Part shown: positions 1 through 22,300 of the stretch, in pieces
Position numbering within the stretch: position 1 is the stretch's first letter
How the letters are laid out: each line of letters begins with the position of its first letter
IMG/VR virus record: IMGVR_UViG_3300039155_000018
Location: 64,001-86,300 of that record
Source: a virus
Taxonomy: Duplodnaviria > Heunggongvirae > Uroviricota > Caudoviricetes
DNA length: 22,300 nt
Direction: 5' to 3' (one strand)
Made by a program: the position numbers and the translations under genes
The notes under the pieces: generated by a model
Told to the model about the DNA's origin: nothing
What the model saw: the letters and a program-made list of their open reading frames with translations, nothing else
Databases searched by the model: none

Positions 1-468
1 ATGACCAGTTTCGATAGTAGGATTATCAAAGCCTTTTAGAGCAACAGTTACTTCACTGTTCGAAGGATTACTGAATTCTTCCATTACTCTTTGAACAAGA
101 AGAACTAAATCGGGGCCAAGTTTCTTAAAGAATCCATCCCAAGTAAGTTTCTTAGCAAACACAAGCGTTGCATTAGCTCTAACTTTCTTCTCAAGCCATC
201 CGTTCTGTCTAAGTGCAGCTTCGAGAGCTACTGTCATGAAGGGTCGTGGTGGAGTAACTGTTCCATCGAAAGCTCCTCCGTTAATGTGACCTTCTTCCAC
301 CCATTGGGCAATCTGAGCTAAGGGGATTCCATCACTTCTGTCGTTAATGTGGAAACCATCCCACCAACCAACATCTGTAGACTTGTTTTGTGCCGAGATT
401 AAATTCTTCTTTACAGCTTCCCAGTTCTTTTTCTTTGCAACGACCTTGGAGGTAATCTTGATAGCCAT
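1..468 (-). CDS. Neck/tail-completion (virion morphogenesis) protein, 3'-partial; runs off the window edge
   Basis: Hand translation from the ATG at 468, which overlaps the stop of the 468-833 gene (TAATG): MAIKITSKVVAKKKNWEAVKK...STDVGWWDG...LAQIAQWVEEG...TPPRPFM...DNPTIETGH, open to base 1. The 'E.G...PPRPF' motif and the position fit phage neck genes. Absent from the ORF track. Confidence 0.7.
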   Translation of the reverse strand, partial: MAIKITSKVVAKKKNWEAVKKNLISAQNKSTDVGWWDGFHINDRSDGIPLAQIAQWVEEGHINGGAFDGTVTPPRPFMTVALEAALRQNGWLEKKVRANATLVFAKKLTWDGFFKKLGPDLVLLVQRVMEEFSNPSNSEVTVALKGFDNPTIETGH

Positions 469-833
469 TAGTTTGGAGTAACCTCCTCTCTAACTGCAAC
501 GTACCGCGCATGAGGGATGCAAGCTGAGGCGTCATGGAAGTCTTCTTTATAAATCTCATACCAGAATCCACGATACTTGAATCTATCGGCAGGGTGCCCA
601 CCAACACCTTGTTGCATTACTCTCAAGTCAGCCTCTTGGCAAAATACTTGTAGGAATGATCTGTTTCTCTCTGCTTCTGGGAAGTTCAAAACTTCAGCAG
701 GGCGCAATGGTTGAATTTTCAGATGACGTTCAAATGTTTCTGGCTCTGATTCGACCCACCTACCATTCACATACTTACCTTCGCCCATCCGTGTAATGGT
801 GTAAGGAGTAAACTTGATTAGCTGAAACTTCAT
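468..833 (-). CDS. Putative head-closure/head-tail joining protein (121 aa)
   Basis: Translationally coupled to both neighbours; size and position after the head-tail adaptor. Confidence 0.6.
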   Translation of the reverse strand: MKFQLIKFTPYTITRMGEGKYVNGRWVESEPETFERHLKIQPLRPAEVLNFPEAERNRSFLQVFCQEADLRVMQQGVGGHPADRFKYRGFWYEIYKEDFHDASACIPHARYVAVREEVTPN

Positions 834-1297
834 TAGAAAAGCCCTCTAAATGTCAGAGACTTTCCACAACTGCATTTACGCCTACATCTACAACTCTTAA
901 TCCTACTTAGCTCTGGAATAATGTTGTCAGGATTTAGATTATTAGAACACCAATCTGACCAAGAGATACCAGCAGCGTAAGGAGTGATATTCAACTGACT
1001 TATAGAATTTACTCCATCGAGGAGTTTGTTCAAGTAAGCCTGATAATTCTTATTGAAGTTATTTGCAATTGTTTCTAGACCAACAGTCTCTCGTGTATTC
1101 CATCCAGACGACATCGCTAGAATTGACAGACCTAAATTTCCAATAGCTTTCTTCCAGTTCCAATCAAAGAACTCTAGAATCTCAACATACTGTTCATCTG
1201 TCATCATGGGGTAGTATGGGTTACCTTCAATATCACCAAGAAGGATTTTTACCATACTTAGAATCTTTTCTTGATCGGGAGTTAAATAAACGGCCAT
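833..1297 (-). CDS. Putative head-tail adaptor/connector (154 aa)
   Basis: GAGGGG RBS; position downstream of the capsid gene; size typical of adaptor proteins; Cys-rich C-terminus. Confidence 0.6.
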   Translation of the reverse strand: MAVYLTPDQEKILSMVKILLGDIEGNPYYPMMTDEQYVEILEFFDWNWKKAIGNLGLSILAMSSGWNTRETVGLETIANNFNKNYQAYLNKLLDGVNSISQLNITPYAAGISWSDWCSNNLNPDNIIPELSRIKSCRCRRKCSCGKSLTFRGLF

Positions 1298-1332
1298 CGT
1301 TACCCCTCTAAGGGGAAAGCTCCCCGATTAAG

Positions 1333-1551
1333 TTACTTATCTTTTGAAGTTCGGCGTTGTTGAGTAGCCTTCACAACAGGAACTTCTTGCTTCTCTTCTA
1401 CTTCAATCTTTACTTCGGTTTTAATTCCTTTCTTTGCTTCAACTTCTTCGATACGCTTTTCTAGTTTTGCTAGTTCACGATTCACAAGAGTTGCAAGGTG
1501 AGCAAGAGATTGGAAATTTAGGAGTACAGGGATTTCATCATCTTTAATCAT
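1333..1551 (-). CDS. Hypothetical protein (72 aa, charged, coiled-coil-like)
   Basis: GGAG RBS; fills the gap between the capsid terminator and the adaptor gene. Confidence 0.7.
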   Translation of the reverse strand: MIKDDEIPVLLNFQSLAHLATLVNRELAKLEKRIEEVEAKKGIKTEVKIEVEEKQEVPVVKATQQRRTSKDK

Positions 1552-1566
1552 TTAATTCTCCGATAG

Positions 1567-1597
1567 AAAAGGGAGAAAGAGAAATCTCCTCCTCCCC
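1567..1597 (-). terminator. Intrinsic terminator after the major capsid gene
   Basis: Minus-strand RNA GGGAGGAGGAG-AUUU-CUCUUUCUCCC followed by UUUU; 11-bp stem with G-U pairs, just after the capsid stop. Confidence 0.7.
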
Positions 1598-1615
1598 TTA
1601 AATCACCTAACTGAC

Positions 1616-2689
1616 TTAGGCAATCCAGCTACGAACAACAGACGCCGGGTACAGCATGGCGTTCAGGAAGTTCTGCTCAGTCATGATTTCAATCAGATCG
1701 TCCTTCTCGTTGGCATATTCATACCAGTAGCTACCTTGAGCGCGACGGTTGATGGTGCTGAAGCGATTAGCCGGTGCGAAGTAGGTCTTGAAAGCACCAC
1801 GGATACCAACAGGCATGAAGCGAGCTTCCTTAGCTTCGATGAACGGAACAAAAGTACCGTCACGATCATAGCCAGCATCACCAGCGTCAATGAATGTGAT
1901 GCCGAAGATGTTTACAGTGCGGTAGATACCGTTAGGACCGAAAGCATCAACGTTACCGACCAACAGTTGGCGTGCCAGCGGCACATCCAGAGACATCAGG
2001 GAATTGGTAACGAAACCGTTAGCTAGTAGGGCGTTGAAGTAGTCAGTACCACACAGAGCAACAACACGGGCAGTACCAGCCACACCACGAACACCAGCAA
2101 GGACTGCCTTGCGGATGGCTTCAAGCTGAGCACGGGGGTCAGCAGTGCCTGCGAAAGTGGTGATCTGGCTTTCGGTACGGGAGATACCAAACTCGGTGTA
2201 GAAGTTGACGGTGGGACCATAGGAGGTACGCAGAGTACCCTTCGGAGAGTACACTTCGCCGTCCACCAGAAGCTGCCAGCGGCCAACTTCCATAGTCAGA
2301 TCATGAGCAGAGCGGAGGTTTTCCATCTTGCTAGCACGGACGTTAGCAACGCTCTCCAGTTGCATAGCAGCAGCCAGAGACTCAACAGCCACTTGACCGT
2401 CAACATCGTTAGGGGTGATTGCATCGTCCAGAGGGAAGTGCGGGATTTTCAGTTGCAGAGAGCGAACTTCACCACCAGCGATGGTTTGGTTACGCTCATC
2501 CCAGTTACGATCTTCTAGAACGTGGGCGTTACCCACCTTCTGACGAATTTCAATAGTCTTCTGACTGGAATATTCCGGGGTGAAGACACCTAGATCATTC
2601 AGCAGGTAGTTAGCTTTTGGTACTTCCGCCAGAACGTCAGTAAAGTCAACCCACTGATTCAGGTTATTACGATTAATTACTAGAGCCAT
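1616..2689 (-). CDS. Major capsid protein (357 aa, lambda gpE-like family)
   Basis: Size, position after protease and decoration genes, strong codon bias, and HK97-fold-like segments (PHFPLDDAITPND; FKTYFAPA). Confidence 0.92.
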   Translation of the reverse strand: MALVINRNNLNQWVDFTDVLAEVPKANYLLNDLGVFTPEYSSQKTIEIRQKVGNAHVLEDRNWDERNQTIAGGEVRSLQLKIPHFPLDDAITPNDVDGQVAVESLAAAMQLESVANVRASKMENLRSAHDLTMEVGRWQLLVDGEVYSPKGTLRTSYGPTVNFYTEFGISRTESQITTFAGTADPRAQLEAIRKAVLAGVRGVAGTARVVALCGTDYFNALLANGFVTNSLMSLDVPLARQLLVGNVDAFGPNGIYRTVNIFGITFIDAGDAGYDRDGTFVPFIEAKEARFMPVGIRGAFKTYFAPANRFSTINRRAQGSYWYEYANEKDDLIEIMTEQNFLNAMLYPASVVRSWIA

Positions 2690-2716
2690 TTATATCTTAT
2701 CCTTTTATGGGTTACT

Positions 2717-3508
2717 TTACTTAGTGACGAGAAGTGTAATGCCTTGCTGATCCAGAAGTTCACGAAGAACCTCAAACTGTGCATCAGTGAGAGCAGCACC
2801 AGCAGAGTCTTGAGCAACTTGCTTGATGTAGTATTCTTTCAGTTGCAGACCACCAGAATGACCTACAAAGCCGACAGCGTTAAACTCGCCATCAACAACA
2901 GCGTTCGGAACGAACTCCGGGTTGTAACCATAATGATCGCCATAAATAACAGCAAACTCATTGGTATTAACCAGAGCAGTTGCGTCTGCGATAACGGCGT
3001 AGGTTTGGTTACCAGCAACACCCTGAGAGATGACCGGAGTCAGAGCACCAGCATCACCAGCCACGGTAGCGGTCAGGTCGGTTACGTTAGTGTTCGGAGT
3101 GGCAGAAGCGAATACAGCTTCGGCTGCGGTAGCGCCGGCAACAATGGTGTAACCAGACAGAGTACCGGAAACAGCAGCACTGCCAACAGTTACGCCCGTA
3201 ATGAACGCCTGAGCAATCTGAGCAGCAGTAGCGCTACTGGCATCGGTGATGGTAATCACACGACCAGCAATAGTAATTGTCGCGTTCTCACCAGCAGCAG
3301 TGACATCTTCAAAGGTGAAGGTTGCAGTTTCGGTGTTGTTGAAAGCAGGGGTAGCCTTGGCACGGAATACAACTTGACCAAGCTTAATAGGAGCAGAAGC
3401 AGCCGGAGGGGTTACGTTAACACTTTTGCGGGAGTAACCAACGCTCGGGTCTAGTTCATGTACAACAAGATCGCTGAAACGCTTGCCAGAGATAGTTTGA
3501 AAAGCCAT
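2717..3508 (-). CDS. Head decoration/stabilising protein with an inserted Ala/Thr-rich domain (263 aa)
   Basis: Lies between protease and capsid genes, where Felix O1/PAK_P1-like phages encode a decoration protein; strong codon bias; AAGGA RBS. Confidence 0.7.
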   Translation of the reverse strand: MAFQTISGKRFSDLVVHELDPSVGYSRKSVNVTPPAASAPIKLGQVVFRAKATPAFNNTETATFTFEDVTAAGENATITIAGRVITITDASSATAAQIAQAFITGVTVGSAAVSGTLSGYTIVAGATAAEAVFASATPNTNVTDLTATVAGDAGALTPVISQGVAGNQTYAVIADATALVNTNEFAVIYGDHYGYNPEFVPNAVVDGEFNAVGFVGHSGGLQLKEYYIKQVAQDSAGAALTDAQFEVLRELLDQQGITLLVTK

Positions 3509-3547
3509 TAGTTTATTTTCCTTTAGGAGAGGGACAAGTACAGGTAA

Positions 3548-4936
3548 TTAAATGCCACGATCTTTCATGGCTTTACGGGTGGCCTCGACAGCGGCTTCAG
3601 CAGCAGTCTTGGTGTTTTCAACAACGGCCTCTGTTGCAGCAGCACTTTGTTGTTGGAAAAGGTCAGAACCTTGAACAGCGGCGGATTGCTTAGCAAAACC
3701 AGCACGGACAGTTTCAAAGGTGGCGTCATCAAGAGCTTCCAGAGAAGCAGCTTGAGATTTAGCATCTTCTTCAGAAAGACCAGCAGCAAACAGAGAGGCT
3801 TGCCGATCTTTCAGTTTGGCTTCTTTGGCTTGCAGAGCAGCTTGTTCTTCAGAGGCTTGAGCCTTAGCCAGAGCTTCGGAGAGAGCAGCTTCCTTTTCAC
3901 CAAGGGCAGCCTGTAGGGATTCCATTTGAGCAGTAAGCTCAGAGAATTGAGTAGCAAGTGCGCTCATCTCTACATCTTTAGCGTCTATAGCAGCTTGCAG
4001 TTCTTCTAGTTTCATGTCCGGTTTACCTTTATTAAGTTTAAACATATCTGTGATTGCGGGCTTCATAGGCTCCTCTTTGTTTTCAATTCGACTTAAAGCC
4101 ACTTCTGTAAAATAATCCTGAAAGTCTTCAACCTTCATAATTTTGTCAGCCAAACCTAAAGCAACAGCTTCTTCTGCAAGATACATGTTGGCTTCAGTTG
4201 CTCTGACAGCTTCCTCAGAAATGCCCCTATATTTAGATACATGACTGACGAAATCTTGGTAAGTAACAATAACTTTATCTCGAATACCATCTAAGAAAGA
4301 TTGTTTAAACTTACCATCGTTTTCGTAGGGAACCTTATCAGCCCCTGCTGTAATAAAGATTCGCTCATAACCTTCTTGCTCTAGTTTCTTGGAGTCATTG
4401 TACAAGCGCACAACCACTCCAATACTACCCAACTCTGAGCTAGGTGCTACAATCACCTCGTCAGAGATGGCAGTCCAAACGTATCCAGCCGACGCTGAGT
4501 CTCCATCTACATACGATATGATTCTTACGCCGTTCTCATCTGCAAGCTTTCGTACATACTCAGCAGAAGCAAATGCTTGGTGAGCCTCGCCTCCAGGCGA
4601 GTCAACAAGGAAAGCAACAGTCTTAACTCCGCTGTTAATTACAGCCTTGAAGTCTGCTTTGAATTGTTGGTAGCTAAAGCCACCGCAGTCCATACCCATT
4701 ACAGTTACAGGACGATAAGTCATCGGACCTTCAATGACGAACTGAGCAGCAGAGAATTCTTCGCTCACTTGATAACGAGAGTTCATGCTCTCGCCTTCAT
4801 CACTTAGTTCAACCTTCCTAACTTCTCGATCAGCGCTGCCCGAAAGGTATTTATTAATACTTTCAAAGTCAGGCAGTGCCATTAGTTGAGGACGATTGGA
4901 TAACTTAGCTTGTAACTTAAAAAGTTCGTGAGCCAT
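3548..4936 (-). CDS. Prohead maturation protease (S49/SppA-ClpP fold) fused to a coiled-coil scaffold (462 aa)
   Basis: S49 motifs VDSPGG, ASAGY, GSIGV and AG..K; the C-terminal ~170 aa is Ala/Glu/Gln-rich coiled coil. Confidence 0.9.
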   Translation of the reverse strand: MAHELFKLQAKLSNRPQLMALPDFESINKYLSGSADREVRKVELSDEGESMNSRYQVSEEFSAAQFVIEGPMTYRPVTVMGMDCGGFSYQQFKADFKAVINSGVKTVAFLVDSPGGEAHQAFASAEYVRKLADENGVRIISYVDGDSASAGYVWTAISDEVIVAPSSELGSIGVVVRLYNDSKKLEQEGYERIFITAGADKVPYENDGKFKQSFLDGIRDKVIVTYQDFVSHVSKYRGISEEAVRATEANMYLAEEAVALGLADKIMKVEDFQDYFTEVALSRIENKEEPMKPAITDMFKLNKGKPDMKLEELQAAIDAKDVEMSALATQFSELTAQMESLQAALGEKEAALSEALAKAQASEEQAALQAKEAKLKDRQASLFAAGLSEEDAKSQAASLEALDDATFETVRAGFAKQSAAVQGSDLFQQQSAAATEAVVENTKTAAEAAVEATRKAMKDRGI

Positions 4937-6429
4937 TAGTTCTCCAGATTACTTGTAGAGTTATCTTTTGTTGCATTACTGTCGGAAGTGCCGTTGCCGC
5001 TGCCTTTTACAAGTCCTTCACCAGCTCCAGACGTATACCCAGTTAGCCTCGGAAGGATGTCTTCTATTTTCTCATCCCCTTGGAATACAACAGGCATATT
5101 CGCCTGCTTACAAATCCAGTTAATGGTCTTGGCGTCGCATGGAAGCATCCCGATGGCACCAATCCGTTGGATAAACTTAGAGAGAGTTTCAAGGTCTGGA
5201 GATGACAAATCACCAAAGCGCACTTTAGGGAGAACATCTTTTCTGTTACCGTTTAAAGCAAATAACTGAGGAATCAAGTCGTGATTCAATACTTGCTCAA
5301 TCTCACGAAGAGACATTTCAACAGTAAGAGAAGTTACACCAGAGATGTTCTCTGACAGAGAGTAAGAGCCAGTACCGTCTTGACCAAGTACAAGTTGTTG
5401 AGCAGACAGCGCAGTAAGAATTGCTTTACGGTAGAACTCAATAATGGAGAGGACGTTGTATGCCTTCTGCCCACCTGTTTCTACAGTACCAAGCTTGTAA
5501 AGCTTATTATTGTTCTCGTCTACGTTGCTAGGCAGGATAAGTCCAGCTTGAGCATTCTGGTGGATGTTACGGATAACCTTTTGCCAGAACTGAAACTCAG
5601 CTTTCTTGCCCTCATCAGCATTGTCATCCATCACTTCAGCAGGAATCTCAAGAATGGGAAGACCTTGGAGGTCTTTAACAACACCAACAGCAAGAAACTC
5701 TTCAAGGGATTGTTTAAGTCGCCACGCTTTCCAAGCTCCAACAAGGACGCTTTGTCCTTGAGGACTTTCACCCTTACGTTTATTACGGAACAGAAGGAAT
5801 TTATAGCGAGGGATATCTTTGTAATTCAGCTCCGAGGAATCTTCTACCCTCGTGGGAGTTGTTTGATTGATACCCACAGGCTTTGTGTTATATTGCACAA
5901 GGTGTGTAAGGGATCGTCCTGTTTGTTCATCCCACTTCCAACCGAGAACTGTACGTTGGTCGATCAGGGGTAGACAACGAAGTCCAATCTTTCCATCATT
6001 GAATCTGCTACCAGAGGCAAATGTACGTCTACGGAACACTTTCTCAATAGGAGCAAATCCATATCGCCTCATAGAAACAACTTGCTGAATAAATTCCTCA
6101 AAAGGATGTTCCATATCCTTAAATAGACATTGCTCAAGGAACATCTTCTCATCTTCCAGAGAGTCTTCATACCCTTCAGGAATTTCAACATACCATGGAA
6201 CTTTACAAATAGAAGCATCCACAACATCAAGAGCGGGCTGGATATCTTGATCTTCCGCCATCTTATCAAATGTGTGGATACTTCTAGGGAACTCCAATTC
6301 ATGATTGCAGTTCTCAAGAATTTCTCCCCCTAGAGTGGGAACGCCGTTGAACGACATTTGCCCCAATCTAATTCTGGGGATAGGGCTATCACCCGTTGCC
6401 TCAGAAGAGGCTTCAATGTTTTCGGCCAA
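4936..6429 (-). CDS. Portal protein (497 aa, TTG start)
   Basis: AGGAGG RBS upstream of the TTG; lies between terL and the protease; size and helical content fit a portal. Confidence 0.85.
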   Translation of the reverse strand: MAENIEASSEATGDSPIPRIRLGQMSFNGVPTLGGEILENCNHELEFPRSIHTFDKMAEDQDIQPALDVVDASICKVPWYVEIPEGYEDSLEDEKMFLEQCLFKDMEHPFEEFIQQVVSMRRYGFAPIEKVFRRRTFASGSRFNDGKIGLRCLPLIDQRTVLGWKWDEQTGRSLTHLVQYNTKPVGINQTTPTRVEDSSELNYKDIPRYKFLLFRNKRKGESPQGQSVLVGAWKAWRLKQSLEEFLAVGVVKDLQGLPILEIPAEVMDDNADEGKKAEFQFWQKVIRNIHQNAQAGLILPSNVDENNNKLYKLGTVETGGQKAYNVLSIIEFYRKAILTALSAQQLVLGQDGTGSYSLSENISGVTSLTVEMSLREIEQVLNHDLIPQLFALNGNRKDVLPKVRFGDLSSPDLETLSKFIQRIGAIGMLPCDAKTINWICKQANMPVVFQGDEKIEDILPRLTGYTSGAGEGLVKGSGNGTSDSNATKDNSTSNLEN

Positions 6430-6476
6430 TGTAGCCTCCTGAGAGTTTTATTTTAAAATGGGAGAGAATAAATTTA

Positions 6477-6593
6477 CTAGAATGGTAAATTATTAGTTCT
6501 CCCGATTGCGCCTGAAGCTAGGGAGCCTGCGATGGTTGGTAAGTTTTTCTTTTGTGACAGTGACGCATACGCATCTGCAACAGCGTCAACCTG
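6477..6593 (-). CDS. terL: Terminase large subunit, exon 2 (38 aa: QVDAVADAYASLSQKKNLPTIAGSLASGAIGRTNNLPF*)
   Basis: Joining it to exon 1 restores the conserved nuclease motif DD|QVDA..DA. It begins immediately after a terminal G of the intron. Spliced product is 495 aa. Confidence 0.92.
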   Translation of the reverse strand, partial: QVDAVADAYASLSQKKNLPTIAGSLASGAIGRTNNLPF

Positions 6594-7590
6594 CATTTAC
6601 TTGTTAATCAAGGCTCGTTAATTCCTTGACCACCCACTTTAATCTCTACCGTAGTTATTACGGGATGTAGCACCTTTGTTAATATGTTCACTTAGGAACA
6701 TACAAGCTTCTCGGGAGTACGTGTCATTCCCCGGAATCTTCAAGTCTTTCTCTAGATTGTACTTGGTGTTACCTTCCTCAAAACCAAGAAGCCAATCATC
6801 AAAACCCTCTAACTTCGGCAAATCTTCTAGGAAGTTAGCAAAACACTTCCAGCGATCATCGACAAAACAACGTCCGTAGTACCCTTTGTCATCTTTAGGG
6901 TTATAGCAACGCTTCATCATGTTGCTCCAGAGTTGTTTAGCCTGTTTCCAATAAGGCTTTGATTTTGAATACTCTCCAAGATAGCCTATGCCAAGAAAAC
7001 TCTTACTGTACGGATCAGAGACTTTGCCAACTTTTACATTTTCAATAAAACACTCTCGAATATATCCTGTATCATTGAACTTAACGATACACTTCTTGGC
7101 GTTCTTCTTGATGATGGTAAACTTGTGACCACTGTTGGAGATTCCTGCCTCTTGGCAATCTTCCCAGTCTTTCAGCGCGTGATGAGGTTTTGTATAATCT
7201 TTTACTTTACCAGCTAGTAGGTTTGCCCTGTAAACAAGAGTCTCGTAACCAGAATCTACAAAAGACACTAGAAACTTTTGACCTTGCTTTTCAACAACCC
7301 GAACATCCCCGTACTTGTTAGTAGGCATTACGTCGCCGATCTCAATTGCAGTTAGAGCTTTACGTCCCATAGAAATTCTCCTATATTATTAACTTAGTGG
7401 GTGCTGCATATCGCTATGCAGAGCAGACTATCTCTTCACGCTCTAAAGCGTGCTCCCCGTTTCGGGCCACTTGACCCTACATAATAGTCGTTACACGTTC
7501 CTATTTCTAGGCTTCGCTCGGGATTGTCTCTTTAAATTCTTATAGAAATGTTCCCCGAATTAGAGGAGTTTATAGACGACCAGTTTGTCA
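6594..7590 (-). mobile_element. Group I intron (IA-type, 997 nt) in terL
   Basis: Exon 1 ends in U, and P1 is GACGAU/GUCGUC with the U-G pair. P3 CUCCUC/GGGGAG; P4 UUCGGG/CCCGAG; P7 GACUA (7485-7489)/UAGUC (7426-7430); P7.1 GGGUC/GGCCC; P8 CACGCU/AGCGUG; P9 CUGCAUA..UAUGCAG; P9.1 CACCCACU/AGUGGGUG; P9.2 GUCAAGG/CCUUGAU; terminal G at 6594. Confidence 0.93.
6639..7370 (-). CDS. Intron-encoded homing endonuclease (His-Me/HNH-like, 243 aa)
   Basis: Looped out in P9.1; AGGAG RBS; C-terminal W.NM.KRCY...RW..F.NFL.D...LEKD block typical of phage homing endonucleases. Confidence 0.8.
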   Translation of the reverse strand: MGRKALTAIEIGDVMPTNKYGDVRVVEKQGQKFLVSFVDSGYETLVYRANLLAGKVKDYTKPHHALKDWEDCQEAGISNSGHKFTIIKKNAKKCIVKFNDTGYIRECFIENVKVGKVSDPYSKSFLGIGYLGEYSKSKPYWKQAKQLWSNMMKRCYNPKDDKGYYGRCFVDDRWKCFANFLEDLPKLEGFDDWLLGFEEGNTKYNLEKDLKIPGNDTYSREACMFLSEHINKGATSRNNYGRD

Positions 7591-8961
7591 ATCGTCTTTA
7601 TTCTTCCTTTCTCCTGTGAACTGTTCGAGTTCATCAAAGAAAGTATCATTCCAAGGACCCTCGATATAATCAATAAGCCCCATCTCGGCAGCAGTAGCAA
7701 ACGGTTGGAAACGTAAGACTTTACTCTTACTCCCCGTCCCCATAAAAGCAGGGGTAAACCCTTCATACTGCAAAGCCTTCAGTTGAGCGCCGGCTGCAAT
7801 CTTACCTGCTTGTCCCGGCTCCTTCGGCAAGAGAATCTTGGTTCCATAAGGATCTTTTCGGGCACAATCAATGATACGCTGCATTACAGTCCCGTAGTTT
7901 TCGCGGAACCTTTCGACATCAATGATTACATACCTACCTTGCTTTGTGCGGGCCATTAAAACGCCGGCAGAAAAATCTGGATTTGTATTTACCTCTGAGG
8001 GCTTACTTCCAGCAAGGTCCCACGCACGAACATAGGACACAAACTCTTGCTCGTGGTACTTTACAGGGAGTGTCCAATCCTTCTGAAAGAAATTTGAAAC
8101 CTCCTCTTTTACGTCCCAACTCCCGTAGAGGTCGCGCTCGCGCTTTACACGCTTCAGACCTTGGAGGTTTGCGAGGTAGCCAGGGTTTGCCCTGAGCAAC
8201 GGCGGGTTATCGAAGATGGTTGCACTGATAAACTGCAAAGAAAGTGGTCGGCAATGTTGATGTTCTGACTCATCTGGGATAAGATTACCATTCAGATCAC
8301 GATTACCGTACTTCTCTAGGAGTTCTTCTCTCGTGTCAGCCCAGATCATTTCACTAGAATCACGAATGAACCAACGAATCTTACCGTCTCGTTCTGGGTT
8401 AGGGCGACCAGAGTTCTCTTCGCCTTGTGGAATAATCCACCAATCAATCCAACGTCTAATAAATGATGTTGGGGAGGGATTGCACGAAATCCAGAGCGAG
8501 GGCTTCATCTTCGCTTGTGTGCGAAGACGAGACAAAATTACAAGTACATTTTCTTCAGAAAATTGCGTACCCTCATCTAGCATTGCCGCACTAATCTGCA
8601 ATCCACGGTATTTCTCGGCATCTTCCTCTGTATCCAAGTGCCCAAAGGCAACTTGGCCACCAGAAGGAAAAATCCAACGCATCTCCTTTGCTTTATACAC
8701 AGCATCTGGGTATACGTCTTTATACAAACCTTTTGATTCGTCAATAACACCACCAGCTTTAGCTAGGGTTGTCTGGTGTTTACGAATTACATACCCTCTG
8801 TAGAGAGGGTCTTCGACCCATCGTAGATGGCGCATAAGACCGTTGAAAGTCTTACCACCACCCATGGCTCCGCCATAAATGATGATGTCAGCATTACTTT
8901 GTAGGAACATGGCCTGCTTTTTACTAGCAGGCCCAAACACTTTCTTCTCTTCTTTACTCAC
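7591..8961 (-). CDS. terL: Terminase large subunit, exon 1 (457 aa, GTG start)
   Basis: Walker A GGAMGGGKT, Walker B AMLDE, coupling motif SCNP, nuclease WDLA; ends KNKDD at the intron boundary. Confidence 0.95.
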
Positions 8962-8984
8962 CCATCCCCCTTTAAATTATTTAA

Positions 8985-9050
8985 AAGGCTGCGTGTCATC
9001 TCGACAAGGCATGAATTTAAATAAACAAGGGCGTCATCTCGACGAGCCTT
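8985..9050 (-). repeat. Two tandem hairpins sharing GTC-GAGAT-GAC in the terL leader
   Basis: The 11-mer gtcatctcgac occurs at 8995-9005 and 9033-9043; each copy is extended by flanking pairing and followed by a U/A-rich run on the minus strand. Confidence 0.7.
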
Positions 9051-9071
9051 AATTCTTTCAACTGAAAACCA

Positions 9072-9101
9072 ATTATACCTTACTTGAAGACAGTAAGTCA
9101 A
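9072..9101 (-). promoter_or_regulatory. Sigma70-like promoter facing terL
   Basis: TTGACT-N18-TATAAT. Confidence 0.7.
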
Positions 9102-9126
9102 TACTTATCAAGAATAAGTACACTTA

Positions 9127-9519
9127 TTAAGAATAAGTTGCAATAAATTCGTTCGTAATCTTGTTACGATCTCTTCCAGTAATTCCTCGAATAGAGACTA
9201 GAACCTTGAGGGCATCCCAACTCAGATCGTCTAGAGATTCCTTCGGAAGTTGCACACTCTTAGGTTCTACGCTTGCAATGACATTAGGGAGAGTTTGCTG
9301 ACTATAAGCCTTGCCTCCCTTCACATCTTCAAGGGAAAGTTCTCGTGTCAGAGTCACTTCCATCATCATTGTCTTATAGCGAGGCATTACACTTGTATCA
9401 ACTTCACACCCATCAAGAAAAAGCTCTTGTAGCTTTTGTGTAAACTTAATGGGGTCGTACTCTCGTAGGACTACTCGTTCTTTAATCTTTACATCTTTCA
9501 GTTCAATATTCTTTGACAC
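9127..9519 (-). CDS. Hypothetical protein (130 aa, GTG start)
   Basis: AGGAGG RBS; C-terminal helical segment LDDLSWDALKVLVSIRGITGRDR suggests a small helix-extension-helix-like motif (inference). Confidence 0.75.
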   Translation of the reverse strand: MSKNIELKDVKIKERVVLREYDPIKFTQKLQELFLDGCEVDTSVMPRYKTMMMEVTLTRELSLEDVKGGKAYSQQTLPNVIASVEPKSVQLPKESLDDLSWDALKVLVSIRGITGRDRNKITNEFIATYS

Positions 9520-9538
9520 TATCTCCTCCTAGAGAATC

Positions 9539-9784
9539 TTATTTACGCTTTCGTTGGTTTGGACGTGTAATCTGCACAGAACCTGCTTGTGAAGCCATAT
9601 TGCCTCGCAGGGCTGCTACAGCGTCATTTGGATTGGTGAAGATTTTAGCATCTTGCACATATCCCCACTTACCATCTTCTTTTAGGTACTGGTTATAACC
9701 ATCAATATGTGGCTTCACGCACGCATACTGTCCGCGAACGCTATTAAAATTACTTTGTACGTAAGGCTCTTTAATCTGAATCAT
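9539..9784 (-). CDS. Hypothetical protein (81 aa)
   Basis: ATGA overlap with the TerS candidate; AAGGA RBS. Confidence 0.7.
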   Translation of the reverse strand: MIQIKEPYVQSNFNSVRGQYACVKPHIDGYNQYLKEDGKWGYVQDAKIFTNPNDAVAALRGNMASQAGSVQITRPNQRKRK

Positions 9785-10212
9785 TGTAGTGTTCCTTTCT
9801 CTGGTAGACTATCTAGGGTGTATGGAACTTCTCCATCAGAGATAAACTCCATAGTGAAGCGAGCACCAGTTTCTTCAGACTGTGCATCTTCCATATCTTC
9901 TTTCCCTTTAGCGGACAATCCGTTAATTGTAATTTCTTCTGCCAGAGCTGCCTTATTCACAACAACAGTGTTCTGTAGAATCCACTTTGCTGTAGCGACA
10001 GCTTCTTTATCTACGGATTCAGTCTTCAGAGACTTCTCAATCACCGCAAATGATTCAGGATTAAGTGCTAGCAGTTTGCTCTCAATTGTCCGTAGACGAC
10101 TACGCTTCAGACCTGTCTTACCACTTCCCACAGGGCGGCCCGCAGGATTGAGACTCTGCATCCCCTTGTGGAAGTTGGGATTGCCCGGCCCACGTTTCTT
10201 TTTATCTGTCAT
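9781..10212 (-). CDS. Terminase small subunit candidate (143 aa)
   Basis: N-terminal GNPNFHKGMQSLNPAGRP resembles the F.KG.S.NP.GRP motif of many TerS/DUF5681-type proteins; lies upstream of terL; AGGAAAGG RBS. Confidence 0.6.
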   Translation of the reverse strand: MTDKKKRGPGNPNFHKGMQSLNPAGRPVGSGKTGLKRSRLRTIESKLLALNPESFAVIEKSLKTESVDKEAVATAKWILQNTVVVNKAALAEEITINGLSAKGKEDMEDAQSEETGARFTMEFISDGEVPYTLDSLPEKGTLQ

Positions 10213-10231
10213 AAACCTTTCCTCTCAGGAA

Positions 10232-11014
10232 TTACATCCCACAAGGACGTTCTTCCCACTTAATGTGATAACTTCCAGTACCTGCAAGTTGCAATGAATT
10301 CTTGAATAGGGATTGAGGGACTTTCACCCTCACTCTTTCTTTAACGTCTATGTGGAACAAAGACGACTCCTTGTCGGGAGGAAATAAGAAAACCCACAAG
10401 AAGTGGGTTATAGAAAGCCCGATGCTATAAGCAGAGCGGGAACTTGGATTAGGGATATTATTTAACTTTCTAAGTCTTTGAATCTTAGACCTGTGCATCC
10501 CCATGAGAGGAGCTATTGCATAGTCTGAGAGGCCCGTTTTACGAAATTCAGCGATAGTTTCCAGATCATCTTCCGTATGCCCCGAAGATAGACCTGACCA
10601 TGAACCGAATTCTCTATTATACTTGGCGTTACAGGAACGAGAACACAGAGTCTTCAAACCTCTCATGTGCCTTTTCTCTCGCTGGAACTCTTTTCCACAA
10701 TAAGCACACCTGCAATCAAAATAGGTTCTGCCTTCTATATGCGCCTTTGTTTTAGCTTTATGTTCTTCTATGGTAAGAACCTGAAGATTGTCTAAGGAAT
10801 CATTAGTGCAGTCATTATCAATATGGTCTGCCTCCTCGTTGTCGGTCAAGTATCTCCCAATATTAACGCCTAGAAGATACCTAGCATATGCGATGGTAGT
10901 CCTATCGTCCATGCTGTTAACAAGATCAAGTCTTGTCCTACCATCCTTTTTGCAAGTTCTTAGATAACCTTTGCTCCAATCCAAACAAAATGGATATTCT
11001 AACTCTATTAACAT
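10232..11014 (-). CDS. Free-standing HNH homing endonuclease with Zn finger and HTH; the last ~70 codons are probably read-through
   Basis: HNH motif EADHIDNDCTNDSLDNLQVL..EH; C-X2-C...C-X3-C (CAYC...CSRSC); HTH-like LSDYAIAPLMGMHRSKIQR; GAGG RBS. Confidence 0.85.
   Translation of the reverse strand: MLIELEYPFCLDWSKGYLRTCKKDGRTRLDLVNSMDDRTTIAYARYLLGVNIGRYLTDNEEADHIDNDCTNDSLDNLQVLTIEEHKAKTKAHIEGRTYFDCRCAYCGKEFQREKRHMRGLKTLCSRSCNAKYNREFGSWSGLSSGHTEDDLETIAEFRKTGLSDYAIAPLMGMHRSKIQRLRKLNNIPNPSSRSAYSIGLSITHFLWVFLFPPDKESSLFHIDVKERVRVKVPQSLFKNSLQLAGTGSYHIKWEERPCGM
10381..10409 (-). terminator. Intrinsic terminator inside the 3' tail of the HNH ORF
   Basis: AACCCAC-UUCUU-GUGGGUU followed by UUCUUAUUUC. 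Confidence 0.6.
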
Positions 11015-11042
11015 TTAAACCTCTTTAGTCAAACTACTAACC

Positions 11043-11138
11043 AAGCCGCAACAGGGACGTTCAACTAACCCTACTCGGAAAGTAGCTTGCTAAAGAAGTC
11101 TTACTGCTGGACGTTTCTAAAGACCGTTGCGCGGCCTT
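11043..11138 (-). ncRNA. Putative structured RNA (terminal stem plus two internal hairpins)
   Basis: Closing stem GCAACGG/CUGUUGC extended by AAG..GCC/GGCUU; internal GUCUU/AAGAC and CUACU-UUCCG-AGUAG. Confidence 0.45.
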
Positions 11139-11143
11139 ATTTC

Positions 11144-11226
11144 TGGAGAGCGAAGTGGGAGTCGAACCCACATTTTCAGTTCCAGTTACCCTTAACTTTT
11201 TAGAAGAAAGTTGGGACTATTCGCTC
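11144..11226 (-). ncRNA. tRNA-like RNA (83 nt) with a UCU anticodon arm but no D-arm
   Basis: Acceptor GAGCGAA/UUCGCUC + U + encoded CCA; canonical T-arm GUGGG-UUCGACU-CCCAC; hairpin AACUUU-CUUCUAA-AAAGUU. Confidence 0.75.
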
Positions 11227-11245
11227 TTAATTGGCTTCTACTTTA

Positions 11246-11273
11246 GCTCTAATCCAGACTGAGCTACGAGAAT
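11246..11273 (-). pseudogene. tRNA 5' fragment (acceptor strand and D-arm only)
   Basis: AUUCUCG-UA-GCUC-AGUCUGGAUUA-GAGC is a normal tRNA 5' third; no anticodon arm, T-arm or matching 3' acceptor strand follows. Confidence 0.6.
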
Positions 11274-11276
11274 ATA

Positions 11277-11350
11277 TGGTGCCCACACTCCGTAACGCTC
11301 GGAGGACTAATACTTACAAGGTACTTGTTATACTATTTAACTATGTGGGC
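11277..11350 (-). tRNA. tRNA-Thr(UGU) with non-canonical D- and T-loops
   Basis: GCCCACA/UGUGGGC + A + CCA; D-stem GUUA/UAAC; anticodon arm AGUAC-CUUGUAA-GUAUU; T-arm CUCCG-AGCGUUA-CGGAG; 74 nt. Confidence 0.85.
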
Positions 11351-11358
11351 TTATGGGA

Positions 11359-11433
11359 GGGATTGTTCGGGAATCGAACCCGAGTCTCCGTCTGTGCCGA
11401 CGGTGCGCTATACCACATTATCACCAACAACCC
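11359..11433 (-). pseudogene. Degenerate tRNA (Ala-like G3-U70, 6-nt anticodon loop, no encoded CCA)
   Basis: Acceptor GGGUUGU/ACAAUCC; canonical T-arm UCGGG-UUCGAUU-CCCGA; anticodon arm CCGUC-GGCACA-GACGG. Confidence 0.7.
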
Positions 11434-11436
11434 CAA

Positions 11437-11485
11437 AAAGAATCTTTCTTTTAAAGACTTCACAATCCCTAAAAGAAAGATTCCC
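11437..11485 (-). other. Long hairpin (14-bp perfect stem + 6 bp, GUGA tetraloop): RNase III site or terminator
   Basis: GAAUCUUUCUUUUA/UAAAAGAAAGAUUC plus GGGAUU-GUGA-AGUCUU, followed by U5. The G-U pairs and GNRA loop form only on the minus strand. Confidence 0.75.
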
Positions 11486-11499
11486 GTAATAGATGAAAC

Positions 11500-11657
11500 T
11501 ACAATACGAGAATCTTAATGCCAGCTCTGAGCGGGAGGAGGACACCCGGAGCTGACGGAGAGCTACCGTTAGGGAGTACCTTTCGGTAGCGGTTTCTGAC
11601 GCAAGGAGAAAACGTCAGAAGGAGAGAAATCAAACAATACGATTTAACACCACATGA
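11500..11657 (-). ncRNA. Candidate sRNA with multiple exposed CUCC motifs
   Basis: Directly downstream of a promoter; no credible ORF; three hairpins with loops UUUUCUCCUUG, UACUC/GAAA and UGUCCUCCU. Confidence 0.6.
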
Positions 11658-11663
11658 AAGGTA

Positions 11664-11692
11664 AGTCTAACATATATTTCTATACAAGTCAA
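11664..11692 (-). promoter_or_regulatory. Sigma70-like promoter of the ncRNA island
   Basis: TTGACT-N17-TAGACT. Confidence 0.7.
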
Positions 11693-11719
11693 TAGGTTGA
11701 TAAATTATTTTAATAATAT

Positions 11720-11899
11720 CTAGTAAGGTCTGACTTGACGAAAAAGACTTTCAGTTTCTGTGATCCCTTCAAACTGGTATTCCCAACGGAACACAGGTTC
11801 AATCATTTCTTCCTCAGAAATCAGGATGTGCTTTAGGTCTTCTTCGTCAAGCTGTTCTAGGAAGTCAGATACTTCCTGATAAATTGTATCTGTAGTCAT
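11720..11899 (-). CDS. Hypothetical acidic protein (59 aa, MTTDTIYQEVSDFLEQL...)
   Basis: Hand-translated, below the ORF-track cutoff; downstream of a promoter; weak RBS. Confidence 0.55.
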   Translation of the reverse strand: MTTDTIYQEVSDFLEQLDEEDLKHILISEEEMIEPVFRWEYQFEGITETESLFRQVRPY

Positions 11900-11950
11900 A
11901 TTTATTCTTCATGTTAAGTGAATCCTCCAAATTCGTTAGAAACTTTGTAT

Positions 11951-11980
11951 ACTATACCAAACTGAAGAAGAGTTTGTCAA
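11951..11980 (-). promoter_or_regulatory. Sigma70-like promoter
   Basis: TTGACA-N18-TATAGT with TG upstream of the -10. Confidence 0.65.
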
Positions 11981-12222
11981 TACTCTTGAGAATCTTTTTG
12001 AAAGATTTCTGGCTTGCCTGTTCGGTGAATAACATATTGCAGCGCACCAAATCTTTTATAAAATGATCCAGAGATAGCCTCCCTCATTGAATGACAATTT
12101 TCTCCACGAAAGAATAGTGTCGGGCCACTGTGAAAGGAATACACATACCCACACTTATAAAGCTCCTCAGCTTCTAGCAAGCCTTGAAACCAAGCACTAC
12201 GTTTGTTCTTCTTTTTAAACAC
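11977..12222 (-). CDS. Hypothetical protein (81 aa, GTG start)
   Basis: AGGAG RBS; packs with its neighbours. Confidence 0.7.
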   Translation of the reverse strand: MFKKKNKRSAWFQGLLEAEELYKCGYVYSFHSGPTLFFRGENCHSMREAISGSFYKRFGALQYVIHRTGKPEIFQKDSQEY

Positions 12223-12225
12223 TTT

Positions 12226-12537
12226 TCAACTCCTCTTTAGATTCTTGGAAGAAGCGTGTTCGATTACAATGGCGCCATCAATGGATTCCCGAGCCGTCTT
12301 ATAGACAGAAAACTCATAATTAGTAAACGGACTAACACAACGCCAATACTTCTTGTGTTTACAAAGCCAATTTGGATGTGCTTCGATAAAGTCCATACGC
12401 TCTTTGTCTTTATTCTCGTTTACTGTCTGCAACAAATTACGAATCACAGCAATTGCACGACGCTGGTCTGGTGTTCCCTCCGAAAGAGCACACTCGATTT
12501 CTTTAAACCACCACTGCCCTTCATTAAACTCGTTCAT
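12226..12537 (-). CDS. Hypothetical protein (103 aa, start moved to MNEFNEG)
   Basis: GGAGG RBS precedes the ATG at 12537; short overlap with the upstream gene. Confidence 0.7.
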   Translation of the reverse strand: MNEFNEGQWWFKEIECALSEGTPDQRRAIAVIRNLLQTVNENKDKERMDFIEAHPNWLCKHKKYWRCVSPFTNYEFSVYKTARESIDGAIVIEHASSKNLKRS

Positions 12538-12781
12538 ACATCTTCCTCCACTCTTCATATTCTCCGTAAGGATCAAGACACTCTAACATAAACCAGTAGA
12601 AATCTTGATCCAGATACCCGTTGTATATCCCATCTATGAAGATTACATGCTCTCCTGTGGGATGGTTAGGATCAATGTAAATCCTACCCACTGAAATGTC
12701 AAGATATTTTGCTATGAAGCAAATTTCTTTTCTGAAATCTTTCTGTTCCTCAGATTCGTAGGTGTTTAGGTTTATTTTCAC
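12524..12781 (-). CDS. Hypothetical protein (85 aa)
   Basis: Directly follows the polymerase-like gene. Confidence 0.65.
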   Translation of the reverse strand: MKINLNTYESEEQKDFRKEICFIAKYLDISVGRIYIDPNHPTGEHVIFIDGIYNGYLDQDFYWFMLECLDPYGEYEEWRKMYERV

Positions 12782-12787
12782 GTAAGA

Positions 12788-14143
12788 TCACTTCTTGTCA
12801 ATTTTACAGAAGGTTGTGTCACCTAGAACAGTTTTCCACGCTTGCAGCATGGCATCTCTAAGGTCATCCTCTCCGCTACTCTTCACGATTGCAGAATCGT
12901 GGTATGTGAGGATAGTGTATCCTTTCTGAATCATCGTATCAACCACTTCCATCATAATCTTACTATCCGTGTTCTGGAGGAACACACCTTGGTCAGAGAA
13001 GAATTTCTCTGCAATCCAATCGTTATGCTCTTGAACAGCATCCAACACGAACTGCGAGCTAATTTTCCCTAGGCCAAAGAAGTCTTGTTCCTCTGTGGTT
13101 TTCCCTGCATCTGTCCTAATCTTATTGGATAACCCACTGATTGCTTGCTTCCTATCAACGCTGTTCATCCCAATCAGAATGGCCAGCTTGGACAGATTCC
13201 GAAGAGGGTCATGCTTCTTTCCTGTGAGTTTTTCTTTATAACTTACATCTTCTTGGTTAACAGGTACAAATGAAAGATCGGCACCATAAGGGCTAAAATC
13301 CTCCCCCATTACGTCCTTGACGTTGAAGCCGTCATATGAGTACAGAATCTGATAGCATATATTTGGATGAATTGCGCTGTAATCAAGCTCTACTACTGGC
13401 TCATCATCAATAGTCAAGAATTCAGAGCGAAGCTTCTGGGGTAGTAACTGTACTCCGCCACCCTGTGCATAGATTCTTCCGGCGATCTCCATAGAGTCAA
13501 GGAACACCCTTTTGTATTCCACATCGGCAATAGCCTTACCATTGAACTTGATGTTTGCTCCAGATAAGCTCTCATTAAATTCCATAACTTTACTCCTGAT
13601 TTCTTTAATACCGACTTTACCTTTTGTGCTAAGAGTTTGTTGTGTTTCTCTATTCCGCACTTCAACGCATTCCGTCTTCTCTATCTCATCCCAGAGATTC
13701 CCGAATTCTTTGTTTGAATTCCACAGTTCTAATGCTCTGTGACGAAATACTACACAAGAGGACATGGTTCTCTCAGGAACCCTTTTACCATTCTCAATCT
13801 TCCAAGAGATGACATATCCTTTGTAAATGTCTATGTATGACTTCTCTTCAAGGAACTCAAGAAGCCCCTTAACTCCTCGATAACCAATATCTAACTTATT
13901 TCCCGTGTAGGCGTTCTTGTCAAGTGTAATCCTGAACCCTTTAGCATTCTTCTTCATAGCCCTTGCCATGTTAGATACAAACCACTTAACACCTTTAGAG
14001 AATTTACCATCTGTATGACTAAGCAAGCTATCCACAACAGATTGGTAGTATTTGGATTCGTGATAGAACAAATAGCTTCTTACGCAAGACAGAGACAGGG
14101 AGTGTACCTGTATCTCATCCATACTGCTTAATTCATAAATCAA
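12788..14143 (-). CDS. Family-A-related (TV-Pol-like) nucleic acid polymerase (451 aa)
   Basis: GRIY..GGG.Q.LP...R; motif A VVELDYSAIHP; motif B RNLSKLAILIGMN; motif C LTYHDSAIV; no exonuclease domain. Confidence 0.7.
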   Translation of the reverse strand: MIYELSSMDEIQVHSLSLSCVRSYLFYHESKYYQSVVDSLLSHTDGKFSKGVKWFVSNMARAMKKNAKGFRITLDKNAYTGNKLDIGYRGVKGLLEFLEEKSYIDIYKGYVISWKIENGKRVPERTMSSCVVFRHRALELWNSNKEFGNLWDEIEKTECVEVRNRETQQTLSTKGKVGIKEIRSKVMEFNESLSGANIKFNGKAIADVEYKRVFLDSMEIAGRIYAQGGGVQLLPQKLRSEFLTIDDEPVVELDYSAIHPNICYQILYSYDGFNVKDVMGEDFSPYGADLSFVPVNQEDVSYKEKLTGKKHDPLRNLSKLAILIGMNSVDRKQAISGLSNKIRTDAGKTTEEQDFFGLGKISSQFVLDAVQEHNDWIAEKFFSDQGVFLQNTDSKIMMEVVDTMIQKGYTILTYHDSAIVKSSGEDDLRDAMLQAWKTVLGDTTFCKIDKK

Positions 14144-14159
14144 TTCATTCTTACTCCTG

Positions 14160-14199
14160 TAGATAGTAGAGAGAAGGGAGAGAGGTAGAGAGAGGGGGG
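14160..14199. repeat. Polypurine/polypyrimidine tract
   Basis: tagatagtagagagaagggagagaggtagagagagggggg; almost entirely purine on the plus strand. Confidence 0.7.
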
Positions 14200-14304
14200 C
14201 TACCTGTATTCCAGTACAAACTCCTCTGTAGCCCGCATGGCTGCTGGGTTTCTCAAAATTATTGTACGATTATTAACCAATCCGTCATACCTCCAAGTCC
14301 CTCA

Positions 14305-14332
14305 ATACTAGCACGGAATGATGATAAGTCAA
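14305..14332 (-). promoter_or_regulatory. Leftward promoter of the divergent region
   Basis: TTGACT-N16-TAGTAT with extended -10 TGn. Confidence 0.55.
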
Positions 14333-14400
14333 TAGGCTAAATGATAAATTCTCCCTATTACTCCTCCCACACCCAATAGAAATTATCCACTACTCCATTC

Positions 14401-14430
14401 TTGACTCCCATATCAAGCACACGCTAAGAT
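14401..14430 (+). promoter_or_regulatory. Rightward promoter of the divergent region
   Basis: TTGACT-N18-TAAGAT, 30 nt upstream of the first plus-strand ORF. Confidence 0.6.
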
Positions 14431-14460
14431 GGCTGAAATTCAACAGAAAGGGGCTAGAAA

Positions 14461-14622
14461 ATGACTAAAGAACGCCACCCAATGTCCTCTTGGTGTGCCT
14501 ACACATCTTTCCTAAAAGAAAAGCTAGGTAGACGCTTGACGCAAGAGGAATGTTCTGAGATGATGCAGCTCTACATCGTAGGAGCGTCTGTTGAAGATGC
14601 TTTGAAACAACTGGAGGAATGA
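14461..14622 (+). CDS. Hypothetical protein (53 aa, MTKERHPMSSWCAY...)
   Basis: Hand-translated; AAGGGG RBS. Confidence 0.6.
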   Translation: MTKERHPMSSWCAYTSFLKEKLGRRLTQEECSEMMQLYIVGASVEDALKQLEE

Positions 14623-14626
14623 TGAA

Positions 14627-14815
14627 ATGAGTATTGACAAAGAAGGTCTGAACGAGGCTATTAAGGAGTACCTGAAAGAAAATCTGACATTGACAGTGGA
14701 CACGTCAGAGAACTATGTTGGTGATATGGGCGGAGGGAATAGCCTGTACAAGACCAGTCACGTTTTACATTTGTGGTTGGATGGGAGTATTATTTCTTCA
14801 ACGTACATGGACTGA
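14627..14815 (+). CDS. Hypothetical protein (62 aa)
   Basis: GGAGG RBS. Confidence 0.7.
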   Translation: MSIDKEGLNEAIKEYLKENLTLTVDTSENYVGDMGGGNSLYKTSHVLHLWLDGSIISSTYMD

Positions 14816-15072
14816 TCGCAGCTCTCAGGCTACAGAGTAACACTATTCAAGGGATATCGTATCTCAAGGGCCGCAATAGCGTTTAAGAGGCGATCCTTGC
14901 TAAGAGGTACATACCCCCTCCTAAGCAGAGAACGTTCAACCTTGCCCTCTGTAGGAAGGGGTATAGCGTATTTAATCCATATTACGAGAAGGCGGAGTGT
15001 GTTTTCAACAGAACAACCAGATTATGACTGGGAATATTACATATTGCACAAAGAAGCCAAGGGGATTTGCAA

Positions 15073-15468
15073 ATGACTATGTACTGTGAGTTTTGGTGTT
15101 CACCGCTGAGGCAGGAGATTTATTCTCAGAAATTTATTTCCGCTGGGACGTTTGACACACCACTTATTGATGAGATTAAAGAAAATTATGTAGACACATT
15201 TGGGGATTTCTGGTCCGATGTGTTCGGAGGTGCCTATGCCGAGACAGGCGGACTATTCAAAGTGCTATGTAAGATCAACGTAAACTGGCAATTTAGCTAT
15301 GATTGGGAAGGTTGTCCAGATTACGATGTGCAGTTTGAGATTGAGGTGCTTGGTAACAACAAGTGCGGATCATTTGCCGAATTGAAGTATACTTGGCTTG
15401 AACTTACAGGACGATCTGAGGAATATAATAACAAGATGATTGACTTATATTACGAGGCAGATCAATGA
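15073..15468 (+). CDS. Hypothetical acidic/aromatic protein (131 aa)
   Basis: ATG at 15073 after AAGGGG; ATGA overlap with the next gene. Confidence 0.7.
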   Translation: MTMYCEFWCSPLRQEIYSQKFISAGTFDTPLIDEIKENYVDTFGDFWSDVFGGAYAETGGLFKVLCKINVNWQFSYDWEGCPDYDVQFEIEVLGNNKCGSFAELKYTWLELTGRSEEYNNKMIDLYYEADQ

Positions 15469-15707
15469 AAATTCAACCCATCTTGGACATCAGTAGCATT
15501 GGTCGATCTGAATTTGCAGACATGAATAACATCCTTGAGCAGAAGCGAAAAGATTTCTATCGTGCTACGCTACGTTGTCAGGAACAGTGTATTCAACAGC
15601 TCATTGATGCGGGACTTGATCCTTCAGACTTTACTCTTCTGGAGAAGACAGAAACCGAAGATTGCATAATGACATACAAATGTTGGGCTGAACGGAGAAT
15701 AGAATGA
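15465..15707 (+). CDS. Hypothetical protein (80 aa)
   Basis: GAGG RBS; 4-nt overlaps at both ends. Confidence 0.7.
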   Translation: MKIQPILDISSIGRSEFADMNNILEQKRKDFYRATLRCQEQCIQQLIDAGLDPSDFTLLEKTETEDCIMTYKCWAERRIE

Positions 15708-15907
15708 GGACATTTCAGAAGTATGAGCAAGGTTACGCTCTGTCTCGGGGAAAGATGGAGCGTGTCATGGTGCTCAAAGAGGGTGATGTTTGGACTCAAG
15801 TGGTGTACGTTAACCGGGGACACTATTTGTGTACTTGCAAAGGAAGGGTGAAAACTGGCTGCATCCTACCACTACCCAGCACAAATTCTTGGTGTGGGTC
15901 TGTGTAG
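15704..15907 (+). CDS. Hypothetical protein (67 aa)
   Basis: GGAG RBS; coupled start. Confidence 0.6.
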   Translation: MRTFQKYEQGYALSRGKMERVMVLKEGDVWTQVVYVNRGHYLCTCKGRVKTGCILPLPSTNSWCGSV

Positions 15908-15974
15908 CTCTCAGGCTACGAAACAACACTAAACGAGACATATTGTGGCTCAAGAGCTACTGAGGAGAAATAAA

Positions 15975-16145
15975 ATGAGTAACATCAACATCCGTCTTAA
16001 CATTGTACGATTCTTTATCATTGCAGCATTTGCAATGCCCATCATCAATCCTAGCAACGAAAGTTGGCATATTATCACGTGGCTTGGTCTGGCTGTAGCT
16101 GGGATTACGCTACCTCATAATGTGAAGAAGGAGGACTTTGAATGA
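15975..16145 (+). CDS. Small membrane protein (56 aa, two hydrophobic segments)
   Basis: GAGGAG RBS before MSNINIRL; start moved from 15945. Confidence 0.65.
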   Translation: MSNINIRLNIVRFFIIAAFAMPIINPSNESWHIITWLGLAVAGITLPHNVKKEDFE

Positions 16146-16315
16146 ACATTCTTGAAGCAACTAAGCATCAAGTAGAATTTGAGGAATACTTTGAAGCCTG
16201 CTGTGCAGAATCTCGTAAGCTAGGGTATGTTCATCCAGCAGTATTCCGCATTGATATTGAGGAGTGCTATGACTTCGGCTGTAGCGTACAACAATGCGTT
16301 GAGGAGGTGTTCTGA
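16142..16315 (+). CDS. Hypothetical protein (57 aa, MNILEATKHQVEF...)
   Basis: Hand-translated; GGAGG RBS; coupled at both ends. Confidence 0.65.
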   Translation: MNILEATKHQVEFEEYFEACCAESRKLGYVHPAVFRIDIEECYDFGCSVQQCVEEVF

Positions 16316-16488
16316 TGGAACGTAAACCTTTATGTAGGAATGATATGTTTGAAGTATTCAGCTATTCCGCTCCAGCGCTTGAAATTATTATGACAAACGA
16401 CAGCGGTTGGATTGTAGTTGAGGACGAGGATTCAGCAGAAATGCTCAGAGATGCCTTGGAGAAATTTCTAGAAGGTTTTCGGAAGTAG
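16315..16488 (+). CDS. Hypothetical protein (57 aa, MERKPLCRND...)
   Basis: Hand-translated; TGATG overlap; GGAGG RBS. Confidence 0.65.
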   Translation: MERKPLCRNDMFEVFSYSAPALEIIMTNDSGWIVVEDEDSAEMLRDALEKFLEGFRK

Positions 16489-16496
16489 GAGGAAGA

Positions 16497-16700
16497 ATGA
16501 AGAAAATTATCGTAATCGCTTTGTGTGCTACCCTATTAGGTTGCTACCAAATTACGAATCGGTGGGATATTGAGCGAGCCGTCCATATTTGTGGAGGCGT
16601 CGAAAAGATTGTTGAGATCGAGGTTCTTGCGATTGGTGTGGAATATGTAACTTGCAAAAACGGAAACGTCTTTAATCTGAACAAGGCAAAAATCCAATGA
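16497..16700 (+). CDS. Small lipoprotein (67 aa)
   Basis: MKK + hydrophobic core + LLGC lipobox; GGAGG RBS. Confidence 0.75.
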   Translation: MKKIIVIALCATLLGCYQITNRWDIERAVHICGGVEKIVEIEVLAIGVEYVTCKNGNVFNLNKAKIQ

Positions 16701-16990
16701 ATAGACTAAAAATCATTAAACGACAAATCTCAGATCATAAATTCTCCCGAATCTTTGCACAAAACCTTGACAAGATCGGGGTAGCGTATAAGACAGATTC
16801 TCACGGAACCACAGTAAACAGTGCTCAAGCTGTAAAGGTGGGACGATATATCTACGCTCGTTTCCCTTGCAAGGAACAGGCGGAGAATCGCTTGAATATG
16901 TACTCTTGTCGTTATGATGAGGATTTTCCTCTAGACATGATTACATTTGTACCGTATCCTAAGCCTGTAATTCAGAAAGAGGAATTTTAA
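16697..16990 (+). CDS. Hypothetical protein (97 aa)
   Basis: Coupled at both ends. Confidence 0.7.
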   Translation: MNRLKIIKRQISDHKFSRIFAQNLDKIGVAYKTDSHGTTVNSAQAVKVGRYIYARFPCKEQAENRLNMYSCRYDEDFPLDMITFVPYPKPVIQKEEF

Positions 16991-17118
16991 TGTCTTTTGT
17001 TGTAACTGAAGTGGAATTTACTGGTGAAGATTTCGATCTAAGTAGTGTAGAGGCGGATGAGAGTAGTTTTGGTGAAATGGTGTATGCTGTTGAAGCTGAA
17101 CAGGAGATTCTTGATTGA
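16990..17118 (+). CDS. Very acidic mini-protein (42 aa)
   Basis: Hand-translated MSFVVTEVEFTGEDFDLSSVEADESSFGEMVYAVEAEQEILD; GAGG RBS; TAATG coupling. Confidence 0.65.
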   Translation: MSFVVTEVEFTGEDFDLSSVEADESSFGEMVYAVEAEQEILD

Positions 17119-17381
17119 GTAAAGAAGTAGAGACAGTCGTTGTAAGCTACCAAGAATTTACAGACTACGAGTTCATTCCACCCGCATCTTACTTCATAAT
17201 GGATTCTCTGCAGAATTATGTGTTTTACAAGACTTCAGATCGAGCGAAGGCGCAGAATGCTTGTGATGAGAATTATGGTAAGGGCAGGTACACTGTTAAA
17301 GCATCAAAGATTACAAAAGGTAAGATTAAAAACGAAAGTGGTGAATACACAGTCCGTGGGACGCAAAGTCGGAGGAAATAA
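17115..17381 (+). CDS. Hypothetical protein (88 aa, TTG start)
   Basis: AGGAG RBS; 4-nt overlap. Confidence 0.7.
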   Translation: MSKEVETVVVSYQEFTDYEFIPPASYFIMDSLQNYVFYKTSDRAKAQNACDENYGKGRYTVKASKITKGKIKNESGEYTVRGTQSRRK

Positions 17382-17382
17382 A

Positions 17383-17709
17383 ATGAGCTACAACGGAAAG
17401 AGTAAACCTTGCAAAGAATATCGCTTCTTTGTATATGAAGACGGGGATTTCCGCTACTTCAATAACGTAGAAGATCGAGACAAGTACGCAGATGAGATGA
17501 TCTATATGTACTGTGACGATGGTTGGAATGAGGATGTAGAACAGATCATCTGTGGTGAAATCACCCACACTTGCGAGAAAGTTAATGTTGTAAACCGTCC
17601 ACCAGAAGACGAGATTGACGAGGATGGTAATGATTCAGAAGGCAATTACTGGGCGGAAGAGTGGGAGTCTAAGTGTGATTATGAAATGATTAAACTGGAG
17701 GATCAATGA
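17383..17709 (+). CDS. Hypothetical acidic protein (108 aa, MSYNGKSK...)
   Basis: GGAGG RBS at the internal ATG; start moved from 17218. Confidence 0.75.
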   Translation: MSYNGKSKPCKEYRFFVYEDGDFRYFNNVEDRDKYADEMIYMYCDDGWNEDVEQIICGEITHTCEKVNVVNRPPEDEIDEDGNDSEGNYWAEEWESKCDYEMIKLEDQ

Positions 17710-17981
17710 TTACTGTAATTCTAGCAATTCTACTTATCTGTATCTGTGTAGGTTTTGGGCTTGGCACAACGACTATTTTCTTGATGTCCATGCAAGCTAC
17801 AACTAAGGAGTGGTGGGATCAGTATCAAGAATACTATCAAGAACACGCTGAAAATCCTGTAGAATACTCAACATTTAAAGTGCTGTTTTATCCTCTAGTA
17901 TTCTTCATGGTAATGTTTGGATATCCTGTGATTGCTTATGGGTTGTATAAGAAATATAAGCGAGGTTATAATAATGGTTAA
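17706..17981 (+). CDS. Membrane protein with two predicted TM segments (91 aa)
   Basis: Hydrophobic stretches at residues ~2-27 and ~58-80; GGAGG RBS. Confidence 0.7.
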   Translation: MITVILAILLICICVGFGLGTTTIFLMSMQATTKEWWDQYQEYYQEHAENPVEYSTFKVLFYPLVFFMVMFGYPVIAYGLYKKYKRGYNNG

Positions 17982-18201
17982 AAACGATAAATGGTTTCAA
18001 CATGAGGGGCTGGATCGCACCCACACAATCCTTGTAATGCTGGATCAACTTCTTGGATATGGGGCTGACCCCGAGGATGCTGAAGATCACGTACATCCGA
18101 GTATTTGGAATAAAGAGTGTGAAAATCTTCTCCGAGAAGCTACTAGAAACCTCGCGGAGTTGTATCAAAAGATTGGGGAGTGGGATGAGGGTGAAGCGTA
18201 A
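17974..18201 (+). CDS. Hypothetical protein (75 aa, MVKNDKW...)
   Basis: GAGG RBS; start moved from 17932. Confidence 0.65.
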   Translation: MVKNDKWFQHEGLDRTHTILVMLDQLLGYGADPEDAEDHVHPSIWNKECENLLREATRNLAELYQKIGEWDEGEA

Positions 18202-18607
18202 ATATAAAATTGCCATGCTTGACATGGCAGAGCGGTTTGGTCAGACAAGTTACGCTAAAAGGTTACAAGTGGGTGCCTTGCTTTTTAAGAACGATTCAAT
18301 CATTTCACTCGGTACAAACGGTCAGCCTCCGGGCTGGCCTACTGAGGTCTGCGAAGATGAGGATGGACATACTTTACCTACAGTAAGACATGCAGAAGAC
18401 GCGTGTCTACAGAAACTGTGGAACAGTCATGAAACTGCTGAAGGTGGTATAATGTTTATCAGTCATGCACCTTGCCTCTCGTGTGCCATTAAGCTTGTCA
18501 CGGCAGGCGTAAGTGAGGTAGTATACAGGCACGATTACCGCTCAGCAGAAGGATTGGAGTATCTGGAGTCTAAGGGCGTAAAGGTGGAGCAGTTTAAGGA
18601 GGATTAA
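18191..18607 (+). CDS. dCMP deaminase (138 aa)
   Basis: R.QVGA, S.G.NG, the zinc-binding HAE motif and PC..C (APCLSC). Confidence 0.92.
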   Translation: MKRKYKIAMLDMAERFGQTSYAKRLQVGALLFKNDSIISLGTNGQPPGWPTEVCEDEDGHTLPTVRHAEDACLQKLWNSHETAEGGIMFISHAPCLSCAIKLVTAGVSEVVYRHDYRSAEGLEYLESKGVKVEQFKED

Positions 18608-18849
18608 TGAAAGTACAGGAATTGATTGAGTGGTTGAAAGATTTTGACCAGAATGCAGAAGTGGTGACAGTTGAGCATTTGTCCAGCAGTTCGCACTACG
18701 AACAAGGAGGGACGGCCTACATTGCGCCGTTTGATCCCGAAGTCACCCGGGAGTTTGAATTTATCCTCTACAAACAGGGTAAAACTTGGGAATATGAAGT
18801 AGATACAAAAGGAAATGCTAGACTACTTCTTGGAGTTTATAATGGCTAA
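18607..18849 (+). CDS. Hypothetical protein (80 aa)
   Basis: GGAGG RBS; MKV.ELIE.L N-terminus common in small phage proteins. Confidence 0.7.
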   Translation: MKVQELIEWLKDFDQNAEVVTVEHLSSSSHYEQGGTAYIAPFDPEVTREFEFILYKQGKTWEYEVDTKGNARLLLGVYNG

Positions 18850-19384
18850 ATGGTTCGTATCAGACACTCACTGGGCTCATAATAAAATTCAACAGTTCTG
18901 CCCAAATACTCGTATCCAAGGGACTCTTGAAGAACATGACCAAAAGCTAATTGATAACTGGAATTCTCAAGTGTCGTCTGGTGACGATGTGTATCTCCTT
19001 GGGGATGTTTCCTTTGCTGGAAAGGAGCGTACAAGTGATATCCTGTCCCAAATTAAAGGAAACATCCACCTGATTTATGGAAATCATGATCGTCAACTGT
19101 CTGACCCTGACTTCAAGAAGTTCTTCCGTTCCCGACAGGATTATAAGACTATCCGTGTAGATGGGATTAAAGTGGTGATGTTGCACTATCCTATTCACGA
19201 GTGGGAGCAGATGCAATATGGGGCTTTCCATTTGTTCGGACACGTACATGCTTCGTATCAGTTTGGACGTGGACGTTCCATGAATGTGGGTATCGACGCT
19301 CGCCCAGATGGTGATATGATGTTGTGGAGCTGGGAAGAGATTAAAGAAATCCTTTTACAGAAGGAAATCATTAAGCATCATTAG
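18842..19384 (+). CDS. Calcineurin-like metallophosphoesterase (180 aa)
   Basis: Motifs SDTH, LGDVS, GNHD, HYP and GHVH. Confidence 0.92.
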   Translation: MAKWFVSDTHWAHNKIQQFCPNTRIQGTLEEHDQKLIDNWNSQVSSGDDVYLLGDVSFAGKERTSDILSQIKGNIHLIYGNHDRQLSDPDFKKFFRSRQDYKTIRVDGIKVVMLHYPIHEWEQMQYGAFHLFGHVHASYQFGRGRSMNVGIDARPDGDMMLWSWEEIKEILLQKEIIKHH

Positions 19385-19392
19385 GAGGATTT

Positions 19393-20274
19393 ATGTTTGA
19401 CGATCTGGTAGAAAAGAAGCTTGTACAAAAGAAAACCTACCCGAATGGTCTTTCTATTTACAAGTATAAGAAAAATGTCTTCTGGGATAACCTCTGGCAC
19501 ACTGACGAGCGCCTACTGGACGCTCGTGGTATGGTGCTGGACGAGGAAGGTAATAAGGTGATTTGGCCGTTCACCAAGGTATTCAACTATCAAGAGAATG
19601 GAACTACCCTCCCTCTTGATAAAAAGGTTATTGCTGTTCGTAAAGTGAACGGGTATCTTGCTTGTGCGCGCTGGTGGAAGGGCGAGCTTATTGTAAGCAC
19701 TACAGGGACTCTAGATAGTCAATATGCTGTGTGGGCAAGAGAGCTTCTGAAAGGGAACACCCTTTTCTCAACTTTCCCGCAAATTACCTTTATGTTCGAG
19801 ATTTGTGTGGAACAAGACCCCCATATCATTGATGAGACGCCGGCTGCCTACCTAATTGGTGCCCGATCAACGGCCTATGGTGGCGACATGTGGTCAGAGG
19901 CTGCACTGGATGAGGTAGCGGATAGATTTGATTTTATGCGCCCTTTTTGGACGATGACAGCATTTGGAAACGTTGTTGAAGTAAAGAAGAATCCTAAATG
20001 TTGTGTTGAGGGTTGGATGATCCGTGATGTAGAAACTGGTGAAATTCTGATGAAGGTTAAGTCCAACTACTACCTAAGCAAGAAAGCTTTGATGCGGATG
20101 GGAGATAAGCGGGTAGACATTCTGTTTGATAATCCGTCCCTAATCAAAGAATCCCTTGACGAAGAGTTCTGGGGTGTGGCAGAATTCATCACTCAAAAGT
20201 TTTCTAAAGAGGAATGGAAAGAAATGAATGATCAAGAGCGGCGTAAGGTTATTGAGGAGTATTTCAATGAATAA
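19393..20274 (+). CDS. RNA ligase, T4 Rnl1-like (293 aa)
   Basis: Nucleotidyltransferase motifs KVNG (I), FEI (III), EGWMI (IV) and MKVK (V); N-terminal ARG...D..G...WPF.K.FN block. Confidence 0.85.
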   Translation: MFDDLVEKKLVQKKTYPNGLSIYKYKKNVFWDNLWHTDERLLDARGMVLDEEGNKVIWPFTKVFNYQENGTTLPLDKKVIAVRKVNGYLACARWWKGELIVSTTGTLDSQYAVWARELLKGNTLFSTFPQITFMFEICVEQDPHIIDETPAAYLIGARSTAYGGDMWSEAALDEVADRFDFMRPFWTMTAFGNVVEVKKNPKCCVEGWMIRDVETGEILMKVKSNYYLSKKALMRMGDKRVDILFDNPSLIKESLDEEFWGVAEFITQKFSKEEWKEMNDQERRKVIEEYFNE

Positions 20275-20665
20275 GACTTTGTATCTGATTCGTGGAGTTG
20301 CCGGCGCTGGAAAGACTACGTTTGCGACCGACCTTGCAGAAAGTCTTAATCTTGCGATGTTTGAAGCAGATGATTATTTTTATGATCGTGGAGGTAATTA
20401 CAGTTTCAATCCATCTCTCTTGCACAAAGCTCATAACGAGTGTCAAGACAAAACCGAGGCGTGTATGATGCTCGGTCATGGAGTAGTTGTTTCTAACACA
20501 TTCACAACAGAGAAGGAACTGAAACCTTATACCGATCTTGCTAAAAAGTATGATTACAGGGTGGTTTCTCTCGTTGTAGAGAATCGACACGGAAATAAGT
20601 CTGTACATGATGTTCCTGAAACCACTATTCAAAAGATGAAAGACCGTTTTAGTATTAAACTGTAA
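20267..20665 (+). CDS. P-loop polynucleotide-kinase-like protein (132 aa)
   Basis: RGVAGAGKTT Walker A, EADDYF, VVVSNTF and H.VP motifs; no phosphatase domain. Confidence 0.8.
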   Translation: MNKTLYLIRGVAGAGKTTFATDLAESLNLAMFEADDYFYDRGGNYSFNPSLLHKAHNECQDKTEACMMLGHGVVVSNTFTTEKELKPYTDLAKKYDYRVVSLVVENRHGNKSVHDVPETTIQKMKDRFSIKL

Positions 20666-20674
20666 GGAGGGAAT

Positions 20675-20809
20675 GTGAGTAGCGGAGATAAGTGGTTCTT
20701 TGGTTTCATTACATTGTGGATAATCTTGTGTGCAGGAGAACCTGACCTGTTGGATGCAATCTCTAAACGGATTGCCGGAGAAATTATTTGTAACGTAAAG
20801 GAGAATTGA
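20675..20809 (+). CDS. Small membrane protein (44 aa, ...LCAGEPDLLDAI...)
   Basis: Hand-translated; AAGGAGG RBS; GTG start. Confidence 0.65.
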   Translation: MSSGDKWFFGFITLWIILCAGEPDLLDAISKRIAGEIICNVKEN

Positions 20810-20811
20810 TT

Positions 20812-21198
20812 ATGAAAACTACAGACACCAGGGTAAACACTAAAGTGTTACAACTGCAAAGTGTTATTAATTTTATGCACGAATTGGGCTATGAATATCT
20901 CCCTGTGAGTCACGTCTTCCAGAGCGAGGCGTGGGTGAACCGTGGTCGGAAGGAAGTGAGTTTACGCAATGCGATTAAATTGCACAATGCTGTGTATGAT
21001 GAGATTCATCAGCGCTACTTCAAAGAACCTTTTGGGGATATTCCTCCTGACTGGTATTCTTCTGCGAAGAAAGCGAAAATCGTCCACGTTGCAAAATTGC
21101 AACACAGTAAGCGGAAGGGTTTGATTGTTCAGGGGCATGTGGTAAAATTTGTGAATGCTGACAATACTCAATATTTTATTAAGGGGGAAAGGAAGTGA
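20812..21198 (+). CDS. Hypothetical protein (128 aa)
   Basis: AAGGAG RBS. Confidence 0.7.
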   Translation: MKTTDTRVNTKVLQLQSVINFMHELGYEYLPVSHVFQSEAWVNRGRKEVSLRNAIKLHNAVYDEIHQRYFKEPFGDIPPDWYSSAKKAKIVHVAKLQHSKRKGLIVQGHVVKFVNADNTQYFIKGERK

Positions 21199-21668
21199 GC
21201 GAGAAGCATGAGGTCAGTTGCTGGCATTGTCACGAGATGACATCGTTGGAAACGCGAAACGAATTTGATGGCTGCTGTTGGGCATGTGGAGCTGAAATCG
21301 ACCTTGAGGAATACCTTATCCATGCGATGGATAAGCACGACGAGCATTACGCCGCCCTGTCTGCCGTGACCGCCGAGCGCGATAGGTTGATGACCGAGGT
21401 TGAGCGGTTGAGGGCTTGTATAGTAGCCGACGACGTGAATTTTGATCGGCTTGCCAAAGAGTACAAAACGCTCCAAGCCGAGCGGGACCAGCTCCGGGTA
21501 GAGGCCGACGCGCTACGGAATGATGCAGAGCGGTATCAAGTAAGGCTGGAAACGATCCGAGCGCTTTTCCCTAATGCGCCATCAGATGCTGAGCTTGACA
21601 TTGCCATCGACGCCGCCATGGCTGCAAAGGAGGGGTGTGATGGTCCGGTACAGAATTGCCAAGGTTAA
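21195..21668 (+). CDS. Ead/Ea22-like coiled-coil protein with N-terminal Cys motifs (157 aa)
   Basis: AERD.L...DAERY and LD.AIDAAM blocks recall temperate-phage Ead/Ea22-like proteins; GC is elevated. Confidence 0.55.
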   Translation: MSEKHEVSCWHCHEMTSLETRNEFDGCCWACGAEIDLEEYLIHAMDKHDEHYAALSAVTAERDRLMTEVERLRACIVADDVNFDRLAKEYKTLQAERDQLRVEADALRNDAERYQVRLETIRALFPNAPSDAELDIAIDAAMAAKEGCDGPVQNCQG

Positions 21669-21822
21669 GACTGTGGGGATAGACCCGTTTGAAAAGAATG
21701 ACAAAGCTCAGGAACTTCTGAAACGTAAGTGCTTTTATGGGAACCCCTCTAAGGAAAATAAAGCAGTTCTAGATTTTCCAGAACAGAAACGCATATGGGA
21801 AGTTGAAGGAGAAGGTGAGTGA
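21640..21822 (+). CDS. Hypothetical protein (60 aa, MVRYRIAKV...)
   Basis: AAGGAGG RBS; coupled to the ligase start. Confidence 0.65.
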   Translation: MVRYRIAKVKTVGIDPFEKNDKAQELLKRKCFYGNPSKENKAVLDFPEQKRIWEVEGEGE

Positions 21823-22300
21823 ATAAGATTCTCTTTGGTAAAGATAAGAATGGTGGATTCAAAGAGTGGCGAATTTCCGTCTTTGGGGATGTGATTGCTA
21901 TCACCCATGGGAAGGAAGGTGGGAAGATGCAGACCAAAACGGAAGTGATCCAAGGTAAGAACATTGGCCGATCAAATGAAACCTCTCCCGAACAACAAGC
22001 TATTCTGGAAGCTGAAAGTCGTTATAAAAAGCAACTTGATAAAGATTATCGAGAAAACAAAGCAGACTTGGAAGAACTTGAAATCCTTCCGATGTTGGCT
22101 AGTGACTATCATAAGCAAGGACATCGGATTGTCTACCCATGCGTTGTTCAACCAAAGCTTGATGGTTGCCGCTGCTTGGCTATTCGTCACGAAGACCATG
22201 TAGAGCTGCGATCCCGTGGAGGTAAGGAGTATACAGTTGCACATATTCAAGACGAACTTATGTGTGTGATGAAGGTTGGTGAAGTGTGGGACGGGGAAAT
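21819..22300 (+). CDS. ATP-dependent DNA ligase, 3'-partial
   Basis: Hand translation from the GTG: MNKILFGKDKNGG...GKNIGRSNETS...PMLA...QPKLDGCRC (motif I)...SRGGK...WDGE (motif III). Absent from the ORF track. Confidence 0.92.
   Translation, partial: MNKILFGKDKNGGFKEWRISVFGDVIAITHGKEGGKMQTKTEVIQGKNIGRSNETSPEQQAILEAESRYKKQLDKDYRENKADLEELEILPMLASDYHKQGHRIVYPCVVQPKLDGCRCLAIRHEDHVELRSRGGKEYTVAHIQDELMCVMKVGEVWDGE

Follow-up and report, generated by a model that had tools for sequence, protein, structure and literature searches.

The terL gene of this tailed phage raises the question of why the reading frame of the terminase large subunit (TerL) closes directly behind an acidic motif of its nuclease domain. 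The window analysed here is the 22,300-nt stretch at positions 64,001 to 86,300 of the viral record IMGVR_UViG_3300039155_000018. Its listed terL frame encodes the ATPase domain and the greater part of the RNase H-like nuclease domain (Pfam Terminase_6N, plus Terminase_6C over positions 2-132 of the 155 of the profile; PHROG 979, 2.8e-158). As pointed out in the first-pass annotation, it ends in KNKDD-stop: the sequence reads ...ERKNKDD, with AAT AAA GAC GAT up to 7591, and an in-frame TGA, made of the first three bases of an intron, follows directly. Terminase_6N and Terminase_6C, the Walker A motif and the acidic residues identify the product as a terminase large subunit. Our analysis makes it highly probable that terL is split by a mobile, IA-like group I intron that holds a putative endonuclease frame in its P9.1 loop, that splicing would produce a TerL of 495 aa, and that DNA packaging would need this splicing. 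The gene is laid out as follows.

7591..8961, minus strand: terL exon 1, 457 codons (open reading frame list, Pfam, PHROG 979).

6594..7590, minus strand: group I intron, 997 nt, beginning with the U that follows the 5' splice site and ending in the terminal G (6594; Rfam RF00028).

6477..6593, minus strand: terL exon 2, 38 codons plus stop, QVDAVADAYASLSQKKNLPTIAGSLASGAIGRTNNLPF (aligns with intronless TerL without a gap).

Exon 2 opens with CAG GTT GAC GCT (QVDA) from 6593, reaches its stop at 6477 and supplies the final helix of the nuclease domain together with the C-terminal tail. When 7591 was joined to 6593 in silico, the predicted 495-aa protein read ...NKDD-QVDAVADAYASLSQK across the junction and aligned without a gap through it with 22 intronless homologs, which were recovered from a search of 5.8 billion proteins. 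The closest of these (P0001, 494 aa, 88% identical) reads ...KNDQVDAVADAYASLSQKK... at the same place and is encoded on a contig, L004, whose terL carries no intron and shares 83% nucleotide identity over the coding sequence. The DNA of L004 runs on uninterrupted at the junction and agrees with exon 2 at 43 of its first 45 nt. Coverage of the Terminase_6C profile reaches 154 of 155 positions once exon 2 is present, as shown for P0001. Comparison with intronless alleles, which had been proposed as a check, therefore showed that the DD of these proteins does continue with QVDA-like residues, and once 7590..6594 is taken out, the resulting TerL runs colinear with them.

The same boundaries are marked by the ribozyme. 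A search with the Rfam model RF00028 (Intron_gpI), likewise suggested beforehand, returned a match at 7404-7646 on the minus strand with 81.1 bits against a gathering threshold of 50 (E 1.7e-19), spanning the full model, 1-253. Such a score lies far outside what chance would give, and this is the sole group I match in the 86.3-kb viral record that contains the window. The helix that pairs exon 1 with the intron and the catalytic core were placed as follows.

7575..7596, minus strand: P1, formed by exon GACGAU (7596..7591) and the internal guide GUCGUC (7580..7575), with loop L1 at 7590..7581.

7404..7568, minus strand: catalytic core with P3, P4, P5, P6/P6a, P7, the P7-P3' hairpin, P8 and P9 (Rfam alignment).

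At the 5' splice site, U7591 forms the U.G pair of P1 with G7580, and the 3' splice site carries the terminal (omega) G at 6594. The P1 loop provides CAAACUG (7587..7581), which pairs with CAGGUUG of exon 2 at 6 of 7 positions to form P10. Because the U.G and terminal-G rules agree with the colinearity with intronless homologs, the junctions are fixed. Every coordinate of the 997-nt intron in the first-pass annotation, from 7590 to the G at 6594, held on reading the sequence, and so did its P1 and P10 pairings. In relatives described below, P1 is paired at 6/6 positions in all eight introns compared, with a compensatory change from G-C to C-G in two of them (L005 and L006), and P10 covaries as well.

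The claim of a complete group I fold was borne out not only by the Rfam match but also by covariation. Eight introns from the same or a nearby site were aligned, and the helices of the window intron were traced through the alignment. The 35 pairs of P1, P3, P4, P6, P6a, P7 and P9 were canonical in 99.6% of cases, and 21 of the 35 showed double compensatory changes, whereas controls in which the 3' partner was slid by 1-3 columns gave 25-44% canonical pairs and 3-5 compensatory ones. The P3/P7 pseudoknot is part of the core supported in this way, and the conserved elements of J8/7, P7 and the terminal G are intact, as are all core helices. P2 is absent from the window intron. Between P7 and P3' it has one hairpin of the P7.1/7.2 type (GGGUC-AAGU-GGCCC), where the relatives L003, L007, L008 and L009 have two, and the position of this hairpin makes an assignment to the IA-type subgroup plausible. 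The periphery downstream of the core comprises the following elements.

7396..7403, minus strand: 5' strand of P9.1, CACCCACU, a perfect 8-bp complement of 6638..6631.

6639..7370, minus strand: intron open reading frame, 243 aa plus stop, in the P9.1 loop, putative homing endonuclease.

6631..6638, minus strand: 3' strand of P9.1, AGUGGGUG, directly after the stop of the intron frame.

6608..6629, minus strand: P9.2 hairpin, UCAAGG-AAUUAACGAG-CCUUGA (from comparison of the 3' tails of 10 introns).

The strands of P9.1 bracket the intron frame, and relatives that lack a frame have a small hairpin at the equivalent place; the frame is thus an insertion in the P9.1 loop. The stem of P9.2 covaries, and its loop UAACGA is kept in all relatives. 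A scan for promoters inside the intron gave nothing above the expectation from shuffled sequence. This organization resembles that of the introns in td, nrdB and nrdD (sunY) of phage T4, which belong to subgroup IA2, have an extra element between P7 and P3', carry an endonuclease frame looped out of a peripheral helix and are likewise inserted in the conserved catalytic region of essential enzymes. The T4 introns differ in their host genes, in the presence of P2 and of P7.1 as well as P7.2, and in having endonucleases of the GIY-YIG or the canonical HNH type.

The position of the intron within the nuclease was defined on the protein side. Among 30 full-length homologs, the acidic residues D315, D370, D456 and D459 (P0001 numbering) are invariant, as is K37; in the window protein these acidic residues are D315, D370, D457 and D460. 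Since D457 and D460 are both invariant, the intron lies between two invariant aspartates, D457/Q-V-D460 (slash, splice site). The AF2 model of P0001 (pLDDT 86.7) has a helix of residues 456-469 that begins at the junction. Among solved structures, this model matches the large terminases of D6E, Sf6, HK97 and T4 (E 1e-16 to 1e-10) as well as the nuclease domains of the G20c and herpesvirus terminases. Searches of the PDB with the TerL sequence and profile found no match, and residues could not be mapped reliably onto T4 gp17 by hhalign, hmmsearch or pairwise alignment, which gave weak or unstable results; Pfam anchoring, spacing and the modelled secondary structure were used instead. Position 2 of the Pfam profile falls on residue 313 in P0001 and on residue 399 in T4 gp17, so that D315 is the counterpart of T4 D401. 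The spacing from this residue to the aspartate of the DD motif is 141 residues in both P0001 and T4 gp17, where the motif reads HDD542-LVMS. The catalytic triad of T4 consists of D401, E458 and D542 (PMC3074133). As motif, spacing and secondary-structure position agree, D457 is probably the equivalent of T4 D542, with a catalytic role suggested by its position rather than by residue-level alignment. The first-pass annotation had stated that the intron splits the acidic motif of the nuclease: the insertion between two invariant aspartates is as it described, while the catalytic role of D457 is a matter of position only, and on this footing we take the third catalytic carboxylate to be encoded by the codon just before the intron.

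The consequences for expression can be sketched on this basis. The presumably mobile intron sits directly after the second Asp codon of the (K/H)DD motif, and the primary transcript would code for TerL residues 1-457 only, since a TGA stop stands directly behind the splice site. Splicing initiated by guanosine at GACGAU/UGAC... and ...AAAUG/CAGGUU would ligate the exons and give the full-length TerL, in which exon 2 would supply the last nuclease helix (DQVDAVADAY...) and the C-terminal tail. Splicing should accordingly be needed to make a complete terminase and, through it, for headful cutting and packaging. The 243-aa protein encoded in the intron is presumed to cut intronless terL near the conserved site and so to promote homing.

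The ATG of the intron frame is preceded, at a distance of 8 nt, by the Shine-Dalgarno sequence AGGAG. The product matches PHROG 2081, labelled 'HNH endonuclease' (3.6e-48), and further families with the same label (PHROG 953, 374 and 3377). The PHROG 2081 family is also present in polymerase introns of the Bastillevirinae (PMC11878797). No Pfam, NCBIfam or PDB sequence match was found for the product, and none of its 151 homologs carries a Pfam domain. The family has 27 invariant positions, with no invariant His among 34 aligned homologs; its candidate motif, L-D207-K208-D209 ... N215 ... N231 (LDKD...N...N), is unlike canonical HNH, and the product does not resemble that of the canonical HNH gene also present in the window. 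The AF2 model (pLDDT 89.8) predicts two SH3/Tudor-like barrels followed by a C-terminal alpha/beta domain. Foldseek against the PDB gave no significant match for this model; the best nuclease match in the PDB was PacI, which is weak (Z 4.6, rmsd 3.3 over 86 residues). Neighbours in AFDB that are named AP2-domain or HNH proteins share residues 117-238. The intron frame may accordingly be described as a putative homing endonuclease of an HNH-labelled, uncurated family, whose nuclease activity is uncertain owing to the missing Pfam and NCBIfam matches and the lack of a conserved His in the HNH-like motif.

It is conceivable, though rather unlikely, that the intron is spliced while its frame no longer encodes an active endonuclease, the product being degenerate, DNA-binding only or maturase-like and the intron fixed instead of mobile. 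The absence of a Pfam or NCBIfam model and of an invariant His, the LDKD...N...N motif and a structural resemblance to HNH enzymes that is limited to the weak PacI match would fit such a protein. Strong conservation across the homologs, with the invariant positions given above, argues against degeneration, as does the occurrence of the family both inside introns at the same site (KIL1, L013 and L014 carry homologs at the same intron position) and free-standing beside terL: in L003, whose own intron lacks a frame, a homolog lies just upstream of terL. The patchy presence of the intron in close relatives is, moreover, what ongoing mobility would produce.

This patchiness emerged from contigs of related phages. 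TerL homolog clusters called as ending at DD numbered 10 of 120; five of these ten, and two further contigs found through the endonuclease, were examined. A homologous intron at the identical codon boundary occurs in at least seven other phages (KIL1, L003, L007, L008, L009, L013 and L014), with Rfam scores of 61-82 bits for the introns on the L contigs; that of L007 was read by eye instead. In L005 and L006, a homologous intron sits one codon upstream (GHD/DIPD), behind CACGAU instead of GACGAU, and its guide has changed in a compensatory way to GUUGUG. The contig L012, whose TerL is 87% identical at the amino acid level, is without the DD-site intron and has a group I intron inside Walker A (GGAMG/GGKT, Rfam 93.5 bits). 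The corresponding position in the window, 8859/8860, carries a 272-nt insertion in related strains represented by sequencing-run contigs, and a strain in run X4 apparently has both introns. As 33 of the 120 clusters begin at the Met of Walker A, this site appears to be widely occupied, the intron itself being confirmed there in L012. Contigs of four DNA runs contained no intronless joint at 6594/7590; their strains carry the intron or the contigs do not bridge the site. Such patchy intron content among close relatives is as expected for a mobile element.

The intron of L005 and L006, one codon upstream behind the same ...ACGAU and with a compensatory guide change, gives rise to a further proposal, which we put forward tentatively and regard as unlikely: the DD-site lineage may move by homing as well as by guide-directed reverse splicing, and its frame may represent an uncharacterised His-less nuclease family, built of two SH3-like barrels and a domain that is elsewhere fused to AP2 domains, that acts both intron-borne and free-standing.

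How the intron would behave in the cell bears on two other explanations. A genuine group I intron that is not autonomous, either because its splicing in vivo depends on factors of the host or the phage or because inefficient splicing acts as a brake on late-gene expression, seems quite improbable to us. Several introns in terL, polymerase and RNR genes of the Bastillevirinae are spliced in vivo and not in vitro (PMC11878797), and the window intron is without P2 and has one of the two peripheral hairpins found between P7 and P3' in relatives. The core helices, J8/7, P7 and the terminal G are intact all the same, and the Rfam score is well above the threshold. That terL is truly split or truncated, with the 457-aa product acting alone or with a separate 39-aa peptide and the ribozyme a non-functional relic, is extremely improbable: split phage genes arising from endonuclease insertions do exist, and a frame at 6477..6596 is listed whose ATG consists of the final three bases of the intron (6596..6594) and is in frame with exon 2, but no Shine-Dalgarno sequence precedes this ATG, its place is taken by TTG in KIL1 and L008, AAG in L014 and ACA in L005, structural constraint on the ribozyme core is evident in divergent phages, and exon 2 holds an invariant Asp and is colinear with uninterrupted genes. 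An intron that would be removed from the terL transcript provides the best account of the locus.

The closest known counterpart is found in the Pseudomonas phages vB_PsyM_KIL1-KIL5 (Flaumdravirus; NC_030934), whose terL contains, at its 3' end, a 770-nt intron that is unannotated. The KIL1 intron shares with that of the window the insertion point (KDD/QVDA), the same P1 and internal guide sequence and a ribozyme core that is 77.5% identical over ~240 nt, and it carries a frame of the same endonuclease family in its P9.1 loop, in a short form of 178 aa. The two differ in that the TerL proteins are only ~40% identical, the KIL endonuclease has one N-terminal barrel where the window frame has two, and additional introns interrupt terL and the portal gene of KIL1. 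The paper on the KIL phages makes no mention of introns. The RefSeq entry closes the KIL1 terL at KDD-stop and leaves out exon 2 (QVDATSDAF...), which lies beyond the intron.

Mikkonen and Alatossava reportedly described a group I intron in terL of Lactobacillus phage LL-H in 1995. The terL of Escherichia coli phage rV5 also contains a group I intron (PMC3606486), and terL group I introns of Bacillus phages of the Bastillevirinae have recently been shown to splice (PMC11878797). Like the element studied here, these are group I introns that interrupt the essential terL gene, often with HNH-type frames; they are self-splicing, and splicing has been proven by experiment for some of them. They belong to other phage lineages and TerL families, and the texts on LL-H, rV5 and the Bastillevirinae report no terL intron at the nuclease DD motif. 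The window intron is hence a familiar kind of phage selfish element in a gene already known to harbour such introns, and the current understanding of group I introns and terminases is unchanged by it.

The main value of the finding lies in the correction of terL annotation, published KIL phages included. It had been predicted that automated annotation would miss exon 2, and this proved to be so for the RefSeq entry of KIL1 as well as for the DD-ending clusters: gene callers cut TerL short at the DD motif in this phage, in the KIL phages and in ~8% of related metagenomic TerL clusters, and the last nuclease helix and the C-terminal tail are thereby lost from the annotation. Beyond this, our data document the nuclease DD motif as a recurrent homing site and offer a well-resolved example of how mobile introns target those catalytic codons of an essential late gene that are most conserved. 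Hot spots in the terL genes of this clade include at least Walker A and the nuclease DD motif, and natural alleles with neither, either and apparently both introns (the last in one metagenomic strain) may provide a system in which homing and competition between such elements could be studied.

The terL gene of Pseudomonas phage KIL1 ends in RefSeq at KDD-stop and is followed by a 770-nt intron that is homologous to the intron of the window and contains an annotated 'HNH endonuclease'. Downstream of this intron lies an exon 2 (QVDATSDAFHALSSEQ...) that is unannotated in RefSeq. Three Rfam group I matches were found in the KIL1 locus, situated inside terL, at the terL 3' end and in the portal gene. 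The features considered here are as follows.

KIL1 locus (NC_030934) 3019-3224 and about 2440-2470: terL locus, from RefSeq annotation and Rfam
Window 8859/8860, terL codon 34/35: site of a 272-nt insertion in related strains, on contigs of sequencing runs X2, X3 and X4
L012:2245-2459: ORF-less group I intron in Walker A of a related phage, Rfam 93.5 bits
L005:4392-4724 and L006:4392-4621: homologous introns of two related phages, one codon upstream of the DD|QVD insertion point, at GHD|DIPD
Window 6608-6629: hairpin P9.2, loop 6614-6623
Window 6594-6596: ATG, the final three intron bases, in frame with exon 2
L003:2977-3714: P0189, a free-standing 245-aa homolog of the window intron-encoded protein, just upstream of terL

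The TerL protein of L012, which is 87% identical to that of the window, has its Walker A motif interrupted by the group I intron at GGAMG|GGKT, a position equivalent to window 8859/8860. Since 33 of the 120 TerL homolog clusters begin at the Walker A Met, the sequences suggest that this site is widely occupied among TerL homologs, with the group I intron itself identified in L012.

The shifted introns of L005 and L006 are preceded by CACGAU and carry the guide GUUGUG, a compensatory change. Judged by reading frame, the L005 intron terminates in A instead of G. This copy may be defective, its 3' splice site may be unusual, or the assembly may contain an error.

Near the intron 3' end, the UAACGA(G/C) loop of P9.2 was kept in all ten related introns (10/10), and its stem covaries. 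The ACGA within this loop also occurs on the 5'-exon side of P1, so the loop could base-pair with the internal guide; alternatively, it could be engaged in a tertiary interaction. The terminal ATG gives rise to a spurious 39-aa ORF (6477..6596). Base conservation ahead of the terminal G probably produced it incidentally, because the equivalent bases in relatives read ATG, TTG, AAG or ACA and no SD sequence precedes the ATG in the window.

Elsewhere in the window (10232-11014 and 11147-11350), a canonical free-standing HNH endonuclease gene (260 aa, motif DHIDND...N...H) adjoins two tRNA-like genes, one of which scores low as a tRNA (37 bits), its D-arm region being mostly absent in the Rfam alignment.

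The DD-site intron of L003 lacks an ORF, and this phage possesses the free-standing P0189. Thus, the putative endonuclease family of the window intron ORF is both intron-borne and free-standing.

Follow-up and report, generated by a model that had tools for sequence, protein, structure and literature searches.

The stretch of DNA analysed here (the window) is the final 22.3 kb of an 86.3-kb IMG/VR virus record (44% G+C). Its minus strand carries, in gene order, a polymerase-like gene, a noncoding element and tRNA-like genes, and the terminase, portal and capsid genes (Table 1). Cultured relatives are distant at best, and the nearest ones infect Gammaproteobacteria. Identity to Pseudomonas phage phiPMW is 40% for the capsid, and identity to the Ounavirinae phage vB_PsaM_M1 is 32% for the polymerase-like protein. 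The window phage is an uncultured, Felix-O1-like (Ounavirinae-related) phage.

Table 1. Features of the noncoding unit and of its neighbourhood (positions in the window)
Feature	Position	Strand	Description
451-aa polymerase-like gene	12788-14143	minus	upstream of the RNA in minus-strand gene order
Four small ORFs		minus	between the 451-aa polymerase-like gene and the RNA
Sigma-70-type promoter	11664..11692	minus	-35 TTGACT 11692-11687, 17-nt spacer, TG-extended -10 TAGACT 11669-11664
Variable 5' leader	11632..11657	minus	carries the 5' copy of the 9-nt repeat; differs between window and L076
Core start	11621..11631	minus	linker GAUUUCUCUCC with the first CUCC word, then UUC; 100% identity with L076 starts here
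Hairpin 1	11594..11620	minus	9-bp stem, loop UUUCUCCUU (fold); same in L076 and metagenome variants
Hairpin 2	11562..11590	minus	7-bp stem, 15-nt loop with ACUCCCU (fold); stem kept, loop shortened in relatives
Single-stranded linker	11557..11561	minus	UCUCC; identical in L076
Hairpin 3	11520..11556	minus	two-part stem with three G.U pairs, loop UCCUCCUCC (fold)
Hairpin 4	11479..11514	minus	hairpin, then UUUCUUUU (fold); identical in L076
Intrinsic terminator	11435..11483	minus	20-bp hairpin 11483-11440 and U5 11439-11435 (terminator scan)
tRNA-like genes, two or three	11147-11434	minus	after the RNA
HNH gene		minus	between the tRNA-like genes and the small-terminase-like gene
Small-terminase-like (TerS-like) gene	9781-10212	minus	
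Large terminase (TerL) gene		minus	split by a group I intron; after the small-terminase-like gene
Portal and capsid genes		minus	last in order, after TerL

A promoter, several hairpins in succession and a terminator make up a unit at 11435-11692 (minus), whose predicted RNA is ~190-220 nt long. The promoter, already named in the original prediction, matches the consensus at 9 of 12 positions and has the TG extension (consensus scan), with a predicted transcription start at ~11657 (minus); a promoter scan found no plus-strand promoter pointing into the element. The element had been taken to end at 11500, but the unit reaches ~11435 and takes in a fourth hairpin as well as the 20-bp hairpin of the terminator with its U5 tract. 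The base of the terminator stem reads UUUCUUUUA...UAAAAGAAA, and because hairpin 4 and the terminator hairpin have GAAUC in common, the two are partly alternative folds. Promoter and U-tailed terminator surround an ORF-free stretch, an arrangement kept in the related phages L076 and L002. An overlapping 44-aa frame was excluded as a gene because the 13-nt indel that distinguishes hairpin 2 among close relatives is not a multiple of three.

All CUCC words originally listed for 11500-11657 are present on the minus strand. This 158-nt stretch carries seven CUCC (CTCC in DNA) and no GGA, the highest CTCC density of any stretch of that length on either strand of the 86.3-kb genome (mean 0.62-0.74), and neither GGA nor GGAG was found on the minus strand of the element. 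The segment from 11665 to 11470 (minus) is predicted to fold into three hairpins plus the fourth at -67.9 kcal/mol (z = -7.63), and none of 200 shuffles was as stable. The original count of six displayed motifs is not supported: by partition function, five of the seven CUCC words are exposed, with probabilities of being unpaired of 0.74-1.00, among them the word in the hairpin 1 loop (1.00), that of the linker UCUCC (0.97) and two in hairpin 3 (0.95 and 0.78). GCUCCGG forms part of the hairpin 3 stem and is buried there (0.17), and the word in the 5' linker is only partly open in the full-length fold (0.31).

A pattern scan of IMG/VR yielded a sister phage, L076, whose terminase, portal and capsid genes match those of the window at 93-95.6% identity along 9.4 kb. 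In its RNA core, which extends from 11631 (GAUUUCUCUCC) to ~11436 in the U-tract of the terminator that closes the identical block, there are no substitutions in 196 nt; at the background rate, the chance of no change is estimated at ~0.94^196, or ~5e-6. The sole core difference is a 13-nt indel region, the loop of hairpin 2 being a UAAC tetraloop in L076 and the 15-nt ACUCCCU loop in the window. The transcribed leader directly upstream of the core has diverged strongly between the two phages, and despite this divergence L076 has a promoter at the aligned position (TTGACA-17-TAAAGT, with a TG-preceded -10). In contigs from bovine and compost metagenomes the ORFs at 11790-11970 differ at many positions and the RNA at hardly any, and their hairpin 2 loop has become ~GUCA, as reconstructed from a 13-nt deletion and two substitutions. 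On the strength of an unchanged core amid diverged surroundings, we take the RNA core to be under purifying selection or to have been exchanged recently as one unit. The minus-strand unit of the window is best described as a genuine phage gene for an ncRNA that is under selection.

Two details of the original prediction are modified by these relatives. The hairpin 2 loop UACUCCCU is present in the window, but its replacement by a tetraloop in close relatives marks hairpin 2 as a structural spacer with a dispensable CUCC. The 9-nt repeat acaatacga does occur at 11501 and 11634; its 5' copy is missing in L076, and the repeat was rejected as the boundary of a mobile cassette (by estimate, chance alone would produce a 9-mer repeat in ~230 nt in roughly one case out of ten).

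L002, whose polymerase-like protein is 70% identical to that of the window and the most similar among the loci fetched, has a compact version of the unit in the same slot, with an 11/12 promoter (TTTACA-17-TATAAT with TG), and CCUCC words in linkers and in one loop. It ends in an 8-bp terminator followed by a U-tract, and its fold has z = -5.25. No cassette was found within 5 kb in L059, a contig from a closer relative.

The wider family emerged from the neighbouring 451-aa protein, which has ~98 homologues; an alignment of 26 of these was used to fetch 27 viral loci. Since blastn of the window RNA against the related loci showed no similarity, relatives were found by synteny, hairpin scanning and covariance models only. 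The hairpin scan detected clusters of two to four CUCC-loop hairpins in 15 loci, without exception on the strand of the genes and in most cases ~1-3 kb downstream from the 451-aa gene. A first covariance model, R1, was seeded from one cassette, and a second, R2, was rebuilt from 14 with the window left out. R2 recovers all 15 loci (E 4e-19 to 9e-4) and raises the total to 18 related contigs (E 1.6e-17 to 9e-4), including three further genomes of the group that each have one R2 copy, in another position with respect to the polymerase gene; searches of whole genomes gave one cassette per genome. The 18 phages with a cassette are uncultured, have genomes of ~85-90 kb and are more distant than L076, and the slot has the polymerase-like gene on one side and the small-terminase-like gene on the other, with tRNA genes next to it.

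Structure in this family is conserved while sequence is not. MAFFT could not align the variable stems, and model-guided alignments were used instead; these lean towards the structure of the model, and a sliding control and raw folds therefore matter. Stem cells are paired in 92.8% of cases in the model-guided alignment, as against 50.9% when shuffled and 35-46% when the partner is slid, and compensatory double changes occur in 35 of 35 pairs, the stems being completely different among relatives. The original expectation that the CUCC motifs are conserved is largely borne out, with CUCC in 43 of 45 family loops and an unchanged core in L076, the exception being the motif lost from hairpin 2. 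The commonest loop 8-mer is CUCUCCUC; loop 2 is 97% pyrimidine, stems are of ordinary composition, and both loop length (8-35 nt) and the position of the motif within the loop vary. Many members begin with GUUUCACC right after the CCA end of a tRNA (e.g. L005, L013, L016 and L018), and many end in a ~70-nt hairpin with the base UUUCUUAAG...CUUAAGAAA, 14-25 nt before the start codon of the small-terminase-like gene. The 5' leader of that gene directly contains the cassette in 12-13 of 19 related loci, with a terminal hairpin that has no U-tract, an arrangement that suits a cis-acting or co-transcribed element no less well than a separate RNA gene; in several relatives a different gene follows the cassette. 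None of 18 loci has a GGAG site before the first downstream ORF.

By covariance model, membership of the window RNA in this family is marginal. R2 scores it at 19.8 bits (E 0.33), the best non-training match and on the right strand, with the register shifted by one hairpin; R1, seeded from a single sequence, places it at 11519-11624(-) with 18.4 bits (E 0.066), and a whole-genome R2 search through a lossy prefilter did not return the window RNA. Slot and strand are those of the relatives, downstream of the 451-aa gene, beside tRNA genes and upstream of the TerS-like gene. Window RNA and family also have in common the hairpin row, the pyrimidine loops with CUCC, a CU-rich linker before hairpin 1 (UUCCUCC or UUCUCCC in relatives at the position of the core-start linker) and a similar base of the terminal hairpin. 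The family's 5' GUUUCACC, its hairpin 0 with a AAAUUCUA loop and its middle hairpin with a CUUAAAGA...UCUUUC base were not found in the window, which only loosely resembles the 5' features (CUUUCAU, AAAUC) in a leader that is unconserved even in L076. The window RNA may thus be a homologue diverged beyond the model or an analogue that has replaced the family RNA in the same slot.

Among described RNAs, the closest counterpart is the cuckoo/alpha-r14 family of Alphaproteobacteria (Rfam ar14, RF02344; NfeR1/SmelC397, RSs0680/CcsR1-4). Cuckoo RNAs consist of two to four adjacent hairpins with variable stems and the anti-Shine-Dalgarno word CCUCCUCCC in every loop (PMC4615179), and NfeR1 has three CCUCCUCCC loops that are redundant in silencing mRNAs, which they do by occlusion of the ribosome site (PMC10746234). 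In three phages (window, L013 and L002), ar14 is the best non-tRNA Rfam match, at 27.9, 24.0 and 22.3 bits, all far below the gathering threshold of 58.8 bits; the window match (27.9 bits, E 0.0047 in a 1-kb search) is driven by hairpin 3. The phage RNA has three motif hairpins plus end hairpins and no multiloop, its stems are unrelated among relatives, and the hairpin 3 loop of the window with the first base of the 3' arm reads exactly CCUCCUCCC. In the window that word occurs in hairpin 3 only, hairpin 1 having UUUCUCCUU and hairpin 2 ACUCCCU, whereas the consensus of the relatives is CUCUCCUC, and the word of the phage family is mostly CUCUCCU or CUCC, shorter and more degenerate than CCUCCUCCC. 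Cuckoo RNAs are encoded by alphaproteobacterial chromosomes and plasmids, whereas the window RNA belongs to an 86.3-kb record of a virulent-type phage, where it occupies a constant slot next to tRNA and terminase genes and has extra conserved end hairpins. From these sequence features we class the phage RNA as an analogue rather than a member of the cuckoo/alpha-r14 family; convergence and capture both fit.

Other systems are more remote. Staphylococcal RNAIII and RsaE/RoxS pair with the ribosome sites of many mRNAs through C-rich UCCC/CCCC loop words (summarised in PMC4615179). As in the phage RNA, several of their hairpin loops carry anti-ribosome-site words, but they are Gram-positive chromosomal genes with other loop words and no sequence or structural homology to it. 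In Pseudomonas phage PAK_P3, a distant relative of the Felix-O1-like phages, sRNA1 and sRNA2 are abundant late in infection (PMC4933390). They lie, by annotation, in a neighbourhood of a DUF5681 gene, tRNAs and the large terminase gene that matches that of the window, yet they have no row of CUCC-loop hairpins and fold no better than shuffles. The band C/D RNAs of T4 (species 1 and 2) are likewise small stable RNAs of a virulent phage encoded among or beside its tRNA genes, and both they and the PAK_P3 sRNAs are positional precedents only.

The RNA had been suggested to be undescribed, and the searches agree: Rfam 15 contains no family for it at gathering level, searches of a cultured-phage collection, blastn among them, gave no DNA match, near or distant, either for the region or for the cassette of a relative, a single-protein search for the locus found nothing, and we found no paper describing it. 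R2 gave no match on Pseudomonas phages vB_PsaM_M1 and phiPMW or Aeromonas phage 2L372X, a weak negative because the prefilter was lossy.

The interpretation we place first, and would accept or reject with about equal readiness, is that of a stand-alone ncRNA gene of ~190-220 nt, within or closely analogous to a family of Felix-O1-like phages, whose product occludes Shine-Dalgarno sites. The RNA probably damps translation through its exposed anti-ribosome-site loops, and we infer anti-Shine-Dalgarno pairing to be the most economical mechanism. The exposed UCUCCU and CCUCCU words would pair with the GGAG core of Shine-Dalgarno sites, UCUCCU being able to pair with (A/G)GGAG(A/G) when wobble pairs are counted; they would compete with the 3' tail of the 16S rRNA and so keep 30S subunits off messages, in the manner of the cuckoo/alpha-r14 sRNAs, RNAIII and RsaE. 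The several loops would be redundant and address many messages, not a single target. Candidate targets are mainly early and middle messages, so that the RNA may aid the switch to late expression, which is the weakest step of the proposal.

In the window genome, GGAG lies 5-11 nt before the start in 84 of 148 phage genes, and complementarity of at least 7 contiguous nt to the exposed segments was found at the ribosome site of 34 of 80 early/middle genes and 5 of 35 late ones. GGAG is used by 40% of the late structural genes versus 79% in the comparison set (p = 8.5e-5), and pooled over four relatives the figures are 38% for late genes versus 59%. Avoidance of GGAG by late genes was nevertheless rejected as functional evidence, since it is not specific to the RNA: a relative with no detectable cassette has lower late GGAG use too (46 versus 73%), and one with a high-scoring cassette differs only slightly (44 versus 51%). 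The trend is compatible with the anti-Shine-Dalgarno model but is no evidence for it. Most genes of the phage itself use GGAG, and a general anti-Shine-Dalgarno RNA would therefore also strike the phage. Placement of the cassette in the leader of a small-terminase-like gene that never has GGAG would fit either avoidance of self-silencing or a role in cis.

Longer matches to single messages were also seen. The RNA is perfectly complementary over 16 nt to a 74-aa ORF (genome 30131-30146), a length reached by 1 of 200 shuffles, and has a further 9-nt match at the ribosome site of the same ORF. No counterpart of the 16-nt complementarity exists in four relatives, where the longest matches are within the shuffle range, and for this reason a general rather than a specific target set appears more likely from the sequences. 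The 10-nt complementarity originally noted between UCCUCCUCCC and the terminator of the capsid gene (5' arm, 1596-1587) does exist; being of low complexity and not beyond the longest matches of shuffled copies (10-16 nt), it does not point to a special role.

A fuller scenario, which we consider doubtful, is that the RNA mimics the anti-Shine-Dalgarno tail of the ribosome, is made together with the late genes and silences a broad range of GGAG-led messages of the host and of the early and middle phage genes, the late structural messages with AGGA or GAGG escaping. If true, it would be an RNA counterpart of the early-message shut-off by T4 RegB, spread across a clade of uncultured Felix-O1-like phages. 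To our knowledge, few regulatory RNAs of virulent phages are understood. All that is conserved in the present family is its exposed words, which complement ribosome-binding sites and stand at the head of the late genes; should the anti-Shine-Dalgarno reading be correct, these RNAs would offer a testable way for a phage to re-programme translation by RNA instead of protein, and would extend the principle of the cuckoo RNAs and RNAIII from bacterial stress regulation to phage development.

The alternative that survives best, possible though on the improbable side, holds that the element acts in cis or via a protein within the late transcript, as part of the leader of the packaging operon. In cis it could serve processing or stability, being released together with the tRNAs, or it could be an antitermination RNA (like HK022 put, or like lambda nut/boxB with a phage factor); with a protein, its pyrimidine loops could form a platform for ribosomal protein S1, Rho or a phage RNA-binding protein. 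This alternative draws on the layout in relatives, where cassettes start right at a tRNA end (as in the four examples above) and stop so close to the small-terminase-like start codon that there is no room for a promoter, with no U-tract, and on the fact that GGAG never precedes this gene (0 of 18 first downstream ORFs). Protein-titrating RNAs, too, typically repeat an identical loop word on several hairpins, and the position of the cassette matches that of lambda 6S RNA/tR', which sits between the replication and the late genes. A leader function is harder to reconcile with the window, L076 and L002, in which the RNA has its own promoter and U-tailed terminator, with the ~1.2 kb of tRNA genes and HNH gene that separate the window RNA from the terminase genes, and with the different genes that follow the cassette in several relatives. 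The variability of loop length and motif position is more in keeping with base pairing than with a fixed shape being recognised, and we know of no protein that reads CUCUCC loops. Given the separate promoter-to-terminator units of the three phages and the distance between RNA and gene in the window, action in trans is favoured on sequence grounds.

Were the anti-Shine-Dalgarno reading wrong, the loops might instead titrate host RNAs, the RNA being a sponge for CsrB/RsmY/RsmZ-type or other purine-rich sRNAs that would free CsrA/RsmA; we rate this as very improbable. UCC loops are formally complementary to GGA loops, and the Gammaproteobacteria infected by the nearest cultured relatives use Csr/Rsm systems, but the complement of the conserved CUCUCCU is AGGAGAG, which is Shine-Dalgarno-like and unlike the CAGGAUG-type sites of the CsrA SELEX consensus. 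With CsrB, RsmY and RsmZ themselves, the phage RNA has in common a hairpin row that repeats one short loop word, the word being, however, their complement, CUCC instead of GGA, with no GGA on the indicated strand.

The opposite strand does have the eight GGA motifs originally described, in loop and linker positions, and several GGA hairpins resemble those of RsmZ and CsrB, yet a functional plus strand that titrates CsrA/RsmA is scarcely credible. The original choice of the minus strand is upheld by wobble pairs: the stems of 15 related RNAs, in the aligned family, contain 58 G.U pairs against 6 A.C on the CUCC strand, an unbiased scan that treats both kinds of mismatch alike gives 21 against 6, and the four G.U pairs of window hairpins 1 and 3 would become A.C mismatches if the plus strand were the RNA. 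In three phages (window, L076 and L002) it is the minus strand that carries promoter and terminator, and every cassette is on the strand of the flanking genes and tRNAs. The concurrence of G.U excess, promoters, terminators, flanking genes and tRNAs on one strand argues that the RNA is of CUCC sense and makes the plus-strand sponge unlikely.

A likeness of GUUUCAC...UAAGAAA to a type I-F CRISPR repeat was dropped, the two words being ~240 nt apart. Chance clustering of motifs or a decaying intergenic remnant with no function of its own, a reading we regard as negligible, could appeal to the 9-nt repeat, the capsid-terminator match and the hairpin 2 motif, all at chance level, but is opposed by the absence of substitutions in 196 nt against 4-7% divergence of neighbouring genes, by compensated stems and conserved loops in 18 other phages, and by the fold stability (z = -7.6).

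In the whole 86.3-kb genome (G000), ribosome sites containing GGAG, the Shine-Dalgarno core to which the CUCC words of the predicted non-coding RNA are complementary, were found for 40% of the late structural genes (late block 46.3-74.3 kb) as against 79% of the early and middle genes, and the capsid and decoration genes carry sites of the AAGGA type. Seven related genomes were tested for this lower late-gene use of GGAG, and five of them show it, irrespective of whether a cassette of CUCC-loop hairpins was detected in them. A CUCUC-rich tract (see table) lies ~15 nt upstream of the CAGGAG ribosome site of the 451-aa polymerase-like gene, and may be either a binding element for S1 or an anti-SD element acting in cis.

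Among complementarities to other phage sequences, RNA positions 11546-11561(-), spanning a linker and the 5' arm of hairpin 3, match G000:C1:30131-30146 perfectly over 16 nt, a length reached by just 1 of 200 shuffles. The genomic side lies on the minus strand at codons ~28-32 in an ORF of 74 aa (genome 30003-30227); the ribosome site of this ORF, GAAGGAGAG, also matches the 5' linker of the RNA over 9 nt; the four relatives examined showed no counterpart to the 16-nt complementarity. The original prediction had pointed to complementarity with the terminator of the capsid gene; the 10 nt shared by its 5' arm and the hairpin-3 loop fall below the longest matches in shuffled copies (10-16 nt).

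Features in and around the RNA locus and the structural genes (window coordinates)
Feature	Position	Strand	Details
Terminator after capsid gene	1551-1600	-	5' arm purine (GGGGAGGAGGAGA), 3' arm pyrimidine
HNH endonuclease ORF, after terminase group I intron	6639-7370	-	
Group I intron within large terminase gene	7404-7646	-	Rfam 81 bits
tRNA-like gene, Arg(UCU)-type anticodon hairpin	11147-11226	-	Rfam tRNA 37.4 bits
Third tRNA-like sequence	11352-11438	-	Good T-arm, 6-nt anticodon loop
Pure pyrimidine tract, 35 nt, CUCUC-rich	14166-14200	-	Leader of 451-aa polymerase-like gene

Beside the RNA, the Arg(UCU)-type gene has a perfect acceptor stem, a T-arm and CCA, lacks the D-arm and carries a long extra segment; a similar D-armless form was observed at ~7300-7390 of another viral locus (L008). 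ARAGORN found no tRNA in the whole window, and the third tRNA-like sequence also went undetected by the Rfam tRNA model. That third sequence is missing, as an 87-nt indel, from a relative in a compost metagenome, and its place is taken by tRNA-Asn in the sister phage L076, where four canonical tRNAs (Asn, Pro, Thr and Arg-tct) lie downstream of the RNA.

The 5' and 3' ends of the related cassettes (L005, L007, L010, L013, L018 and others) hold two conserved parts devoid of CUCC, the first consisting of GUUUCACC and a hairpin with the loop AAGAnnnAAAUUCUAnA, and the second a terminal hairpin of ~70 nt with compensated pairs. Some of the loop sequence of the first part recurs in the 5' arm of the terminal hairpin, which makes alternative pairing conceivable. 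Separately, UCUCCUCCUCCC and CUCCUCCUCCC words occur in hairpins and linkers at ~2700-2900(-) of a G+C-rich, 41-kb viral contig (L077, IMGVR_UViG_2534681796_000001); this region may encode an RNA of the cuckoo type, carried by a phage or prophage whose host has a high G+C content. As regards the terminase intron, the corresponding large-terminase region of one compared contig (L021) contains two group I introns.

Follow-up and report, generated by a model that had tools for sequence, protein, structure and literature searches.

A divPolA2-type minimal polymerase with a winged-helix-like head at the divergent gene junction of a Felix-O1-like virus

On the evidence of profile, sequence and structure matches, the 451-residue protein encoded on the minus strand of the window (i.e. 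the whole 22,300-nucleotide stretch of DNA analysed here, which is the last 22.3 kb of the 86.3-kb record of a Felix-O1-like virus) belongs to the published divPolA2 family, and this copy adds one member of a kind already known. The interest lies in what the family makes rather than in this particular copy. Our best explanation, to which we give a probability of about 0.45 when all its parts are taken jointly, is that the enzyme may be a site-specific, chain-starting primase or transcriptase. The name divPolA2 was given to the diverged PolA that barbaviruses and related phages encode alongside a regular DNA polymerase (DNAP), with AUR84708 from Vibrio phage 1.063.O as the reference protein (Yutin et al. 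2024, Virol J 21:200, PMC11348598). Membership is established by the match of our family profile to the AUR84708.1 gene in MG592441.1 (E-value 5.7e-51), together with matches of barba phage proteins to the polymerase at the level of sequence (tblastn, 2e-10) and structure (Foldseek, 1.7e-24). [quoted passage not shown] Our literature searches found no later work on divPolA2 or on its homologue in ICP1. The original prediction for this gene, in which no established role was known for it in lytic myoviruses, holds on this point.

The minus-strand frame of 451 codons is uninterrupted, and all three palm motifs that had been reported as intact in it were found again (motif B as LRNLSK, aa 314-319; the remaining positions are given in Table 1). 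The TTG start codon is kept in three relatives (55-70% identity), with ATG in one of these. The gene is present as a single copy in the phage genome and its product corresponds to phrog_4756 (PHROGs, E-value 1e-83), for which that database assigns no function. Pfam contains no family that matches the whole protein or its N-terminal domain, and HMMER searches of PDB sequences, with either the single sequence or the profile as a query, returned chance-level matches only. Directly 3' of the polymerase gene there is an 85-aa ORF (12524-12781, minus strand), a member of phrog_1541 (E-value 1e-12, likewise with no assigned function), which has no counterpart at the equivalent position in more distant relatives.

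Table 1. Features of the polymerase gene and of the region upstream of it, in coordinates of the window
Feature	Position	Strand	Basis or remark
divPolA2-type minimal polymerase gene	12788..14143	-	451 aa, TTG start, stop codon 12788-12790
Polymerase core: reduced thumb, palm, small fingers (aa ~153-451)	12791..13687	-	VIA and Foldseek matches
Motif C, YHDS (aa 414-417)	12893..12904	-	H415 and D416 invariant
Motif B / O-helix (aa 315-327): R315, K319, L323, N327	13163..13201	-	family alignment
Motif A, ELDYSAIHP (aa 252-260)	13364..13390	-	catalytic Asp D254; H259 at the position of the steric gate E710
A-G-R-I-Y (aa 221-225; family consensus GGRxY)	13469..13483	-	R223 invariant, aligned to Pol I R668
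N-terminal winged-helix-like domain (aa ~30-150)	13694..14056	-	domain model and VIA matches
Divergent intergenic control region between leftward and rightward arms	14144..14460	.	GC skew changes sign here
Shine-Dalgarno sequence, AGGAG	14154..14158	-	10 nt 5' of the TTG start; from sequence
Sigma-70-like promoter, TTGACT-16-TAGTAT with upstream TG, directed at the polymerase gene	14305..14332	-	consensus match only

The sigma-70-like promoter upstream of the gene, whose -35 TTGAC is common to two relatives, suggests early expression by the host RNAP. The ~50 nt of mRNA leader ahead of the Shine-Dalgarno sequence (14160-14210) form a G-poor, C/U/A-rich tract (CCCCCCUCUCUCUACCUCUCUCCCUUCUCUC on the mRNA), which may enhance translation or pair with a nearby small RNA of the CUCC type; three relatives have leader tracts of comparable composition and dissimilar sequence. 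A structured 5' leader was considered and dropped, as the predicted fold is less stable than that of shuffled sequences (z +1.9) and the leader is predicted to be unstructured. Within the same leader, a hairpin-like element CCCAGC...GCGGG (14225-14245, minus strand) recurs in three relatives with stems of differing sequence (alignment columns ~310-340), and may be a conserved RNA structure.

An exhaustive HMMER search with the E-value threshold of 1e-3 retrieved homologues from 2628 clusters (defined at 50% identity, one representative each), and tblastn detected the gene in 242 deposited phage genomes, with every match below 33% identity. The carriers comprise Rheinheimera barbaviruses and phages of Vibrio (including ICP1, ORF100), Aeromonas, Pseudoalteromonas, Shewanella and Pseudomonas. 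In an alignment of 104 members, with identity as low as 24%, residues G222, R223, R239, D254, Y286, K319, H415 and D416 are invariant, and R315 of motif B is conserved in 102. This pattern indicates that the enzyme is under selection. The gene encodes a genuine protein, conserved well above chance, and its residues suggest that it is probably catalytically competent. A search for longer fused forms of the polymerase found none, which is weak evidence, and shape-based and feature-based searches of the ESM Atlas returned only unnamed clusters. The contig of one distant relative carries a reverse-transcriptase gene (RVT_1, 11261-12379) about 3 kb from its divPolA2 gene.

The AlphaFold2 model calculated with the family alignment has a pLDDT of 96.5 and a pTM of 0.92. 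Among the Foldseek matches listed for the PDB, through rank 49, all are family A DNAPs (best E-value 3.5e-7), and the top 21 matches of a VIA structural search against representatives are either family A DNAPs or single-subunit T7-like RNAPs. The original prediction of a stand-alone minimal polymerase of the family A/T7 RNAP fold, with a family A palm, is therefore upheld by the model and by both searches. The VIA Z-values for DNAPs (apicoplast Pol 13.4, Aquifex Pol I 12.7, Klenow 12.0) are tied with those for RNAPs (yeast mitochondrial RNAP 12.6, T7 RNAP 11.2, N4 mini-vRNAP 8.3, N4 RNAP II 7.0), and thus the fold alone does not discriminate between DNA and RNA as the product, which counts against our best explanation. 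The match to the 404-aa chain of N4 RNA polymerase II also makes it unsafe to argue, as had been done, that the protein is too small for a T7-type RNAP.

The structural alignments to polymerases begin at about residue 153 and extend to residue 451. In the model an N-terminal globular domain occupies the place of the canonical thumb, and a single helix (179-193) is seen before the hairpin, where TV-Pols have a thumb of two antiparallel coiled-coil helices. When the N-terminal 156 residues were modelled separately (pLDDT 92.9), almost all of the 50 best VIA matches were winged-helix domains, with modest Z-values (up to 5.9), the list including CodY, CAP/Crp, MarR, Fur/PerR, ORC/Cdc6 and ribosomal winged-helix proteins. 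The succession of secondary structure elements (helix, strand, helix, helix, long beta wing) is consistent with a winged helix. Judging from the model, the head of the polymerase is winged-helix-like and of a DNA-binding type, and it is this domain (residues ~30-150), instead of an exonuclease, that accompanies the polymerase core, in agreement with the earlier remark on the lack of an exonuclease. The modest Z-values of the winged-helix matches are a further point against the site-specific enzyme that we prefer.

To place the active-site residues we relied on an hhalign alignment to E. coli Pol I, short and of low probability yet colinear, and on comparison by eye; this basis of the motif equivalences counts against our best explanation. 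The residue numbers of Pol I and T7 RNAP were verified on their sequences. The alignment pairs R223 with R668, Q232 with Q677, R239 with R682, D254 with D705, and H259 with E710, and no significant match was obtained by hhalign between the family profile and the single sequence of E. coli Pol I, the single sequence of T7 RNAP, or a PolA profile of 5 sequences. The position of E710 is occupied by His in 101 of the 104 members. Four residues after the Lys of motif B (residue 323) 101 members have Leu or Met, where Pol I has F762 and T7 RNAP has M635, and eight residues after it (residue 327) Asn is found in 94, against Y766 in Pol I and Y639 in T7 RNAP. Motif C reads HDS in 92 members and in T7 RNAP (HDE in Pol I), and the hairpin motif is GRxY in the family, GRVY in T7 RNAP and GRLS in Pol I. 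The protein does not look like a canonical family A DNAP, as it has no match to PF00476 and has His, Leu/Met and Asn in place of E710, F762 and Y766; the family profile also shows no match to the PolA of the same phage. It does not look like a regular T7-like RNAP either: Pfam has no family for it, the ribose-sensing Tyr (Y639 in T7 RNAP) is missing, with N327 in its place, and PF00940 has no match on the phage genome, on which point the control genomes are equally silent. Its DNAP-like traits are the DYSxI form of motif A and Q390 at the position of Pol I Q849; these, and the missing Y639, speak against our best explanation. From the replacement of the sugar-selectivity residues of Pol I, combined with the T7 RNAP-like motifs, we infer that the enzyme differs from conventional DNAPs restricted to dNTPs, and that the use of ribonucleotides or a relaxed choice of sugar is more likely.

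The same residues bear on a different reading, which we consider somewhat unlikely, namely that the protein is an accessory primer-dependent DNAP without proofreading, acting in repair, lesion bypass, gap filling or recombination-dependent synthesis beside the replicative PolA. Such a function would agree with the alignment of motif A, the GR...Q...R block and Q390 with Pol I, with DNAPs being the best structural matches, with the annotation of one relative as 'DNA polymerase', and with the inclusion of repair among the options of Yutin et al. (PMC11348598). However, E710 and F762, which exclude ribonucleotides, have given way to other residues, as has Y766, and these substitutions are themselves conserved; the rudimentary thumb makes a firm hold on duplex DNA doubtful, the winged-helix-like head points to the targeting of sites and not of lesions, and no linkage to repair genes was found among the PHROGs-scanned genes of the window.

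Analysis of the genomic context places the polymerase gene at the border of two divergent arms. The leftward arm contains, in this order, the polymerase gene, small ORFs with an ncRNA region, an HNH gene, and genes for terminase, portal, protease and major head protein, while the rightward arm encodes dCMP deaminase, phosphoesterase, RNA ligase, kinase and DNA ligase; an equivalent gene order is found in Pseudomonas phage vB_PsaM_M1 (Ounavirinae). The layout of ORFs agrees with the earlier description of the gene as the first of the leftward arm. The ends of the record (1-135 and 86166-86300, the latter corresponding to 22166-22300 of the window) overlap by 135 bp, of which 131 are identical, which indicates a closed or terminally redundant genome and not a 'linear fragment', as the record is classed; the rightward arm runs on past the end of the window into the start of the record. 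In each of the seven subclade genomes (7/7), at identities down to 32%, no other gene stands between the polymerase gene and a divergent intergenic region of 250-520 nt, which argues for its having been inherited vertically as part of the phage. By contrast, neither ICP1 nor Vibrio phage 1.063.O has the gene at a divergent junction, and this, like the variable neighbourhood described by Yutin et al. (PMC11348598), counts against the preferred reading.

The phage genome encodes a regular PolA elsewhere (PF00476, a frame of 714 aa) and a 598-aa protein with Toprim and DnaB_C domains, i.e. a primase-helicase similar to T7 gp4 (of the DnaG type), so that the divPolA2 enzyme is an accessory protein and not the replicase. 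The primase-polymerase role put forward in the original prediction would come on top of this existing primase-helicase. A regular DNAP is also present beside divPolA2 in vB_PsaM_M1 and ICP1. The fact that the phage already has a primase weighs against our best explanation, as do the results of the search for sites on which the enzyme might act. No phage-specific promoter motif was found with exact k-mers genome-wide or with one-mismatch k-mers in 41 upstream regions, the hunt yielding only Shine-Dalgarno-like words, and the adjacent intergenic region (14100-14500) contains purine-tract repeats only, with no iterons or inverted repeats. The change of sign of the GC skew was set aside as evidence for an origin, because the orientation of genes flips at the same spot. 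Outside the window, in the rightward arm (4927-4990 of the record), we observed an iteron-like array of five perfect tandem copies of the 13-bp sequence TAGTGTCCACTGA.

The position of the gene at the head of a ~66-kb, mostly co-directional block recalls the logic of T7 gene 1, and raises the possibility, which we regard as quite unlikely, of a dedicated minimal phage RNAP that would first be transcribed by the host RNAP and would then transcribe the leftward arm or its ncRNA and tRNA-like genes. The T7 RNAP-like motifs, the Z-values to mitochondrial and T7 RNAPs that equal those to DNAPs, and the match to the small N4 RNAP II are in favor of such a function. Nonetheless, the genome yielded no conserved repeated promoter motif, sigma-70-like promoters occur within the leftward arm, and in distant relatives the gene is located mid-operon; the absence of a Y639 equivalent, of any Pfam family on the protein and of a PF00940 match on the genome (with controls silent too) also argues against it.

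The original prediction had assigned the protein to the TV-Pol family, a label that proved partly correct and imprecise, the precise home of the protein being divPolA2. A scan of the genome of Microcystis phage Ma-LMM01 with our family profile identified one ORF, gp030 (E-value 8.5e-4), which adjoins two transposase genes. A transposase context has been described for the TV-Pol element of Ma-LMM01 (Iyer, Abhiman, Aravind 2008, PMC2579912), and we take gp030 as this TV-Pol by its transposase neighbours and not by an accession in that paper. Comparison of the family profile with the gp030 clade by hhalign gave an E-value of 9e-5 and a probability of 59%, with 171 colinear columns joining all motifs, and a PolA profile of similar depth (5 sequences) gave nothing against the family profile. 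The signatures GGGxQ, D-x4-H, K-x7-N and HD are common to divPolA2 and gp030. In a closer view, gp030 (locus 3747-5267) and six metagenomic relatives possess D-x4-H and K-x7-N as in divPolA2, without the Arg of RxxxK. The common signatures suggest a nucleotide pocket of a non-Pol-I type in divPolA2 and the gp030 group, and divPolA2 is plausibly a branch of TV-Pols or a sister group to them. The residues characteristic of TV-Pols are present in our family as well (R223, D254, D416 and K319 in 104/104 members, R315 in 102/104). The typical TV-Pol context, however, is not seen here, as the PHROGs scan of the genes of at least 80 aa in the window revealed no D5-like helicase, resolvase, integrase or transposase, and neither does the model show a thumb of two helices.

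The similarity to a transposase-linked polymerase could alternatively mean that a small mobile element of the TV-Pol type is lodged in the phage genome, and that the protein replicates this element and does not serve the phage. Homing endonuclease genes and introns are frequent in the leftward arm, and the remote profile similarity and signature residues common with the TV-Pol of Ma-LMM01 are compatible with such an origin. Yet the gene is single-copy, has no integrase, resolvase, transposase or D5-like helicase next to it, and keeps its position in the seven subclade genomes, with neither flanking repeats nor empty sites seen, and we judge this scenario very improbable.

Returning to the preferred reading, i.e. 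a site-specific, chain-starting primase or transcriptase, the activity, substrate and target of this divPolA2 protein with a family A-type fold can be proposed from the sequence as follows. A winged-helix-like head (aa ~30-150) is fused to a stripped-down core of the family A/T7 RNAP fold (aa ~153-451), which lacks a proofreading domain and has no more than a rudimentary thumb, and a host-type promoter in the divergent control region would probably drive early expression of the enzyme. Polymerases of this fold catalyse nucleotidyl transfer by a two-metal mechanism, for which D254 and D416 would be responsible here; by the same chemistry, R315 and K319 would engage the incoming triphosphate, and R223 the primer/template. 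The head would pick the start sites on DNA, and the core would most likely start chains de novo with ribonucleotides, or with a relaxed choice of sugar. One possible job would be leading-strand priming, in the way in which T7 RNAP primes replication at the T7 origin; an alternative job would be the transcription of a subset of phage genes. A more far-reaching version, in which the divPolA2 family would form a novel class of single-subunit enzymes of ~50 kDa, either DNA-dependent RNA polymerases or RNA primases, appears unlikely when its parts are taken jointly. In it, the winged-helix-like head would find the start sites, the His/Asn pair would select ribonucleotides (as against Tyr/His in T7 RNAP), and in this phage the divergent control region would be the place from which the enzyme sets off replication of the leading strand or, alternatively, transcribes the leftward arm.

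The significance of the question follows from the size of the family (2628 clusters and 242 deposited phage genomes, including that of the cholera phage ICP1) and from its strictly conserved active site. If its members make RNA or primers, they would be the smallest known chain-starting enzymes of the T7 RNAP/Pol I fold, would inform the divergence of RNA and DNA polymerase activities, and might provide a compact tool enzyme.

Among the known systems, T7 RNAP and the heterodimeric N4 RNAP II have the same fold (Z-values 11.2 and 7.0), and T7 RNAP also has GRxY, HDS and Met/Leu four residues after the motif B Lys in common with the family; it differs in Y639, which is replaced by Asn, in an unrelated N-terminal domain, and in that no conserved set of promoters was found here. 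CCPol-MP of SCCmec is a primase of the TV-Pol type that retains E710 and F762 and builds DNA primers with dNTPs (Bebel et al. 2020, PMC7581432; see also Rice 2023, PMC10061031). CCPol is the only biochemically tested enzyme of the TV-Pol type, and priming by this fold has no other tested precedent. Like the protein described here, it is a family A polymerase that is exonuclease-poor, belongs to a mobile genome and has a function other than that of a replicase; unlike it, CCPol is close to canonical PolA and needs the OB-fold partner MP, encoded next to it, and the Cch2 helicase. The small ORFs that follow the polymerase gene, compared across four genomes, show no mutual alignment, and three of them have no Pfam match; as they are not conserved between relatives, the presence of a conserved partner gene with an OB-fold (MP/SSB-like) was rejected. 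With TV-Pols in general the protein has in common a minimal core of the family A type, the lack of a nuclease, the invariant Arg of the hairpin, the two catalytic Asp residues and the Lys of motif B, but its gene occupies a core position in a myovirus of the lytic type, and the coiled-coil thumb of two helices is not seen in the model. The closest resemblance is to divPolA2 of Yutin et al., with intact palm motifs, no exonuclease, an N-terminal globular domain for a thumb, a regular DNAP encoded in the same genome, and structural matches to DNAPs and mitochondrial or N4 RNAPs alike. The differences are that the regular DNAP is a PolA here and a PolB in barbaviruses, that the N-terminal domain, for which the paper found no similarity, is winged-helix-like in our model, and that the neighbourhood, described in the paper as variable, is fixed at the divergent junction in the Felix-O1-like subclade. 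What this copy adds to the family is modest: a residue signature, a head that can be read as a winged helix, and a gene position that stays at the divergent junction in the subclade genomes.
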